Sequence record: PQ417132.1
Length of the DNA: 44,205 nt
From: Escherichia phage vB_VIPECOTH07
Reading direction: 5' to 3' (one strand)
In this document: piece by piece, positions 1 through 44,205 of the stretch
How the letters are laid out: the number at the start of each line of letters is the position of its first letter
How positions within the stretch are numbered: the stretch's first letter is position 1
Position numbers and translations under genes: made by a program
Notes under the pieces: model-generated
Databases searched by the model: none
The model's input: the letters and a program-made list of their open reading frames with translations, nothing else
Told to the model about the DNA's origin: nothing

Positions 1-513
1 TTAACGTTCACCGGACACCACCTTAATTGTTACTTCACTGATTGGCTCGTCGCGTACTTCTTCGGCGACAACTGTTTTATTCAGCCCCAGCTTAGCGGCG
101 GCGAACGTAGCAGAGATACCGGCGGCCCCATTCTCAGTGAAATACGCCTCTTCCAGCGCCTGTGCCGTTTCATAGGCTTCTGCAAATGAGGGAATCTCGC
201 GCAGCCACAGCTTAATAATCGGGATAGTGACACCGATGTGTAAGGCGAAGCGAGCCAGTGATGGCGGTTTATCCGCAATGACTGCTTTGTAGTCTCCGTG
301 CGCACCGGTCGGCATAGCCTCCCACGACGTGCGGTCGAAGAAACGAATCAATTCGTCACAATAGTCCGGGTCCCACAACGCGGCGGAATTACGGGATGAT
401 TGATAAAGGCTCTGTTTACCGCGCGGTCGTTTACGGCGACGGTTTGCGCTAACAGCTTCTTCATGTGCAGCTTGCACCACCTCTGGTGATGGCTGCTTGA
501 GTTTCAGCTTCAT
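1..513 (-). CDS. terminase small subunit (putative)
   Basis: Start moved to ATG at 513 (SD AAGGGG 5 nt upstream). Motif ARFALHIGVTIPIIKLWLREIPSFAEAYETAQALEEAYFTENG resembles small-terminase families. Stop codon is exactly at window positions 1-3, just upstream (in transcription order, across the boundary) of the large terminase. Confidence 0.6.
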   Translation of the reverse strand: MKLKLKQPSPEVVQAAHEEAVSANRRRKRPRGKQSLYQSSRNSAALWDPDYCDELIRFFDRTSWEAMPTGAHGDYKAVIADKPPSLARFALHIGVTIPIIKLWLREIPSFAEAYETAQALEEAYFTENGAAGISATFAAAKLGLNKTVVAEEVRDEPISEVTIKVVSGER

Positions 514-732
514 AGAATCCCCTTGCATATGCGTCTGACCATCAGAGCGCACCAGACGCGCCCTACGCGTCTAAATGGATTATATAAGGGGATTGGGCGG
601 GATGTACAGAAAAGCCCTCGGTAGAGGGCTTGTATCAGTTGTATAGGCCGTGGCGTGGTGCTCTTTTACCGTCGCCGCCGTAATGGTCGTTAGCTACGGG
701 AATGGCCCGGGCGTTAGGGATGATTAGTAGTC

Positions 733-969
733 TCATTCCCCGCTCTCCTCTCGTGCGATACGTTGCTCAGTTTTAGTGATACCCCGGCGCGTGAATAACA
801 CCGGGCTTGTTTTAACGTGCGTCATCAGACGGTTGTTATAAATTACGTGGCGCTCGCAGTTAACGTCTTTGCGGTACTTCGCAATCGTCATTTCGTTGAT
901 GCCGGTTTGTCGACATGTCTCGGCCATCGTGCCAAATTCTTTAATCAGGTTCGGAATGCTGGTAATCAT
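733..969 (-). CDS. small HTH-like DNA-binding protein
   Basis: ATG at 969 overlaps upstream stop (ATGA). Segment FGTMAETCRQTGINEMTIAKYRK looks like a helix-turn-helix. Confidence 0.35.
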   Translation of the reverse strand: MITSIPNLIKEFGTMAETCRQTGINEMTIAKYRKDVNCERHVIYNNRLMTHVKTSPVLFTRRGITKTEQRIAREESGE

Positions 970-1166
970 TCTGGTGCAATCTCCGATACACTAAGAATAA
1001 TCACTTCTGCGCCGTTGGGGAGAGACTTTGCAATGTCCTGTTCAATTTCCCTTAGTGCGTTGTAGGTGAATTTATCACTGTCGATAAGTACTTGTTCAGT
1101 ATTCCCAAACCCCCTACGTCCGGTATTGTCTGCCCAGTTGAAACCAATTAAGAAGTGTTTCGTCAT
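966..1166 (-). CDS. hypothetical protein
   Basis: ORF track 966..1187; ATG at 1166 preceded by GAGGAA. No recognisable motif. Confidence 0.4.
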   Translation of the reverse strand: MTKHFLIGFNWADNTGRRGFGNTEQVLIDSDKFTYNALREIEQDIAKSLPNGAEVIILSVSEIAPE

Positions 1167-1332
1167 AAGAAATTCCTCGTTGTCCACATCGCATTCGGAT
1201 ATTTGTTATCGCGGTCCTGCACCACGGAAATCATGTTCCCGCGTTGCACCAGGCAGAAGTGGCGTTGTTGCTCGCCGTTGTAGCGGCGCCAGATTGCCTC
1301 TTCGATTGCCGCGTTGATGTCACTGAACATTC

Positions 1333-1521
1333 TCACCCCACTATCTCATCACCAAGCCACGCCGTTTCTCGTATATCGTCAACCACACACGCGGCGTGTT
1401 CACGGCTAATTGCAAAAATGTAGAAGCTAAACTTCTTCCCGTCGGCGTCGATATGGTTAACAGAGTATGGTTTCCACAGGACGCCATCGATAACTACTGG
1501 TTCAGGCGCTTTCATACCCAT
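1333..1521 (-). CDS. hypothetical protein
   Basis: ORF track 1333..1524; tandem ATGs at 1521 and 1515. Start uncertain. Confidence 0.35.
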   Translation of the reverse strand: MGMKAPEPVVIDGVLWKPYSVNHIDADGKKFSFYIFAISREHAACVVDDIRETAWLGDEIVG

Positions 1522-1699
1522 CACCCGAGGCTTTGTTAAGGTTGAAGCGGTTAATCAGTTCACGGCGCGTCTCATAAAGAGACTCTACCATTTGCTCGGC
1601 TACAGCGATTTTAGTGTTCAGGATGTGCATCACGTGGCTTACGTCTACGCCGCCGTTAACAGCCTCGACCATCATCTTTTCGTATTCACGGTCAGTCAT
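1502..1699 (-). CDS. hypothetical protein
   Basis: ORF track 1502..1714 (TTG); first ATG at 1699. Start uncertain. Confidence 0.35.
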   Translation of the reverse strand: MTDREYEKMMVEAVNGGVDVSHVMHILNTKIAVAEQMVESLYETRRELINRFNLNKASGDGYESA

Positions 1700-1710
1700 A
1701 TGGTTACGTC

Positions 1711-1908
1711 TCAATTAATCAAATAATAAATATTATCACGGGCTAACTCATCCGCATCATCCTGGCAGTCGATATCGTAGTCGTCGACCCACTCAATCGC
1801 CATTACTCGCGCTAACTGTCGGCGCGTCCGCTTGTTATTCTTTAGGTCTGTAAATATCTTAAGTTCTTTGTCGTACGCACGTACCATCATCTTCATTTTG
1901 CTTTTCAT
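1711..1908 (-). CDS. hypothetical protein
   Basis: ORF track 1711..1923; ATG at 1908 overlaps stop of upstream small ORF (ATGA). Confidence 0.4.
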   Translation of the reverse strand: MKSKMKMMVRAYDKELKIFTDLKNNKRTRRQLARVMAIEWVDDYDIDCQDDADELARDNIYYLIN

Positions 1909-2060
1909 TTCTTCTCTCCCCACATGCGATTTAGATACTTGTTCTTGTCCGGCCCCGGGAAACTGTTACGTTTCATAAGCTCCTCTCGTGTCGGGAACGA
2001 GGTGTGACTGACTTTACGGCCTACTCGTAATGGTTGGCTTACTTGACCTTGTTCGCTCAT
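1905..2060 (-). CDS. hypothetical small protein (~51 aa)
   Basis: Below the 60-aa track cutoff; translated by hand (MSEQGQVSQPLRVGRKVSHTSF...). ATG at 2060 overlaps stop of 2057..2254 and its TGA overlaps the next ATG, a translational-coupling chain. Confidence 0.3.
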   Translation of the reverse strand: MSEQGQVSQPLRVGRKVSHTSFPTREELMKRNSFPGPDKNKYLNRMWGEKK

Positions 2061-2254
2061 TCTACAATCTCCCATTTAACGCCGTGGAAGCCATCACCTT
2101 CATCGTTACCAAAGTCTATGAAAATATAGCAGTCGTCGTCGGAGTCTATATAACCGAAACCAGTAGCTGTCGGGTTGTACACATCGTACACTTTACCCTC
2201 TGTCACATAGTCAAGGGCGGCTAACCAGAGAATTTTAGCGGCTTTAACTTTCAT
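2057..2254 (-). CDS. hypothetical protein
   Basis: ATG at 2254 with SD GGAGAG; ATGA-coupled to neighbours. Confidence 0.45.
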   Translation of the reverse strand: MKVKAAKILWLAALDYVTEGKVYDVYNPTATGFGYIDSDDDCYIFIDFGNDEGDGFHGVKWEIVE

Positions 2255-2460
2255 TTCTTCTCTCCTGCAAACTTAAATTTAGCCTCGAACTCCTTTCTAC
2301 CAACACAATATTCTGAATAGGATTCATTGAATTTCATCAATGGGTAGTCGGCGATAAGTACGTGGTCCAACCCAACCGCAGTTACAATGAAACTAACTTC
2401 ACCTACATCACCCCACGAGTAATTACTCTTATAGATGCCACCAACGATAACGTCGATCAT
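2251..2460 (-). CDS. hypothetical protein
   Basis: ATG at 2460 with SD GGAGAG; overlaps upstream stop. Confidence 0.45.
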   Translation of the reverse strand: MIDVIVGGIYKSNYSWGDVGEVSFIVTAVGLDHVLIADYPLMKFNESYSEYCVGRKEFEAKFKFAGEKK

Positions 2461-2606
2461 TTCTTCTCTCCTGCATAAGCTGCTTTCAGTGTCTGCATCG
2501 CGGCGAACCAGAATGCAGCCGCTGGGATGCTGTTGCTCAGGTTGCTAACGGCGATGCGTGCCATCAGTTGTGCGTCTTTGAATGCTTCGATATCTGTAAT
2601 TTTCAT
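2457..2606 (-). CDS. hypothetical small protein (~49 aa)
   Basis: Hand-translated MKITDIEAFKDAQLMARIAVSNLSNSIPAAAFWFAAMQTLKAAYAGEKK; ATG at 2606 overlaps upstream stop (TAATG), stop overlaps next ATG. Confidence 0.3.
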   Translation of the reverse strand: MKITDIEAFKDAQLMARIAVSNLSNSIPAAAFWFAAMQTLKAAYAGEKK

Positions 2607-2803
2607 TAGTTATTCTCCAGTATTTCTAACGCTTTCACGAGGTAACGTTTACGTAAAACATCAGTCTGCGCGCTATTAGCCCTGCGTATGTAGCCCGCAG
2701 CAGCCCTCATCTGTAGTTTTTCCACCGAACCATTCCCTATAACTGATGCGATACATTTAACTTCGAGTTCTTCGGTTATTTCTATCGTCGATACGTTGCC
2801 CAT
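2606..2803 (-). CDS. hypothetical protein (first gene of operon)
   Basis: ATG at 2803 with SD GGAG; directly downstream of promoter at 2838..2866. Confidence 0.45.
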   Translation of the reverse strand: MGNVSTIEITEELEVKCIASVIGNGSVEKLQMRAAAGYIRRANSAQTDVLRKRYLVKALEILENN

Positions 2804-2837
2804 TTCTCTCTACTCCGTTCTCGTTGTCGATGAAGTA

Positions 2838-2866
2838 AATATAATAGGGTCGAGGATAATAGTCAA
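2838..2866 (-). promoter_or_regulatory. sigma70-like promoter TTGACT-N17-TATATT
   Basis: Minus-strand reading: -35 TTGACT (2866..2861), 17-nt spacer, -10 TATATT (2843..2838); about 35 nt upstream of ATG at 2803. Confidence 0.5.
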
Positions 2867-2888
2867 CTAGTCATTACAGAAAACAGAT

Positions 2889-2920
2889 AAAAAAAATCCC
2901 GGCTGGGTCAGGGCCGGGAT
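2889..2920 (-). terminator. rho-independent terminator
   Basis: Perfect 8-bp inverted repeat ATCCCGGC/GCCGGGAT with 9-nt loop; on minus strand followed by T8 run. Confidence 0.65.
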
Positions 2921-2991
2921 AAAACTGGAGAGCAGAGGGATGGAACAGGAGGTGATTTAAGTATCGTCTGATTAGTCTTAGGTGTCAATTG

Positions 2992-3022
2992 GTAAAATAA
3001 AACCCGGATTCGCGGTCCGGGT
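2992..3022 (-). terminator. rho-independent terminator
   Basis: Hairpin ACCCGGA-ttcgcgg-TCCGGGT followed on minus strand by TTTTATTTT; lies downstream of the endolysin gene. Confidence 0.55.
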
Positions 3023-3150
3023 TTCGGGCATAAGCCCCTGAACCCTACGCAGTCTCCACCGCCTGGGCTGCTGCTTCAGGTTTACCAGGGCTTAGTATGC
3101 AAGCACAAGCAGCGTGATGTAAGTTTACTAAACGCCTTCGTATTCGTCCA

Positions 3151-3636
3151 TCATTTAACAGCCCTCCCGATAGCCTCCGCCTCCTGCCACTGTTTACCGT
3201 CGAACAACGCCAGACGACCCGCAGTACGGCGACGCAGACCAAGTAACGGTTTACCATTCTGGTTGATGAACAGCGCCAGCTTAGTCCGCAGCGTCGTGAT
3301 ATCACCAGAACGCAGCGCCTTACCCGTGCCCGTAGTAGCAGCAATCACGCCAGCGCCCGCGTTATAGACCAGGTCGCAAACAGCATCAAACTGCGCCTGC
3401 GTCAGCGAATGGTGTGCAGCCGCGCCAACCGCAGCTACGGCTTTAGCCATATCACGGTTCAGTAACAGGAGGCCTTGCCCGGGGGTGATAGTCTGCCCCG
3501 CCTTAACATGCGGACCATAGCTTCCGTAGCCAATAGTCAGGTACTTCTCGTTCGGCGTAGCACGATACGCAGTTCCGCGGAATCCCTCAAATGCGGCGGT
3601 AAAATGCAATCCATTATCTGAAATGTTTCGAGACAC
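3151..3636 (-). CDS. endolysin, lysozyme (glycoside hydrolase family 24-like)
   Basis: FEGFRGTAYRATPNEKYLTIGYGSYGPH matches the phage lysozyme catalytic region. Start placed at GTG 3636 preceded by GGAGGA with 7-nt spacer (ORF track 3151..3687). No N-terminal hydrophobic segment. Confidence 0.8.
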   Translation of the reverse strand: MSRNISDNGLHFTAAFEGFRGTAYRATPNEKYLTIGYGSYGPHVKAGQTITPGQGLLLLNRDMAKAVAAVGAAAHHSLTQAQFDAVCDLVYNAGAGVIAATTGTGKALRSGDITTLRTKLALFINQNGKPLLGLRRRTAGRLALFDGKQWQEAEAIGRAVK

Positions 3637-3886
3637 GCTTATGTCCTCCGTATGACAGCCACGCCTGGCGAATCTGGCGCAGCGCAACTAATGTGATTAA
3701 TGTCTCTGGCAACGTGGGTGACATGCTGCCCTGTAACAGGTGGATACATCCAGCGGCGCAGACGATAGCAGTCAGGATATAAAGCACCCGACCAAATAAT
3801 CCGTCGTCCACACTGGGATGGTACACATTAAACAGCGATGTGCCTCCGATTGCCAGCATACCGCCGAACCAGAATAATTCATTCAT
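3614..3886 (-). CDS. small membrane protein in lysis cassette (second holin or antiholin candidate)
   Basis: ATG at 3886 within ATGAATGA overlap with holin stop; hydrophobic segments FWFGGMLAIGGTSLF and VLYILTAIVCAAGCIHLL. 3' end overlaps endolysin start by 23 nt. Confidence 0.5.
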   Translation of the reverse strand: MNELFWFGGMLAIGGTSLFNVYHPSVDDGLFGRVLYILTAIVCAAGCIHLLQGSMSPTLPETLITLVALRQIRQAWLSYGGHKRVSKHFR

Positions 3887-4187
3887 CTGGGCCTCCTCGA
3901 CGTGAGATGTATTCTCCGGCGACGATACCGGAGAGACGGGAATAAATAGGCATCCAGAGAATAGCAATAATGAAGCCCAACCCAGCGATTTCACGGTCGC
4001 CCGTGATACCGAACCATTGAGCTGCGAGAGGTGCGCCAAATACGGCGCAGGCGAAACCAGTAGCGATGAAGCAGAAGCCGTCGATAGGGCCAGAAATAGC
4101 GGACTTATGTTGTCGTAGTCCGATTACCCCTCCGGCTAGTGCGGCAGCGAGAAGCCACCCCGTCACTGTTTCAGTAAATTTATCCAA
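3879..4187 (-). CDS. holin (three predicted transmembrane segments)
   Basis: TTG start at 4187 preceded by GGAGGA 6 nt upstream; hydrophobic stretches TGWLLAAALAGGVIGL, FCFIATGFACAVFGAPLAAQWF, IAGLGFIIAILWMPIY; immediately upstream of endolysin. Confidence 0.65.
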   Translation of the reverse strand: MDKFTETVTGWLLAAALAGGVIGLRQHKSAISGPIDGFCFIATGFACAVFGAPLAAQWFGITGDREIAGLGFIIAILWMPIYSRLSGIVAGEYISRRGGPDE

Positions 4188-4262
4188 GATGAATCCTCCA
4201 GGTGCGTATTAAGTATGCAGTAACTGGAGGATACCACGGGTAGGAATTATCCTAATAACGGT

Positions 4263-4556
4263 TTATTTATGACGCCAGATGTATTGGCGCCTCTGCGGCT
4301 TCGTCGGAATATCATCGTACCCCAGCGATTTCCAGTAATTAAATAACCGATTAGCGATTGCTGCGCGTTCCTGTGTTTTAAACTCACCGAGGTTCACGGC
4401 CTTCCCGTTCTGGAATCCGCAGGCGCGGACCGCTTTGCGTCTGGCCTGAATCTCAGGGTACAGCGCATTACGGCGGCGCTTGTATATTCGTGTGTTTGCT
4501 CTCGGTGACAGCGGCGCAAGGCCGCTTCGTTTCAGGATGTCAGTTGCTAACGACAT
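4263..4556 (-). CDS. small protein with AP2-like segment (putative DNA-binding)
   Basis: ATG at 4556 overlaps upstream stop (ATGA). NGKAVNLGEFKTQERAAIANRLF resembles the AP2 DNA-binding fold; weak call. Confidence 0.35.
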   Translation of the reverse strand: MSLATDILKRSGLAPLSPRANTRIYKRRRNALYPEIQARRKAVRACGFQNGKAVNLGEFKTQERAAIANRLFNYWKSLGYDDIPTKPQRRQYIWRHK

Positions 4557-4819
4557 CACTCCACCCCCTCCACATGTGTAACTGACCCACAGTTCGCGCA
4601 CTCGACGTAATCAGGGAACTGGTCTTTGTATTTCTGTAACTCGGCTTCCGCTTTTTCTGCCCACGCTAAAAAGTCGAAAGCGGCATTGAGCATCTGCGTA
4701 CGCCATGTCCTGAGTTCATTGAACTTACGCTCAAGTTCCGCGTAGTCTTCGTAACCAACCCAGTCACCATCGTCGTGCGGCCCTATTAAACCGCCTTGTA
4801 ATAAATATCTCTGTACCAT
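4556..4819 (-). CDS. hypothetical protein (C-terminal CANCGS Cys pair)
   Basis: ORF track 4556..4825; ATG at 4819 with AGGAG 8 nt upstream. Confidence 0.45.
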   Translation of the reverse strand: MVQRYLLQGGLIGPHDDGDWVGYEDYAELERKFNELRTWRTQMLNAAFDFLAWAEKAEAELQKYKDQFPDYVECANCGSVTHVEGVE

Positions 4820-4821
4820 AA

Positions 4822-5040
4822 TCACTTCTCCTGTTTACCAAGTCGCTTAGGTGAGCAGATAGCGCGTACCTCTGAATCGTTAGGCTTGTCGCCCTGAAAC
4901 AAGAAGTGCGCGTTCTCTGCAGCGCGTGCCGCTGACTGGCACGCCTCCATCGAGTAAAACGTTTCTGATGCCGCTAGTTGCATCTGGCCCGCCGACAATA
5001 CCCAGATAAATAAGATGCTGGTCATTTCTTTAACCCACAT
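4822..5040 (-). CDS. small protein with signal-peptide-like N-terminus
   Basis: ATG at 5040; MTSILFIWVLSAGQMQLAASE resembles a Sec signal peptide; Cys residues in the mature part. Confidence 0.4.
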   Translation of the reverse strand: MWVKEMTSILFIWVLSAGQMQLAASETFYSMEACQSAARAAENAHFLFQGDKPNDSEVRAICSPKRLGKQEK

Positions 5041-5297
5041 TTAATGCACATACATGGAAACCCGACTCCGTAAAATTGCCATTCGTGTTCACGCTGTTTC
5101 TCCTTCCACCGTACCCACATCCGCTGAACCTCTGGTTCAGCGTAGCCATTGTCTTTCCGGGCCGGGGTGAACCCAAACCGGCTCCGGAACCATAATTCAA
5201 ACTGCTGCAAAGTGAGTCTCACTTCCTGGTAACTTGAAGCCGTTGTCGGTCCGCGCCACGTTCCACTCAATCCCACCGTGGTACACAACCATGTCAT
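5022..5297 (-). CDS. hypothetical protein (start uncertain)
   Basis: Track ORF overlaps 5197..5382 by ~100 nt; true start probably internal. Confidence 0.25.
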   Translation of the reverse strand: MTWLCTTVGLSGTWRGPTTASSYQEVRLTLQQFELWFRSRFGFTPARKDNGYAEPEVQRMWVRWKEKQREHEWQFYGVGFPCMCIKCGLKK

Positions 5298-5382
5298 CTA
5301 AATCCAGGTCTATAACGGTTCCTACTTTGAAGATGCCTTTAGTCAGTTCACTGTCTCTTTTTGTAACTTTAACTTCTAACAT
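5197..5382 (-). CDS. hypothetical protein
   Basis: ATG at 5382 with SD GAGGAA 6 nt upstream; directly downstream of promoter 5415..5443. Confidence 0.45.
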   Translation of the reverse strand: MLEVKVTKRDSELTKGIFKVGTVIDLDLDDMVVYHGGIEWNVARTDNGFKLPGSETHFAAV

Positions 5383-5414
5383 TTCGTTTTCCTCTGTCTC
5401 GTCTGTGTAAATGA

Positions 5415-5443
5415 ATAGTAGCCTATTCTATCTTAGTGTGCAA
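5415..5443 (-). promoter_or_regulatory. promoter TTGCAC-N17-TACTAT with dyad AATAG-N4-CTATT
   Basis: Minus-strand reading CTTGCACACTAAGATAGAATAGGCTACTATTCATTTA; dyad overlaps -10. Confidence 0.5.
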
Positions 5444-5450
5444 GTAAATT

Positions 5451-5621
5451 TTATTGGTGTTTTAAAGATAATCGTTCGCCACGAATCCAGTAGTACCTCG
5501 GGCGTCTGGCCCACTGGCACCAGCGCATAACACGGTACTTGTTGCCGTCTGACGCAACAATAAGTCCGAATCGCTTTTCTCCGTTTCTACCGGTCCAGGT
5601 TACGATGTCATTCAGTTTCAT
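5451..5621 (-). CDS. hypothetical small protein (~56 aa)
   Basis: Hand-translated MKLNDIVTWTGRNGEKRFGLIVASDGNKYRVMRW...; ATG at 5621 with AGGAG 8 nt upstream. Confidence 0.3.
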   Translation of the reverse strand: MKLNDIVTWTGRNGEKRFGLIVASDGNKYRVMRWCQWARRPRYYWIRGERLSLKHQ

Positions 5622-5755
5622 TGTTGCGTCTCCTGCAATAGTCGCTTCGATTGTTGCGTTTGGTGAAAGTGTCGCCTTTTGACGACACTAAGTTAAAGTT
5701 GTACGCTGCTGTGTAGCAGCGTAAGTCACTCAGTAAAATCCCAAACTATTGAACA

Positions 5756-5956
5756 TCACACTTCCGGCGGCTCAGGTAACGGCATCCAGTGAGTCACGTA
5801 CTTATCGTAGTGATTCCAGAAAGGCTTTCTCCCGTCATCAGGAACGATGTAATAATCGTGTTGAACTGCGTTATTTAACGTTTCATACACCAGGAATTCT
5901 TTATCTGTACTACCGTTGCCCGGCAGCATCTCACTACACTTAATCCACTCACCCAT
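5756..5956 (-). CDS. DUF551-like phage protein
   Basis: MGEWIKCSEMLPGNG... pattern (W-I-x-C/V-x-E-x-LP) recalls the DUF551 family; ATG at 5956. Confidence 0.4.
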   Translation of the reverse strand: MGEWIKCSEMLPGNGSTDKEFLVYETLNNAVQHDYYIVPDDGRKPFWNHYDKYVTHWMPLPEPPEV

Positions 5957-5962
5957 ATCTCA

Positions 5963-6103
5963 CCTCGTATTCATCGCAGTTTGAACACCAGCTTTCCACG
6001 CCCGCCACGCGAGACGTGTCTTAACGTTCAGGTACTCTTTCTTTGAACCCTTGTTAACCGGCAGACCCTCGACGATGGCCCACCGTTCGAATGCTTCTCT
6101 CAT
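5963..6103 (-). CDS. hypothetical small protein (~46 aa)
   Basis: Hand-translated MREAFERWAIVEGLPVNKGSKKEYLNVKTRLAWRAWKAG...; ATG at 6103 overlaps upstream stop. Confidence 0.25.
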
Positions 6104-6294
6104 AACTCAACCCCGTGGTGCTTAAGAAAACTGTTTAACTTGTACTCACGGTACTGTGCTACCTCCTTAGCATGAGCCAAATGCCACGACTTCAACGGGG
6201 TGTACTTCGCCTTTTCCCAGCATTCAACACCAAACTCGGCGGCGCGCAGACCGCCAATCAGACGCTCAAGGCGGAATTGGTTATACGGACTCAT
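6100..6294 (-). CDS. hypothetical protein
   Basis: ORF track 6100..6309; ATG at 6294 with GAGG upstream. Confidence 0.4.
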   Translation of the reverse strand: MSPYNQFRLERLIGGLRAAEFGVECWEKAKYTPLKSWHLAHAKEVAQYREYKLNSFLKHHGVEL

Positions 6295-6446
6295 ACCAGA
6301 ACCTCGCATTCATCCCGATACACGAACAATAACGACCCTTTGTACTCAATCATAAAACCATAATGGTTGCTGCTGAACGCCAGAAAAACATCACCTACCG
6401 AGATACCGAAATCTATAAGCCTGCGGTCAGTTATACGGATTCTCAT
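6291..6446 (-). CDS. hypothetical small protein (~51 aa)
   Basis: Hand-translated MRIRITDRRLIDFGISVGDVFLAFSSNHYGFMIEYKG...; ATG at 6446 with GGGAGG upstream; ATGA-coupled both sides. Confidence 0.3.
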   Translation of the reverse strand: MRIRITDRRLIDFGISVGDVFLAFSSNHYGFMIEYKGSLLFVYRDECEVLV

Positions 6447-6691
6447 TAACGGCAACCTCCCTCAGAGTCGTCGGCACGAGCATCATGATTCGATGCCGTT
6501 TTGATTATATTTTTCAGGCAACTTTTGCACGGCATAATTCTCCCTCCCTGCTCCATAACTAACAGGGCGTGCTGTGCGTCCTGAAACAACCAATCACTAA
6601 ATTGAGGCTTACAGCCGCACCATGTTTCTATATCATGTTTGGCGAGTTTAACCCCATCGCGATAGTCGTATTTAATTATATGATTAAACAT
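6446..6691 (-). CDS. hypothetical Cys-rich protein
   Basis: ATG at 6691 (SD AAGGGG); Cys pairs WCGCK and PCKSC suggest a small zinc-binding fold. Confidence 0.4.
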   Translation of the reverse strand: MFNHIIKYDYRDGVKLAKHDIETWCGCKPQFSDWLFQDAQHALLVMEQGGRIMPCKSCLKNIIKTASNHDARADDSEGGCR

Positions 6692-6876
6692 CACTTCGCC
6701 CCTTTGAATTTAAAATTGTTGCCGATGAGTGTTAAATTATCTCTGAAAGCGTAACCATGTTTCTTTCGTACAAGACCCCATACGTCTACAGCGGTACTAT
6801 ATTCATCCTCATTCTGGGTAACTATTACGTACTGTCCGCCGCGTTTTGTTTTAACCAACTGACCCTTCTTAAACAT
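6691..6876 (-). CDS. hypothetical protein (first gene of leftward operon)
   Basis: ORF track 6691..6903 (TTG); ATG at 6876 with GAGGAG 8 nt upstream, directly downstream of promoter 6911..6939. Confidence 0.4.
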   Translation of the reverse strand: MFKKGQLVKTKRGGQYVIVTQNEDEYSTAVDVWGLVRKKHGYAFRDNLTLIGNNFKFKGAK

Positions 6877-6910
6877 AACCATCACTCCTCTGTCTAGTTT
6901 CAATAAGTGA

Positions 6911-6939
6911 ATAGTAACCTATTATGTTGGGGTGTGCAA
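6911..6939 (-). promoter_or_regulatory. promoter TTGCAC-N17-TACTAT with dyad AATAG-N4-CTATT
   Basis: Minus-strand reading CTTGCACACCCCAACATAATAGGTTACTATTCACTTA; near-identical to copies at 5415..5443 and 30307..30335. Confidence 0.55.
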
Positions 6940-7322
6940 GAGATTCATTGAAAATGGTTACGTTGCCGTTGTGATTCTTCAGGTAGGGTTGTGCCTTTAT
7001 TCTTATTACTTGGTAACTAAAGGGCAGGCCCTAAGCCTGCCCAATAATCGTTACATTTTTACGGTTGCGAATCTACGGCACTTTAAGAAAATCAGATACT
7101 TAAGATATATTCCGCCGATGGGAATAGAGCTTGCCCAGGGCAACCGGAGATACTTAGGAAGGAAAGTTACGATAATTCGAATGTTCAGTAAACTGCCGCC
7201 TAACACTTCGCGTTGGGCGCTCGTTTTCGGCGGGTTTTACAAGGTGAACAGGAATCAAAGTAACTAAGATATAGAAGCACCTTAAACGAAGATTTTCTTA
7301 ATGTCAATAGGTGCGATTATGT

Positions 7323-7351
7323 TTGATTTCCCATTATTCGCAATGTATACT
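7323..7351 (+). promoter_or_regulatory. sigma70-like promoter TTGATT-N17-TATACT
   Basis: -35 TTGATT 7323..7328, 17-nt spacer, -10 TATACT 7346..7351; ~30 nt upstream of ATG 7384. Confidence 0.5.
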
Positions 7352-7383
7352 TGGTTTCGTTAACTGATAATGGGGGTTTGAGA

Positions 7384-7554
7384 ATGACGCAGAATGAGGT
7401 AGCTGAGCGTATCGGGGTTACTCGTCGCACGCTGAATAACTGGTTAAAGAGTGGGAAGTTCCCGGATTGTTGTATCCGTATTATGGGCCGCCGGCAGCCG
7501 GGTACTTTCGACCCGGAGAAAGTGGAAGCGTGGATTAAGGAGAATGTAAAATGA
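7384..7554 (+). CDS. AlpA/Xis-like HTH transcriptional regulator
   Basis: ATG at 7384 (SD GGGGG); MTQNEVAERIGVTRRTLNNWLKSGKFP is a typical AlpA-type HTH. Confidence 0.55.
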   Translation: MTQNEVAERIGVTRRTLNNWLKSGKFPDCCIRIMGRRQPGTFDPEKVEAWIKENVK

Positions 7555-7784
7555 CCGAGTTCCAGTCCCGCGTATTTACGGCAGTCGTTTCATTAACCTG
7601 TAAAAAAGGGTCGTGCAGCGTTATGGACTTGCGCCGTAGTTATTTTAGGTACTATAGTTCCGCCATTATTGAAGGGTCGTTGAAGGTACTGGTTAAATCT
7701 GGTGTCGTGAAAAATGTTGGCGGGAAATATAGTGCTGTTGCCGAAGTTCGCGGAATGACCGCTACTTTAGAAGACCTGGAATAA
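7551..7784 (+). CDS. hypothetical protein with C-terminal LEDLE tail
   Basis: ATGA-coupled to upstream gene; ends ...TATLEDLE. Confidence 0.45.
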   Translation: MTEFQSRVFTAVVSLTCKKGSCSVMDLRRSYFRYYSSAIIEGSLKVLVKSGVVKNVGGKYSAVAEVRGMTATLEDLE

Positions 7785-7842
7785 AAGAAAGCCCCGACGC
7801 GGTGAACGCCGAGGCTAAATTACTTGCTGAAGGAAATATAAC

Positions 7843-10083
7843 ATGTCCGATGTAATTTTATCCTACTCGTGGTCTCGTCGCAACGCGCGGGCCGAGAAAA
7901 AGGATATAAACGTCAGAACCACACACACGGCAACGCTGGGCGACCTGAAAGATTTAATCCAGCCGCTTGATGCTGTCCGTGACGGAATTAACCCGAAGAC
8001 CGCACCCGGTTATATCACCGCCGCGTGCGACTCCACACACAGCACCGTAAAAGACCCGGAAACCGGTGACTTTAAGCAAGCGCGTAAAGGCTTCTTCTAT
8101 CGCTGTGATGCGTCTGTAAGCAAATCGTCGCTGGCGTATCTTGACTTCGATAGCGCAACACCGGAAGAGTATCGGGAAGCGGTGCGCCTGGTTAAGCGCA
8201 GCCGCCAGGCGATGTGTCTCTACACCACGGCATCACATACCGACGAGTCGCCGCGCTTTCGCGTCGTCATGCCGCTGGCCCGCCCGGTTGAAGGTGGCGG
8301 CATCATCCGTGTTCGCCATGGATTACTGGAGCACTTCTTCAAAGGCATGGGCGCGGACCGCAGCGGGTTCACTCTGTCGCAGCCGATGTACCTGCCGCCA
8401 GTTGGCTCTACTGTTATCTGGTCGCGCCGCAACGACCTGATTGACCCTGATGAGTTACTGGAAGGCGCCCCAGCCGTTGACATCAGCAGCGCATCTGATT
8501 ACCAGATACCGGAAGAACTGCGCACCGCGTTTACAGATGCGTTTGAAGCACTGGCATTCGAGTACGGCGGCATCATGACGCCGCGTGGCCTTAAGATGCC
8601 AGCTACGCCAGAACACGCAGAAAACTACAGCGACCCGACCCCGCGCCCGGACGACTTCCTGCTGTGCTTCCCGCGCGAGGGATATGAAGCGCCGAACGTA
8701 ACGATGATTCACGACACCGACATCACGGCAACCGAAGGCATGTCGCCGAAAGAGGTGTGGAAATACGCGTGTGATGCGACCGGGCTGCCGTTCAGTGAAG
8801 TCGCCGAGGCTATCGGATGGGGTGCGCGTGAATCTGTTTCATGCAGCCTCGACGACCTGGAAGACGATGATGACTCAGAAGAGGACGAGCTACCGGAACC
8901 GGTAAAGGCTGATTTCGTCGTTGAGGGGTACATGCCGTCAGATTGTATCTGGGATATTGTTGGGGAATCCGGCACGTACAAATCGTTCTATACGCTGGGG
9001 ATGATGTACCTGAGCGCCGCCGGGTACAGGTTTGCGGGGGCGGATACCCAGCGTTGCCACCATTTCTATATTGATGGTGAGGGTGGCGCAGCTACACGCA
9101 CCCGTATTGATGCACTAGCGGCTAAATATGGCGGGGAAGGTAAAGATTATGTACACGTCATCGATATGGGCGAAGTCGGCAAACTTAAAAGCCTGATTAA
9201 GTTAATGCGCGAAACTGCTGGCGACGAGCCAATTGGCATGGTTGCGTTCGACACCCTTAACCAGACCCTGGCACTGACGATTGATAAGTTCGACGAGAAC
9301 AGTTCATCAACAGCAATCGGCATGGGTAAAGTTATCGCCATTCTGAAAGAAGTACGCGATGCAACTAAAGCCGCAGTAGGCGTTGTCCACCATACGCCGA
9401 AGGGTGGAAAGAAAGCACGCGGCAGTGGGGCGCTGTATGCGGGTGTTGACGTGGAACTGACAATCGAACGTGCAACCGACCGTCAGATAAACGTATATCA
9501 CTCGAAATTCAAGCACGGGCCTCAGCAGAAGACGGTTGGCATGGTGCTGGAGTCGGTACAGTTCCGTGAAGCGCCGCCGCCTAAAGAATACCGAGCGGTT
9601 GAGTTCCTGGGTAGCACAGAGGAATACGGCACAATCGTAAACCTCGATCTGCCTGAGCCGCACAAGGCGCTTGTGCTGATGCCGTGGGGCTTCGAGCCGT
9701 TCAAAACTGACGAGGAGAAAGAGCGGGAAGAAGGGTTGACGAAAGAAGGTAAGCAAAAAGTAAAGGAAGAAGTTAAACGCGGCAGGGATGAAGTAAGGAA
9801 GGAGTCAATACTTTCGGCACTGGAAGACCTGCAACAGTCAGATGACACAGGTCGCGGTTTTACTCAGCAGCAGATAGTGGCTCGTTCCGGTGACTTCTCT
9901 GTGACTAACACCCATCTTGATAAAATGTTGAAAGATGGAGAACTAATGCTTGGTTGCGATGCTAACGGCGAAGTAGTACCGAGAACATATCGTATACCCG
10001 AAAGAATAGGTGATAGATTAAGGCCGAAGACACTATACGAACCAAATGAGATGCTGGTGGTGACAGAGGAGGATTTGGAATAG
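7843..10083 (+). CDS. primase-helicase (AEP-like primase N-domain fused to RecA/DnaB-like ATPase)
   Basis: N-terminal LAYLDFD and TTASHTDESPRFRVVMPL resemble archaeo-eukaryotic primase motifs; C-terminal Walker A GESGTYKS and VVHHTPKGGKKARGSGALYAGVDVELTIER resemble RepA/DnaB-type helicases. Internal acidic stretch LDDLEDDDDSEEDE; ends ...TEEDLE. Confidence 0.7.
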   Translation: MSDVILSYSWSRRNARAEKKDINVRTTHTATLGDLKDLIQPLDAVRDGINPKTAPGYITAACDSTHSTVKDPETGDFKQARKGFFYRCDASVSKSSLAYLDFDSATPEEYREAVRLVKRSRQAMCLYTTASHTDESPRFRVVMPLARPVEGGGIIRVRHGLLEHFFKGMGADRSGFTLSQPMYLPPVGSTVIWSRRNDLIDPDELLEGAPAVDISSASDYQIPEELRTAFTDAFEALAFEYGGIMTPRGLKMPATPEHAENYSDPTPRPDDFLLCFPREGYEAPNVTMIHDTDITATEGMSPKEVWKYACDATGLPFSEVAEAIGWGARESVSCSLDDLEDDDDSEEDELPEPVKADFVVEGYMPSDCIWDIVGESGTYKSFYTLGMMYLSAAGYRFAGADTQRCHHFYIDGEGGAATRTRIDALAAKYGGEGKDYVHVIDMGEVGKLKSLIKLMRETAGDEPIGMVAFDTLNQTLALTIDKFDENSSSTAIGMGKVIAILKEVRDATKAAVGVVHHTPKGGKKARGSGALYAGVDVELTIERATDRQINVYHSKFKHGPQQKTVGMVLESVQFREAPPPKEYRAVEFLGSTEEYGTIVNLDLPEPHKALVLMPWGFEPFKTDEEKEREEGLTKEGKQKVKEEVKRGRDEVRKESILSALEDLQQSDDTGRGFTQQQIVARSGDFSVTNTHLDKMLKDGELMLGCDANGEVVPRTYRIPERIGDRLRPKTLYEPNEMLVVTEEDLE

Positions 10084-10085
10084 GT

Positions 10086-10110
10086 AAAAAGAAAGGGGCG
10101 TTACGCCCCT
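10086..10110 (-). terminator. rho-independent terminator overlapping XRE stop codon
   Basis: Hairpin GGGGCG-tta-CGCCCC; the XRE stop TAA is the loop; followed on minus strand by TTTCTTTTT. Confidence 0.6.
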
Positions 10111-10316
10111 TCACCTAGCGCCAGCCACTTGGCGTCTACTTCCAGCACTTCCGCCAGTTTAAACAGCGTTGCCGGGCGTACGTCCTGAGTTGCCCCGAGT
10201 GCAAGCTGGTTAATCGCGCCCTGGGAAACGCCGGCCAGAACAGCCAGACGGCGCTGGGAGATACCGAGTTCTTTACGGCGTTGCTCTACACGGATGCCTA
10301 GTTCAGATGGTTGCAT
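10101..10316 (-). CDS. XRE-family HTH transcriptional regulator (Cro/CI-like, 71 aa)
   Basis: ELGISQRRLAVLAGVSQGAINQLALG is a canonical XRE HTH. ATG at 10316 with AAGGAG 8 nt upstream. Monocistronic, antisense inside the replication module. Confidence 0.75.
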   Translation of the reverse strand: MQPSELGIRVEQRRKELGISQRRLAVLAGVSQGAINQLALGATQDVRPATLFKLAEVLEVDAKWLALGEGA

Positions 10317-10326
10317 GTCAGTTACT

Positions 10327-10355
10327 CCTTAGTCAGTTGATATGTGAATAGTACC
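10327..10355 (+). promoter_or_regulatory. operator-like dyad in weak promoter context (TTGATA ... AATAG-TACC-ATATT)
   Basis: Imperfect copy of the dyad, 44 bp upstream of the perfect copy at 10381..10394, between the XRE gene and the 10441 operon. Confidence 0.4.
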
Positions 10356-10370
10356 ATATTAATTATTTTA

Positions 10371-10399
10371 GAAAAGCCCATTGACATGTGAATAGTTCG
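10371..10399 (+). promoter_or_regulatory. strong sigma70-like promoter TTGACA-N17-TATAGT with embedded dyad
   Basis: -35 TTGACA 10371..10376, 17-nt spacer containing AATAGTTCGCTATT, -10 TATAGT 10394..10399; SD GAGAGGAGAG then ATG 10441. Confidence 0.65.
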
Positions 10400-10440
10400 C
10401 TATTATAGTTAGCCCATACCAAACGAGAGGAGAGAAACAA

Positions 10441-10941
10441 ATGTTAGACCAATTCTTAAAATTACTGGAACGTTTCGTAGTTGCTCATGAACTGATTGCT
10501 GCGAATAGCGCGAAACGACCGGTGCCGCAGACCGAGCGTGTAGGTGAAATGCTTGTACACGGGTCAGTCTGCGGAGATGTACTTGAAGTCGACACAGTCA
10601 CTGGTGTCGGGAAAGAAATCCCGGTCGAAGGTCAAGACATCGTCGACACTAAACCGGCAGAAGAAGAGAAGCCAAAACGCAAGCCGCGTAAAGCTAAAGT
10701 AGAGGAGCCGACGCCAGAACCGGAAGAAGAAGTCGATTACCAGTCTCTGCGTGACCAGATTCAGGCTATCGACGATGCGATTAACGAAGGTCCGAGCGAT
10801 GCCGCGTGCGACGACTCCGATGAACTGCTGGAAGAGTTTACCGGCAAGAAGATGAAGATTGCCGCGATTAAAGACGAAGACCTGGCCGAGTACCTGGAAC
10901 GCCTGACGGCGATCAAGAACAAGTATTTCGAAGAAGAATAA
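10441..10941 (+). CDS. highly acidic protein, function unknown
   Basis: Strong promoter and RBS; Glu/Asp-rich (PEPEEEVDYQ, DDSDELLEEF, ends KYFEEE). Confidence 0.6.
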   Translation: MLDQFLKLLERFVVAHELIAANSAKRPVPQTERVGEMLVHGSVCGDVLEVDTVTGVGKEIPVEGQDIVDTKPAEEEKPKRKPRKAKVEEPTPEPEEEVDYQSLRDQIQAIDDAINEGPSDAACDDSDELLEEFTGKKMKIAAIKDEDLAEYLERLTAIKNKYFEEE

Positions 10942-10984
10942 CTATCCGGCGGCCTTCGGGCCGCTTTAACAGAGGGTCGTAATT

Positions 10985-11200
10985 ATGCGTAACGTATATA
11001 AAGTGATAAATGAGCAAATCGTTGTGGAAATAAGCGAGGCAACCACGGGTGAACAACGATTTTTCGTATTAAACGGGTGTTGGTATGGCGTTCTTGATTA
11101 CAATAATAATCTGGTGTGGGCCGAAAATTATCCCGACAGAAAACAGAAGCTTATGTCCGTACGTACTGCTGCTAAAGGTGAATTCGCACCGTACTACTGA
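10985..11200 (+). CDS. hypothetical protein
   Basis: ATG-initiated ORF in operon. Confidence 0.45.
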   Translation: MRNVYKVINEQIVVEISEATTGEQRFFVLNGCWYGVLDYNNNLVWAENYPDRKQKLMSVRTAAKGEFAPYY

Positions 11201-11211
11201 GGGGCGTAATT

Positions 11212-11547
11212 ATGAACTACGAAAATTTAACAGACATAGAAATTAACGCACGCGTCAGCCGCGCGCTATACGGCGATGTTTCGCGAGGGCATCAGATGGA
11301 ATTAGCTTCTGGTGATGTTGATTATTGCAACCGCGTTGAAGACGCATGGCCTGTTATCACCGGTAACAACATCTCGATTGTAGCTACCGATTCAGAATGG
11401 ATTGCTTTACCAGATAATGCGGTTATTGACGGTATTACCGGAGACGCCACCAGTATGATTTACGTTGGTGACGAATGCGTTATCGGCGAAAACCCTCTAC
11501 GCGCCTCTATGATTGTCTTCTTGAGAACGCATGAGGTGGATAAATGA
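11212..11547 (+). CDS. hypothetical protein (DUF2591-like pattern)
   Basis: N-terminus MNYENLTDIEINARVSRALYG recalls a common enterophage protein family of unknown function. Confidence 0.45.
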   Translation: MNYENLTDIEINARVSRALYGDVSRGHQMELASGDVDYCNRVEDAWPVITGNNISIVATDSEWIALPDNAVIDGITGDATSMIYVGDECVIGENPLRASMIVFLRTHEVDK

Positions 11548-11816
11548 TTTACCAACTATACCGCGCCGTAGACAGGCGGGATAACACAGAGGCGTTGTGG
11601 CTGTTGCGTGCGCCGTCCGGAGCGCACCAGATGGAAGAGATGGCTTACTTAGGCAAAGTACCGCGGCCTAAAGATATAGGCCGTCACGTGTCACAGATTA
11701 AGCGCACGACATTCGCCAAGCCAGACTTTTATGTCTTTGAGTCGATGTATGGGTGGGCTATGCACTGCGAACATAAGACGCGACATTTAATCGACCAGTG
11801 GGAGAGCAGGGTATGA
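11544..11816 (+). CDS. hypothetical protein
   Basis: Overlaps upstream stop; no motif recognised. Confidence 0.45.
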   Translation: MIYQLYRAVDRRDNTEALWLLRAPSGAHQMEEMAYLGKVPRPKDIGRHVSQIKRTTFAKPDFYVFESMYGWAMHCEHKTRHLIDQWESRV

Positions 11817-11962
11817 CAAGGTACGCGATAATTGTAGAAATAGACGGTAAAGACCAGGAACACAGCCGCTACGCACGTTTGGACGAAGCCCAGTACATCT
11901 TCTACACATTCGGCTTCGCACGCAGTTTCACTAATGCGCGTATTGTGGAGATTGCAGAATGA
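11813..11962 (+). CDS. hypothetical small protein (~49 aa)
   Basis: Hand-translated MTRYAIIVEIDGKDQEHSRYARLDEAQYIFYTFGFARSF...; ATG overlaps upstream stop. Confidence 0.3.
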   Translation: MTRYAIIVEIDGKDQEHSRYARLDEAQYIFYTFGFARSFTNARIVEIAE

Positions 11963-12117
11963 CGAACCGTAAAGCGCGACTTCTCTTTATTAAATGTCAC
12001 CAGCCTTTTCGAGTAAGCAACTCGACTTGGCTGATTATATTCAACCGTAGCGGTGACACGTGCGCCTACAAGCGCAAAACGCGTAAAGTTAAATGGGGTG
12101 GGAGTTTAAGAGCATGA
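11959..12117 (+). CDS. hypothetical small basic protein (~52 aa)
   Basis: ATGA overlaps at both ends (11959 and 12114); MTNRKARLLFIKCHQPFRVSNSTWLIIFNRSGDTCAYKRKTRKVKW... Confidence 0.3.
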   Translation: MTNRKARLLFIKCHQPFRVSNSTWLIIFNRSGDTCAYKRKTRKVKWGGSLRA

Positions 12118-13355
12118 AACTAAAAGAACGAGGCGGCAATAATGATGTACACGCCTTACTGTCACCGTCAGGCGCTAAAAAGTGGCTGTCATGCGCTGCG
12201 TCGCTGGCGTGTGAAAAAGATATCCCTAACACGTCGGGTAAAGCCGCTGTATCAGGAACCGCCATGCACACCATAGCTGAGGTCCATCTCAACGCCTATA
12301 TACGCGGCACTGCGTTGCCGTTGGAGCGTGAAGTCGGCGCTTACGTGCTGGACGAGGGTAAAGGCCAGATTAAGGCGCTAATTAGCCAGATGAAAGGCGC
12401 GGTACTGATTACGGCTGACATGATTGAGCAGGTGCGCAAGTACACCGACTACTGCAAAGCGATTATCGACGTAGCGACTTACGCCAAGCTGGAAATGCGG
12501 GTAAATCTTACTGAGGTATTGCATCCGGGTTACGAAGGCGTTGAGACGTTCGGAACCGCTGACCTTGTTGCCGTTCAGGAACTGGCGAACACTGACGAGC
12601 ATATGCTCATTATCGGCGACCTGAAAACAGGACGGCATCATGTCGAAGCGAAAGAAAACAAGCAGCTTATGCTCTACGCTCTCGGTGTTTACCGCCGACT
12701 CAAGAGACGTTATAACATATCAGTAGTGCGCCTGGTCATCTTCCAGCCGTACGCCGGGGGCGCGTCGGAGTGGGACATCTCGGTTGAAGGTCTGGAACTG
12801 TTCGCTAAGTTCGCACAGAAACGCGCACTGTTAGCCCTTGATGCGTATTTCCGAGGCAAGAAGAACCTGAAAGCGTCGGACTTTAAGCCGTCTGTCGACG
12901 GTTGTCAGTGGTGTCGGTTCTCTGAACAGTGCGCAGCGCGTACAAAGACGGTTAATTCTGTACTTGCCGAAGAACTGGAGGACGACTTTGCGCTGGAACT
13001 TACGCCGGAGCAACTCGTAGCTGAATATGAGAAGTTGCCGTTGTTGCGCCAGCACATCGATAAGGTCGAAAAAGCTATGGCTGCTGCGTTGCATTCCGGT
13101 AAGAAAGTGCCAGGGTACAAGCTGGTGGAAGGTCGCCCAGGTAATCGTGCGTGGAAAGACGCAGAGAAAGTAGCAGAACTCTACGGCGACAAGCTGACTA
13201 AAGAAGTGCTCCTGACGCCGACCGAAGCGGTTAAAGTAATACCAGAAGAAGAACTGAAAGACTTCATCACACGTAAGCCGGGGACGCCATGCGTCACAAC
13301 AGCGGACGACAAACGTCCTGAGTGGAATAAGGTTAGTGAAGAAGATTTAGAATAA
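12114..13355 (+). CDS. PD-(D/E)XK exonuclease, Cas4/RecB-like with four-Cys cluster
   Basis: ADLVAV...IIGDLKTGRHH nuclease motifs; N-terminal WLSCAASLAC plus C-terminal CQWCRFSEQC match the Cas4-type Fe-S Cys pattern. Start moved to ATG 12114 (track 12093). Ends ...VSEEDLE. Confidence 0.7.
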   Translation: MKLKERGGNNDVHALLSPSGAKKWLSCAASLACEKDIPNTSGKAAVSGTAMHTIAEVHLNAYIRGTALPLEREVGAYVLDEGKGQIKALISQMKGAVLITADMIEQVRKYTDYCKAIIDVATYAKLEMRVNLTEVLHPGYEGVETFGTADLVAVQELANTDEHMLIIGDLKTGRHHVEAKENKQLMLYALGVYRRLKRRYNISVVRLVIFQPYAGGASEWDISVEGLELFAKFAQKRALLALDAYFRGKKNLKASDFKPSVDGCQWCRFSEQCAARTKTVNSVLAEELEDDFALELTPEQLVAEYEKLPLLRQHIDKVEKAMAAALHSGKKVPGYKLVEGRPGNRAWKDAEKVAELYGDKLTKEVLLTPTEAVKVIPEEELKDFITRKPGTPCVTTADDKRPEWNKVSEEDLE

Positions 13356-13359
13356 AGTG

Positions 13360-13388
13360 TTGACATCTGAATAGTTAGCTATTATAGT
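13360..13388 (+). promoter_or_regulatory. strong sigma70-like promoter TTGACA-N17-TATAGT with embedded dyad
   Basis: TTGACATCTGAATAGTTAGCTATTATAGTT; same architecture as 10371..10399; a CCGGG-cagctt-CCCGG hairpin follows in the leader (13401..13416). Confidence 0.65.
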
Positions 13389-13442
13389 TCTAATCACTGG
13401 CCGGGCAGCTTCCCGGAGTAATCTTAAAAGCGAGAAATCAAG

Positions 13443-14069
13443 ATGGGCATTAAACTGAATCTGCGTAAAGTAAACACTGCATGGGTTAACGTATTCGAAC
13501 GCGAAAAAGACCGTGAAAACGACGACGGCTCAATCACTAAAGGCCAGTACAGCGCAACTATCATCCTGCCGACTGACCATGCTCAAATCGATGCGCTGTA
13601 CGACACTGTTTACGCTGTAGTTGAAGAAGCATTAGGTGCAGCTGCTGCCGAGAAGTGGATGAAGTCAAACTACGGCGAAGGCAAGCATATGGATAAATGC
13701 GCTATTAAAGACATTGCTGAGCGCGACAATCCGTTTGAAGACTTCCCGGAAGGCTTCTACTTCAAAGCGAAAGCACAGAAACAGCCGCTGATTGTAACCT
13801 CTAAAAAAGGTGAGACTCAGGTGGAGCAGGACTTCAACGTAGACGGTGAACAGATTGAAGGTGAACAGGTTTACAGCGGCTGCGTCGCTAACGTAAGCGT
13901 CGAAATCTGGTTCAGCCAGAAATATAAAGTACTCGGCGTTAACCTGCTGGCGATTAAATACGTCGGAGAAGGTAAAGCGTTTGGAGGCTCTAAAGTTGCT
14001 GCAAGCGTCGACGACCTGGAAGACGACGAAGAAGATGAAGCACCGCGCCGCGAACGTCGCCGCCGTTAA
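13443..14069 (+). CDS. single-stranded DNA-binding / annealing protein (putative)
   Basis: Own strong promoter, next to the exonuclease; acidic DDLEDDEEDE segment then basic RRERRRR C-terminus. Fold not verified. Confidence 0.45.
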   Translation: MGIKLNLRKVNTAWVNVFEREKDRENDDGSITKGQYSATIILPTDHAQIDALYDTVYAVVEEALGAAAAEKWMKSNYGEGKHMDKCAIKDIAERDNPFEDFPEGFYFKAKAQKQPLIVTSKKGETQVEQDFNVDGEQIEGEQVYSGCVANVSVEIWFSQKYKVLGVNLLAIKYVGEGKAFGGSKVAASVDDLEDDEEDEAPRRERRRR

Positions 14070-14088
14070 TATCTGAATCAATTTAACT

Positions 14089-14112
14089 AAGGCCCTTCAT
14101 TGGGCCTTTTTA
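14089..14112 (+). terminator. rho-independent terminator / attenuator
   Basis: AGGCCC-ttcatt-GGGCCT followed by TTTTT, between SSB-like gene and DNA polymerase. Confidence 0.6.
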
Positions 14113-14128
14113 CTAAGGGTCGAAAATA

Positions 14129-16309
14129 ATGAGTTACCTGTTCTTAGACTTTGAAACATTCTCCGAAGCCGATTTGAAGAAAGTCGGTTCCTACGCTTAC
14201 GCCGAACATCCAACTACCGAAGTGCTAATCTGTACATATGCTTTTAACGACCAGCCTGTACAGGTATGGGATTGCACCGACGGCAGCGATATGCCGGGCG
14301 ATTTGTATCGCGCGTTACGCCGCCTGGTTAAGCCGAACAGCCGCGTTAAGATGGTGTGGCACAACGGCTCAATGTTCGATAGGCTCGTCATGAAACACTG
14401 CTGGGGTTTTGACATTCCGGTAAGCAACACCATTGATACGATGATTTGGGCGTTTCGTCACGCGCTGCCGGGTTCGCTCGATGCGCTGTGCGAAGTGCTG
14501 GGCGTATCTGCTGACAACGCAAAAGACAAACGCGGTAAGGCGCTGATTCAGCGTTTCTCTAAACCGACACCGAAGAACTACAAAATTCGCCGCTATACCG
14601 CCGAAACGCACCCTGACGAGTGGGCGCTGTTCATCAAGTACGCAGTTAGCGACATCACCGCGATGCGTGAAGTGTTCCATAAGCTACCGCGGTGGGGTAA
14701 CTCGGAGTTTGAGGACCGTGTACTGGAACTGGACCAGTTAATCAACGACCGCGGGTTTAAGGTCGACGTTGCGTTGGCGGAAGCCGCGATTGAAGCGGTA
14801 GAGAAACACAAAGCGCAGTTGCAGGAAGAAGCCCAACGTAAATACGGCGGCTCGCTTACTGGTAAAGACTTCCTTCCTATTCTGCGTGAACTTGCGCCAG
14901 CGCACCGAATCCACAACGCGCAGAAGTCGACGCTAAATGACCTGTTGGCGGATGATGATTTACCGGACGACGCCCGCACGATTATCGAAATGCGCCTCGG
15001 GGCGGCATCCACTGCGTCAACGAAATATAACCCGCTGCTGTTAGGCCGCTCGTCTGACGACCGCCGTCGCGGTTGCATCCAGTATGGTGGAGCTAAACGT
15101 ACGTTACGATTTGCGGGTAAAGGCTTCCAGCCGCAGAACCTGGCTCGCGGGTACTATCACGACGACGAACTGGATAAAGGCATTTCTGCGTTACTTAAAG
15201 GCCGTGCGCACCGCCGTTTCGATGTAGCCAAACTAACGGCATCGACGGTGCGCAGCTGCATTATACCTGAAGCCGGGCATAAGTTTGTCGTCGCCGATTA
15301 CTCTAACGTTGAAGGCCGCGGTTTGGCGTGGCTGGCTGGCGAAGAAACCGCGCTTGATACGTTCCGTGCCGGGCTGGATATTTACTGCGTAACCGCAGGC
15401 AAGATGTTTGGCATGGAGTCGGATTACATTAAGAAAGAACGTAAAGACTTACGCCAGATTGGTAAGGCCTGCGAACTGGGACTTGGCTACGCGGGTGGTG
15501 TCGGCGCATTCGTACAGTTCGCCAAAAACCTCGGCCTTGACCTTGTTGATATGGCAAAAACAATGGACGGGACTTTCCCCGACCACATCTGGGCTGCTAC
15601 CGCACGTGGATATGAGTGGGCGCGTATTCAGGAAGCCAAGCGACCGCCACGTCCTGGTGAAAAAGATGACCGACCATCTTATATTCTTGATAAGAAAGTG
15701 TGGCGTACCTGCGACGCTATCAAGCGTATGTGGCGTGAGTCACACCCGGAAACAGTAGCTTTCTGGCGTGATATTGAAGATGCGGCTATGGCGGCTATCC
15801 GCAATCCGGGCAAAGAGTTCACCGCGGGGCCGCGGGGAGTTAAGTTTTCGCGCAACGTAGAGACAGACAACAACAGCAACAAAGTCGCCGGTTGGTGGCT
15901 GCGCATGACGTTGCCGTCGGGCCGCGTTATGTCTTACCCAGGCGTAGGGTTGAGCGTATCGAAAGAGACAGACGAAGATGGGAAGGTGTCTACTAACGTG
16001 CGCATAAAGTACCAGGGAGAAAATCAGTTAACCCGTCAGTGGGGCTTCCAGTACACATATTCCGGTAAACTCGTGGAAAACTGCACACAGGCGCTGTGCC
16101 GTGATTTGCTGGCTAATGCGCTGCTGAACGTCGAAGCAAACGGCTACCCGATTGTGCTTCATGTTCACGATGAGATTATCTGCGAGACACCAGATTTACC
16201 GGAATACAATGTTGCAGAGCTTGAGCGGTTGATGTGCGAATTACCTGAATGGGCGGAGGGGTTCCCTCTTGTAGCAGAAGGTGCGGAGATGAAGCGTTAT
16301 GCCAAGTAA
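14129..16309 (+). CDS. DNA polymerase, family A, with 3'-5' exonuclease domain
   Basis: Exo I DFETFS; motif A VVADYSNVEGRGLAWLAGE; motif B RQIGKACELGLGYAGG; motif C VLHVHDEII. Confidence 0.9.
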   Translation: MSYLFLDFETFSEADLKKVGSYAYAEHPTTEVLICTYAFNDQPVQVWDCTDGSDMPGDLYRALRRLVKPNSRVKMVWHNGSMFDRLVMKHCWGFDIPVSNTIDTMIWAFRHALPGSLDALCEVLGVSADNAKDKRGKALIQRFSKPTPKNYKIRRYTAETHPDEWALFIKYAVSDITAMREVFHKLPRWGNSEFEDRVLELDQLINDRGFKVDVALAEAAIEAVEKHKAQLQEEAQRKYGGSLTGKDFLPILRELAPAHRIHNAQKSTLNDLLADDDLPDDARTIIEMRLGAASTASTKYNPLLLGRSSDDRRRGCIQYGGAKRTLRFAGKGFQPQNLARGYYHDDELDKGISALLKGRAHRRFDVAKLTASTVRSCIIPEAGHKFVVADYSNVEGRGLAWLAGEETALDTFRAGLDIYCVTAGKMFGMESDYIKKERKDLRQIGKACELGLGYAGGVGAFVQFAKNLGLDLVDMAKTMDGTFPDHIWAATARGYEWARIQEAKRPPRPGEKDDRPSYILDKKVWRTCDAIKRMWRESHPETVAFWRDIEDAAMAAIRNPGKEFTAGPRGVKFSRNVETDNNSNKVAGWWLRMTLPSGRVMSYPGVGLSVSKETDEDGKVSTNVRIKYQGENQLTRQWGFQYTYSGKLVENCTQALCRDLLANALLNVEANGYPIVLHVHDEIICETPDLPEYNVAELERLMCELPEWAEGFPLVAEGAEMKRYAK

Positions 16310-16430
16310 ACTGAGTATCGCGGTACTGGCGGGATTCGCCGCCGGTGTCTACTGTCACGAGGGTCAATACGGCATGATGGTTGCCGTGTTAGGTATGTTC
16401 GTCGCAATTTATCTGTGGGTGATGGAATGA
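16299..16430 (+). CDS. small membrane peptide (~43 aa)
   Basis: Hand-translated MPSKLSIAVLAGFAAGVYCHEGQYGMMVAVLGMFVAIYLWVME; ATG overlaps the end of the polymerase gene. Confidence 0.3.
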   Translation: MPSKLSIAVLAGFAAGVYCHEGQYGMMVAVLGMFVAIYLWVME

Positions 16431-16512
16431 AAATTTACTGGTTTTATGAAGAAGACTGCCGAATCTGTCCGCGCTGTGGAATTGAGCATACGAAACGCGA
16501 GGGGTGCATATT

Positions 16513-16665
16513 ATGACAATGTTTGTATTTTGGACGATAGTAACCATGATCGCACTGTTACTCGGTGCGGGAATAGCCGCGATGTTCCGCTATGGCCTGT
16601 TCTTTAAGTTTGTCGGTGTTGCCGTTCTAGGAGGGGCTTTCCTTACTTGGGTTCTGCGCTCATGA
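16513..16665 (+). CDS. small membrane peptide (~50 aa)
   Basis: Hand-translated MTMFVFWTIVTMIALLLGAGIAAMFRYGLFFKFVGVAVLGGAFLTWVLRS; ATGA-coupled to VRR-NUC gene. Confidence 0.3.
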   Translation: MTMFVFWTIVTMIALLLGAGIAAMFRYGLFFKFVGVAVLGGAFLTWVLRS

Positions 16666-16964
16666 CTAAAGAGGGCCGCGTACAGAAATATGCAAAAGAG
16701 AGGTTCGAGGCCATCGGTGGCCTCGTTCGTAAGCTGTCTTATGAGGGTAGAAACGGGGCGCCTGACCTGCTGGTAGTCCTACCGGGAGGGGTGATATGGT
16801 TCGTCGAGGTGAAGAAAGACGAAAACACGGAACCGGAGGCCCATCAGTTGCGGGAACACAAACGGCTTCGTAAACGTGACGCAAATGTTTTTGTAGTAGG
16901 AACAAAAGAAGAGGTTGACGACCTAATAGCGAGCTATTATAGTAGTCATACACCAACAATATAA
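16662..16964 (+). CDS. VRR-NUC domain nuclease
   Basis: GAPDLLVVLPGGVIWFVEVKKD matches the VRR-NUC D...E-x-K pattern. Start moved to ATG 16662 (track 16647). Confidence 0.6.
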   Translation: MTKEGRVQKYAKERFEAIGGLVRKLSYEGRNGAPDLLVVLPGGVIWFVEVKKDENTEPEAHQLREHKRLRKRDANVFVVGTKEEVDDLIASYYSSHTPTI

Positions 16965-16975
16965 GGAATTGAGAA

Positions 16976-17179
16976 ATGAGAAAGTTAGGCCCGCACATCG
17001 TTAAGTACATGTACGAAAAATATGATGGCGACATTGTAACCGCATTGGAGGGATTAGTTGGCGCTGAATCTGTTTTAGATGATCTTGAATTTGACCGACT
17101 GTGCATATGTATAGACGAGGCAAAACGTAACGCACTGAATTATGTACTAGAAAACTACTGCACAGAGGAAGACGAATAA
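16976..17179 (+). CDS. hypothetical protein (acidic C-terminus ...TEEDE)
   Basis: ATG ORF with upstream GGAA; no motif. Confidence 0.45.
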   Translation: MRKLGPHIVKYMYEKYDGDIVTALEGLVGAESVLDDLEFDRLCICIDEAKRNALNYVLENYCTEEDE

Positions 17180-17373
17180 TGAATAAATACGAATATGACC
17201 GCAAACCAGCACGCGACATCGTACCCGGTGACATGATTTTCAACGTTAAGACACGCCAGCCTGTTGCCGTTGATACGGTGTTCGTCGAGTCGAACGGTAA
17301 ACTGGTTATCGAAGACGTAACTGGTAACGTTACAGCGTTTGGGCGTAAAGAGCTTGTTCTGGTGGCAAAATGA
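17179..17373 (+). CDS. hypothetical protein
   Basis: ATG overlaps upstream stop (TAATG). Confidence 0.45.
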   Translation: MNKYEYDRKPARDIVPGDMIFNVKTRQPVAVDTVFVESNGKLVIEDVTGNVTAFGRKELVLVAK

Positions 17374-18794
17374 GTAAGTTTCAAAGGCGCGAATATCAGA
17401 AGCTCATGACTTCGTTCATGCTGCAACACCCGCGCTGTAATATCTGGTGTGGCATGGGAGGGGGTAAAACCTCCTCTACTATGTGGGTGTTAAACCGCTT
17501 GTTCCGCAACGGGCAGCTTACAGAAGAGGACCGCGTGTTAATCCTCGCCCCGTTGCGTGTTGCGTCGGGTACGTGGCCTGCAGAACAAGAGAAATGGAAC
17601 TTCCCTTGTCTGCGTGTCGTCGATGCGACCGGTTCGGAGAAGCGCCGCATCGCGGCGCTGGAGTCAGACGCTAACGTGGTGTGCACTAACTACGAAGTTA
17701 TCGAGTGGCTAATTGACTACTACGGCAAAGACGACTGGCCTTTTACGGTTATCGTTGCCGATGAAAGCACGAAGCTTAAATCGTTCCGCAGCCGTTCGGG
17801 TGGTAGCAAGCGGGCAAAGGCGCTCAGCAAGGTTGCGTTCGGAAAGGTTAAGCGTTTCATCAACCTTACTGGTACACCGTCGCCAAACGGCCTCAAGGAC
17901 TTGTGGGGGCAGAACTGGTTTATCGACGCTGGCGAGCGACTCGGTTCATCGTACACAGCATTCACCGACCGCTGGTTTAACTCGGTACAGAAAGGTAAAT
18001 CGGCTATGGCCCGCGAGTATCATGCACGACCGGGTGCGGATAATGAGATTCATCAGAAGATGAAAGACATCAGCCTGACCATAGACCCTGCCGAGTGGTT
18101 TGGTTGTGAAGCGCCTGTTATCGTACCGGTTGAAATAGACCTACCGAAGAAGGCGCGTCAGGCGTACATAGATATGGAGGAGAAGTTATTCGCAGAACTG
18201 GAGAGCGGGGAAGTTGAAGCGGCTAACGCTGCGGCGAAGACCTCAAAGTGCTTGCAGATTGCATCTGGTGCCGTGTATGTGTCAGGGCCGGATGGCGAAG
18301 CGACCAAAGACTGGGAGAAAGTGCACGACACGAAACTGGATGCGCTCGAGTCGATTGTTGAGGAGTTGCAGGGTGCGCCGTTGCTGGTAGCCTATCAGTT
18401 TAAACACGAACTGGAGCGTATCCTTAAGCGATTCCCTCAGGCGCAGGCTTTTTCTAAGGGTGCGAAGGGTAATAAGCAGATGGAAGCGTGGAACCGTGGC
18501 GAAATCGAAATCTTATGCGTGCATCCCGCGTCAGCCGGTCATGGTTTGAATTTACAGGACGGCGGGCATCATCTGGCATTCATCTCGCAAGGCTGGAACC
18601 TTGAGCACTATTTGCAGGTTGTCGAGCGCATAGGCCCCGTACGCCAGAAACAGGCGGGTCACGAGCGCCCGGTGTTCCTTTATCACATCGTTGCTAAAGA
18701 CACTCTGGACGGGGTTGTCGCCGCGCGTACCGACGAGAAGAAATCGGTACAGGAAGAGTTGCTTAATTACATGAAGAGACGAGGTAAGAAATGA
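17370..18794 (+). CDS. superfamily 2 DNA helicase (SNF2/DEAD-like)
   Basis: Walker A CGMGGGKTSS, motif II VIVADESTKLKS, C-terminal helicase-domain motifs HPASAGHGLNLQDGGHHLAF. Confidence 0.75.
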   Translation: MSKFQRREYQKLMTSFMLQHPRCNIWCGMGGGKTSSTMWVLNRLFRNGQLTEEDRVLILAPLRVASGTWPAEQEKWNFPCLRVVDATGSEKRRIAALESDANVVCTNYEVIEWLIDYYGKDDWPFTVIVADESTKLKSFRSRSGGSKRAKALSKVAFGKVKRFINLTGTPSPNGLKDLWGQNWFIDAGERLGSSYTAFTDRWFNSVQKGKSAMAREYHARPGADNEIHQKMKDISLTIDPAEWFGCEAPVIVPVEIDLPKKARQAYIDMEEKLFAELESGEVEAANAAAKTSKCLQIASGAVYVSGPDGEATKDWEKVHDTKLDALESIVEELQGAPLLVAYQFKHELERILKRFPQAQAFSKGAKGNKQMEAWNRGEIEILCVHPASAGHGLNLQDGGHHLAFISQGWNLEHYLQVVERIGPVRQKQAGHERPVFLYHIVAKDTLDGVVAARTDEKKSVQEELLNYMKRRGKK

Positions 18795-19306
18795 TGGATT
18801 TCGAAGAGTTTCTACTTAAAGCTCATCTGCTGGCGCGTGGGTTTGACGCTGACCGTCTCCAGGTAGTCTTAGCCCCTGGAGTAGCTACGTTTTACCTGTG
18901 GGGGTTTGACGGTAGGCTTCGCGGATACCAGCATTACAAACCACATGCCGAAAAGAACTGTAAAAACCCTAAAGACGCGCGGTACTTTACCAGAACAACA
19001 AGGCCGTGTTTATGGGGGCTTGAGTATTTGCCGGAAAGCGGGGTGGTATTTGTTACCGAAAGCATATTCAAAGCCGTAGCCTTGATGAATTGCGGGTTCA
19101 ATGCTGTAAGCGCACTGGGGTCAAATATATCAACAGACCTACGGCAGCAAATGTCACTTTTGCCGTATGACTGGGTGTGCGCTGGCGACAATGATAAAGC
19201 TGGATTAAAGTTCAGCAAAACATTCACCAGAGGATTTGTATCTAACGACCTTGATGAACTTTGTGAAGAAGAAATAACGTATCTTGCGAGGAAATTTACC
19301 AGATGA
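18791..19306 (+). CDS. Toprim-domain protein (putative DnaG-type primase core)
   Basis: Conserved Glu in VFVTESIFKAVALMNCGF and DxD in VCAGDNDKAG match Toprim catalytic motifs. Confidence 0.5.
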   Translation: MMDFEEFLLKAHLLARGFDADRLQVVLAPGVATFYLWGFDGRLRGYQHYKPHAEKNCKNPKDARYFTRTTRPCLWGLEYLPESGVVFVTESIFKAVALMNCGFNAVSALGSNISTDLRQQMSLLPYDWVCAGDNDKAGLKFSKTFTRGFVSNDLDELCEEEITYLARKFTR

Positions 19307-19440
19307 ACATCATAGCTCCGATTCCAGCATTGCAAAAACGTATCAAGGAACTCGAAGAAGAGGTTCTGCGACTACGGCAGCAAAGAGACGCCGCTAATGC
19401 GCAACTGGCGTTTGTACTGGAGAAGTTATCAGAAGAGTAG
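19303..19440 (+). CDS. hypothetical small protein (~45 aa, coiled-coil-like)
   Basis: Hand-translated MNIIAPIPALQKRIKELEEEVLRLRQQRDAANAQLAFVLEKLSEE; last gene before the bidirectional terminator. Confidence 0.3.
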   Translation: MNIIAPIPALQKRIKELEEEVLRLRQQRDAANAQLAFVLEKLSEE

Positions 19441-19442
19441 AG

Positions 19443-19474
19443 AAAAGGCCCCGTTTGGGGCCTTAGTTTTATTT
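19443..19474. terminator. bidirectional rho-independent terminator between convergent modules
   Basis: AAGGCCCC-gttt-GGGGCCTT flanked by T-runs on both strands; separates the replication operon (+) from the tailspike (-). Confidence 0.7.
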
Positions 19475-22423
19475 CTCTTCTAGCGCTGCCAGCCTCTGCT
19501 CTAACTCACGCATCTTCTTACGCTGATACGCAATCTCTAGGAAGAACATCTGGTCTGCCCTAATCCCCCATCTGCCGCCGGGGGCTGTTATTTGTACGGT
19601 CTGACCATCTTCATCAACGCCATACGTAGCTTCAATTGAGTCGTAGCACAAGAAAGCATATTTACAGTCTGTAGAACCCTCTTCCATAAGCCCATGTTTG
19701 ACCAAGATGTCTCGCACATCTTGAGCTATCACGCCGAAGTGTATCCTTGCAGTGTCACCCTTGATTGCTAGGCTTTCAAGCCACTTAAAAGATATTACAT
19801 GTATATCTTCCCATGCGGTAAGGAGTTGTTGCTCAATTTCCTCTTTGTTCGTCTTAAGTGTACCGTCAGACGTGTTTATCGTACCGGTGGTCGCGTACAC
19901 CGTAGTCCACCTATTACCTGCCGAACCTAAAGACACTTGCGAGTCTAAGTAAGGAAGGAAATTGTCGTATGAGTAGAAGCCTCCTGACGCATACATAATA
20001 GCCCTGTTAGGCGTTGCATGGTTCGACCCGTACAGTTGCAGCAATGCACCGTCGGAACTGGATGCGCCATCACCGCCACTAACAATCAGTCGTTGAGCAG
20101 ATGGGGTTTTAGTCGGGACTGTTTTTGAAATCAGCCCGTAATCACCATCAAACCGTGCCCGCACGGCAGACTGTTGTGTGCCATCGTATTCCAACCCCGT
20201 TACACGCAGGGAGTACACGCTTATTTCATTGTCAAACGTCAAAGGTGCTTCTACATGACGGACACCATCTACACCCATTGCGACAGGTAGTGTACGGTTA
20301 GGAGTTGCTCCGTATTTGAAATCACGGGACACATACGGGTGGTCTTCAATCTTTATCCGGTAGCTATATAAGTCAGCCGGATGCCCATCATGCTTGTACC
20401 ATAACTTCGCACTGTTATCCCCTATGCTCCAGGGAGAGAAGAAGTCTTCCCCTCCAAAGATATAGTACAACCAGCCATCTTTAACACAGACAGAGCCGAC
20501 GCCGACGGCAGAGTTAACGATATGGCCCTGGTATATTTGGTCGGTAATATTAAACCACTGAACATCATCTAAAGATGAAGGCCATGACGACACATTAACT
20601 TTGCACATAAAGGTCCGTGGATACGAACCTTCATAGCGGCTGTCCGGCTCACCCCCTTCCCACTCGCCAAAGGCACGTTCTGTACCAAAGATGTAGAGAT
20701 AGTCACCTACTTTAGCGAACGGAAGATTGGAGTGATGTACATTGTTCGGAAATCGCAAGTAGCTCCAGTTTTGCCCAGAATCGGTGCTCATCGCCAGTGT
20801 AGCGCCAGGGGAAGTAGGTAATGTGCCGCGTGTGGTAAGGTAGAGCACACCTCCATAACTTTTCACGCACGGCTCAGAAGCGTTATCAGCGTATGCCTGA
20901 GCGACAGTGCGACGAACGAATACGCCTGGATTGTCATACACGTTACTAAAATACAAGACGCCAAGACGACGAGGGGACACATCGCCGTTGTGGTAGCCGA
21001 CAGCGATAGTGTAGTTAGTATCATCTATAACCGCAAAACTATGTGTCTCCGTGACACACAAATCAGCGTTAGTGGAGTATGCCACCCCCGGCAATTCGGT
21101 AATTTCCCACGGGCTGTCCCAGAATCGCGTTGCGAAGTTCCAGGTAACACCCGCATTGTTTATGGTGGAACTCGCAGGGCTTGAGAGCGTAACAGTGAAC
21201 GTATTTCGGTTAATTATAGACGCAACCGTCATATTACCCGATACGCCAGTTGCCGATGTATTAGAGAAGTTAACCGCATCTCCTGCTTTTAGGCCATGAT
21301 TTTCTATAACAATGGTAGCAGTAGTGGAGCCAGAACTAATAGTTATTCCGCCGGTTGGGTGTCTAAAATACGGCATTGGGCGTGACCAAAGTTCTGCCTT
21401 CTTCATCCGCATATTAGATAAGTAGCGGGTTTCTATAACCGCATATAATCGGTTGCCGCACGTACCCATGCTCATGCAGTGGTAATTAACTCTGTCCGCA
21501 GAAACACTAGCATTATAGTCAGCATGGATTGGAGTCAACCACTCAGGCATTGACCAAGTCTGCCCGTCGTCGCCAGAGCGAACCCAAGCTACATGTAAGT
21601 TTTGAACGCCATGTCGTTCGCCCGCCATAAACGGGGCGTAAATAACATGGTCGTAGACGAAAGTTTTATCCTGCGTCCATGCGTTGTAGAACGGGGTATC
21701 CGTCACCTTAGTTAGTGAGCTGTTAAAGAAGCCATCAGCTACATAAGTAAGCGGTTGCCCGGCTACGCGCTCGTAAACGAATGCAGCATTCTTAAATTTA
21801 CTAATGTCAGGTAATTGGGAAACTTTATAAGTCAAACCCCTGCCGTCTATAATCCAATTGTTGGGAGAAGCTGCTAATACATTAAAAATAGATTGAGTAT
21901 CATCAGTTACACCGTCGCCCACGGCGCCCCATGCGCGTGGGTCGTATTCGTCCTTCCATCGCGCCATATGTAAATCTGGGTACAGAATTGCACCGTTTAC
22001 ATCAGATATTTGCTGCCGCAGTATGACCGACCCGACGGGCTGCCACGCCCCATCTGCCACGCCACCGGTGGACTGCGGAGAAGACGACGCTGGGATAATT
22101 TTTGGTAGAGCACCCAACCAATAGTACCAATCCCCGTCACCGCCAGAGGACGACGGCCACAAAACTGCGGTGTTTCGGTCGTTAGCGGATAGTGTACCGC
22201 CTGACGTGAAATCAAAATCTGCCAGTTTAAAACCTGCGTCACGCAACACAGCCGGCAGTGTCTTCTGTGTCTGCCCCGTAACTGCGTTGGTCGCGTAATC
22301 AATATCTGCGCCTGCAGCTACACCGCCAGATTTACCGGTAATAACCTCAGCTTCGAAAATCTGGTGTTTCTTGGCGGTCTGTAAGTCCGCCAGGCTTAAA
22401 ACGTCACCGCATCCGCTTGACAT
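19469..22423 (-). CDS. tailspike with sialidase-like Asp-boxes and C-terminal intramolecular chaperone-like domain
   Basis: Two Asp-box motifs (SGDDGQTWS, STDSGQNWS); C-terminus ...INTSDGTLKTNKEEIEQQLL...ARIHFGVIAQDV resembles the self-cleaving chaperone domain of endosialidases and L-shaped fibres; last gene of the tail operon. Confidence 0.8.
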   Translation of the reverse strand: MSSGCGDVLSLADLQTAKKHQIFEAEVITGKSGGVAAGADIDYATNAVTGQTQKTLPAVLRDAGFKLADFDFTSGGTLSANDRNTAVLWPSSSGGDGDWYYWLGALPKIIPASSSPQSTGGVADGAWQPVGSVILRQQISDVNGAILYPDLHMARWKDEYDPRAWGAVGDGVTDDTQSIFNVLAASPNNWIIDGRGLTYKVSQLPDISKFKNAAFVYERVAGQPLTYVADGFFNSSLTKVTDTPFYNAWTQDKTFVYDHVIYAPFMAGERHGVQNLHVAWVRSGDDGQTWSMPEWLTPIHADYNASVSADRVNYHCMSMGTCGNRLYAVIETRYLSNMRMKKAELWSRPMPYFRHPTGGITISSGSTTATIVIENHGLKAGDAVNFSNTSATGVSGNMTVASIINRNTFTVTLSSPASSTINNAGVTWNFATRFWDSPWEITELPGVAYSTNADLCVTETHSFAVIDDTNYTIAVGYHNGDVSPRRLGVLYFSNVYDNPGVFVRRTVAQAYADNASEPCVKSYGGVLYLTTRGTLPTSPGATLAMSTDSGQNWSYLRFPNNVHHSNLPFAKVGDYLYIFGTERAFGEWEGGEPDSRYEGSYPRTFMCKVNVSSWPSSLDDVQWFNITDQIYQGHIVNSAVGVGSVCVKDGWLYYIFGGEDFFSPWSIGDNSAKLWYKHDGHPADLYSYRIKIEDHPYVSRDFKYGATPNRTLPVAMGVDGVRHVEAPLTFDNEISVYSLRVTGLEYDGTQQSAVRARFDGDYGLISKTVPTKTPSAQRLIVSGGDGASSSDGALLQLYGSNHATPNRAIMYASGGFYSYDNFLPYLDSQVSLGSAGNRWTTVYATTGTINTSDGTLKTNKEEIEQQLLTAWEDIHVISFKWLESLAIKGDTARIHFGVIAQDVRDILVKHGLMEEGSTDCKYAFLCYDSIEATYGVDEDGQTVQITAPGGRWGIRADQMFFLEIAYQRKKMRELEQRLAALEEK

Positions 22424-22435
22424 ATAGAGTCCTCT

Positions 22436-24991
22436 TTAATTAAAACCATTGCTGAATCCGTCGGAGAAACCGCTGCCGTATGGCGCTACGCCGTCGTATT
22501 TATAGAATCCGTCGTCATAGTTGTAGCCAGTAATCTTGACCGTGCGGTCGTCGCCCGGGTCGATTGAAGAAACAACTATCTTCTGAGCATTATGCCTTGC
22601 TTCGTTGCCGAATGAAAACTCAGTTTTTAGTGCGCTATTCCCCGTGTAGATTGCTTCTTCCGGCGCGGAGAGCATAATCACTTCGCGGTCGTGGCTTCCT
22701 TTGATAACGGAGATACTCTGTACAGAGCCGTCTCGCTTCTTGAGGATGATGGAGTGGTCATCGCCGGGGGTAAACGTAACCGGCTGCGACAGCGTCAGCG
22801 TAAGCCCATTAACGGCAACAACATAGCCGTCTTGTGGCGCAATACGCGAGCCTTTAACCACGCTGATTACGCCGCCGGGTGTAGCGAGCGCACCTTCTTC
22901 AGTAGCTTCGAACTCTACGACAACTTTACTTAACGCATTGCGCTGATATCGACGCCACGCAAGCCAGTACGCTTGCTGGTAGTTGCGCACGCCCTTCGAT
23001 TCGTATTCCTCAGTGTTTGCACCCAGTTCTTCCGGGATATAAATCGTTTCCTGTACGTTTGTATCCGGGTCGATGTACGAGAACGACAGGCTATCGTAGG
23101 TTGTCGAATCGTTGAACGTGCGGGTCCATTTCTCTGTACCGGTAGTTTTGCTGCGGTGGGTGAACACCATTTCAGGCCCAGCAACCGGACGGTCGAATCG
23201 CAGCATAATATCCGCACCTTTACGGTACGCGGTACAGAACACGGCTTCCGCTATAGTCTGAACAATGTCCTGCATCGTGGTGTCGTAGTCATCGAACGTG
23301 TAGCAGAACTGCCCCGCTAATTCACTGCCAAAATAGGACTCAATTTCTTCCTGCACGGCAAGCAACTTATCCATGTTTGCCGTTGTCAGTTCCAGATTGC
23401 CCACCGCCGGGTCGCGAGCCAGTCTGATTAGCGACTGCACGGCCTGAGTGTTTGGCGACATTACGGTATCGAATACCCCATTGCCGAGGTATTTGTAGCA
23501 CATCTCGGTCGCAATCATGCGCAGTTCAGGGTTGTCGATACTGGCGGCGCGTGGCGTCTGTTTACGGGAGCAATGTACGGTAGTTCGGTTGCCGTAGTGT
23601 GGGGTGGTGTCCAGTGACTGACCGTACAGGTTGATGAACGTTATCTCGTCGCTTACGGTACCGTCGTAGTCCTTGTCGAAATTCGTTATACGGCGCATAC
23701 GGGCACGGAAACGAGATGCGGTTGGCAACTGCCCGTAGATAGACGTACCGACGTAATCCGTGCTATTACCAGTAATCGTAGCCTGTACCGTGTAGATATC
23801 ACTCAACGGGTTACGCTGAGAGTCAATCATCTGGTACTGGAGTTCTACGGTTACGCTGGTGCGGTTATAGCCGCCGTCGTATTTGTAGAGGCCATTCTGC
23901 CCTGCGACGTTCGCGAGCACCCGGTCGACCTCTCCGCGAACCATGTAATACCAGTCCGTAAGAGATACGTCATATGTGTTGCTAGGACCAATAAACGTAT
24001 CTGAACGCTCTGTTAGTGTGTACGTCTGTCCGCTGGTCAACGCGGCCCAGTTAGACGCACCGTTTACGGCTAATCTTACTTCGAAGTCGTCGACGTATAA
24101 AACTTCAAACGAGCCGTTCAGGTTAGTGACGTCCTTAACGTCGAAATTGCTCAACACTGCGACATCACCGACACTAAGAAACTCAGAAAAAGCAGAGTCA
24201 CCCGACGGGTCATATAGGTAGCCGGTGGTCGAAATACGTTTGGCGGTTCCACCGGAGCTTGGGTTAGCCCCGATGTCGTTTGGCGCTTTCAGTACAATAC
24301 CGTCAACGTCGTCGTTGGAGTATGTCACATAGAGTTTCTGGTCGATGACGTCGCCGATTTGTAGTCGCGGCGATGCGGTGTTGTTCGGTGACGTATACGG
24401 CGCGTACACGGCAACAGAGGAACCTGTGATGTCGCTTATCAGGGTGTCGCCTTCCGTGACGCCATCGGCCTCAATATACAGATGTCCGCGCCCGGCGTCG
24501 TAGTACGAATACTCCAGCAAAGCACCAGTGGAGTTGAACGCTTTATACGTCTGCATAAGGTCGTTAGGGATTGTCTGCACAGTCCCGCAGATGTCATAAG
24601 AGCGCTCGTAAGGGCGTGGTTTGTTTGAGCGGTCCGTGAGGCTGTTATTTGGCGATGTTGTCTGGTTGTTAGTCGCCGTATAGTTGGCGTTTGCGGACAT
24701 GTTCAGGCCAAACAACTTAGCGATTGGCTTAAGGATAAAACCAAATACCTTACTAACTGCACCAAGCGCCCCGCTACCCGCACCCTCAATAATATGGTAC
24801 ACGGCGTCTTCGTCTTTAAGCGCTTCGAAGTCGTCTGTAACATCAGTATCATCGCCAATCTCGCCGAGGTAGACGCGCACAGGCACACCGTCCGGAATAC
24901 GGCTAACAACAAACTCCATCGGCATCCCGACGTGTTTTGTACGGTCGAAAGCGCCATCAGCGTTTCGCGAGTAGTGCAGGATTATCGCCAA
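22436..24991 (-). CDS. tail tip / host-specificity protein (lambda J-like)
   Basis: 851-aa protein directly after the K-like gene in a lambda-type tail order; size and position only. Confidence 0.55.
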   Translation of the reverse strand: MAIILHYSRNADGAFDRTKHVGMPMEFVVSRIPDGVPVRVYLGEIGDDTDVTDDFEALKDEDAVYHIIEGAGSGALGAVSKVFGFILKPIAKLFGLNMSANANYTATNNQTTSPNNSLTDRSNKPRPYERSYDICGTVQTIPNDLMQTYKAFNSTGALLEYSYYDAGRGHLYIEADGVTEGDTLISDITGSSVAVYAPYTSPNNTASPRLQIGDVIDQKLYVTYSNDDVDGIVLKAPNDIGANPSSGGTAKRISTTGYLYDPSGDSAFSEFLSVGDVAVLSNFDVKDVTNLNGSFEVLYVDDFEVRLAVNGASNWAALTSGQTYTLTERSDTFIGPSNTYDVSLTDWYYMVRGEVDRVLANVAGQNGLYKYDGGYNRTSVTVELQYQMIDSQRNPLSDIYTVQATITGNSTDYVGTSIYGQLPTASRFRARMRRITNFDKDYDGTVSDEITFINLYGQSLDTTPHYGNRTTVHCSRKQTPRAASIDNPELRMIATEMCYKYLGNGVFDTVMSPNTQAVQSLIRLARDPAVGNLELTTANMDKLLAVQEEIESYFGSELAGQFCYTFDDYDTTMQDIVQTIAEAVFCTAYRKGADIMLRFDRPVAGPEMVFTHRSKTTGTEKWTRTFNDSTTYDSLSFSYIDPDTNVQETIYIPEELGANTEEYESKGVRNYQQAYWLAWRRYQRNALSKVVVEFEATEEGALATPGGVISVVKGSRIAPQDGYVVAVNGLTLTLSQPVTFTPGDDHSIILKKRDGSVQSISVIKGSHDREVIMLSAPEEAIYTGNSALKTEFSFGNEARHNAQKIVVSSIDPGDDRTVKITGYNYDDGFYKYDGVAPYGSGFSDGFSNGFN

Positions 24992-25347
24992 AATTCAATC
25001 TCCGTGTACGTGTCTCTGAGGTCCGCCAGCCTGTCAAGCCGTACCTGGCGGGATGCAAGCTCGCAATGACTCACCATCCCGTCGAAGTAAACTCCCGCAT
25101 GCCACACGATACGACCCCCGCGGCGATAACCCATAAGCACCGCGCAGAAGTTTTCAGGCTTATCAATTTTTGTAAGCCCCTTCGTGTCACGGCGGCCTTC
25201 GTCAAACGCTTCGTTAATTGCCGTTGGGCTTGTAACGTCGAACGCAGGGGTTTCTAACCCGGCATCCGCGCGGACAATGCGCACGTGATGCCAGCAATTG
25301 CGTTTGCGAAAGTCGTAAGGTATGCCCGTGTAGTCGTTAATATTCAT
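24982..25347 (-). CDS. tail assembly protein, NlpC/P60-like (lambda K-like)
   Basis: Cys-His pattern NCWHHVRIV...H and position between L-like and J-like genes. Confidence 0.5.
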   Translation of the reverse strand: MNINDYTGIPYDFRKRNCWHHVRIVRADAGLETPAFDVTSPTAINEAFDEGRRDTKGLTKIDKPENFCAVLMGYRRGGRIVWHAGVYFDGMVSHCELASRQVRLDRLADLRDTYTEIEFWR

Positions 25348-25874
25348 GTGGTCAACAGGCCGCGTAATAACGGTATCTCTTTAGGTGTCATCAGTATACC
25401 AGTGCTTCGTTGGTTCAGCATAGGTGTACCGACATCTGCGGAAAACTCGCCTTTCTCCTGATTGATGGCCTGTAACTCGTACACGACAGGGCCGTCCGCA
25501 GGATAAGACAGGTCGGTGCCGACGTAACGGCGGAATACAAACTTCGGCAACTCGGTGTTACTCATCGGGATTTTATCCATCTCATCATCAAGTTGATTGA
25601 GAATATCCGGTAGTGTAAACGTCGTCGTCTGGTCCATATCGCTGTTGTTAGCGGCCCCGGACGCCTCCATCGGGGTGGGTTCGAATGTGATAGTTTCGCC
25701 GGTTTCCAGTGTCGCCGTAAGTTCCTGTAGCCCACGAACAAGATAGTACGTCTTTGACAACAACGGGTGGCTGATTTGCAACGTGATGTAGTCTATCTCG
25801 CCGTCGGGATTTGATGCCAACTTACGGCGATAGGCAGCTTCTACTGATTCCTGACTCATTGCATCGGGTCCCAA
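25344..25874 (-). CDS. minor tail protein (L-like, by position)
   Basis: Synteny in tail tip module; no motif verified. Confidence 0.4.
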   Translation of the reverse strand: MGPDAMSQESVEAAYRRKLASNPDGEIDYITLQISHPLLSKTYYLVRGLQELTATLETGETITFEPTPMEASGAANNSDMDQTTTFTLPDILNQLDDEMDKIPMSNTELPKFVFRRYVGTDLSYPADGPVVYELQAINQEKGEFSADVGTPMLNQRSTGILMTPKEIPLLRGLLTT

Positions 25875-26356
25875 ATTCGTGGAAACGTTGATTGTGCGGT
25901 TCCGTAGGCTTTAAGGAAACTACCCAGACAATCCCCGTAACAGCCGTACAAATCTGGCAGATTGTTAATCAGGCACTGGTTCTCAAGGTCCTGGAACGGC
26001 GATTTCTCGGCGGTTGCCGTGAAGGTAATTGTCCAGTTAATCCCGTCTTCGGTGGACTCAGCGATAGTGGACGTAATGGTTACCTGATAATCTTCGATGC
26101 CCATGCCGAAGTCGTGCGCCATCCAGAAACTTGACGCACCGCCATCGACTTTCTCAAGGAACGACAGGAACGCCTGCCGCCCTAGTGCTGAGGTAATCAG
26201 GGTTACGCTTATTGGGAACACGTCGTAATACGTGTCGCGCCCCTGGCGCACTCCGCCGCCAGCTAAATCAACGCTCCAGACGTTGTTACGTCGGGTCATT
26301 GAGTAGCCTTTCGACACCACCGGCTTTAAACTTGCTGGAAATTTCAAAGAAGACAT
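25856..26356 (-). CDS. minor / distal tail protein (M-like, by position)
   Basis: ATG at 26356 with AGGAG upstream; follows tape measure gene apart from the inserted plus-strand gene. Confidence 0.4.
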   Translation of the reverse strand: MSSLKFPASLKPVVSKGYSMTRRNNVWSVDLAGGGVRQGRDTYYDVFPISVTLITSALGRQAFLSFLEKVDGGASSFWMAHDFGMGIEDYQVTITSTIAESTEDGINWTITFTATAEKSPFQDLENQCLINNLPDLYGCYGDCLGSFLKAYGTAQSTFPRIWDPMQ

Positions 26357-26391
26357 GGCAGGATACTCCTATTAGTTTAGGAGATACTAAC

Positions 26392-27042
26392 ATGATGCCA
26401 ACCGAAAAAGTAGCCAAGAGCATGTGGCTGCGTGCGAATTATCCTGCGAACAAAAGCAGCAAAACTAAGCGTGCAACTATATGCGATTTTGGCATAAATG
26501 ACGCCGATTATGTGGTTAGCCCCGAGATAAACGGCAACCGTGAGACGTGTCTGGCGTACGCTACATGGCGAGGGATGATCCAACGTTGCGTGGACGCCGA
26601 GTATAAAAACAAAAGGCCTGCGTACAGGGATGTAACTGTGTGGCATGGGTGGCAAAGGTTTATGTCCTTCCGTAGATGGTGGCTTTGTAATTATGTGGAG
26701 GGATGGGAGCTAGATAAGGATATATTCTCTGGTATTAATAAGGTATACAGCCCTACCACTTGCATCTTCATCCCTAAATGGCTGAATGTTTTCCTAAAGG
26801 AAAAGAAAAATAGGGGAACACCTACGGGTGTTTTTTATGAAGAATCTAGAGGTAAATTTAAAGCCTCAGTGAGCTATGATAAAAAAACTATTAATCTAGG
26901 ACGTTTTGAAACTCAGGAAGAAGCGCTAGATGCTTACATTGCTGAAAAGATAAGGGTGGCGGAATCAAGAAGATGTGAGATAGAGGCGATAAGGGAAGGT
27001 ATGTTCGACCGCGTTATCGCCTTGATAAAAGAGGGTCGTTAG
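26392..27042 (+). mobile_element. AP2-domain protein, probable free-standing homing-endonuclease-like gene
   Basis: C-terminal TGVFYEESRGKFKASVSYDKKTINLGRFETQEEALDAYIAEKIR is an AP2 domain. ATG at 26392 with AGGAG upstream (track 26212). Opposite strand inside the tail operon. No HNH or GIY-YIG catalytic motif confirmed. Confidence 0.5.
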
Positions 27043-27058
27043 CCCAGAGGCTGGAGAA

Positions 27059-27088
27059 ATAAGGCCCTTTCGGGCCTTTATGTTATTA
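27059..27088. terminator. bidirectional hairpin terminator
   Basis: AAGGCCC-tttc-GGGCCTT between convergent gene 26392..27042 (+) and tape measure (-). Confidence 0.55.
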
Positions 27089-29425
27089 CTTAAAGCCAGG
27101 TGCGTTTCTTGTAGCCTTCCTCGCTTTCGATATTTTGCTGTTGCTGTTCTGTAGCGAAGCAGCCACCTGCTCTTCTATGATGATGCGCAAACGGCCTTCG
27201 TCATCCTGCTCGGTAGATACGTTGCCAATCTGACTCGATGTGTTATTTACAATGGTAACATTAGATGGGCCAGAAGAAGACCCATTTTGCCCCATAATTT
27301 CTTTCATCTGCTGCGCAGTTCGTACGCGCGATGCACCAGCAGGCATGATAACTTCTGGTTTACCGCGTTCGGCGATGGTGGAAGCCTGCCCTGCGGATAA
27401 CTGTCCGCCCTGCTCACGAGCGGACCTGATAGCGGAAATCTGCGCCATACCCGCCCCGACGGCAGCGGCAGCGGCTACAGGGGCCAGGAACGGGCCGACT
27501 ACAGGGATAGCCGCCGTTGATTTATACGCCTCAATAGCTGCGGTGTACGTGGCAATAGTGGCCTGTACGATAGCGAATGCCTTATACGCGCCAGAAGCCT
27601 CACCCAACGCAGACCCGATGTTTGAGGCCATGTTGCCAAAGGCCGTTGCCGTTGCGTCGGCGCGCTTCGTAGCATACTGCTCATTGATAGCGTTAAGCGC
27701 CGCCTGATACTGTTTCTCGCTAATCAAACCCTGCTCGCGGTACTTATCCGCTACCGCCAGTTTCTGCTGTTCCTGGATGTCGAGAAGCTCAAGCTCGGTG
27801 GCATTCTGACCCATAATCTGGGCCATGAAGTCTTCACCTTTCTGGTTCTTTTCCTGCCGTTCTTTCTCTCGCTTGGCGAGTTCTTCCTGTCGTGCGGTGT
27901 CAGCTTCCAGCATAATTTGAGTTTTGGCGTTCTCGTATTGCTGGTCGCTAAGAAGCTGGTTGCCGTAAAACTCTTGTAGCTTGGTTAACTGTTGCTCCTG
28001 ATTAGCTTCTATTTTCTGGAATACATCATCATTGAGATGAATAGACTGGTAGTAGAAATCCTCAGCGGCTTTCTTCTGGCGCTCGAACGCATCCGCGGCT
28101 TTCTTAGCGGCTTTTGCCCCCGCGCTATCATCCTCGGACCCGCCACCAGTACCGGTTACCTTAAATTTACTAAGCCCTTCTGCCTTAGCGGCTTCTTTGT
28201 CGATGTCATATGCCGCGCGTTTAAGCGCGACGATATTTTGCTGAGCCTCCACCTGTTCGCGGAAACTTTTACGGGTCAGGTCCGCAACATCACGCTGAGT
28301 ATCCAGTGCCATACCCAGCTGGAAGTTAATGTTTTTTGCTACGTCTACCGATTCACCTGGTGTGAAGGCTGCTTTCACCAACCGGCCAGCATCCTGCGCC
28401 CCTTTAACCATATCTTCAAAGAAACGCTCCATCGCGGTAAATTCTTCCGCGATGAAATCTAGCGCATCGGCGGCTGATTCTGCGATGGTTGTCGCCGTTT
28501 GTTCACCGCTATCGGTGATACTTTTACTGCTAAAATCCCAGAGTTCATTCAGCCCGTTTATCGCGTCGCCTACGAAACCAAATGCCGCGTCGAACGACAT
28601 CTCTATCGCGCTTCCTACTTCCGACGCGATGTCACCCCACATACGCATCTCTGCGGCAAGTTCACCGGATGCAACCTGTGCGTTAAGTTCCTGGATTAAA
28701 TCATCGATGTACCGGATAGGTTCCGCAAGAGCACCAACATCAAGGCTGGTAGCCAGTGTCATTTTTAACTGCGACCAGGAATCGCTGGCACTGGCGATAG
28801 CCCCATTAAGCGTGTTAGCCTGGTCCGCCATAGCCCCAGCGAAGTTTACGTTACCAATGTTGAGCAGGTATTGCTCGATATCGGCAGCGCTCTTCTTAAC
28901 CACCGTAGTAGTGCCCTGGAATGTAAATTCAACATCGTCTTTGTTCTGCTTAGCCTTGATGCCGAATTCTTTAAGGCGCTCAAATTCAAACGTACTGGCG
29001 TCCGCAACGGCCTCAATCATCTGATTTAGGTCTTTACCCATAGCAGCGGCGGTGTTGCCATAGGAGCGCAACGCTTCTTCTGATGGTGTAAGACCAAGCG
29101 CCACAAGTTTACGGAATCCCTCTACTGCCTGTTCAAGACCATACGGAGTGTCGCGCGCGAAGTCTTGCAGGATGCTTAATGCCTGTCTTGCCCCCTGCGT
29201 GCTTCCGGTTAGTGTTTTCAGGCTGGCGGACATCTTATCCAGTTGCCGTTGGGAGTCTACTAGTTCCTGTGCGGCCTTGTACGCGGTAGCAGCGACGATG
29301 GAAGCGAGGCCCGCTACCGCGGCCCCGGCTACCTTTGCGGACTTGGAAAGGTTATCAAGACGGTCTGAGGTAGCTTTCGCGCCTTGCTCTGATACTTTTA
29401 CAACTAAACTAGCTACATCAGCCAT
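27086..29425 (-). CDS. tail tape measure protein
   Basis: 779 aa, Ala/Gln-rich coiled-coil composition, follows tail chaperone genes. Confidence 0.85.
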   Translation of the reverse strand: MADVASLVVKVSEQGAKATSDRLDNLSKSAKVAGAAVAGLASIVAATAYKAAQELVDSQRQLDKMSASLKTLTGSTQGARQALSILQDFARDTPYGLEQAVEGFRKLVALGLTPSEEALRSYGNTAAAMGKDLNQMIEAVADASTFEFERLKEFGIKAKQNKDDVEFTFQGTTTVVKKSAADIEQYLLNIGNVNFAGAMADQANTLNGAIASASDSWSQLKMTLATSLDVGALAEPIRYIDDLIQELNAQVASGELAAEMRMWGDIASEVGSAIEMSFDAAFGFVGDAINGLNELWDFSSKSITDSGEQTATTIAESAADALDFIAEEFTAMERFFEDMVKGAQDAGRLVKAAFTPGESVDVAKNINFQLGMALDTQRDVADLTRKSFREQVEAQQNIVALKRAAYDIDKEAAKAEGLSKFKVTGTGGGSEDDSAGAKAAKKAADAFERQKKAAEDFYYQSIHLNDDVFQKIEANQEQQLTKLQEFYGNQLLSDQQYENAKTQIMLEADTARQEELAKREKERQEKNQKGEDFMAQIMGQNATELELLDIQEQQKLAVADKYREQGLISEKQYQAALNAINEQYATKRADATATAFGNMASNIGSALGEASGAYKAFAIVQATIATYTAAIEAYKSTAAIPVVGPFLAPVAAAAAVGAGMAQISAIRSAREQGGQLSAGQASTIAERGKPEVIMPAGASRVRTAQQMKEIMGQNGSSSGPSNVTIVNNTSSQIGNVSTEQDDEGRLRIIIEEQVAASLQNSNSKISKARKATRNAPGFK

Positions 29426-29777
29426 CGTTTCTGCCCTCGAAAATAGCGTCTAAGCTCATGATGATGTCAGATTCAAACATGTCTATATTCTGGCCCGAAA
29501 CGGTGCTGTATGCCACTAAATCCGACCATCTTAACTGTTCGCGCGGGTACATCTTGATGCCGTCGTCATCCACTCGGCGGGTAAATTTGATTTCCCGGTA
29601 CTTCTCGAAGGTGGTTAATAGCTCAGGGGGGCATTCTGGCCCGGTATCCTGCGTTGCTTCCGGCGCGTCTTGCATAACCCCCATAGCAATTAGCGCGGCT
29701 TTATGTCCGTCGGCAATGCTGTCAAACTCCCGCCGTTTGTGGCGGGTTATGAAGTTCCAACGGGCAAACTGGAGCAA
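29418..29777 (-). CDS. tail assembly chaperone, frameshift-extension ORF (T-like)
   Basis: Open in the -1 frame relative to the upstream G-like gene across its stop; candidate slippery GGAAAAG at 29786..29792. Confidence 0.45.
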   Translation of the reverse strand: MLQFARWNFITRHKRREFDSIADGHKAALIAMGVMQDAPEATQDTGPECPPELLTTFEKYREIKFTRRVDDDGIKMYPREQLRWSDLVAYSTVSGQNIDMFESDIIMSLDAIFEGRNDG

Positions 29778-29782
29778 CGCGT

Positions 29783-30199
29783 CTACTTTTCCTGCAATTG
29801 GTGAAGCTGTTCGTTGTGGAAAACAACAACGTGTTCAGCGAGGCGTTTATATTGTGAGAAAAGAGTGTTCAGGTTCTCTTTATTAAATTCATCGTCGAGA
29901 CTCCAACCGTTAACCAGTTCAAGTGCTAACTGGCGGTTAAGGTCCGTCGCGGCGTCTTCCATCTTAATATTGTATTCCGAGAAATCTTTCAGTTCCTCAC
30001 ATTTATCACGAAGCGGTTTCAATTTACCTAATGCCGCGCGGTACGCAAGTGTAAACGCCCTCATAGCTTTAACGGCAACGTCTGCCTCCGGTGAAACAAC
30101 GTTCAGCCACTCCCCTGAATCGGTGCCGTCTTTCAGTGGTATTGGCATACGGGCGCCTTTTTCTGCCTCAGCTTCGTAATAAAAATCAGAAAGTTTCAT
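29783..30199 (-). CDS. tail assembly chaperone (G-like)
   Basis: 138-aa acidic protein immediately upstream of tape measure; ATG at 30199. Confidence 0.5.
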   Translation of the reverse strand: MKLSDFYYEAEAEKGARMPIPLKDGTDSGEWLNVVSPEADVAVKAMRAFTLAYRAALGKLKPLRDKCEELKDFSEYNIKMEDAATDLNRQLALELVNGWSLDDEFNKENLNTLFSQYKRLAEHVVVFHNEQLHQLQEK

Positions 30200-30306
30200 T
30201 CTTTAATCCTTTGGTTAAGAGGTTACTGGTTAAGGTTAATGCGCCAGACGGGAACCACCCGCTTTTCGTGTGCGACACTAGGCGCAAAATAATTCTAACA
30301 CATTAC

Positions 30307-30335
30307 TTGCACACCCCAACATAATAGGATACTAT
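30307..30335 (+). promoter_or_regulatory. promoter TTGCAC-N17-TACTAT with dyad AATAG-N4-CTATT
   Basis: ACTTGCACACCCCAACATAATAGGATACTATTCACTTA; near-identical to the minus-strand copies at 5415 and 6911; SD AGGAG then ATG 30377. Confidence 0.6.
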
Positions 30336-30348
30336 TCACTTACACCAA
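30321..30348 (-). promoter_or_regulatory. candidate divergent promoter for tail chaperone operon (TTGGTG-N16-TATTAT)
   Basis: Reverse strand of the same element reads GTGTAAGTGAATAGTATCCTATTATGTT, resembling the 10371 and 13360 promoters; lies upstream of gene 30199 on minus strand. Confidence 0.35.
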
Positions 30349-30376
30349 CAATGTTAACTCAAACAGGAGCTACCCC

Positions 30377-30568
30377 ATGACAGGTATTACTATGTTCTTC
30401 TTAATCATTATCGTTTTAGTTTATTTTATCCCATTTCTCGTGGCGCATATGCGCAACCATAAAGCTAAATTAGCGATATTCATGGCTAATCTGTTTCTCG
30501 GTTGGGTTCTGCTGCCGTGGGTATTTATTTTAATCTGGGCGTGCAACTCGAATGTCAAAGAGAAGTGA
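30377..30568 (+). CDS. small two-TM membrane protein, superinfection-immunity (Imm)-like
   Basis: IPFLVAHMRNHKAKLAIFMANLFLGWVLLPWVFILIWAC matches the Imm-like consensus pattern from memory; two hydrophobic helices. Confidence 0.45.
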   Translation: MTGITMFFLIIIVLVYFIPFLVAHMRNHKAKLAIFMANLFLGWVLLPWVFILIWACNSNVKEK

Positions 30569-30606
30569 GCTAGTATAGGACAAATCCTAAACACGAGGAA
30601 GTAAGC

Positions 30607-31737
30607 ATGGCCCAGAAGAAAATAACCGACGAACAGTTACAGGAAGAATTGAACGCCGGGATGAAGAATGTAGACATCGCCCGTAAATACGGCATCTCAG
30701 ACCGAGTTATTCGTATCCGTAAAGCGAAGCTGGCTAAGAAAGGTGTAGGCCACGGGCGTGACGTTAGCCACCTTGTACCAGATGGCTACAAGATTAAAGG
30801 CACATCGTCGCTGGTTGATGAGTTCGGCAACACTAAGTTGCAATGGGTTAAGACCGACACCGATGCCGAACGTCAGGTCGAGTTGATGAAAGCCATAATC
30901 GAGGGCATGAAGTCGGAGATTACCCCCGTTGCTCCTGTTAAAGCCGTTCGCGCCAAACGGGACGACAAGCTACTCAACCTTTACACTGTGTCTGATTTCC
31001 ATCTCGGTATGCTGGCCTGGGCCGACGAGAGTGGCGACGACTGGGATATGAAGATTGCAGAAGACCTGTTCTCCCGTTGGTTCGATGCGGCATTCCAGAA
31101 AGCACCGGATGCGGGGACTGGGGTTATTAACCTGCTGGGCGACTTCGCGCACTTCGATAGTCTGGTTGCCGTTACACCTGCAAGCGGTCACGCCCTTGAC
31201 GCCGACACCCGTTACCAGAAACTTGTCCGCTACATGATTCGCATGGTCCGCCGTGTTGTCGATATGGCGCTGGTTAAGCATAAAAATGTTCGCTTGCTTA
31301 TCGTGCAAGGGAATCACGACGAAAGTGGCATGATTTGGTTGGCTGAGATGTTCAGTACGCTGTATGACAATGAGCCGCGTGTGTTCGTCGATACGTCACC
31401 GGATGTTTACAAGATGGTGCAACACGGCAAAACGACGCTGTTCTTCCATCACGGGCATAAAGCACGATTCGACGCTATTGAACCTGTTATGATTGCCAAG
31501 TTCCGTAAAGCGTTCGGCGAGAGTGTTTACAGCTACGCCCACGTAGGCCATCTGCACCACCAGAAGATTGTAGAAAGCCGTAACATGATTGTTGAGCAAC
31601 ACCGCACCTTAGCGGCTAAAGACGCCTACGCCTCCCGCGGAGGTTGGATGTCGGGCCGTAGTGCAAATGTAATTACTTATAGCGCCGAATTTGGCGAGGT
31701 CGCACGTTTAACTATTTCACCGGAGATGCTGGGATGA
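30607..31737 (+). CDS. HTH-fused calcineurin-like metallophosphoesterase (SbcD/Mre11-like motifs)
   Basis: N-terminal HTH KNVDIARKYGISDRVIRIRK; phosphoesterase motifs VSDFHLG, LGDFAHFD, QGNHDE, FFHHGH, VGHLHH. Confidence 0.75.
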   Translation: MAQKKITDEQLQEELNAGMKNVDIARKYGISDRVIRIRKAKLAKKGVGHGRDVSHLVPDGYKIKGTSSLVDEFGNTKLQWVKTDTDAERQVELMKAIIEGMKSEITPVAPVKAVRAKRDDKLLNLYTVSDFHLGMLAWADESGDDWDMKIAEDLFSRWFDAAFQKAPDAGTGVINLLGDFAHFDSLVAVTPASGHALDADTRYQKLVRYMIRMVRRVVDMALVKHKNVRLLIVQGNHDESGMIWLAEMFSTLYDNEPRVFVDTSPDVYKMVQHGKTTLFFHHGHKARFDAIEPVMIAKFRKAFGESVYSYAHVGHLHHQKIVESRNMIVEQHRTLAAKDAYASRGGWMSGRSANVITYSAEFGEVARLTISPEMLG

Positions 31738-32219
31738 AAGATATTGTAATTTTCGATTTAGACGGGACATTGGCGGATGGGACACATCGTTTGCACCTGC
31801 TGCCGAAAGATAACTACAACGAAACATGGGCGTGGAAGCCCTTTAACATGGCGTGCAAAGATGATGAACCAATTAGAGATAACATAGAACTGTGTAACGC
31901 CCTCAATCGTCGCTATGCCGTTATCATTTTAACGGGCCGTAGTGATGATGCAGAAAAAGAAACCAGAATGTGGTTGCAGCGCCACCGCGTCGAATTTTAT
32001 CAGCTAATCATGCGCAGCAAACACGACAACAGAAAAGACATCGTAATTAAAGAAGAGGTGTTGCGTGCTATTGGGCTGGAAAGAATCTTGTGTGCATTCG
32101 ACGACTCGCCAGCGGTAATAAAGCATTTCCGCGAACTCGGCATAACCACTCACGCGGTTACTGAATACGACTGTAACGGGAACTCTACACACTTAAAACC
32201 ACATGGGAGCGATAAATAA
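31734..32219 (+). CDS. HAD-superfamily phosphatase (polynucleotide 3'-phosphatase-like)
   Basis: Motif I IVIFDLDGTLADG; remaining pattern (ILTGRSDDAEKE...NRKDIVIKEEV...AFDDSPAVI) resembles the phosphatase domain of phage polynucleotide kinase-phosphatase as recalled. Confidence 0.65.
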   Translation: MKDIVIFDLDGTLADGTHRLHLLPKDNYNETWAWKPFNMACKDDEPIRDNIELCNALNRRYAVIILTGRSDDAEKETRMWLQRHRVEFYQLIMRSKHDNRKDIVIKEEVLRAIGLERILCAFDDSPAVIKHFRELGITTHAVTEYDCNGNSTHLKPHGSDK

Positions 32220-32773
32220 TGGCTAAGGTAATTATTCTTAATGGCCCTGCGGGTTGCGGGAAAGACACGCTTGCTATGGCACTGGTAGAAATGGGCTTTG
32301 CGAAAGGAACTACCAGTTTCAAGAATCCGATGTTCAATATCGCTATGGCTGCGTTAGGCCCGGATGCTTACCACGAGTTTCTCGACGGCTACGACGACCG
32401 GGCCAGGAAAGAAAAGCCAGAAGGTTTCCTTAATGGGTTGTCGCGCCGTCGGTTCATGATTGCTATCTCTGAACAATTCATTAAACCGGCCCTCGGCAGC
32501 GATTATTTCGGTAAATATCTCGCTGAAAACTTGCCTGACGGCGACGAAGTTTTTGTAGTGTCCGACGGTGGATTCGCCAGTGAAGTGGTCCCTATCGTCG
32601 CCGCTGGGCATGACGTAAGAATTGTTCGCTTGCACAGAGACGGCTATACGTTTGAAGGGGACAGCCGTGGCTATCTGTATGGCGTTGATGGTGTAAAAGA
32701 TTACGACACCTACATCATACCAGGTGACGTTAAATCGAACGTTATAGACATTGCTTTAAAATTAGGTTTGTAG
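32219..32773 (+). CDS. P-loop kinase (dNMP kinase-like or polynucleotide kinase-like)
   Basis: Walker A GPAGCGKDT; GKD variant and downstream pattern recall phage dNMP kinases. Confidence 0.6.
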   Translation: MAKVIILNGPAGCGKDTLAMALVEMGFAKGTTSFKNPMFNIAMAALGPDAYHEFLDGYDDRARKEKPEGFLNGLSRRRFMIAISEQFIKPALGSDYFGKYLAENLPDGDEVFVVSDGGFASEVVPIVAAGHDVRIVRLHRDGYTFEGDSRGYLYGVDGVKDYDTYIIPGDVKSNVIDIALKLGL

Positions 32774-32775
32774 GG

Positions 32776-32804
32776 AAAAGGCCCCTTTCGGGGCCTTAGT
32801 TTTA
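32776..32804. terminator. bidirectional rho-independent terminator
   Basis: AAGGCCCC-tttc-GGGGCCTT then TTTTA; terminates the plus-strand cassette and, on minus strand, the major tail gene whose stop overlaps the T-run. Confidence 0.7.
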
Positions 32805-33974
32805 CGCGTAACTAATACGTTGAATTACGATAGACGACTGGTACTGATTGCCTGTGGACTGTCCTTCTATGCGCTGAGTGATTGACTCAGGGCCACCAAT
32901 CTCAGGTGTGACCGCCGTAAGCTCTGCGCGTTTAAAACTGAAAGACATAGCCCCGTTTACCCCCGCCAGAATGGAGTTAATCTCTACCTGCTGCTCGTTG
33001 ATAAACTTCTGAATCATCGCCATGTCATACAGCTTACCGGAGATGGAGAAGGTGTTAGCTGCACGGCTACGCTCCACAAACGCTACGTTAGTGTTACCAA
33101 GTTCGAACTGCGCGGACGCGCTGTTATCGTTGGTGATAGTCAGACTGTCGCAACGCAACGGCGTAGAGCCGTCGAACACGGAAACGTCAACCGAAGAGAA
33201 CGGCTCATCACCAAAAGTAACAGATGAGAAGTTGGAACCGGTCGGCGGCGTAGTGAGAATCTCCTGACTGCGACCGATGAATGGGAAGCTGCCAGTTACC
33301 ATCGCGTTAACAGCCTGTTCGATGGTAAAACCAGAAACTTCCACGCCTTTGGTTAACGTGTACGCGTCAGTACCGCCGCACTGGCCTTTGTACCAGGTAA
33401 GGATAGAGAACGTCTTACACGCGTTACCGGTTTCCAACGTGTCGCCAGTTTTAGCCTTACTAGTTTTTGTCTCGGTGGTCAGGGTGTGTTGGATGCCCGC
33501 ACCAGTAACAACCGTAGCCGTTACTGCAGTAACAATAAATGGTTTTGCGTTATCGCCTGTTAAATCGGTAAACGCAATCAGGTCGCCTACCCCAACTCCG
33601 TCAGTGATAAAACTGCCGGTAGCGCGTGTGAACGTCTTGCCCGCGGGTGCGACGGTAATCGATAGTCCTGACAGGGAAACGCCGGATTGCCACGTAGAGC
33701 CTAAAGCGCCCGCTAACCAGTCGTCCTGGCTTTTCGAGCTAAGCTCGATGGCGTATTCTCCACTAACCTGTTTGTTACCGGTGCGGATGGATGTAGTTTC
33801 ACGGCTGCCGTCCAGTTCGTTGGATGTCAGCGTGTCACGGGTAATCGCGGGAACGCCACCCGTGTTACGCAACGGCGACCATACCGGGTTAGTCGGTGTT
33901 ACGCCGGGGGTAGTTTCCGCCACATAGAATTGCGCGGTATTCGCGCCCTTAAAAGGAGTTGTAGCCATATTCAC
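32802..33974 (-). CDS. major tail protein (putative)
   Basis: 390-aa Thr/Ser/Gly-rich protein downstream of head-tail joining genes and followed by a terminator. Confidence 0.55.
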   Translation of the reverse strand: MNMATTPFKGANTAQFYVAETTPGVTPTNPVWSPLRNTGGVPAITRDTLTSNELDGSRETTSIRTGNKQVSGEYAIELSSKSQDDWLAGALGSTWQSGVSLSGLSITVAPAGKTFTRATGSFITDGVGVGDLIAFTDLTGDNAKPFIVTAVTATVVTGAGIQHTLTTETKTSKAKTGDTLETGNACKTFSILTWYKGQCGGTDAYTLTKGVEVSGFTIEQAVNAMVTGSFPFIGRSQEILTTPPTGSNFSSVTFGDEPFSSVDVSVFDGSTPLRCDSLTITNDNSASAQFELGNTNVAFVERSRAANTFSISGKLYDMAMIQKFINEQQVEINSILAGVNGAMSFSFKRAELTAVTPEIGGPESITQRIEGQSTGNQYQSSIVIQRISYA

Positions 33975-34387
33975 AGCCTCTTGGTGAATGCAATAAAGTT
34001 AATTGACAATGGTCTTTTGGCCCATCCGTTTTCTACAATCAGCGGCCCCAGGCTAACCGATTGAACCTCGGCGCAGATGTCGTTACGTGAAAATGACTTA
34101 CCTGCTTTAAACGCCGTGTTAAGTAAGTCTGCCATTTTATTGATTGGCGCGCTACCTTTCACCGATGCGTAGTTAATGTCAACCTGATAAATACCAGAGC
34201 GTTGTTCCGTGAAGAACAAATCCGCCTGTTCCGTATCTGCCAGCAACATGTAACTTGCCAGATACGGCGTATCGGTTGACGTCGGTGCGTCGATATTTTC
34301 AAGCGCGACTTTGATGCCGTTGGCGGTTCCGAAGGCTACCAGCGGCACATCAAACGCTTTTGTTAAGTCCTCAAAGTAGCCCATCAT
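33971..34387 (-). CDS. tail terminator / tail completion protein (by position)
   Basis: Synteny only. Confidence 0.3.
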   Translation of the reverse strand: MMGYFEDLTKAFDVPLVAFGTANGIKVALENIDAPTSTDTPYLASYMLLADTEQADLFFTEQRSGIYQVDINYASVKGSAPINKMADLLNTAFKAGKSFSRNDICAEVQSVSLGPLIVENGWAKRPLSINFIAFTKRL

Positions 34388-34779
34388 TTCACCTTGTTGG
34401 CTTCTTCGTTAATGAGTTGCTGGAAGCGGGACACGTTAGTCCTGACCACCCCGGCGGGTGCCTGTTGCGACCAGCCATACTCCAGCCGTTGTGCATACGG
34501 CAGGTTATTTGTCAGCGTGAACTCGTGCCAGTCTGCGGCTTTCAGTACGAAACTCGTAGCGTTTCCGGTTGCCGTGTTTCCTGATTTATCCGTAGCGTCT
34601 GTAATACCGGAAGCAGGAGTACCGCCAGATGCCATCCAGTTCATACGAAAGCGACCCGTATCTACCGGACTCGCCTTTATAATAGCGGAAAACAGCTTGA
34701 TAGACACCTGGCGCATCACCGTCTCAGGGTTCTTCTTCGCCTTTTCCACGAACTTAGAGACATCGAGCGCGAAACTCAT
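34384..34779 (-). CDS. HK97 gp10-like head-tail joining protein
   Basis: PVDTGRFRMNW resembles the gp10-family signature. Confidence 0.45.
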   Translation of the reverse strand: MSFALDVSKFVEKAKKNPETVMRQVSIKLFSAIIKASPVDTGRFRMNWMASGGTPASGITDATDKSGNTATGNATSFVLKAADWHEFTLTNNLPYAQRLEYGWSQQAPAGVVRTNVSRFQQLINEEANKVK

Positions 34780-35135
34780 TTTCTCACCTGAATAAAGTAG
34801 GCCACGACATCATCATTAACCATCTTCTTCTCAATGGTTACTACGGACCATTGCTCTCCGCCGAATTGAACCTTGTCTTCCATCTTCGGTACGACACTGT
34901 AATCGGCTTTAACAATCATGTCGCCGGCCTGAATCGTCGTACCATTTACCAGTCCCGCGTTTACCGGAACCGGAACGGCCTTCAACGGCAACACTTCATC
35001 GTCAGACCATACGTACTCGCCGAGGGCTTCATCCCACACTTTCGAGCCAGCGCGAATCAGCGACACCGTGCTGCCGAATTTGGTTAGCAGGCGCGTACCC
35101 ACGCCTTGCATACGCTTACTGAAAGCGGTGCTCAT
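34776..35135 (-). CDS. head-tail joining protein (by position)
   Basis: ORF track 34776..35189; ATG at 35135 overlaps upstream stop (TGATG). Confidence 0.35.
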   Translation of the reverse strand: MSTAFSKRMQGVGTRLLTKFGSTVSLIRAGSKVWDEALGEYVWSDDEVLPLKAVPVPVNAGLVNGTTIQAGDMIVKADYSVVPKMEDKVQFGGEQWSVVTIEKKMVNDDVVAYFIQVRK

Positions 35136-35749
35136 CAGGCGGCCTCCAGTCTTGAGATAACCAGTAGCGCGGATGGTGCTGTGCCCCATGCGGTCACGGT
35201 AGCCGCTTGCGGGTATACGCCGCCGTAGTTGCTTCCGGAGCTATCTCGCATAATCTGAACGGCAAACGTCTGGCCTGCGGTCGGGTTAATAACGACGCGA
35301 GATTCAATCGGGATTGTTACGTCGGCGCTTACCAGTTTCGTGGCGGCTGGAGAGCCATACTGCGCACCGTTTACTAAAATACGTGATAGCAGGATTGACG
35401 TACCACTTGCCCCTGTTCGCCCCGCCTGCAACTTGATGCGAACGGCATAGTTTCCGGGGGTGTTGAACGTAACCAGCCCTGCGGCATTAATCATTACCGG
35501 GTCTGACGCGCTACCCTGCGCGGAGCCGAAAGTTAACTGCAACGCCGTATTTACCGCGGTTGGCGCTTGTATTACAGTAGACGCGGCGCGGAGAACTTCA
35601 ACCTCTTTAACACCAGGAGTGGCGTAAATAGGCGAGTCAGCCATCTGCGTCATCACCTCGCGCAACGCTGCGGGGGTAATAAGTCCAGTGGTGTTATCGG
35701 GTAGATTTGCACCGATAAGGGTAAACATCTCTGTTTTAGTCTTCGCCAT
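35135..35749 (-). CDS. structural protein, unknown role
   Basis: 204 aa, Ala/Thr/Gly-rich, within the structural operon. Confidence 0.35.
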   Translation of the reverse strand: MAKTKTEMFTLIGANLPDNTTGLITPAALREVMTQMADSPIYATPGVKEVEVLRAASTVIQAPTAVNTALQLTFGSAQGSASDPVMINAAGLVTFNTPGNYAVRIKLQAGRTGASGTSILLSRILVNGAQYGSPAATKLVSADVTIPIESRVVINPTAGQTFAVQIMRDSSGSNYGGVYPQAATVTAWGTAPSALLVISRLEAA

Positions 35750-35751
35750 TT

Positions 35752-36264
35752 TTAGCCCCGGTACACGTTAAACGAGAAGCCATTGTTAAGACCGCCACAC
35801 AGTAACGGGCGTAAGGCGTCGTCCGCAGCGGTAATAGAAGTTGTAGCGCCACTGTTGCCGTTGTTGAAGTAGGTCACTGTCACTGCGCCTTCTACGCGCT
35901 CAGTCTGCACGGAGCGCCCATCAGAGTTAGCCCGCACCTCAGTACCGGAGCCATACGTAACGGCGGCGATTACCTGCGCAAGAATCACCTGCTTCGGGAT
36001 GGCATTGTTCGATACAGGGAACCCGTTTAACGTTACACCAGCGCGAGGATACGCCAGGGACTGTTCAGCAGATACACGACGACCGCACATCTGCGGTTCT
36101 GCAAGCCCGACATAAGTAGCACCGTTGCGCAGAGCCACCTCTGCGGCGGTATCGTCTGCGGGTAGCTCCAGACCATAATTAGCCGCTAACGCGCGGGCGT
36201 CAGCCAGACTAATGTAACTGTCGGCATTCGGGACGATTGCCCCCGTTTCCACGATTAGCGGCAT
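35752..36264 (-). CDS. head-tail connector / adaptor (gp6-like, tentative)
   Basis: N-terminal SYISLADARALAANYGLEL pattern recalls gp6-type connectors; ATG 36264 with GAGGAA upstream. Confidence 0.35.
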   Translation of the reverse strand: MPLIVETGAIVPNADSYISLADARALAANYGLELPADDTAAEVALRNGATYVGLAEPQMCGRRVSAEQSLAYPRAGVTLNGFPVSNNAIPKQVILAQVIAAVTYGSGTEVRANSDGRSVQTERVEGAVTVTYFNNGNSGATTSITAADDALRPLLCGGLNNGFSFNVYRG

Positions 36265-36268
36265 AAAT

Positions 36269-36447
36269 TATTCCTCTGACTTACGGCGGCGACGCTTAGT
36301 GCCACCGCCGTTGTTGTGCGCTTCTTCGTTGTCTGGTTGAGTAGCGACCAGTTCATCCGCTTCTACCACACCGCGAACAGGCATCACCTGACCGTCAACA
36401 ACATCAACGTGGGTGTACTTTTCGCGGATTACATAATTATCTGCCAT
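36269..36447 (-). CDS. hypothetical small protein (~59 aa)
   Basis: Hand-translated MADNYVIREKYTHVDVVDGQVMPVRGVVEADELVATQPDNEEAHNNGGGTKRRRRKSEE. Confidence 0.3.
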
Positions 36448-36483
36448 GACCTTTCCTTATTACGGCCCCGAAGGGCCGTTGTA

Positions 36484-36828
36484 TTAAGACACAGTTGCTA
36501 CGGTGCTGCTAGAAATAATATTACCATAGGCATCGTGAACAACCACTTTATACGTGCCAGAATCGACAGACGCGACAGTGGTGGCTTTGGTGTATGTGGC
36601 TGCAGTAGCGCCCGCAATAGCGTTGTTGTTCTTGTACCACTGGTAGGAGTAAGGTGTCATCCCGCCGGTTGCCTCAACGGTAAGAGTCAATGCGGCGGGA
36701 GCACTAACAGCGGTAGTCGCCCCGAGTGGTGTGGAAAAAGATGCAGGGGCAATATTTGCCATATCGATTTTAGCGCCTACGGTATCGGCAGAGACACCAG
36801 TAATGCGACGTTTGATTACATCAACCAT
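36484..36828 (-). CDS. Ig-like domain structural protein (decoration candidate)
   Basis: TPYSYQWYKNNNAIAGATAATYTKATTVASVDSGTYKVVVHDAYGN has the Y-x-W-Y-K...D-S-G-x-Y pattern of phage Ig-like domains. Confidence 0.5.
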   Translation of the reverse strand: MVDVIKRRITGVSADTVGAKIDMANIAPASFSTPLGATTAVSAPAALTLTVEATGGMTPYSYQWYKNNNAIAGATAATYTKATTVASVDSGTYKVVVHDAYGNIISSSTVATVS

Positions 36829-36840
36829 TTTTAAGCTACT

Positions 36841-37140
36841 TTAGCTTACAGTTCCTGCGTTTTTAAGCGCAGTCAACAGATTTGCTACGGTAGTGCGCAG
36901 CGCGGTAACATCAGTTCGGAGTTTGTTGTACTCCGCTACAAGGGCATCGAACTCGACTTTAGTCGGTTCAGCAGCGGACTGCACCCCGGCTGCGGCGGTA
37001 ATGGTCGCAGGTGCAGCTACGGTAGCTGACTTTTTAACCCCACCAACTACGCTGGTAGTAGCAGGCGTGACGGGGATATCCAGGTCGCTAAAGTCAACGT
37101 TCTTAAGGCTGCGAGGCAAGCCTTTTCCGTTCTTAGCCAT
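36841..37140 (-). CDS. hypothetical structural protein (99 aa)
   Basis: ATG 37140 with AGAGGT upstream; between capsid and Ig-like genes. Confidence 0.4.
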   Translation of the reverse strand: MAKNGKGLPRSLKNVDFSDLDIPVTPATTSVVGGVKKSATVAAPATITAAAGVQSAAEPTKVEFDALVAEYNKLRTDVTALRTTVANLLTALKNAGTVS

Positions 37141-37199
37141 AATTTACCTCTTAGTAAATGAAAAGAGGGACCGAAGTCCCTCTCGATTATATATTAACC

Positions 37200-38249
37200 T
37201 TAAGCCCCGACACCAGTTACCAGGAAGGCAATCGGTACATGCTTACGCTCAACCACACGGTTCCAGTTGGAGGCGTTCGCCAGGTCCTGCCAGGAAGCAG
37301 AGCGGGCGATAGTCTCAGTACCATTGCCGGTGATTACCGCGCTGGTGAAGCTGTAGCCCAGTGGGTGCAGCAACCAGGTCTTACGGGTCCACAGGGTTTC
37401 GACGCCACCACCGTTACCGCGAGACGCTTCGCGCTCGTATTCCAGCGGGTTGGACGGAGAACCTTCACCGTAACCGATAGCGCCGTTGCCGAAGATGATG
37501 GAGATGAACTTACGGCTGCCGCCAGTACCAACTACGGTCATGCTGTCGTCAACAATCACGCGGTATCCCTGGTAGGTGGCGAACAAGGTGTCGTTGTCGG
37601 CGTCTTTGATGAAGTCGATAAGCTGCTGCTTACGTGCCTGCGCATAAACGAAGCTGTGCATCGCGATAGCACCCAACACTTCACCGCCGTTACCCATCAG
37701 CGCATCACCCATAGTCTGGGTAGCGTCGATGAACGCACCTGCGTCGAAGCCCAGAGTAGCGGACACGTCGATAACCATGTCATTCTGCGTATGGTAGGCA
37801 TCGGTAGCGGCTACGTTGTCGTTGTACAGACCAAGCGCAGTAGCAATCAGACGGCGTTGTGCCTGACGCTGCCAGAAGTTATCCAGGCGAGAAGCTACGG
37901 ATTGCAGCGGGTTCTGGCTGGTAAGTTCTACAGTCAGGTCCGCCTGACCGAAACCCTCGTTCAGGTACGCCACGCGCGCCATCATCTCACCGGTCTGCAC
38001 ATTACGCGGAGTAGCGATGTCCTGGTATACGTCGTTCGAGTGGTTAGGCTCGATAGAAGTATCAATCGCTTTCCAGAAAGGAATATTAGCGATGTTGGAC
38101 GGGCCGCGGGCAATCTCGGCAGCGTATGGGGTCGGGGTCAGAATACCAGACTGGAAGAACGCGGTTTTTTCTACCGGGTCCTCGGTCATATAAGACGCCA
38201 GGACCGGGATGTTGCCAGTTACGATATCGCCGATAGTGGTAATTGCCAT
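37200..38249 (-). CDS. major capsid protein (putative)
   Basis: 349 aa, directly after scaffold gene, strong RBS GAGGAA 6 nt before ATG 38249. Confidence 0.7.
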   Translation of the reverse strand: MAITTIGDIVTGNIPVLASYMTEDPVEKTAFFQSGILTPTPYAAEIARGPSNIANIPFWKAIDTSIEPNHSNDVYQDIATPRNVQTGEMMARVAYLNEGFGQADLTVELTSQNPLQSVASRLDNFWQRQAQRRLIATALGLYNDNVAATDAYHTQNDMVIDVSATLGFDAGAFIDATQTMGDALMGNGGEVLGAIAMHSFVYAQARKQQLIDFIKDADNDTLFATYQGYRVIVDDSMTVVGTGGSRKFISIIFGNGAIGYGEGSPSNPLEYEREASRGNGGGVETLWTRKTWLLHPLGYSFTSAVITGNGTETIARSASWQDLANASNWNRVVERKHVPIAFLVTGVGA

Positions 38250-38251
38250 TA

Positions 38252-38956
38252 TTATTTCCTCAGGGCTTTAAGTTGCCGTTCAAATTCGGCAGGGTTCGAT
38301 TTATACAGAGCTAAACGCTCCGCTTCGCTCATGTCTTTAAACGCTGGTGCGGCCCCGCCGCCTTTGCTACCGGAAGCCCCGCCGCCGGAAGCTGCATTTG
38401 CTTTGATCAAATGCGAAAACGCTTTGTGTTCGCGCAGGTATTTGCGGAACTGTTCCGGGTCAGTCGTGATTACGTTGCCATCTGCACCGACAAACTTAGT
38501 AACCACGTCATCGCCTTCAAACTCAGTCTTAACGAACGGTGCGAGAATGTCTACTGCTTCCGGAGTAATAAAGTCACCCGCGAAAGAGCCTAACACCGCC
38601 TTGCGTTCGCTACCGAGGATGCGCTCAGCCATTTTGGTGATGCGACCATCTTTCTCAGCTAACACCGGGTCATACTGGCTACGAATCGTTTTTTCAAACT
38701 CGTCCATCTTACCGGCGGCTTTTAACGCCTCCTGGTGTGCGCGCTGCCGTTCTTCTTCGGCCTCTTTCGCTTTACGGGCGGCTTCTTTCTTCTCCGCAAG
38801 CAATGCTTCCTGATTGGCCTTAAGCCCGGCAACTTCTTTCTCAATCAGCGCCTGAACTTCTTCGGCTGTGAACATTTTCGGCGCGTCACCGCCACCTGCT
38901 GGTTTAAGGTCATCTGGTGCTTCGTCTTGAAGCGGATAACGTAAAAAACGATTCAT
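38252..38956 (-). CDS. scaffolding protein (putative)
   Basis: Charged coiled-coil composition (LAEKKEAARKAKEAEEERQRAHQEALKAAGK), immediately upstream of capsid gene. ATG at 38956 (track 39010, TTG). Confidence 0.55.
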   Translation of the reverse strand: MNRFLRYPLQDEAPDDLKPAGGGDAPKMFTAEEVQALIEKEVAGLKANQEALLAEKKEAARKAKEAEEERQRAHQEALKAAGKMDEFEKTIRSQYDPVLAEKDGRITKMAERILGSERKAVLGSFAGDFITPEAVDILAPFVKTEFEGDDVVTKFVGADGNVITTDPEQFRKYLREHKAFSHLIKANAASGGGASGSKGGGAAPAFKDMSEAERLALYKSNPAEFERQLKALRK

Positions 38957-39038
38957 AGTCAGTATGTCCCCTGGACGTTGGAACCCGGGCCACCCGGATT
39001 TACATGTCAAGAATAAATTATTCCAACATGCAAGGCAA

Positions 39039-39302
39039 CTATTCCAGAATATTCCTCACGTAATCCTGCAACATGAACACTTTCAGCCTCAGTTGCCGTA
39101 CGCATTCGGCGTTCTGAACGTCGATAGCCAAATCCTCGTCAGCGTCTCTACTTGGCGGTGCCAGTTTGCACGGCGGCTGCATCATCGTCGTATCCGGGGA
39201 TGGAATTGGCGTTTGCGACGGCGCGGGACTTGAGCTGCACGCGCTCAGGGTCAAAAGTGCACACGCTGCGACCAGGCGTTTTAATGTACTTAACGACTTC
39301 AC
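39039..39302 (-). CDS. o-spanin (Rz1-like outer-membrane lipoprotein)
   Basis: Signal peptide with lipobox LLTLSAC, Pro-rich mature part; GTG start with SD GAGGTGA; begins inside the Rz frame (+1) and extends past its stop. Confidence 0.7.
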   Translation of the reverse strand: MKSLSTLKRLVAACALLTLSACSSSPAPSQTPIPSPDTTMMQPPCKLAPPSRDADEDLAIDVQNAECVRQLRLKVFMLQDYVRNILE

Positions 39303-39534
39303 GGGTAATCACCTCTGATTTCGTCTTGCCTTCGTTGTCAGCGGCTGCGGCCTTCGATTCGTCCTGCTGCTGCCGTTGTGTTTTCTTCGCCAACTCAGCC
39401 TGTGCTTTCTGCTGTTGCTGCGAAACGATATTCGCCCGGCCTTCGTTCCAGCCGCTGCGGTACTGGTAGATGCCGTGTGCGTAAGCCAGGATGACGAAAC
39501 ATGCTCCTGCTACGACAGTTGCTTTAAGATTCAT
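39148..39534 (-). CDS. i-spanin (Rz-like)
   Basis: N-terminal TM KATVVAGACFVILAYAHGIY followed by charged coiled-coil region QQQKAQAELAKKTQRQQQDE; ATG 39534 with AAGGAG upstream. Confidence 0.7.
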   Translation of the reverse strand: MNLKATVVAGACFVILAYAHGIYQYRSGWNEGRANIVSQQQQKAQAELAKKTQRQQQDESKAAAADNEGKTKSEVITREVVKYIKTPGRSVCTFDPERVQLKSRAVANANSIPGYDDDAAAVQTGTAK

Positions 39535-39785
39535 GTTTCTCCTTTCTCGATAAGTAAAGCCCCGCTTTAAGGCGGGGCGCTAGTCCTTATCATTTAAACA
39601 TAGAAACGGCGTAATCTCAGTAAACCCGTTACTTTTTACACGAGCAATAGAGTATGGCCCTTCCGAACGCGTCAGCGTAACTACACTCATGACTTACGTC
39701 CCGCTCCGTTACCTGCCCGCGCCGCGGTCGCTTGTTCATACTTCACAAGCTCAGGTGGAGCTTAGCACATTTTTAGTGAAAAGTC

Positions 39786-39801
39786 AACTATTCGAATAGT
39801 T
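39786..39801. repeat. perfect 16-bp palindrome AACTATTCGAATAGTT
   Basis: Read directly; carries the same GAATAG / CTATTC half-sites as the promoter dyads but everted and with a 2-bp centre. Confidence 0.8.
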
Positions 39802-39851
39802 TATTCCTACATTTACAATTTGGTGGAATAACTGGAATAATCACAGGCATT

Positions 39852-39876
39852 AAAAAGCCCCTTTCGGGGCCTAAGT
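39852..39876 (-). terminator. rho-independent terminator
   Basis: GCCCC-tttc-GGGGC hairpin followed on minus strand by TTTTTAAT, directly after stop of gene 39877..40338. Confidence 0.65.
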
Positions 39877-40338
39877 TTATTCTGGCTTAGTGACCTTCGC
39901 CGCTTTGCTGACAGCCTCTACACCATCGGCATCAGTAACTTTAACGAAGTATTCCCCAACAGAATTAACCGTCAGAGACAAAGCCTCTTCCGGGGCGTTA
40001 ACCACTTCCTTCCCGTCTTTGTACCAGGTCAGCGCATATGGTGCTTTGCCCGCCTTAACTTCGACAGCGATATTTGCGCTGCCGTCTGCCAGTTCAGCGT
40101 CCTGCGGTTGTACGGAGAAATACACATCACCAGCATCCGCCAGGTACTGAATCTCATAAAGCATGCCCGCCGCCGGTAGCGCAATACCGGTTTTATCTGC
40201 AAACGGCATATCGTCTACGGGCGCGCCCAGTACACTTTCATCTTCAATAAATACCACGTTCTCGCCGGAGCCAGGCACACGGGCGTACTGGACTACGCGA
40301 CGCGACGGTACATCAGTTACTTTGAAAAAGCCCATCAT
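39877..40338 (-). CDS. structural protein with C-terminal Ig-like domain
   Basis: C-terminus YALTWYKDGKEVVNAPEEALSLTVNSVGEYFVKVTDADG has the Ig-like pattern; ATG overlaps stop of head morphogenesis gene. Confidence 0.45.
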   Translation of the reverse strand: MMGFFKVTDVPSRRVVQYARVPGSGENVVFIEDESVLGAPVDDMPFADKTGIALPAAGMLYEIQYLADAGDVYFSVQPQDAELADGSANIAVEVKAGKAPYALTWYKDGKEVVNAPEEALSLTVNSVGEYFVKVTDADGVEAVSKAAKVTKPE

Positions 40339-41414
40339 TATTCCCCTTTCAGATAATCAGCAACACGTTTATCGAGTTCCGCCATCTGCTTAAGCGTGAG
40401 CGGATTCCCGAAACCATCTACAGATATTACGCGAAACTCTTCCGGCGATATACCGCTGTTACGGAAAATCTTACCCCGCACCGGGCCTAGAGCCTGGTCC
40501 TGAAACCATGCCGGTTGTTGTTTCAGGAACTCGTAGTAAGTGGTGTCTGCGCTTACCTGAGTACCTCCGTCCGCACCCTTAGCCGCGCGTTTTGCGCCTT
40601 TATCCAGGAAGTCGAACTCCGAACTGATTACCGGAGCCGTGCACGACCGGCAGTTCGGATGGGCGGGGGGCATCGGCCCTTTACCGATTTCCCACGTCAT
40701 CCCATCTCTGGCCTTGCAAACGGCTGAGGTCCTAGAATCAAGAGTAGACACCCACTCATATTTCTCGATAATGTCGTCGTTCTGGCGGTACGTCTCATTA
40801 CGGGCTTCGTTGGACACGTGGGACAGCGCGGTGCGGATTACTGTAGCAGCGTGTTTCTCTGATACGTCAGCCAGGCCGCCTTTACCAACTACTTCTTTAA
40901 CAATCTGCCGTGTGGTTTGGCCTTGCACAAAGCCCATCTTAACGCCAGTTACAAGGCGCGCGACCTCCGCTTCACCCCAGCCTGACATCAGCTTGGTGAA
41001 GTCAACGGGCTTGTCGCTCAACGATAAGGGTTGAAACTCAGCAGCAGCCCATACCTGCTCAGCGGTAGGTGTAACAAATTCCGCGTCTACATTGGCGGTC
41101 AGTGTCTTTGCGTTCCACTCAGCCTCATACGCCGCCAGTTCCTTAAGGTCTTCTGTCAGCTTTGTTTGCCAGTCACCCGTAATACCCGCCAGTGCGTCTT
41201 CGAGGTCGCGTAACAATTTATTCAGTCGCGCGGTGCTTCGCCCGTCGTCACCAAATAACAGCACCTGCCGTTTGATTTCGTCACGCATTTCCTTGATGAA
41301 CGGTGCGAGGTCTTTCACTTCACCGGCTGCGGCGCGTTGCAGCCATATCTGATGGCTGATTAGAGATGTAAGTAAGCTCATAGATAAACCCTGTGGCGCT
41401 AAAGTTAATAGCAT
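40338..41414 (-). CDS. head morphogenesis protein (SPP1 gp7 / Mu F-like)
   Basis: PAHPNCRSC resembles the conserved HPNCRC signature of the Mu F family; sits right after portal. Alternative ATG at 41381. Confidence 0.6.
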   Translation of the reverse strand: MLLTLAPQGLSMSLLTSLISHQIWLQRAAAGEVKDLAPFIKEMRDEIKRQVLLFGDDGRSTARLNKLLRDLEDALAGITGDWQTKLTEDLKELAAYEAEWNAKTLTANVDAEFVTPTAEQVWAAAEFQPLSLSDKPVDFTKLMSGWGEAEVARLVTGVKMGFVQGQTTRQIVKEVVGKGGLADVSEKHAATVIRTALSHVSNEARNETYRQNDDIIEKYEWVSTLDSRTSAVCKARDGMTWEIGKGPMPPAHPNCRSCTAPVISSEFDFLDKGAKRAAKGADGGTQVSADTTYYEFLKQQPAWFQDQALGPVRGKIFRNSGISPEEFRVISVDGFGNPLTLKQMAELDKRVADYLKGE

Positions 41415-41420
41415 ACTATA

Positions 41421-41448
41421 AGAAAGCCCCTTTCGGGGCTATAGATGA
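41421..41448 (-). terminator. hairpin terminator / attenuator
   Basis: AGCCCC-tttc-GGGGCT followed on minus strand by TTCTTAT; between portal and head morphogenesis genes. Confidence 0.4.
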
Positions 41449-41450
41449 AC

Positions 41451-42932
41451 TTACTGCTGAATGGCGTCTTGTTGCTGCGCGGACTGCGGAATTTCTCCTG
41501 CTACCTGAGCAACCGCACCCAACGGCAGCGGTGCGTCCTCAATAGCGTTCTGAATGTCCTCATCGGTCCAGTCGGTTACGCCAGCCTTACGCAACGCTGC
41601 GTAGTAAGCAGTAGCTGGTAGCAGGCCTGCGTTAATGTCCGCCATCCACTGAGCGCGGTCCTGAGCTGTCATCGGTTGTAGGAAGAACTCCATGTTCAGC
41701 TTGAATTCAATCTCTGTGTCTTCGCGCAACCCTAGCATCGCCGCTACCCAGCGCAATGCATCGGTATACGCCATACTTACGTTACGTGCGATTGTCGCCA
41801 TAACAGACGTATCCGCGCCACGTTGCAGGCGAGCGGATTCGGCGGTGATTTGCTGCGTCGGGGTGATAAGCTGCGCGCCAATCTGAATGGCCTGATTCTC
41901 TTTATCCAGCATATTCTGTTTGGCGAGGTTGTTCTCTCCTGCCTGAACAAGAAATGCATTGCCGCCGTAACCTATGTTATGACCCGAACGCGACCCCATG
42001 CGCACGCCGTGAGGGTTGGCTTCTTTCCACTGTTCCATGCTCATGTTCTCGCCAGGGGCGATGAACAGAGTAGGCTGGCCTACAACGAAGCTGGATTCCT
42101 CGTTGTCCGCGCTGTTGCGGAAATGCCCGATATTAAGCTCAGCTAACGGCAGCAAAGGGGCGTCGTCGATGGTCGCATCGTTGTTGCTTGCCCCGATGAA
42201 CGTGAACGGGATTTTGCCGCGTAACTGTTCGCCGAGTTCCGGGAAGATTTCGATTACGTCGCCCTGAGCGCCACCTTCGGAATCGAAGCGGTAAATGCGC
42301 TGGCGGTAGCGCCCGTCAATCAAATCGAGAACACGGTACTGCTCACCGAACTTTGTTTCGAACTCTGCTCCCGGTTCAGAGTATTCCCATACCTCACGCA
42401 GCACGACCATCGTTACGCGGTTCACTGAACCGACGCGAGTCAATCGCCAGTTGATGATGTTCTCTGCGGTGTAGAATGCGATGACCGGGTTTAATAATCC
42501 TGCGTTCTGCTCTGCTGCCGTTGCCGCAGCTGTCTCCGGGGCGTCCACCAGCAACCCGCCACGGCCCACTGAGTCAATCTCCATCAAAGTGTCCTGCGCG
42601 TGCTGCCACAGCCCGACACCGGAGCCGTCGGCATTACGTAACAGGTACTCAAGCTCAGGCGGAATAATTTGTTCGGGGTCTTTGCGCATGACGCTACCAA
42701 CCATCCCCGCCAGGGTACGTTTAGTGAAGTTGTAGCAGATAGCGCCATTCTCGTATTCTTCCTGGCGCTGTGCTGCGTAGGTCGGGTCAGGCTCGTTCTT
42801 CCCGACGTTGCGCAGGTAGCGAATAAGGTCGCCTTCCAGCGCGTGGCGTACCTTCTGCCATTTATTGAAGTGATGCAGCCATTCCCGGTGTTTAGTCTTA
42901 ACACCCTGATTCTGACCGTTCATAGTTAACAT
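41451..42932 (-). CDS. portal protein (putative)
   Basis: 493 aa, directly downstream of large terminase, Gln/Ala-rich C-terminus; assignment by synteny and size. Confidence 0.65.
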   Translation of the reverse strand: MLTMNGQNQGVKTKHREWLHHFNKWQKVRHALEGDLIRYLRNVGKNEPDPTYAAQRQEEYENGAICYNFTKRTLAGMVGSVMRKDPEQIIPPELEYLLRNADGSGVGLWQHAQDTLMEIDSVGRGGLLVDAPETAAATAAEQNAGLLNPVIAFYTAENIINWRLTRVGSVNRVTMVVLREVWEYSEPGAEFETKFGEQYRVLDLIDGRYRQRIYRFDSEGGAQGDVIEIFPELGEQLRGKIPFTFIGASNNDATIDDAPLLPLAELNIGHFRNSADNEESSFVVGQPTLFIAPGENMSMEQWKEANPHGVRMGSRSGHNIGYGGNAFLVQAGENNLAKQNMLDKENQAIQIGAQLITPTQQITAESARLQRGADTSVMATIARNVSMAYTDALRWVAAMLGLREDTEIEFKLNMEFFLQPMTAQDRAQWMADINAGLLPATAYYAALRKAGVTDWTDEDIQNAIEDAPLPLGAVAQVAGEIPQSAQQQDAIQQ

Positions 42933-42944
42933 TGAATAATCCTC

Positions 42945-44168
42945 TTAAAGTGCGAAAGTCACCGGGACGTTAATAACTGGTTTGCGAATCGGCATTTCAT
43001 ACGCGATAGGGTATGTGGTTCCATCATTCTGGTGGTCAACACCACCTGATTTATCCGGTTCGCCGTTCTTGTCGTAGGCTTGCTGCTCCAGGCATCGAGC
43101 AGTAACCGGGCAAGCCTGTTCGTTAATCATGACCATACCAGATTCAAGCGCCTTATTCATCGCAGATACGCGGTCTTTAACCGGTGGGTTTGTCGATTTA
43201 GCGCGTACTTCGAAACCGGCCTGCTGTAGCTGGGCGATGTCGGAGGTGCTGGCGTTGTTGCTTTTACGGTTCTTGCCGCTGGCGTCCGGGTACATAACGA
43301 TATAATGGCCCTTACTTTTCCAGCGCTCCGTTATGGCTCGCACTACATCCGGCGTATCGAACATATCAACCAACTCGGCGACAGCGTGCCACACCTTTCC
43401 GCGTTGCACGTAGACTGTGCTCGCCATATGGCCTACGTTAAAATCCTGCCCAATATACAGAGTCTCACCAGGCTTGATTGTTTCGCGACTGCTGTTTTTC
43501 CTGCGGTCGTAAGCGTAGTAGACCGTCCCAGCCGTGAGGTTTACGAACTCGCCGTTGATGTAGGCATCAATCAACTGCCCGGGGTAGGTATCTCGTAAGG
43601 ACTGCACATAATCTTCTGGCAGGAACGGGTTAGACAGGGTGGACGCCTGAATCATCTCGTAACCAGGATTCTTTTTAACAACCCAGCGGTCATGCACGAA
43701 ACGGAATCCTTCCGGCGTAGTGAACACGGAAACGGTATTAGCAGGTTTTGGCGTAATAGGTTTATACGTCCTCGGCAACTGACGGTTACGGGCGATGACT
43801 TTGTTCCATGCGTGCTCCGCGTGTTCCATGTTCAGGGTATCCAACTCGTCGATTTTTGCACGAAATGACTCGTAACCAACGATTCGTGCTGGATTATCTA
43901 ATGTACGCAGGACAAAATCCCCAAATTGACCGGATGACGTATAGATTATGTTGTCGGACTTATTGTATTTGTACCGGATACCCCAGTCCGTCAGCTTCTC
44001 TTCCATACGGGGCGCAAGGATAAGGCGTACCAGGTCATAAGTAGGCTCATACATGGCGATGATAGAATCGCTGCCACCCTCCATGCTGTCCAGTAGCGCG
44101 GAGTTACACATAACCTCTGATTTCCCGGTGCCGAAGCCAGCCACGAACGCAGGGAACTTGCAATGCAT
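42945..44168 (-). CDS. terminase large subunit (N-terminus may extend past window end)
   Basis: Walker A FVAGFGTGKS near N-terminus; nuclease-domain acidic motifs (YIGQDFN, VMYPDASG). Reading frame stays open upstream of ATG 44168 to the window edge. Confidence 0.85.
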   Translation of the reverse strand: MHCKFPAFVAGFGTGKSEVMCNSALLDSMEGGSDSIIAMYEPTYDLVRLILAPRMEEKLTDWGIRYKYNKSDNIIYTSSGQFGDFVLRTLDNPARIVGYESFRAKIDELDTLNMEHAEHAWNKVIARNRQLPRTYKPITPKPANTVSVFTTPEGFRFVHDRWVVKKNPGYEMIQASTLSNPFLPEDYVQSLRDTYPGQLIDAYINGEFVNLTAGTVYYAYDRRKNSSRETIKPGETLYIGQDFNVGHMASTVYVQRGKVWHAVAELVDMFDTPDVVRAITERWKSKGHYIVMYPDASGKNRKSNNASTSDIAQLQQAGFEVRAKSTNPPVKDRVSAMNKALESGMVMINEQACPVTARCLEQQAYDKNGEPDKSGGVDHQNDGTTYPIAYEMPIRKPVINVPVTFAL

Positions 44169-44205
44169 CCCAAGAAATGCGCCTTGAGGTTCCGTTGCCG
44201 TGATA

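Follow-up and report, generated by a model that had tools for sequence, protein, structure and literature searches.

A probable 63D-type endosialidase tailspike with a predicted self-cleaving chaperone domain in the Kagunavirus genome of Escherichia phage vB_VIPECOTH07

The window analysed here, a 44,205-nucleotide stretch of DNA from Escherichia phage vB_VIPECOTH07 (PQ417132.1), contains a gene whose product, judging from its sequence, is almost certainly an endo-alpha-2,8-sialidase (endo-N-acetylneuraminidase) of the phage endosialidase family (CAZy family GH58), serving as the receptor-destroying tailspike of a Kagunavirus siphophage that depends on the K1 capsule. This enzyme has been known for a long time as the 63D-type endosialidase (AB015437); near-identical copies of it have been cloned from sister phages and tested, and its significance is practical only, with no new biological question opened. 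The sequence shows the family, the order of the domains, the conserved key residues, the near-identity to tested alleles and the limits of the cassette, and it contains nothing that speaks against this reading; for this allele, we infer the cleavage, the trimer state, the enzymatic activity and the host range. The gene itself is as follows.

19469..22423, minus strand: complete endosialidase tailspike precursor gene, 984 aa, predicted 108.1 kDa (open reading frame, Pfam, PDB and nucleotide identity); ATG start, stop codon at 19469..19471

An earlier sequence-only reading had called this open reading frame a 984-aa tailspike; the coordinates it gave are exact, and both of the Asp-boxes it named (SGDDGQTW and STDSGQNW) are present. 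Its prediction of a capsule depolymerase that possibly degrades polysialic acid is well supported as to function by the endosialidase Pfam domains, by 79% and 53% identity to structurally characterised enzymes, by conserved residues and by the behaviour of JSSK01 ORF40, all detailed below; what it missed is that 63D-type endosialidases have long been known. The capsule-dependent host range that it predicted likewise agrees with the closest phages, K1G, K1H and JSSK01, which are described as "K1-dependent" (PMC11641727, PMC3990542).

The identification goes far beyond the Asp-boxes, since the protein matches the endosialidase family over its full length, one domain after another. All four endosialidase-specific Pfam models match end to end, with scores of 128-742 bits, and are followed by Peptidase_S74, the order being canonical and the scores exceeding the curated cutoffs.

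21929..22423, minus strand: N-terminal anchor module, aa 1-165, holding Tail_spike_N (PF18668, aa 97-131, E 1e-13)
21725..21925, minus strand: endosialidase N-terminal extension (End_N_terminal), aa 167-233 (PF12218, E 9.1e-38, profile 1-67 of 67)
20345..21724, minus strand: catalytic six-bladed beta-propeller (End_beta_propel), aa 234-693 (PF12217, E 1.7e-223, profile 1-367 of 367)
21125..21373, minus strand: beta-barrel (End_beta_barrel), aa 351-433 (PF12195, E 7.1e-42, profile 1-83 of 83)
19871..20344, minus strand: stalk/tailspike domain (End_tail_spike), aa 694-851 (PF12219, E 3e-74, profile 1-160 of 160)
19472..19870, minus strand: intramolecular chaperone/self-cleaving domain, aa 852-984, 15.2 kDa (PF13884; 3gw6, 3gud, 4uw8, 7y5s)

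The anchor module, which also matches the tailspike N-domains of PDB entries 9vvr, 4oj5 and 5w6h, presumably holds the spike on the tail tip of the siphovirus. The beta-barrel match is nested within that of the propeller; in endoNF this barrel is a polysialic-acid-binding, lectin-like unit, and it may have the same role here. The stalk is predicted to be a trimerisation domain of the triple-beta-helix type, with T851 as the mature C-terminus, and the Peptidase_S74 match that follows it covers aa 852-912 (E 6e-13, 49.3 bits against a cutoff of 22, profile 1-58 of 58).

The closest relatives of the gene are all annotated as endosialidases and have K1 hosts, with nucleotide identities of 97% to BUCT825 and JSSK01, 96% to 63D (AB015437), 95.8% to K1G and 94.5% to K1H. 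At the protein level identity is 96.6% to 63D and 97.6% to JSSK01, whose annotated orthologues are also 984 aa long. The 63D sialidase ("Phage #D") and the alleles of K1G, K1H, JSSK01, BUCT825 and vB_EcoS_XY1 share their length, domain order and genomic position with the present tailspike; they differ from it by 26-33 substitutions, about half of which fall in the discarded chaperone domain, and every mapped catalytic or autoproteolytic residue is left unchanged. The review literature, citing Machida et al. 2000, has the 63D enzyme as an endo-N-acetylneuraminidase (PMC5380687), and recombinant JSSK01 ORF40 has been reported to degrade the K1 capsule and to locate to the tail end (PMC11641727). 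The window as a whole is a Kagunavirus genome, with 93-94% coverage at 94-96% identity to vB_EcoS_XY1, and its positions 1-22100 align to K1G and K1H with 74-75% coverage at 91-92% identity. Nucleotide similarity, synteny with JSSK01 and an endosialidase as the last tail gene all place it in the K1-dependent subgroup of Kagunavirus (Guernseyvirinae), and K1-dependent phages belonging to different taxa all carry an endosialidase tailspike (PMC3990542).

Two structurally characterised endosialidases frame the comparison further afield. The endosialidase gp143 of phi92 (endoN92; 4hiz) is 79% identical over aa 166-852 (E=0 over 166-851), has the same catalytic residues and is identical around the cleavage site (GTINT/SDGTLKT); however, its attachment module is unrelated, serving a myovirus baseplate rather than a siphovirus tail tip, and its chaperone domain is longer by 29 aa in the hairpin region. 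The mechanistic prototype, endoNF of K1F (1v0e, 3gvl; E about 1e-228), is 53% identical over aa 166-852 and 48.5% identical in the chaperone, and shares the fold units, namely the N-extension, the propeller with its inserted barrel, the stalk and the self-cleaving chaperone, but it carries a T7-like N-terminal adaptor where the present tailspike has a siphovirus anchor, and the residue following the cleavage-site Ser is Asn instead of Asp. The greater proximity to phi92 raises the possibility, which we regard as tentative and rather unlikely, that this same enzyme has a broader specificity, cutting both alpha-2,8 (K1) and alternating alpha-2,8/alpha-2,9 (K92) polymers and conferring a K1 plus K92 host range. 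Both polymers are reported as substrates of phi92 gp143 (phi92 record; a 2026 paper, PMC13450770), and the stalk polysialic-acid-site residue Q853 of endoNF is replaced by Leu in the tailspike and phi92 alike. However, for the 95-97% identical phages every host on record is either a K1 strain or an unspecified E. coli, with K92 listed for none, and in the JSSK01 paper K92 is merely speculated on (PMC11641727). Were K92 polymer also depolymerised, the "K1-dependent" siphophages would be polysialic-acid-dependent phages with an unreported K92 host range.

Self-cleavage of the C-terminus, which the sequence-only reading had also predicted, is consistent with conservation of the autoproteolytic residues S852, K857 and R838, and the chaperone-like domain that it put at about 130 aa measures 133 aa (852-984); besides the Peptidase_S74 match there is one to 3gw6, the stalk-plus-chaperone structure of endoNF, which aligns to aa 756-984 (E 2.8e-56). 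The Ser/Lys dyad of endoNF, S911 and K916, corresponds to S852, the nucleophile, which is preceded by Thr, and to K857, the base, five residues later. R838, in a conserved N-R-W/F motif of the final stalk strand, precedes S852 by 14 residues, the spacing that Arg1250 has in T5 pb1. In both T5 pb1 and K1F it is the Thr-Ser bond that is cut, the Ser being lost with the chaperone (PMC4690869), and the chain in 4hiz terminates at the aligned ...GTINT. The scissile bond is therefore predicted, by homology, at the following codons.

19868..19873, minus strand: scissile-bond codons, predicted T851/S852 (phi92 mat_peptide annotation and alignment)

The earlier proposal of a cut near INTS/DG was one residue off: S852/D853 was rejected in favor of T851/S852 (INT/SDG) on the grounds of the 4hiz chain end, the phi92 mat_peptide and the published cleavages (PMC4690869). 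The serine would accordingly depart with the 15-kDa chaperone, and the predicted products are of 92.9 kDa and 15.2 kDa. Other carriers of the Peptidase S74 chaperone include T5 pb1 (4uw8), whose chaperone is likewise about 133 aa long, the GA-1 neck appendage (3gud), the phage fibre 7y5s and eukaryotic MYRF. The S74 fibres share the Thr-Ser scissile bond, the Ser-x4-Lys dyad, the trans Arg 14 residues upstream and the C-terminal position; however, their chaperones stand behind non-sialidase passengers, and similarity to the tailspike is confined to its last ~160 residues.

Within the gene it is the chaperone domain that diverges most, with 88% amino acid identity to JSSK01 and 63D. At the DNA level it is 91-93% identical to all 21 known Kagunavirus alleles, with the catalytic Ser/Lys and the trans Arg intact, and no chaperone allele closer than 93% was found in any phage record. 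Patch recombination of this domain from a phi92-like donor was considered and rejected, as the tailspike agrees with phi92 at only 3 of the 15 divergent positions, whereas 63D agrees with phi92 at 5.

These features allow a mechanism to be proposed in which the 108-kDa precursor trimerises, its folding nucleated by the 133-aa C-terminal intramolecular chaperone. Once the triple-beta-helix stalk has formed, R838 of the neighbouring chain and K857 would activate S852 for attack on the T851-S852 bond, freeing the 15-kDa chaperone and leaving a stable mature subunit of 93 kDa. The trimer, fixed to the tail tip through its N-terminal ~115-165 residues, would then cut polysialic acid with its beta-propeller (E517, R532, R583 and H271) while sites in the beta-barrel and stalk hold the polymer, so that the virion may tunnel through the K1 capsule down to the outer membrane. 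It is from this cleavage of polysialic acid that a host range limited to polysialic-acid-encapsulated E. coli would follow. A different oligomeric state has been put forward for the 63D enzyme (96.6% identical), which is given as "108/tetramer", an exception, in a review citing Machida et al. 2000 (PMC5380687), and the mature protein could by analogy be a homotetramer instead of the canonical trimer. This seems very improbable, as the crystal entry of the 79% identical phi92 enzyme (4hiz) has three chains, the stalk and chaperone are of the triple-beta-helix type, and auto-cleavage requires the neighbouring-chain Arg of a trimer; the 63D claim probably stems from sizing of an elongated protein.

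In practical terms, the 63D-type tailspike classes the phage as a K1-capsule-dependent Kagunavirus. Its predicted hosts are ExPEC, neonatal-meningitis and APEC strains with a polysialic-acid capsule, and the predicted route of resistance is capsule loss. The phage and its enzyme are candidates for therapy, for capsule typing and as reagents for removal of polySia, uses that are under exploration for near-identical alleles (PMC11641727).

The propeller carries the two Asp-boxes and the residues on which the catalytic assignment turns.

21554..21577, minus strand: Asp-box 1, SGDDGQTW, aa 283-290, a motif also present at the aligned position of endoNF and endoN92
20765..20788, minus strand: Asp-box 2, STDSGQNW, aa 546-553, aligned with SRDIGQTW of endoNF

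Both boxes align with those of endoNF and phi92 endoN, and no other stretch of the tailspike fits S-x-D-x-G-x-x-[WFY]; composition predicts 0.06 matches per protein, and at least two occurred in only 38 of 20,000 shuffles. Stummeyer and colleagues reportedly assigned, in 2005, a catalytic role to Glu581, Arg596 and Arg647 of endoNF, plus His350. Aligned, H350, E581, R596 and R647 correspond to H271, E517, R532 and R583, and are conserved in the tailspike, 63D, phi92 and K1F. Inactive endosialidase mutants that still bind are a familiar laboratory tool, and the spike might in principle be a catalytically dead pseudo-enzyme that only adsorbs to polysialic acid; this is very improbable, however, given that all of the mapped active-site residues are conserved and that aa 166-851 differ from JSSK01 ORF40, which is reportedly active, at only 5 of 686 positions (99.3% identical). 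Least credible of all is a classical exo-sialidase of the bacterial or viral neuraminidase type, which the two Asp-boxes and the beta-propeller would allow but which is refuted at the level of sequence, as Pfam BNR_2 (PF13088) reaches 15.5 bits where the cutoff is 31.4 and covers one Asp-box only, and as a search of the whole tailspike for RIP and [FYW]R[IVL]P found no F/Y-R-I-P motif.

At the same locus, the Kagunavirus-type phage EcoPhCCP1 has a non-sialidase tail spike of 663 aa whose anchor is 72% identical over aa 1-160, and in EcoPhCCP1-type sister phages the flanking genes are 88-92% identical and a related chaperone domain is present (42% over 821-934). The enzymatic body of these spikes, however, is a wholly different cassette, and their carriers include K1-independent phages. 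DNA homology to EcoPhCCP1 stops at window position 22083 and restarts at the stop codon (19471). The tailspike thus combines a Kagunavirus-specific N-terminal anchor with an endosialidase cassette that is shared horizontally. As in JSSK01, its gene follows that of the tail-tip protein and closes the tail module; it is bounded by two local signals.

22430..22437 (22437..22430 as read), minus strand: ribosome-binding site AAAGAGGA, 6 nt 5' of the ATG (sequence read)
19445..19464, no strand: GC-rich hairpin AAGGCCCC-(4-nt loop)-GGGGCCTT, 3' of the tailspike stop codon

A promoter scan of the tailspike gene region returned 3 sites against 4.8 expected in shuffled sequence, and hence no excess. The tailspike gene probably shares a transcript with the tail genes, because its ribosome-binding site overlaps the stop codon of the tail-tip gene upstream. 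The hairpin sits between the convergent tailspike gene and plus-strand replication genes and, on a consensus match only, is likely a bidirectional terminator.

The tailspike gene predicted in the sequence-only reading, an ORF at window 19469..22423 on the minus strand that begins with ATG and encodes 984 aa, was borne out at exactly these coordinates. A strong ribosome-binding site (AAAGAGGA) lies 6 nt 5' of its ATG and shares bases with the stop codon of the tail-tip gene, and a GC-rich hairpin (19445..19464) lies 3' of its own stop codon, before the convergent plus-strand replication genes. Both Asp-boxes on which a sialidase fold had been proposed occur in the protein, SGDDGQTW spanning aa 283-290 and STDSGQNW spanning aa 546-553, and are the only matches to the pattern S-x-D-x-G-x-x-[WFY] in the whole protein; 0.06 matches per protein are expected by composition, and two or more occurred in only 38 of 20,000 shuffles. 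The likeness to endosialidases reaches well past two short motifs. A Pfam search of the protein returned the following domains in canonical order, every match spanning the whole profile:

aa 97-131, Tail_spike_N (E 1e-13)
aa 167-233, End_N_terminal (E 9.1e-38)
aa 234-693, End_beta_propel (E 1.7e-223)
aa 351-433, End_beta_barrel, nested in the propeller (E 7.1e-42)
aa 694-851, End_tail_spike (E 3e-74)
aa 852-912, Peptidase_S74, 'chaperone of endosialidase' (E 6e-13)

Among solved structures, the phi92 endosialidase (4hiz) matched aa 166-851 with E=0, entries for endoNF, the phage K1F endosialidase and mechanistic prototype (1v0e, 3gvl, and related), matched at E about 1e-228, and 3gw6, an endoNF stalk-plus-chaperone construct, matched aa 756-984 (E 2.8e-56); further matches were to chaperone domains belonging to other fibres (GA-1 3gud, T5 pb1 4uw8, and 7y5s). 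In a four-way alignment, identity across aa 166-852 was 79.1% to phi92 and 52.9% to K1F, and PHROGs placed the protein in tail-spike families. A classical exosialidase was ruled out, as the generic sialidase model BNR_2 scored 15.5 bits against the protein in Pfam, under its 31.4-bit cutoff, and the F/YRIP motif was absent from it; the protein therefore belongs to the phage endosialidase family. The endoNF active site is said, from work by Stummeyer and colleagues in 2005, to be formed by His350, Glu581, Arg596, and Arg647; these align with tailspike H271, E517, R532, and R583, kept in all four aligned proteins (the query, 63D, phi92, and K1F). In the stalk polySia site of endoNF, R837 and S848 are kept as R778 and S789, and Q853 is replaced by Leu (L794), likewise in phi92. 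The protein is a textbook 63D-type endosialidase tailspike.

Such a tailspike is already known, near-identical alleles having been experimentally characterized. DNA identity to the gene is 97.3% for the 'endo-N-acetylneuraminidase' of phage BUCT825, 97.0% for that of JSSK01, 96.0% for AB015437 ('Phage #D gene for endo-N-acetylneuraminidase', source of the 63D enzyme), and 95.8% and 94.5% for K1G and K1H, both labelled 'tailspike 63D sialidase'. At least 80% of the gene is covered by 20 nucleotide records, whose recorded hosts are E. coli, many O18:K1:H7 and one entered as E. coli K1. Protein identity is 96.6% to 63D and 97.6% to JSSK01, whose endosialidase tailspike, ORF40, differs by 26 substitutions, just 5 of them within aa 166-851 (99.3% identity there). 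ORF40 is reported to have been expressed and located by antibodies at the tail end, and the recombinant enzyme to degrade K1 capsule; JSSK01, K1G, and K1H are classed there as K1-dependent phages (PMC11641727). The 63D enzyme is listed in reviews among the best-studied endo-N-acetylneuraminidases (PMC5380687), and endosialidase tailspikes are common to all K1-dependent phages, across different taxa (PMC3990542). The proposal of a sialidase-type capsule depolymerase with a self-cleaving chaperone is therefore supported by Pfam, structure matches, conserved residues, and near-identical tested alleles.

The C-terminal chaperone-like domain of that proposal, predicted to be self-cleaving, was confirmed; the suggested cut at INTS/DG was not, and within INTSDGTLK (aa 849-857) three homology-based lines place the predicted scissile bond one residue earlier, between T851 and S852. 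In the GenBank entry for phi92, the mature peptide is annotated to end at ...GTINT and the chaperone domain to start at SDGTLKT, a sequence that is the same in the tailspike. The last residues of the crystallised mature phi92 enzyme (4hiz) align with tailspike ...GTINT. In T5 pb1, the cut falls at the Thr1263-Ser1264 bond and the chaperone carries the Ser away, 'the same as observed for K1F' (PMC4690869). The nucleophile/base pair of endoNF, Ser911/Lys916, aligns with S852/K857. Arg1250 of T5 pb1 acts from the adjacent chain, such that cleavage occurs only once the trimer is correctly folded (PMC4690869); its counterpart is R838, 14 residues upstream of S852 within a conserved N-R-W/F motif. 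The 108.1-kDa precursor would yield products of 92.9 kDa (aa 1-851) and 15.2 kDa (aa 852-984).

One review gives the 63D enzyme as homotetrameric (PMC5380687), but a trimer is far more likely for the mature tailspike, given that its homologues 4hiz and endoNF are trimeric and that the cleavage mechanism depends on a trimer. The phi92 endosialidase, which is nearer to the tailspike than endoNF is, has been described as acting on K1 and K92 polymers (PMC13450770; also the phi92 record). By analogy, Kagunavirus endosialidases might also act on the K92 polymer, the only mildly novel reading left and a rather unlikely one.

Across Kagunavirus alleles, no part of the gene varies more than the chaperone domain (window 19472..19870, minus strand): its protein identity to JSSK01 and 63D is 88%, and its nucleotide identity to each of the 21 known alleles is 91-93%, compared with about 97-98% for most of the remaining gene. 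At 133 aa it is shorter in the hairpin region than that of phi92, which is 29 aa longer. A phi92-like donor patch found no sign in its favour, since only 3 of 15 divergent positions are phi92-like. As the chaperone is discarded after folding, we infer that its variation is likely without effect on specificity.

Modularity was addressed by comparing the region with its counterpart in EcoPhCCP1, a sister phage that carries a non-endosialidase spike of 663 aa. Homology between the two DNAs (88%) covers the upstream tail genes and continues within the spike gene to window 22083 (about codon 114), is then lost, and returns, now at 92%, precisely from the stop codon (19471); the N-terminus in common extends to aa 160 (72% protein identity). 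Similarity to endosialidases of myoviruses (phi92, phAPEC8) and podoviruses (CUS-3 and others) begins at aa 133-135. The protein is thus a lineage-specific module, presumably for tail attachment, joined to an endosialidase-plus-chaperone cassette that is shared horizontally. Its N-terminal module is similar to N-domains of other solved tailspikes (9vvr, 4oj5, 5w6h, and others).

The whole 44.2-kb window is a Kagunavirus (Guernseyvirinae) siphophage genome: matches to vB_EcoS_XY1 cover 93-94% of each half at 94-96% identity, and K1G and K1H match the first half (1-22100) over 74-75% at 91-92%. The minus-strand tail module ends with the tailspike gene, in the order tape measure, DUF1833 protein, large tail-tip protein (22436..24991), and spike, identical in JSSK01. 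The mechanical call of the tail-tip ORF (minus strand) begins at TTG and gives 851 aa; the JSSK01 orthologue has 827 aa, so the true start is probably the ATG at 24919 (M25). Large as it is, this protein had no Pfam match.

On the other side, a 45-aa ORF (MNIIAPIPALQKRIKELEEEVLRLRQQRDAANAQLAFVLEKLSEE; 19303..19440, plus strand) lies between a Toprim gene and the bidirectional hairpin, and is kept, labelled hypothetical, in JSSK01 (JSSK01_41) and EcoPhCCP1 (92% nt). The Toprim-like primase fragment gene (18791..19306, plus strand; 171 aa; Toprim_2 E 9.6e-5) is also in JSSK01, whereas EcoPhCCP1 has just a 186-nt hypothetical ORF in its place, so an indel hotspot directly adjoins the tailspike cassette. 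In JSSK01 (12047..12730), the SNF2-type helicase gene directly borders one for a DNA cytosine methyltransferase; the window helicase (17370..18794) is instead neighboured by a pair of small ORFs (64 and 67 aa; 16976..17373, plus strand), and the gene listings suggest that accessory content beside the helicase may differ. An island of three plus-strand ORFs (30607..32773) interrupts the minus-strand structural module and encodes a 376-aa protein whose weak match to Metallophos_2 (E 2.6e-4) stays below threshold, a 161-aa HAD-type PNKP phosphatase domain (E 1.5e-19), and a 184-aa protein with no Pfam match; 'metallophosphoesterase' or 'DNA repair exonuclease' is annotated in the matched genome half of relatives. 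The island might serve in the repair of nucleic-acid ends or in anti-defence. A search of the whole window found no tRNA or tmRNA genes, and across it the GC skew changes sign with the gene-orientation blocks.

Follow-up and report, generated by a model that had tools for sequence, protein, structure and literature searches.

The gene at positions 26392..27042 (+ strand) of Escherichia phage vB_VIPECOTH07 is probably a free-standing IPA-HNH homing endonuclease gene that resides at the junction between the tape measure and minor tail genes of Guernseyvirinae phages. The DNA that was analyzed, called the window here, is the entire 44,205-nucleotide stretch in sequence record PQ417132.1. Its source genome is that of a Kagunavirus (Guernseyvirinae) coliphage, and the region around the inserted gene is 99.5% identical to that of Escherichia phage vB_EcoS_XY1 (XY1). 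A homing-endonuclease-like insertion had originally been predicted at this location, and the proposal is now supported by an insertion polymorphism at an exact junction, recoded flanks linked to the gene, fidelity to one site, purifying selection, and membership in a family of putative homing endonucleases.

A plus-strand gene within a minus-strand tail operon

The inserted gene is an open reading frame of 216 amino acids with an ATG ATG start and a TAG stop. It is antisense to both of its neighbors, which are the tape measure protein gene (27086..29425, - strand; phrog_1538, E 4e-207) and a gene for a minor tail or virion structural protein of 166 amino acids (25856..26356, - strand; phrog_384, E 4e-38). 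Tail genes matching phrog_396 and phrog_329 lie beyond the minor tail gene. The open reading frame and the annotation of its neighbors bear out the view that a plus-strand gene interrupts a minus-strand tail operon, and the ribosome binding site of its own that had been attributed to this gene was found as an AGGAG sequence at 26379..26383, located 8 nt 5' of the ATG. The G+C content of the inserted gene (0.44) is below that of the window (0.508) and falls locally to 0.39-0.41. No second copy of the gene was found when the window was scanned.

Two further observations concern the surrounding structural genes. The minor tail protein is 466 amino acids long in XY1 (L001 1364..2764) versus 166 in the window (25856..26356, - strand), and the two genomes are otherwise about 99.5-100% identical around this gene. 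The extension of approximately 900 bp in XY1 matches phrog_11600 and a tail protein family, and the long and short forms are scattered across Kagunaviruses independently of the inserted gene. In addition, a second plus-strand block (30607..32773) is present inside the minus-strand structural module of the window, flanked by the tail assembly chaperone genes on one side and the tail tube gene on the other, and G+C content drops to 0.39 directly upstream of it (30200..30650). The products of this block match phrog_704 (DNA repair exonuclease/metallophosphoesterase), phrog_415 (polynucleotide kinase), and phrog_139 (dNMP kinase). The equivalent region of phage fPoEco01 instead carries a paralog of the inserted gene, two small open reading frames, and a superinfection immunity gene, and this difference in gene content indicates a variable accessory-gene slot.

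Empty and filled forms of the junction

The case is strongest where mobility of the gene is concerned. In the gene-less phages KMB36, 22664BS2, VIPECOMC04, and fPoEco01, the stop codon of the tape measure gene overlaps the start codon of the minor tail gene in the sequence TAATG (AAGTAATGA). A 729-bp insert is situated exactly at this TAATG junction in the window, XY1, SHAK7693, and fEg-Eco19. Across the phage collection, the junction is empty and contiguous in 89 records and filled in 6, the latter being XY1 and fEg-Eco19 (a GenBank and a RefSeq record for each), SHAK7693, and Esher4. Relatives were to be checked for absence of the gene at this junction according to the original prediction, which named presence in all relatives as evidence against it, and the gene is absent from those 89 records. 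A search of the window for the empty-site sequence revealed no copy.

A junction of a third kind is carried by Escherichia phage vB_EcoS-UTI89UKE1 (L016, MZ234048) at 1161..1290, which is equivalent to window positions 26356/27086. In this hybrid, the tape measure 3' end is of the recoded type otherwise linked to the gene (98% identical to that of fEg-Eco19), but the gene itself is missing. The tape measure gene is followed by a 45-bp spacer, then by a remnant 'GGTTCAAATAATG', and then by a minor tail start of the gene-less type. No similarity to the cassette was found for the 45-bp spacer, and the hybrid junction was the only one of its kind in 50,697 phage records. It could be the footprint of a gene loss or the product of partial conversion, and it may represent an allele that is gene-less and yet resistant to cleavage.

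One of the gene-carrying records has an unexpected classification. SHAK7693 (L004, OR594180, vB_EcoM_SHAK7693) is assigned to Autographiviridae/Kayfunavirus in the taxonomy line of its record and bears a name that implies a myovirus, while its sequence at the junction is collinear with Kagunavirus siphoviruses. On this basis, the database entry is probably mislabeled.

Recoded flanks and the inherited cassette

The inserted gene does not travel by itself. Fixed differences between gene-carrying and gene-less alleles are confined to a mobile cassette (26327..27137) that comprises the gene, both spacers, approximately the first 10 codons of the minor tail gene, and approximately the last 17 codons of the tape measure gene, with the codons on both sides recoded. 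About 50 bp of recoded flank accompanies the gene on each side, and outside the cassette the window matches the gene-less KMB36 and VIPECOMC04.

In the tape measure gene, the recoded 3' end (27086..27137, - strand), presumed to be a cleavage-immune version of the target, has 12 fixed differences from gene-less alleles, all of which are synonymous. These fall at -52 to -10 from the end of the gene and include replacement of the serine codon AGC by TCG and of the arginine codon CGC by AGG. When the last 20 tape measure codons are compared to those of the window, gene-less genomes (n=4) differ at 15-17 nt, again always synonymously, whereas gene-carrying genomes differ at 0-4 nt. The relationship is reversed for codons -60..-41, where the window is identical to the gene-less KMB36 and VIPECOMC04 and differs from the gene-carrying SHAK7693 and fEg-Eco19 by 24-25 nt. 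The protein sequence at the tape measure end is identical in all eight of the genomes compared, and the 12 synonymous changes illustrate how an element of this kind can rewrite the end of an essential tail gene and leave its protein unaltered.

In the minor tail gene, the recoded 5' end (26321..26356, - strand) encodes MSSLKFPASLKP, versus MSDLYFPRSL(K/R)P in gene-less phages. Codons 2-12 differ between gene-carrying and gene-less alleles, with three amino acid changes. This gene-linked end is nearly identical in DNA sequence to those of metagenomic contigs whose copies of the gene are 56-80% identical to the one in the window. Flank phylogeny is discordant with gene presence.

The two forms of the flanks also differ in composition. 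G+C content is 0.41 in the gene-linked flanks versus 0.48-0.52 in the empty allele, and the gene-linked form has lost several of the G+C-rich boxes (GGCCCGCAAGGCC, GCGCCGGGG, GCCTCCGCCC) that are found in the empty allele. AP2 domains are described as favoring G+C-rich DNA (PMC10448857; bioRxiv 10.64898/2026.02.23.707548), and the loss of these boxes would fit a loss of AP2 binding sites.

Short linked flanks would also result if a neutral accessory gene were exchanged by ordinary homologous recombination, which counts against regarding homing as demonstrated. Recombination of this sort is part of the main rival to the homing endonuclease reading, wherein the protein is a domesticated or never-catalytic DNA-binding protein. 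Its N-terminal domain would then be a second DNA-binding or dimerization module, and the whole would be a site-specific repressor or regulator that controls, for instance, tail-gene expression or a competitor, in the manner of the CapR and CasPR AP2 proteins. The position of the gene, antisense to the late operon and adjoining two ribosome binding sites, speaks for such a role. However, a regulator has no need for synonymously recoded flanks that travel with it, and a gene that is needed should not be missing from about 94% of close relatives. We consider this alternative unlikely, albeit less so than the other rivals to homing that are weighed below.

Regulatory features of the spacers

Insertion at TAATG separates two genes whose start and stop codons overlap in the empty allele, and the spacer on the minor tail side includes features that bear on how the neighboring gene is expressed. 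A divergent Shine-Dalgarno pair forms the palindrome CTCCT-N8-AGGAG (26366..26383), which has a fold z score of -2.95 on the + strand. The AGGAG at 26379..26383 within it serves the inserted gene as its Shine-Dalgarno sequence. CTCCT (26366..26370), read on the other strand, supplies a new Shine-Dalgarno sequence for the minor tail gene, in which AGGAG is positioned 9 nt before the ATG. Judging from the sequence, this new element of the cassette replaces the translational coupling lost with TAATG and repairs the split operon.

The same spacer overlaps a low-confidence promoter candidate. A sigma-70-like site, TTGGCA-16-TAAACT (26374..26401, - strand), reads into the minor tail gene with 9 of 12 consensus matches, and one such site was found versus 2.3 expected in shuffled sequences, which is below chance expectation. 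This candidate might restore transcription downstream of the hairpin described below. It extends into the first codons of the inserted gene, and its equivalent in L011, as judged by eye, is TTGGTA-16-TAAAAT. A consensus scan for plus-strand sigma-70 promoters upstream of the inserted gene revealed none.

On the other side, a hairpin (AAGGCCC-TTTC-GGGCCTT; 27061..27078, + strand) with a 7-bp stem that includes five G-C pairs and a TTTC loop is located 3' of the stop codon of the inserted gene, between this codon and the stop codon of the tape measure gene. The original prediction had placed a bidirectional, insulating hairpin at 27059..27088. A hairpin does exist there, at the slightly narrower coordinates given above, but it scores as terminator-like only on the + strand. 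Its proposed function as a bidirectional insulator is only partly supported, given also that the 61-nt hairpin context folds no better than shuffled sequences (z -1.1 and -0.9) and that no hairpin is present in the diverged gene-carrying contigs L011, L013, and L014, where the spacer is 11-13 bp. Its absence from these diverged carriers indicates that the hairpin is a local accessory rather than a defining part of the element, and insulation is the weakest detail of the earlier account.

Site fidelity, paralogs, and selection

Homologs with 80%, 60%, and 56% identity to the inserted gene product (P0003, P0008, and P0011, respectively) are encoded at the same junction and in the same antisense orientation, in diverged Guernseyvirinae-like contigs whose tape measure proteins have different C-termini. 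More distant paralogs (34-36% identity) occupy other junctions of the tail module in related phages, including the 36%-identical paralog of fPoEco01, which is located after the tail tube gene. A further family member (34% identical, E 3e-31) is present at 2133..2759 (+ strand) of L014, the metagenomic contig ERZ14207130 NODE_62, where it is antisense between a peptidase-like gene and a DUF1833 tail gene. The same contig also carries a copy at the tape measure junction, which indicates two independent invasions of one tail operon.

The gene is under purifying selection. The alleles at this site are intact in 7 of 7 cases examined, and dN/dS is 0.07 relative to the 80%-identical homolog and 0.22 among close alleles. 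These data bear on the prospect that the gene is a decayed remnant, meaning a formerly active homing endonuclease gene that no longer cuts and that hitch-hikes in a few lineages. Homing endonuclease genes typically degenerate after fixation, this one is rare in Kagunavirus, and the recoded tape measure end that lacks the gene in UTI89UKE1 suggests that losses occur. Against such decay, the seven alleles are full-length and retain every residue that is invariant in the family, and the low dN/dS value for the 80%-identical homolog denotes continuing selection on the protein. A remnant is therefore quite improbable.

A further alternative is that the protein is a nuclease with a role other than homing, which attacks the DNA of competing phages, satellites, or the host, or which aids packaging or recombination, with its location being incidental. 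There are precedents for both activities, in that Odn of phage ICP1 is related to homing endonucleases and has been co-opted against satellites, as described by Barth et al. (PMC10448857), and HNH proteins can serve terminases. However, the junction is strictly kept across homologs that are 56-100% identical and is linked to flanks that look immune, which together argue that the target is the gene's own insertion site. Moreover, PADLOC returned no match and the terminase gene is not adjacent to the inserted gene. We regard this possibility as the least probable of those considered.

Protein domains and conserved residues

The protein has two parts. Its C-terminal portion is an AP2 DNA-binding domain (amino acids about 143-200; 26818..26991, + strand) with the expected fold of a three-stranded sheet plus a helix, which upholds the initial assignment of an AP2 domain to the C-terminal half. 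AP2 is also the sole Pfam match for the protein, and it is a weak one (amino acids 145-184, E 2e-4, below the gathering score). Searches of NCBIfam, PADLOC, and PDB sequences with the protein gave no match, and in PHROGs it belongs to phrog_953 ('HNH endonuclease') with an E value of 9e-64.

The N-terminal family domain (amino acids 26-140; 26467..26811, + strand) is presumed to be the catalytic module and is marked by the motifs GINDADY, CxxYxxWxxMxxRC, a W/F core, ELDKD, and NKVYSPxTCxF...N. Residues Y40, W59, R65, W87, F90, F93, W96, D108, K109, D110, Y119, and N132 are invariant in 79 homologs. Assignment of secondary structure in models by DSSP (strands 105-108 and 125-128, helix 129-136), together with the invariant columns, outlines a predicted beta-beta-alpha unit (amino acids 105-136; 26704..26799, + strand) that is a candidate metal-binding active site. 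The invariant D108-K109-D110 (26713..26721, + strand) ends a strand, and the invariant N132 (26785..26787, + strand) is on the helix.

A profile built from this domain matched 21,465 representative clusters (50% identity) at E<=1e-3 among 1.84 billion proteins, yet this family of more than 21,000 sequence clusters corresponds to no Pfam family. The best 150 matches are all close family members and provide no bridge to canonical nucleases, and no extra nuclease domain was detected by Pfam in the ten longest of these 150 relatives.

Long relatives provide a hint regarding which residues matter for activity. Four of the six that were read (P0121, P0122, P0179, and P0237) are tandem duplications of the unit formed by the N-terminal domain plus AP2. 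In each of these, D-K-D...N is kept in exactly one copy and lost from the other, and the degenerate copy still has the residues that determine the fold. Retention in a single copy is expected of catalytic rather than structural positions. The pattern suggests that these proteins are single-chain pseudo-dimers with one active site, and it is possible that they function as nickases.

Which nuclease type

The original prediction recognized no canonical catalytic motif in the N-terminal half and left the nuclease type unsettled, and the HMM searches it recommended for HNH and GIY-YIG folds have now been run with the same outcome. Neither Pfam nor NCBIfam reveals such a motif in the protein, and when 79 family members were scanned against Pfam at E<=1, no HNH, GIY-YIG, or other nuclease family was uncovered, the only matches being scattered, weak ones to DUF4170 and others. 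GIY-YIG, LAGLIDADG, and PD-(D/E)XK nucleases likewise had no sequence match in Pfam, NCBIfam, or the PDB. A PD-(D/E)XK reading of ELDKD was rejected by inspection, because the (D/E)-x-K spacing does not fit.

More sensitive comparisons were made specifically to I-HmuI and HNH_3. By hhalign, the family was aligned to the single I-HmuI sequence, to a 65-member I-HmuI family alignment, and to this alignment trimmed to the HNH_3 core. The seed of the family alignment was the I-HmuI sequence, confirmed to be that of 1U3E, and the comparison to the trimmed core used a 269-sequence alignment of the N-terminal domain. The probability was <=0.5% in all four set-ups. With no Pfam HNH match among the 79 members either, homology to HNH_3 is undemonstrated by sequence profile.

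Other clues do favor an HNH-like arrangement. In I-HmuI, the catalytic layout, which we take from the published structure to be D74-H75...N96, resembles the invariant residues on the beta-beta-alpha unit. As we read the motifs, D108...N132 are spaced by 24 residues on this unit versus 22 in I-HmuI. HNH nucleases (colicin E9, Cas8-HNH, PacI) account for 13 of the 20 sub-threshold matches obtained with Foldseek. A GenBank note on the 36%-identical Kagunavirus paralog of fPoEco01 records that HHpred matched it to the HNH motif of I-HmuI, and HHsearch matches to HNH are reported for the ICP1 homologs by Barth et al. (PMC10448857). The position of the general-base histidine of HNH nucleases is nevertheless occupied by an invariant lysine (K109) in 79 of 79 aligned homologs, and there is no conserved histidine anywhere in the N-terminal domain of these homologs. 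Weak structural similarity and the literature thus point to a beta-beta-alpha unit of a divergent, HNH-like (His-Me finger-like) type that would use lysine in place of the catalytic histidine. Because of the negative hhalign and Pfam results and the replacement of histidine by an invariant lysine, we treat the protein as HNH-type in its working and do not file it as a demonstrated member of the HNH family.

A more radical interpretation is that the N-terminal domain is a distinct putative nuclease module, either a 'Lys-metal finger' that lacks histidine and uses D-K-D...N chemistry, or a fold with no relation to HNH. This can be entertained only tentatively. If true, the empty and filled junctions of Kagunavirus would offer a natural substrate and its immune control.

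Some of these findings also speak for a protein that regulates rather than cuts. Nuclease homology is undetected by sequence (Pfam, NCBIfam, hhalign) and the catalytic histidine is missing. [quoted passage not shown] Yet the invariant acidic, lysine, and asparagine residues on a beta-beta-alpha unit, kept once per tandem duplicate, resemble an active site, and across many phage lineages the same family invades essential-gene junctions in multiple copies.

Proposed mechanism and significance

If the gene is a homing endonuclease gene as we favor, its spread can be envisioned as follows. When a cell is co-infected by a gene-carrying phage and one with an empty junction (...GCGCCGGGGTTCAAGTAATGAGCGAC...), the AP2 domain would bind this empty junction, where G+C-rich boxes are present, and the N-terminal domain would nick or cut nearby. 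The active site would be a divergent His-Me-finger-like beta-beta-alpha unit, in which D108 and N132 hold the metal and K109 replaces the usual histidine. Repair from the gene-carrying genome would then copy the gene along with about 50 bp of flank per side, and the recoded flanks would protect the carrier's own junction from being cut. Furthermore, the new ribosome binding site that the cassette supplies to the minor tail gene would compensate for the destroyed translational coupling, such that insertion might be nearly harmless.

The gene would in this case be selfish mobile DNA, which is routine for phages, and annotators already label its relatives 'HNH endonuclease'. The larger point is that a very large family has been named from bioinformatics alone, and that the label 'HNH endonuclease' for a putative catalytic center lacking histidine rests on prediction. 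The same 100-bp junction exists in a presumably sensitive form (89 records), a gene-carrying recoded form (6 records), and a gene-less half-recoded form (UTI89UKE1). All three occur in coliphages that are easily grown, and so the cleavage site, the determinants of immunity, and the frequency of homing are directly measurable.

Comparison to known systems

The closest known relatives are the IPA-HNH proteins, a putative homing endonuclease family named by Barth, Dunham & Seed (2023) from gp59, gp115-116, and gp209 of phage ICP1 (PMC10448857). According to these authors, the family is enriched in Barbaviruses and Flaumdraviruses and its genes cluster by essential genes, including those for tape measure proteins (PMC10448857). 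By tblastn, the protein encoded in the window matches ORF209 of ICP1 isolates (E 1e-14 to 6e-14, aa 56-212/214) as well as Barbaviruses and Flaumdraviruses. Its alignment to ORF209 (gp209), the ICP1 member covered in our comparison, reveals a common W/F core and common LDKD, CxF.P, and N motifs. By these sequence comparisons, the inserted gene belongs with the putative homing endonuclease genes of the IPA-HNH family. It shares with the members portrayed by Barth et al. an N-terminal domain unseen by Pfam HNH_3, a C-terminal AP2 domain, and a free-standing location beside essential genes. In the literature searched, no IPA-HNH member is reported to cut DNA or to have another biochemical activity.

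There are also differences from the ICP1 representatives. The protein is only about 33% identical to ORF209 and possesses an additional N-terminal motif, GINDADY, which is absent from ORF209. Its host is a small siphovirus (Kagunavirus), and the gene is antisense within a tail operon. In the passages of Barth et al. (PMC10448857) that were consulted, a site-specific cassette with recoded flanks is not described for the Kagunavirus group.

Two other enzymes offer partial parallels. PacI (PDB 3M7K/3LDY), an atypical HNH restriction endonuclease, exhibits 14% identity with a twilight-zone score. It is built on two Cys4 zinc sites and is without AP2, whereas the inserted protein has an aromatic core and two near-invariant cysteines. 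Another parallel is provided by I-HmuI of phage SPO1 (PDB 1U3E) and the other HNH_3-AP2 ('HNN-AP2') phage endonucleases (Magnani et al. 2004), in which a nuclease domain is followed by a DNA-binding domain, as is presumed here. Examples include genes of the Xanthomonas phage Xp10 type (PMC2248197), and they are also found free-standing in phage genomes. The inserted protein departs from I-HmuI in giving no NUMOD4 or HNH_3 match in Pfam and an hhalign probability of <1% against 65 I-HmuI relatives, and its family has an invariant lysine in place of the general-base histidine.

In genomic behavior, the inserted gene resembles the seg and mob genes of phage T4, which are likewise intercistronic between essential genes and sporadic among relatives. 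For these genes of T-even phages, short flanking tracts are co-converted, and polymorphic flanks protect the carrier. The T4 nucleases belong to different families from that of the inserted gene, being GIY-YIG proteins and HNH_3 proteins with a zinc finger. In addition, seg and mob genes are usually co-oriented with their neighbors, whereas the gene at the tape measure junction is antisense to the late operon it has entered.

Follow-up and report, generated by a model that had tools for sequence, protein, structure and literature searches.

The window, which is the whole 44,205-nt stretch of Escherichia phage vB_VIPECOTH07 DNA that was analysed (PQ417132.1), contains two overlapping reading frames, here called G and T, directly upstream of the gene for the tape measure protein. 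All three lie on the minus strand; T follows G, and the last 8 nt of T are shared with the start of the tape measure gene. The features of the locus are the following.

29783..30199, minus strand: G, the tail assembly chaperone gene, 138 aa, 15.9 kDa (open reading frame and translation)
TTG 29777 to TGA 29420..29418, minus strand: the downstream open reading frame T as annotated, in the -1 frame relative to G
29775..29777, minus strand: the TTG annotated as the start of T in GenBank records of this clade
29418..29789, minus strand: the T segment in the -1 frame, from AAA 29789..29787 to TGA 29420..29418
29783..29834, minus strand: the stretch of G with an open -1 frame, where a productive shift could happen
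29786..29792, minus strand: the candidate shift heptamer G GAA AAG, with the core tetramer A AAG at 29789..29786
29783..29785, minus strand: the G stop codon TAG directly 3' of the shift codon, a candidate 'shifty stop' helper
29775..29780, minus strand: the hexamer GCG TTG (in the family GCG YTG), 5 nt past the 3' end of the heptamer
join(30199..29786, 29786..29418), minus strand: the predicted G-T fusion, 260 aa, 29.9 kDa, junction ...LQEK-VDALLQF...
27086..29425, minus strand: the tape measure protein gene, 779 aa (open reading frame)

The tape measure protein takes its name from the annotation of the homologous gene in the near-identical phage XY1, in Golestan and in other records; its score against Pfam TMP_3 is 35.8, i.e. 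below the cut-off of 41. Further upstream of the G/T pair there is a tail tube-like gene (33974..32802), with a 2.4-kb opposite-strand block in between.

According to the profile matches, both parts belong to tail assembly chaperone families. G matches the Pfam family Phage_TAC_4 (PF08748) with 34.6 bits (cut-off 21.1), and T matches Phage_TAC_18 (PF23812) with 68.8 bits (cut-off 27). G also matches phrog_15027 and phrog_313 ('tail assembly chaperone'), and the 259 positions of phrog_15027 span both parts, with G at 1-138 and T at 143-259. Neither a sequence search against solved structures nor NCBIfam gave a significant match. A homologue of T was found by tblastn in 493 phage records, and among bacterial and archaeal genomes in a single contig, probably a contaminating phage. 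A database search with the predicted 260-aa fusion returned five distant G-like proteins and no fused entries.

The G protein is the product of normal, zero-frame translation, and on the mRNA strand its gene ends with CAA TTG CAG GAA AAG TAG. In the -1 frame the last upstream stop codon is a TGA at 29837..29835, and the frame is then open through the last 17 codons of G and the G stop codon, on to 29418. The initial annotation proposed a -1 programmed frameshift here, with the downstream frame open across the G stop codon, and its coordinates hold, the -1 frame being open from 29834. It placed the slip at G GAA AAG (29792..29786). The position and the re-pairing of tRNA-Lys from AAG to AAA, which is perfect, stand, but the re-pairing in the P site is only near-cognate, as the shift of tRNA-Glu from GAA to GGA relies on a G.U pair in the middle of the codon. 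Its comparison with the lambda site GGGAAAG is right for the A AAG half, and one relative (L095) has G GGA AAG, but the first -1-frame triplet here is G-G-A, and of the canonical X XXY YYZ pattern only the YYZ half, A AAG, is present. The near-cognate P site was not mentioned in the initial annotation, nor were the conserved adjacent stop codon and the missing downstream RNA structure described below.

Of the tetramers in E. coli, A_AAG is the one most prone to shifting, by a wide margin (Sharma et al. 2014, PMC4066793). Sites of the type NNA_AAG, e.g. CGA_AAG, are used in IS1222 and in B. subtilis cdd, and P-site codons of the G_GA type are known in established heptamers (Atkins et al. 2016, PMC5009743). 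GGAAAAG is present in eight copies in the window, compared with 5.6 +/- 2.3 in shuffled sequences, which is not significant, so that the motif alone is no evidence. In the annotated coding sequences of XY1 there are 43 in-frame A_AAG and five in-frame G_GAA_AAG, and in that genome only one A_AAG is immediately followed by a stop codon, namely the one at the end of G. Of the Lys codons in the long open reading frames of the window only 41% are AAG, and the site has AAG in every relative. What rises above chance is the context and conservation of the site, not the heptamer itself.

The conservation was examined in 80 related IMG/VR loci and seven GenBank loci. From the 80 loci, 33 representatives with at most 90% identity to each other were selected, with T proteins down to 43% identical. 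The related loci are not independent samples, and the counts that follow overstate the number of evolutionary events. T is in the -1 frame relative to G in all loci (80/80 and 7/7), and A AAG is found at the end of G in 80/80 IMG/VR loci. This bears out the G/G-T arrangement claimed in the initial annotation, and the comparison of the overlap in related phages that it had proposed as a check shows that the frame, the A AAG and the final wobble A are all kept.

Among the 33 representatives A-A-A-G-T is invariant, with adjacent wobble positions at 0.07-0.44 bits. The penultimate codon of G is GAA, GCA, TCA or AAA, and in L095, which is outside the representative set, it is GGA; it encodes five different amino acids, always with the final A. 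The codon preceding GAA takes seven forms (CAG, TCG, CTG, AAG, GCG, ATG and TTG). The seven preceding codons and the five penultimate codons are separate events despite the kinship of the loci. The first base of the heptamer is G in 76% of the representatives and in all 23 of those with GAA. Canonical heptamers occur at the equivalent position in three loci, the lambda-type G GGA AAG in L095 and the dnaX-type A AAA AAG in L070 and L072.

The residues K-V-x-A-L-Y/L/F-x-F-A of the -1 frame are conserved directly after the site and upstream of any start codon, and K-V-x-A-L, immediately past the shift, is invariant in the relatives. The amino acids encoded by the -1 frame before A AAG show no conservation. 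In some relatives the open -1-frame overlap is only 19 nt long (the last five sense codons of G and the stop codon), which leaves A AAG as the sole shared site and excludes other sites. The same evidence makes it very improbable that the ribosome changes frame at another point of this phage's 52-nt overlap, such as the T TTC in GTT GTT TTC (around 29823..29820). T_TTC (U_UU.C) ranks second among E. coli tetramers in its proneness to shift (PMC4066793) and falls inside the open -1 stretch of this window, but it is not conserved, as in Golestan GTG TTT is followed by a -1-frame stop codon. For many relatives, whose open overlap is only 19-31 nt, its position is excluded, and a shift there would translate upstream -1-frame residues of the kind that show no conservation.

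Even less probable is a change of frame by RNA polymerase slippage on the run of A rather than by the ribosome. Homopolymer runs known to cause productive transcriptional slippage are far longer than three or four A (reviewed in PMC5009743). The site does contain a run of A, but it is four A long here and shrinks to three where relatives have GCA AAG or TCA AAG, and the invariant final G of AAG and the invariant stop codon fit a ribosomal event.

XY1 and five of the seven related records inspected give T a gene and a start codon of its own; separate annotations are found in XY1, Golestan, Jersey, Bas74 and Serratia phage Eta. According to these records G and T would be separate proteins without any fusion, T being translated from its own TTG (29777), possibly by re-initiation after the TAG located 6 nt upstream. 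TTG is a legal start codon, and in this clade it lies four codons past the shift and an AGGA precedes it by 12 nt, inside CAGGAAAAG, an arrangement that could allow a separate T in this clade. The announcement of Shashou, a 96.6%-identical phage, also states that there is 'no canonical slippery sequence' (PMC6776780). However, 28 of 32 representatives have CTG in place of the TTG, which is confined to the XY1/Jersey clade, and at the annotated start position just four of the 33 representatives have a start codon (absent in 29/33). Elsewhere the first ATG, GTG or TTG of the T frame is located 11-109 codons downstream (median about 32), within conserved sequence and past invariant residues. Even in the clade of this phage the residues before the TTG (K-V-x-A) are still conserved, and Serratia phage Eta has neither GGA nor AGGA upstream. 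With a separate T, moreover, neither the AAG codon nor the invariance of the wobble A would be explained. We consider this reading unlikely; the TTG at 29777 is most likely an internal Leu codon, and the start codon of the separately annotated T is, from the alignments, probably spurious.

The fusion is instead annotated in two relatives from the subfamily Guernseyvirinae, K1H (ADA82316.1) and Shemara (QEA10354.1 / YP_010582519.1). Both have homologous G and T (T is 55% identical to that of K1H and 42% to that of Shemara), the same site G GAA AAG followed by TAA or TAG, and the junction ...EK-VKALY.... Our predicted fusions for these two phages matched the deposited joined coding sequences by exact-sequence look-up; those joins were annotated by inference. 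Together with the missing start codons, these records favour the fusion over a separate start at TTG, as the initial annotation did. K1H and Shemara differ from the present phage in that their T is without any start codon; in the clade of this phage a TTG has arisen in T, which is why annotators call it a separate gene. The site is unannotated in most database records of this phage group. A literature search on Kagunavirus, Guernseyvirinae, Jerseyvirus and K1H in combination with frameshift found no experimental study of the fusion.

To look for stimulatory RNA elements we folded the relatives with RNAalifold. With 31 sequences from the heptamer to +95, the consensus is a 3-bp stem of -0.68 kcal/mol with no covariation, and the windows -60..+60, -4..+120 and +3..+70 equally show no conserved structure. 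Sequence by sequence, the folds of the 50 nt downstream do not exceed those of control windows in stability (median percentile 0.62). The MFE fold of the window's own sequence reaches -33 kcal/mol (z = -2.1), resting on a hairpin at 29746..29729; as a conserved stimulator this hairpin was rejected, being clade-specific and 39 nt from the site. There is no conserved Shine-Dalgarno-like element upstream in the aligned relatives. In these secondary-structure folds no conserved stimulatory RNA structure was found. In reporter assays A_AAG without a stimulator barely exceeded background (Sharma et al. 2014, PMC4066793), so with no conserved stimulator the slip rate may be low, depending on the presumed effect of the stop codon.

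The conserved neighbour of the site is the stop codon, which adjoins A AAG in 64 of 65 distinct junctions. Among the 33 representatives it is TAG in 24, TAA in eight and never TGA, and one has TTA and then TAG. The genome-wide usage in XY1 is 35 TAA, 34 TGA and seven TAG. Further downstream, the hexamer GCG YTG shows no synonymous variation among 32 representatives (GCG in 32/32, followed by CTG in 28 and TTG in four); at the other invariant residues of T the wobble base varies freely. RNA folding of the relatives found no pairing partner for the hexamer, and it may be a linear 3' context element. Read-through of the zero-frame stop codon as the cause of the conserved GCGYTG was rejected by eye: past the G stop codon the zero frame is no more conserved than the T frame imposes, and it ends after 11 codons here.

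The reading that we favour, with a probability of roughly 85%, is that ribosomes make a programmed -1 frameshift when they reach the final sense codon of G, yielding the G-T fusion. Most ribosomes would read GAA AAG and terminate at the TAG, producing the 138-aa G. A minority would slip back one base on A AAG, with tRNA-Lys moving from AAG to AAA; tRNA-Glu could follow from GAA to GGA through G:C, G.U and A:U pairs, and the slip may thus involve one tRNA or two. The slipped ribosomes would continue with GUA GAC GCG UUG and complete the 260-aa G-T. The conserved helper is most likely the UAG or UAA directly after the site, not an RNA hairpin or a pseudoknot. Slow termination would leave the A site empty, giving the peptidyl-tRNA-Lys time to slip ('shifty stop').

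If the pair works as lambda gpG/gpGT does (Levin, Hendrix & Casjens 1993; Xu, Hendrix & Duda 2004, 2013, 2014; summarised in PMC5009743), the shared G part may bind the tape measure protein encoded just downstream, which is the expected partner of both G and G-T, the T part may recruit the tail tube protein, and the slip frequency would set the ratio of G to G-T. In lambda, as here, the frames overlap just upstream of the tape measure gene and the second is in the -1 frame; it is startless in lambda and in most relatives of this phage. The slip predicted here is, as in lambda, one of tRNA-Lys on ...A AAG, and the expected low-level fusion consists of the whole chaperone and the T domain. The present locus differs from lambda in that the site is G GAA AAG with the last sense codon as the shift codon and the stop directly adjacent, in that the Pfam families are others (Phage_TAC_4 and Phage_TAC_18), and in that the tail tube gene is non-adjacent, beyond the opposite-strand block. 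Judged on sequence, the site is in all likelihood an ordinary G/G-T frameshift of the lambda kind at a non-textbook slippery site, and it leaves the general picture of tail assembly unchanged.

The site differs from the canonical type of X_XXY_YYZ with an RNA structure (dnaX, IS3, retroviral): it lacks the canonical heptamer, and the alignments and folds show neither a conserved stem-loop 5-9 nt downstream nor a Shine-Dalgarno-like element 10-14 nt upstream. It resembles the A_AAG sites of IS1222 (G_CGA_AAG) and B. subtilis cdd (A_CGA_AAG). In IS1222 and cdd a single tRNA-Lys slip on A_AAG is essential and the P-site re-pairing is imperfect or absent; the GCA AAG and TCA AAG of the relatives are exactly of that type. 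These two systems have an upstream Shine-Dalgarno-like element and/or a downstream structure, whereas here the conserved neighbour is the stop codon. In the siphophage KL1 of Burkholderia, whose capsid and one tail protein resemble those of K1H (PMC3483164), a GGGAAAC site is predicted for gp18/gp19 directly before the short product's stop codon, as here (Lynch et al. 2012, PMC3483164). KL1 has a different, canonical heptamer and a TGA stop codon, and its chaperone pair is separated from the tape measure gene by an extra tail gene; the likeness is one of layout.

A more specific proposal, which we put forward tentatively, is that release factor competes with tRNA-Lys slippage at a minimal A AAG UAR and that the outcome, rather than an RNA structure, determines the ratio of G to G-T, with the UAG or UAA, the following A/C and the GCG YUG acting as a compact linear stimulator. 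If this were true, the stoichiometry of tail assembly would be coupled to the termination capacity of the host. Located 5 nt downstream, the GCG YUG hexamer would sit at the mRNA entry channel.

For annotation, one joining rule would serve the whole group: the frame changes at the last Lys codon, where ...A AAG is followed by TAR, and the product is a G-T of roughly 260 aa. The locus would also represent a well-conserved natural minimal A_AAG site, free of RNA structure and followed by an adjacent stop codon and an invariant 3' hexamer, and offer a convenient E. coli system for the tuning of low-level -1 frameshifting by the stop codon and the linear 3' context.

The upstream chaperone ORF (G) has 138 codons and runs on the minus strand from an ATG at 30199 to a TAG at 29785..29783, its 3' end reading ...CAA TTG CAG GAA AAG TAG. 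The initial annotation had proposed a -1 frameshift that joins this ORF to the next. A sequence check finds its heptamer, G GAA AAG, at 29792..29786 as placed there, and a reading-frame check agrees that the downstream ORF is in the -1 frame relative to G and open across the G stop. Because the last upstream stop of the -1 frame is at 29837..29835, this frame is open over the final 17 codons of G and its stop. In a mechanical listing the second ORF (T) extends from TTG 29777 to TGA 29420..29418, 119 aa, and its end overlaps by 8 nt with the tape measure gene (779 codons, start 29425). G matches Pfam Phage_TAC_4 with 34.6 bits (cut-off 21.1), and the second ORF matches Phage_TAC_18 with 68.8 bits (cut-off 27). 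A single PHROG profile, phrog_15027 ('tail assembly chaperone', 259 positions), covers the first ORF (1-138) and the second (143-259), so fused versions of the pair already exist in phage annotations. The computed products are G with 138 aa, 15.9 kDa, and a predicted G-T fusion with 260 aa, 29.9 kDa.

Over its 1.1 kb, the region matches Escherichia phage vB_EcoS_XY1 (Kagunavirus, Guernseyvirinae) with 100% identity, and 296 near matches come from Escherichia and Salmonella phages. Two separate genes are annotated in XY1, Golestan, Jersey, Bas74 and Serratia phage Eta, while a joined CDS is given for K1H (ORF19A/19B) and for Shemara (as 'tail assembly chaperone frameshift product'), i.e. the group is annotated inconsistently. 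For a slip at the final Lys codon of G, the predicted fusions were constructed and searched for by exact sequence. The predicted fusion ...SEK|VKALY... is identical to ADA82316.1 (K1H) and ...MEK|VKALY... to QEA10354.1 (Shemara). Fusions shifted one codon earlier, as well as the XY1 and Jersey fusions, gave no exact match in the protein collection. The identical junction is thus already deposited for two relatives and is unannotated in this phage.

To compare the overlap in relatives, the T-frame proteins of seven diverged phages were aligned, and the alignment was used to fetch 80 IMG/VR loci (T identity 43 to 100%, 65 distinct junctions). These were reduced to 33 representatives with at most 90% identity over 300 nt, loci of shared ancestry whose counts are not independent events. 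All 80 loci have T in the -1 frame, with an in-frame AAG at the same position. The stop follows AAG immediately in 64 of the 65 distinct junctions. The sole exception, locus L068 (IMGVR_UViG_2162886012_000023, 1198..1297), reads GCA AAG TTA TAG; it retains A AAG and the downstream GCG CTG, displaced one codon relative to the stop, and offers a natural test of what the stop codon contributes.

Among the representatives all five positions of A-A-A-G-T are invariant and the following A is 97% conserved, while the wobble positions of the preceding G codons hold only 0.07-0.44 bits. The penultimate codon is GAA in 23, GCA in 8, TCA in one and AAA in one, with GGA in the related locus L095. It ends in A throughout, though five different amino acids are encoded, and a constraint at the protein level can therefore not explain the pattern. 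The Lys codon at the site is AAG every time, against 41% of the Lys codons in the long ORFs of the window, where GCA makes up only 20% of the Ala codons. The first base of the heptamer is G at 23/23 GAA sites, despite a preceding codon that can be CAG, TCG, CTG, AAG, GCG, ATG or TTG; before GCA it is C, A or G. This pattern is what would be expected if the G matters only for the re-pairing of tRNA-Glu from GAA to GGA (G:C, G.U, A:U). In three relatives a textbook heptamer stands at this position: G GGA AAG, as in lambda, in L095 and A AAA AAG (dnaX type) in L070 and L072. The stretch of G that is open in the -1 frame varies from 19 to 208 nt across relatives and its -1 translation is not conserved, which indicates that T coding begins at A AAG and that there is no other shared shift site.

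Independent initiation of T is the alternative to a fusion. Directly after the shifted Lys, the T frame has a conserved motif, V-x-A-L-(Y/L/F)-x-(F/Y)-A-x-W, and the TTG used as T start in XY1 is the Leu of its V-x-A-L part. At this position 28/32 representatives have CTG, and TTG is confined to the XY1/Jersey clade. In 29/33 representatives the first ATG, GTG or TTG of the T frame is 11-109 codons downstream (median near 32), past invariant T residues such as F23, D24, I26, G29 and H30, so that an independent full-length T is impossible in most of the family. Initiation at the TTG, with AGGA 12 nt upstream, may be an additional route in the clade of this phage only.

The motif alone is no more frequent than chance, and the case for the frameshift rests on the comparison: GGAAAAG has 8 copies in the window versus 5.6 +/- 2.3 in shuffles. 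Within the 76 annotated CDSs of XY1, A_AAG occurs in frame 43 times and G_GAA_AAG 5 times; A_AAG directly before the stop is found in the chaperone gene only.

Two elements downstream of the site were considered:
29780..29775, minus strand: hexamer GCG TTG (family consensus GCG YTG), located 5 nt downstream of the heptamer
29746..29729, minus strand: CCCGCC-ACAAAC-GGCGGG, a GC-rich hairpin in the T coding region, 39 nt 3' of the shift site

Folding, which covered nested secondary structure, revealed no conserved RNA element. From 31 sequences RNAalifold predicts a stem of 3 bp (-0.68 kcal/mol) without covariation, with the same outcome in other windows around the site. The 50 nt that follow the site are no more stably folded than control windows of the same loci (median percentile 0.62). 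The fold of this phage's own sequence at the site (-33 kcal/mol, z = -2.1) depends on the hairpin, which was rejected as a conserved stimulator, being confined to the XY1-like clade and weakened in Jersey-like phages. No upstream Shine-Dalgarno-like block is conserved among the related loci compared. The hexamer has no synonymous variation apart from its Y (GCG 32/32; CTG 28, TTG 4), unlike other invariant T residues, where the wobble base varies freely. RNA folding of related loci gave no pairing partner for it. Its position in a ribosome whose P site contains GAA would be about +12..+17, close to the mRNA entry channel.

The stop codon next to the site (29783..29785 in the window) is conserved: 24 representatives use TAG, 8 use TAA and none uses TGA; genome-wide, XY1 uses TAA 35, TGA 34 (about 45%) and TAG 7 times (about 9%). 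The base after the stop is A in 21, C in 10, T in 2 and never G, i.e. A or C in 31/33.

Of all tetramers, A_AA.G is by far the most prone to shifting in E. coli, although without a stimulator it barely exceeds background (Sharma et al., PMC4066793). Known NNA_AAG sites include CGA_AAG in IS1222 and B. subtilis cdd; how efficient such sites are varies with the two 5' bases, and accepted heptamers include 'G_GA' P-site codons (Atkins et al., PMC5009743). In the proposed mechanism the essential event would be the -1 re-pairing of tRNA-Lys from AAG to AAA. We infer that peptidyl-tRNA-Lys slips while the UAG or UAA stop waits for release factor, with tRNA-Glu following near-cognately where the codon is GAA; GUA (Val) would be read next. 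By analogy with lambda (PMC5009743), G would bind the tape measure protein, G-T would recruit the tube protein through its T part, and the slip rate would set the ratio of G to G-T.

By its defining sequence-level features the locus belongs to the G/G-T class of tail-chaperone frameshifts, with a predicted fusion; one of these features, the lack of a separate T start, is seen in 29/33 representatives but is qualified in this clade, which has acquired a candidate start codon for T. It does not belong with the signals that combine a canonical heptamer and a downstream RNA structure: the heptamer is non-canonical, and nested folding gave no conserved structure. Burkholderia phage KL1 (PMC3483164) is similar in its predicted slip on the last codons with the stop adjacent; its predicted site is GGGAAAC followed by TGA. 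The main value is a corrected annotation, together with a clean example from nature of an A_AAG-stop signal that has no conserved structure.

The tail tube-like gene (32802..33974, minus) is separated from the chaperone genes by an opposite-strand block (30377..32773, plus) with genes for superinfection immunity, a DNA repair exonuclease, a polynucleotide kinase and a dNMP-kinase-like protein. What precedes the chaperone and tape measure genes is thus a 177-nt intergenic region (30200..30376) and not the tube gene. Compared with window 30607..32773, the block of XY1 (NC_073325.1, 9462..12418) additionally has a calcineurin-like phosphoesterase gene and a small ORF. The 100% identity is limited to the 1.1-kb query, and given the different block the window is a related but different Kagunavirus genome; the gene content of its block is closer to Golestan. 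A Jersey-like chaperone locus with T 86% identical was also found in a Bacteroidota isolate assembly (Taishania pollutisoli CZZ-1, NZ_JACVEL010000023.1, 13-kb contig); this contig is most likely phage contamination, not a prophage.

Follow-up and report, generated by a model that had tools for sequence, protein, structure and literature searches.

A probable two-component spanin of the Jersey family and its putative transcription unit in a Kagunavirus genome

A 'Jersey' family of overlapped spanins has been described by Kongari et al. 2018 (PMC6139136), including those of phages Jersey, SETP3, K1G, K1H and K1ind1-3. The Jersey spanins overlap by 155 bp (PMC6139136), and the same paper describes a variant with minimal overlap ('separated'), FSL_SP-031. 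The location of the spanin genes apart from the holin and endolysin genes is stated for phages Schulenberg (PMC6763661) and fBC-Eco01 (PMC9825357). In Jerseyvirus SeF1 (PMC9409062), for which the same PHROGs are reported as those found here, the separation is evident from the gene numbers. The classical precedent of unlinked spanin genes is T4 (PMC6139136, Fig. 8 legend).

The DNA analyzed here is a stretch of 44,205 nt from Escherichia phage vB_VIPECOTH07 (PQ417132.1; to be referred to as the window). A pair of genes on its minus strand (39039..39534) very probably encodes a Kagunavirus two-component spanin of the Jersey overlapped family and heads a late transcription unit. The pair and its gene order are already known and are not unusual in this group of phages. 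With the family catalogued and the order known, the spanin finding itself adds nothing new. The one possibly new item here may be the promoter and the structured leader RNA that precede the two genes.

Genome setting and neighboring genes

On the evidence of its ends, the window contains the entire genome of a Kagunavirus (Guernseyvirinae), in circularly permuted form. It has ~95-96% identity to phages JSSK01, ST20 and K1ind1. When the last 400 and the first 400 bases of the window were joined and compared with phages, the end-to-start junction was found to be contiguous in phage XY1 (100% identity) and in JSSK01 (99.9%). The junction crosses the small and large terminase subunit genes, and this region is split in the window (1..552 and 42945..44168, minus strand). 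The contiguity in XY1 and JSSK01 indicates that the window is the whole genome, linearized inside the terminase region. No tRNA or tmRNA genes were found in it by ARAGORN.

A search by megablast with a 1-kb spanin region as the query matched 234 phage records. The top records are from Escherichia phages JSSK01 (96.5%), ST20, K1ind1-3, K1G and Sciku, all of them Kagunavirus. At blastn sensitivity, the spanin region matched 494 records, mostly from Salmonella Jersey-type phages. The nucleotide identity of the spanin region to K1ind1, K1G and Sciku is ~95%.

The motif TGAATAGTAnCCTATTAT is found seven times in the window (at 2856, 5412, 6908, 10345, 10389, 13368 and 30321), with 0.07 occurrences expected by chance. 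The fBC-Eco01 paper (PMC9825357) calls this motif a 'phage RNA polymerase promoter'. As the annotation of the collinear phage Sciku is complete and includes no RNA polymerase gene, the motif is more likely to be an operator or a promoter element for the host polymerase.

Two holin/antiholin genes and the endolysin gene are located at 3151..4187 (minus strand), as recognized from Pfam, PHROG and Sciku, with their exact starts uncertain. The endolysin matches Pfam Phage_lysozyme (3.4e-25) as well as endolysin PHROGs, and the holins match phrog_2359 and phrog_2508. The initial annotation of this DNA had the spanin genes unlinked to the holin and endolysin cassette, which holds, and at a distance of ~35 kb from it, which does not. 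This distance is an artifact of the linearization inside the terminase genes. Followed along the direction of transcription, on the same strand, the endolysin stop and the i-spanin start are separated by 3150 + 4671 nt, or ~7.8 kb. Distances read off linearized, circularly permuted phage genomes can mislead.

As judged from the collinear Sciku genome, the interval between the endolysin and the spanins is occupied by small genes, the terminases, the portal, a morphogenesis gene of the SPP1 gp7 type, and a Hoc-like gene with an Ig domain. This Hoc-like decoration gene (39877..40338, minus strand; phrog_3945, 5e-84) is directly upstream of the spanins, and the next gene beyond it is the head morphogenesis gene of the SPP1 gp7 type (40338..41414). 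The next gene downstream of the spanins encodes the scaffolding protein (38252..38956, minus strand; phrog_206, 2.6e-55), with its ATG at 38956 as in Sciku. The spanins had been placed between the head morphogenesis and the scaffold genes; this is correct on the scaffold side, while on the upstream side it is the Hoc-like gene that adjoins them.

The longest ORF of the scaffold gene opens at a TTG at position 39010 (38252..39010, minus strand). The shorter product, of 234 amino acids, is favored by the conserved ribosome-binding site (RBS), by the ATG at 38956, and by the annotation in Sciku.

Genes of the i-spanin and of the o-spanin

The i-spanin gene (39148..39534, minus strand; 387 nt, ATG start, 128 amino acids) was recognized as an ORF with a PHROG match, to phrog_2536 (Rz-like spanin) over its full length (6e-57). 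The protein has a hydrophobic stretch at residues ~3-24 (maximum Kyte-Doolittle mean over 17 residues, 1.92). In the single-sequence AlphaFold2 model there is one helix, covering residues 3-63 (pLDDT 73-87). The confidence of this model is low past residue 65, and the C-terminal half has pLDDT below 50. Hydropathy and the predicted helix both point to a single N-terminal transmembrane domain (type II topology), as had been read from the sequence in the initial annotation. The segment of residues 36-75 consists to 65% of Q/A/E/K, and is predicted to be helical to residue 63 only. The periplasmic residue Cys92 is present in 45 of 45 distinct homologue sequences. The Shine-Dalgarno sequence AAGGAG is located at 39539..39544 (minus strand), and the AAAGG of this element is invariant in an alignment of 40 leaders.

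The o-spanin gene (39039..39302, minus strand; 264 nt, GTG start, 87 amino acids) is in the +1 frame relative to the i-spanin gene. It was also recognized as an ORF with PHROG matches, to phrog_5672 (5e-29) and phrog_1267 (2e-20). Both phrog_2536 and phrog_5672 are among the PHROGs reported for SeF1 (PMC9409062). The N-terminus of the o-spanin, MKSLSTLKRLVAACALLTLSA-CSSS, has a basic n-region, a 12-residue h-region, and the lipobox L-S-A-C, with Cys22 as the lipobox cysteine. The residue at position +2 is Ser, with no Asp, consistent with sorting to the outer membrane. Moreover, nine of the first 30 residues of the mature protein are Pro. The LSAC lipobox and the Pro-rich character that had been noted earlier are therefore both confirmed.

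These features are maintained among the homologues. Each of the 42 distinct o-spanin homologues has its lipobox Cys at residue 22 or 23, and the lipobox variants LSAC, LASC, LSGC, LNGC and LTSC are found among them. Cys45 and Cys67 are likewise present in 42 of 42. Periplasmic cysteines for homotypic disulfides are thus found in both proteins, Cys92 in the i-spanin and Cys45 and Cys67 in the o-spanin. The length of the o-spanin ORF is 87 codons in 49 of 49 loci, and the start codon is GTG in 44 and ATG in 5 of these. A Shine-Dalgarno-like GAGGTG (39310..39315, minus strand) is positioned 7 nt before the o-spanin GTG, within the i-spanin frame. Its GAGG is kept in the commonest listed 16-mers upstream of the o-spanin start from the 49 loci, and an RBS is annotated at the equivalent place in Sciku.

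Neither of the two spanin proteins matched Pfam (E <= 0.01), including the lambda-type Rz and Rz1 models, and as a result the function is assigned from the architecture and the PHROG annotation. This absence of a Pfam Rz/Rz1 match, together with the location of the pair between the head decoration and scaffold genes, could be taken to suggest membrane proteins with a role other than lysis, for example in superinfection exclusion or in head assembly at the membrane. Such a role is highly improbable, however, since all the architectural hallmarks of two-component spanins are present and conserved. In addition, the genome encodes holins and an endolysin but no other annotated spanin candidate, and phages that infect Gram-negative hosts cannot do without a disruptor of the outer membrane. 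The T4 spanins are also unlinked from the holin and endolysin (PMC6139136).

The o-spanin starts 232 nt into the i-spanin ORF, which places it in the +1 frame. As in the overlapped class of two-component spanins, the genes adjoin each other. Their overlap is 155 nt, the same as the published Jersey figure, and the o-spanin extends 109 nt beyond the i-spanin stop. The GTG start, the +1 frame, the 109-nt overhang, and the description of the pair as overlapped rather than embedded were all given in the initial annotation, and its coordinates and arithmetic are correct. The 155/109 geometry recurs in almost all of the related loci. The GenBank record of K1ind1 gives the homologous pair as 'putative spanin' and marks it 'overlapping gene', and that of Sciku gives it as i-spanin and o-spanin, of 387 and 264 nt.

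Two GenBank phages and 48 related viral contigs supplied the 46 distinct copies of the region with which selection on the two frames was examined. In the 109-nt stretch that belongs to the o-spanin only, the diversity at the first, second and third codon positions of the o-frame is 0.094, 0.039 and 0.270, respectively, among the 46 distinct sequences. The o-spanin frame is therefore under purifying selection. In the overlap, variation is concentrated at the third position of the i-frame (0.238), which indicates that the i-spanin dominates the constraint there.

These results also bear on whether the +1-frame ORF is a chance open frame, with the i-spanin alone being real. Its GTG start and its location inside another gene would fit with such an explanation, as would the fact that gene callers often omit the o-spanin and that several GenBank records annotate one spanin only. 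On the other hand, the third-position bias in the 109-nt o-only part is strong, all 87 codons are open in each of the 49 loci, the lipobox Cys is invariant, as are Cys45 and Cys67, and the o-spanin PHROGs are matched at 5e-29 and 2e-20. A chance open frame is effectively refuted already by these observations. Reading the sequence by itself can recover overlapped o-spanins, which are often missed by gene callers.

A mosaic pair is found in one related locus (L038, 2001..2589), with an i-spanin of 118 amino acids and an o-spanin of 81 amino acids that overlap by only 14 nt. The o-spanin of this locus looks unrelated and has the lipobox ITGC, and the C-terminal LQDYVRNILE is retained. The pair corresponds to the FSL_SP-031 variant.

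A mechanism for the pair can be proposed from the work on lambda Rz/Rz1 and T4 PseT.3/PseT.2 that is summarized in PMC6139136. The N-terminal helix of the i-spanin would be anchored in the inner membrane, with the helical domain reaching into the periplasm. The o-spanin, probably translated from its own GAGGTG-N7-GTG start within the i-spanin frame, would undergo export and lipidation at the lipobox Cys, with the Ser at +2 directing it to the inner leaflet of the outer membrane. The periplasmic parts of the two proteins would bind each other and form a bridge through the peptidoglycan mesh. Disulfide-linked homodimers, through Cys92 of the i-spanin and Cys45 and Cys67 of the o-spanin, may stabilize this complex. 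Once the holin and the endolysin have destroyed the peptidoglycan, the freed complexes would fuse or disrupt the outer membrane, completing lysis.

Transcription unit and structured leader

An intrinsic terminator (39852..39871, minus strand) is located behind the Hoc-like gene, with the sequence GCCCC-GAAA-GGGGC followed by five T. It has a folding energy of -12.7 kcal/mol (z = -2.9), and it is an annotated terminator in Sciku. A second hairpin (39559..39578, minus strand) has a GC-only stem of 7 bp followed by UUUACUUAU, and forms a terminator-like end of the leader before the i-spanin RBS. Its folding energy is -16.1 kcal/mol, it passes the terminator scanner, and its stem covaries in the relatives (CG to GC, AU and UA). 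In Jersey-type relatives the stem is kept by compensatory changes, but it is followed by UUAGCGUAU. The initial annotation had proposed that a terminator and a hairpin before the i-spanin start flank this region, and both structures exist. The second hairpin could stop much of the transcription ahead of the spanins.

The hairpin core GCCCC-GAAA-GGGGC is found at three sites in the window, after different genes (39857..39870, 41423..41439 and 32776..32802, minus strand). The copy at 32776..32802 has a longer stem (GGCCCC...GGGGCC). Two of the sites look like terminators (-12.7 and -16.8 kcal/mol). At 41423..41439, the hairpin (-12.3 kcal/mol) is followed by UUUCUUAU.

A candidate sigma70-like promoter (39759..39787, minus strand) was recognized from the sequence behind the upstream terminator. 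It consists of the -35 element TTGACT (39787..39782), a spacer of 17 nt, and the extended -10 element TGcTAAGCT. The -10 hexamer, TAAGCT (39764..39759), has the consensus base at 3 of 6 positions, which explains why a generic promoter scanner made no call at this site. The layout of the promoter is common to the Kaguna-type loci and the paralogous copies described below, and the Jersey-type loci have TAGACT-17-TGtTACGCT. A perfect palindrome of 16 bp, AACTATTCGAATAGTT (39786..39801, minus strand), detected as a blastn self-match, overlaps the first bases of the -35 element. It is operator-like and is conserved in related loci.

The weak -10 hexamer and the silence of the consensus scanner would be consistent with spanin genes that have no promoter of their own and are expressed by read-through from the head-gene operon, with 39535..39876 being a processing or stability element, or a small RNA gene. 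The terminator-like hairpin at the end of the leader would fit as well, as for a stand-alone RNA of ~195 nt. This alternative is unlikely, as a good intrinsic terminator with five T stands between the Hoc-like gene and 39535..39876. Moreover, the -35/extended -10 layout is kept even in the diverged Jersey-type loci, and the identical promoter sequence is found before the paralogous copies elsewhere in the genomes of the relatives. Transcription of the spanins from their own promoter, located at the start of the leader, is preferred here.

On the downstream side, the o-spanin and scaffold genes are separated by a gap of 82 nt. A hairpin in this gap (CCGGG-TGG-CCCGG; z = -1.0) has no U tract, and no terminator was found between the o-spanin and the scaffold gene. 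A promoter in this interval was considered and rejected, as the TTGACA at 39008..39003 is not accompanied by an acceptable -10 element. The next terminator-like site (37163..37184, minus strand), identified by the scanner, is past the major capsid gene, and Sciku has a terminator at the homologous place. We infer that this site ends a spanin-scaffold-capsid unit. With no terminator before the scaffold gene and the next one past the capsid gene, the spanins are most likely co-transcribed with both.

A conserved promoter-like element is located behind the upstream terminator, so that the spanins are plausibly expressed independently of the head genes upstream and of the holin and endolysin genes. 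The proposal of independent expression in the initial annotation can therefore be retained with respect to the upstream head genes, the holins and the endolysin, given the terminator and the promoter, but not with respect to the scaffold and capsid genes, from which no terminator separates the spanins. The order of the late unit, as read from the sequence, would be a sigma70-like promoter, a structured leader of ~195 nt, the spanins, the scaffold, the major capsid protein, and the terminator. The supply of spanins would be tied to the synthesis of head proteins and not to the holin/endolysin operon ~7.8 kb upstream. Such an uncoupling would be harmless, because spanins should be inert until the peptidoglycan is removed.

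The spanin pair is flanked by GGAATAA/TTATTCC motifs (39801..39840 and 39013..39029, minus strand), with 4 of the 11 GGAATAA sites of the genome. The 12-mer ATGTTGGAATAA is located right behind the o-spanin stop, and a copy with one mismatch is located just upstream of the leader promoter. Each copy has the near-palindrome GGAATAA-NN-TATTC beside TTGAC. These clusters of ATGTTGGAATAA and GGAATAA may serve a phage regulator as an operator, or may mark a recombination seam.

The leader is ~195 nt long, from a putative start at ~39752 to the i-spanin RBS. Its 5' domain (39645..39756, minus strand) is formed by a short hairpin (P1) and a long three-part hairpin (P2/P3), followed by an invariant UUCGGAAGGGCC. 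Among Kaguna-type loci, the leader has a mean identity to the window of 95.6%, compared to ~93% for the spanin genes and 84.7% for the 5' part of the scaffold gene. The conservation of the leader is at least as high as that of the neighboring coding sequence.

A covariance model (R1) was built from P1, P2 and the apical hairpin P3, and all matches were aligned to it. The model gives 133 bits at 39645..39756. Compared to structures slid by 1-3 columns, the proposed structure has 94.1% of the cells paired (29-41% for the slid controls), 13 pairs changed on both sides (1-5), and a covariation score of 0.225 (at most 0.042), these figures being somewhat inflated since the alignment was fitted to the model. 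At least four differently compensated versions of the P3 stem are found in the raw sequences. Taken by itself, the minimum free energy fold of the complete leader does not reach significance (z = -1.44), and the support for the structure therefore comes from the covariation. Nothing meaningful was found in Rfam, either for the whole window at gathering thresholds or for 39500..39900 at E <= 10.

Two ORFs in the leader, of 36 amino acids each (39580..39690 and 39629..39739, minus strand), were rejected as genes and are probably spurious. Sciku and other records list the ORF at 39629..39739 as a hypothetical protein. The window alone has the ATG at 39690, and the other frame is broken by 1-nt indels in four of the related loci (L002, L018, L027 and L006). 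The variation in the leader follows base-pairing and not reading frames. A search of viral contigs with the gapped pattern ACCGCGG-N40-65-TTCGGAAGG was unspecific, most of the 120 loci being chance matches, and nhmmer kept only Guernseyvirinae contigs among them.

Some Kagunavirus relatives have a second, paralogous copy of the promoter and 5' domain, with a different 3' part (L051, which is Sciku, and L061, L103, L107, L113, L121, L124 and L147). The second copy in Sciku (37534..37646) heads an operon with two holins and the endolysin. A second copy was searched for in the window and not found, the only copy there being the one that precedes the spanins. The homologous place in the window (7305..6900, minus strand) has a similar promoter, TTGACA-17-TAAGGT, with a different leader and a hairpin at 7042..7022.

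One function that could be considered for the RNA at 39645..39756 is that of a cis-acting element in the control of transcription, outside Rfam, such as a put-like processive antiterminator or an attenuator, a reading that we regard as quite unlikely. If it acted as an antiterminator, polymerases from the leader promoter would read through the hairpin at 39559..39578 and through terminators further on. In Sciku-like relatives, the leader element would then co-regulate two physically separate halves of the lysis system. Control of elongation by the leader would make it a rare protein-independent regulatory RNA in this group of virulent siphophages, which are in wide use in work on phage therapy.

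Comparison with described systems

The put RNAs of HK022 (PMC9378689) resemble the leader in having two stem-loops and in being cis-encoded, directly downstream of a sigma70 promoter. In both cases a genome has up to two copies, each heading an operon with terminator-like hairpins. The structured domain of the leader is larger, ~95 nt compared to ~70 nt for put, and the window has only one copy. The likeness is one of architecture only.

The late region of phage lambda has the order pR', 6S RNA, tR', lysis genes and head genes. In layout only, this order resembles the Kaguna arrangement of a promoter, a leader of ~190 nt, a hairpin, the spanins and the head genes.

At the level of the proteins, the pair is similar to lambda Rz/Rz1. 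Both systems combine a type II inner-membrane protein, helical in its periplasmic domain, with a small and Pro-rich lipoprotein of the outer membrane, encoded in the +1 frame of the same DNA, and both have periplasmic cysteines. However, Rz1 of lambda is fully embedded in Rz, and the two genes are located beside S and R. In comparison, the o-spanin here has an overhang of 109 nt, and the holin and endolysin genes are 7.8 kb away. T4 PseT.3/PseT.2 is similar in that the o-spanin has two periplasmic cysteines. On the other hand, the T4 genes are separated and not overlapped, a periplasmic Cys is lacking in the T4 i-spanin, and the sequences are unrelated to those of the window pair.

The closest similarity is with the Jersey family, which has the same features as the pair in the window: proteins of 128 and 87 amino acids, an overlap of 155 nt, the +1 frame, and a position ahead of the scaffold gene. 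The difference is in the lipobox of the o-spanin, which is LSAC (Cys22) here, and LASC (Cys23), LNGC or LSGC in many of the relatives.
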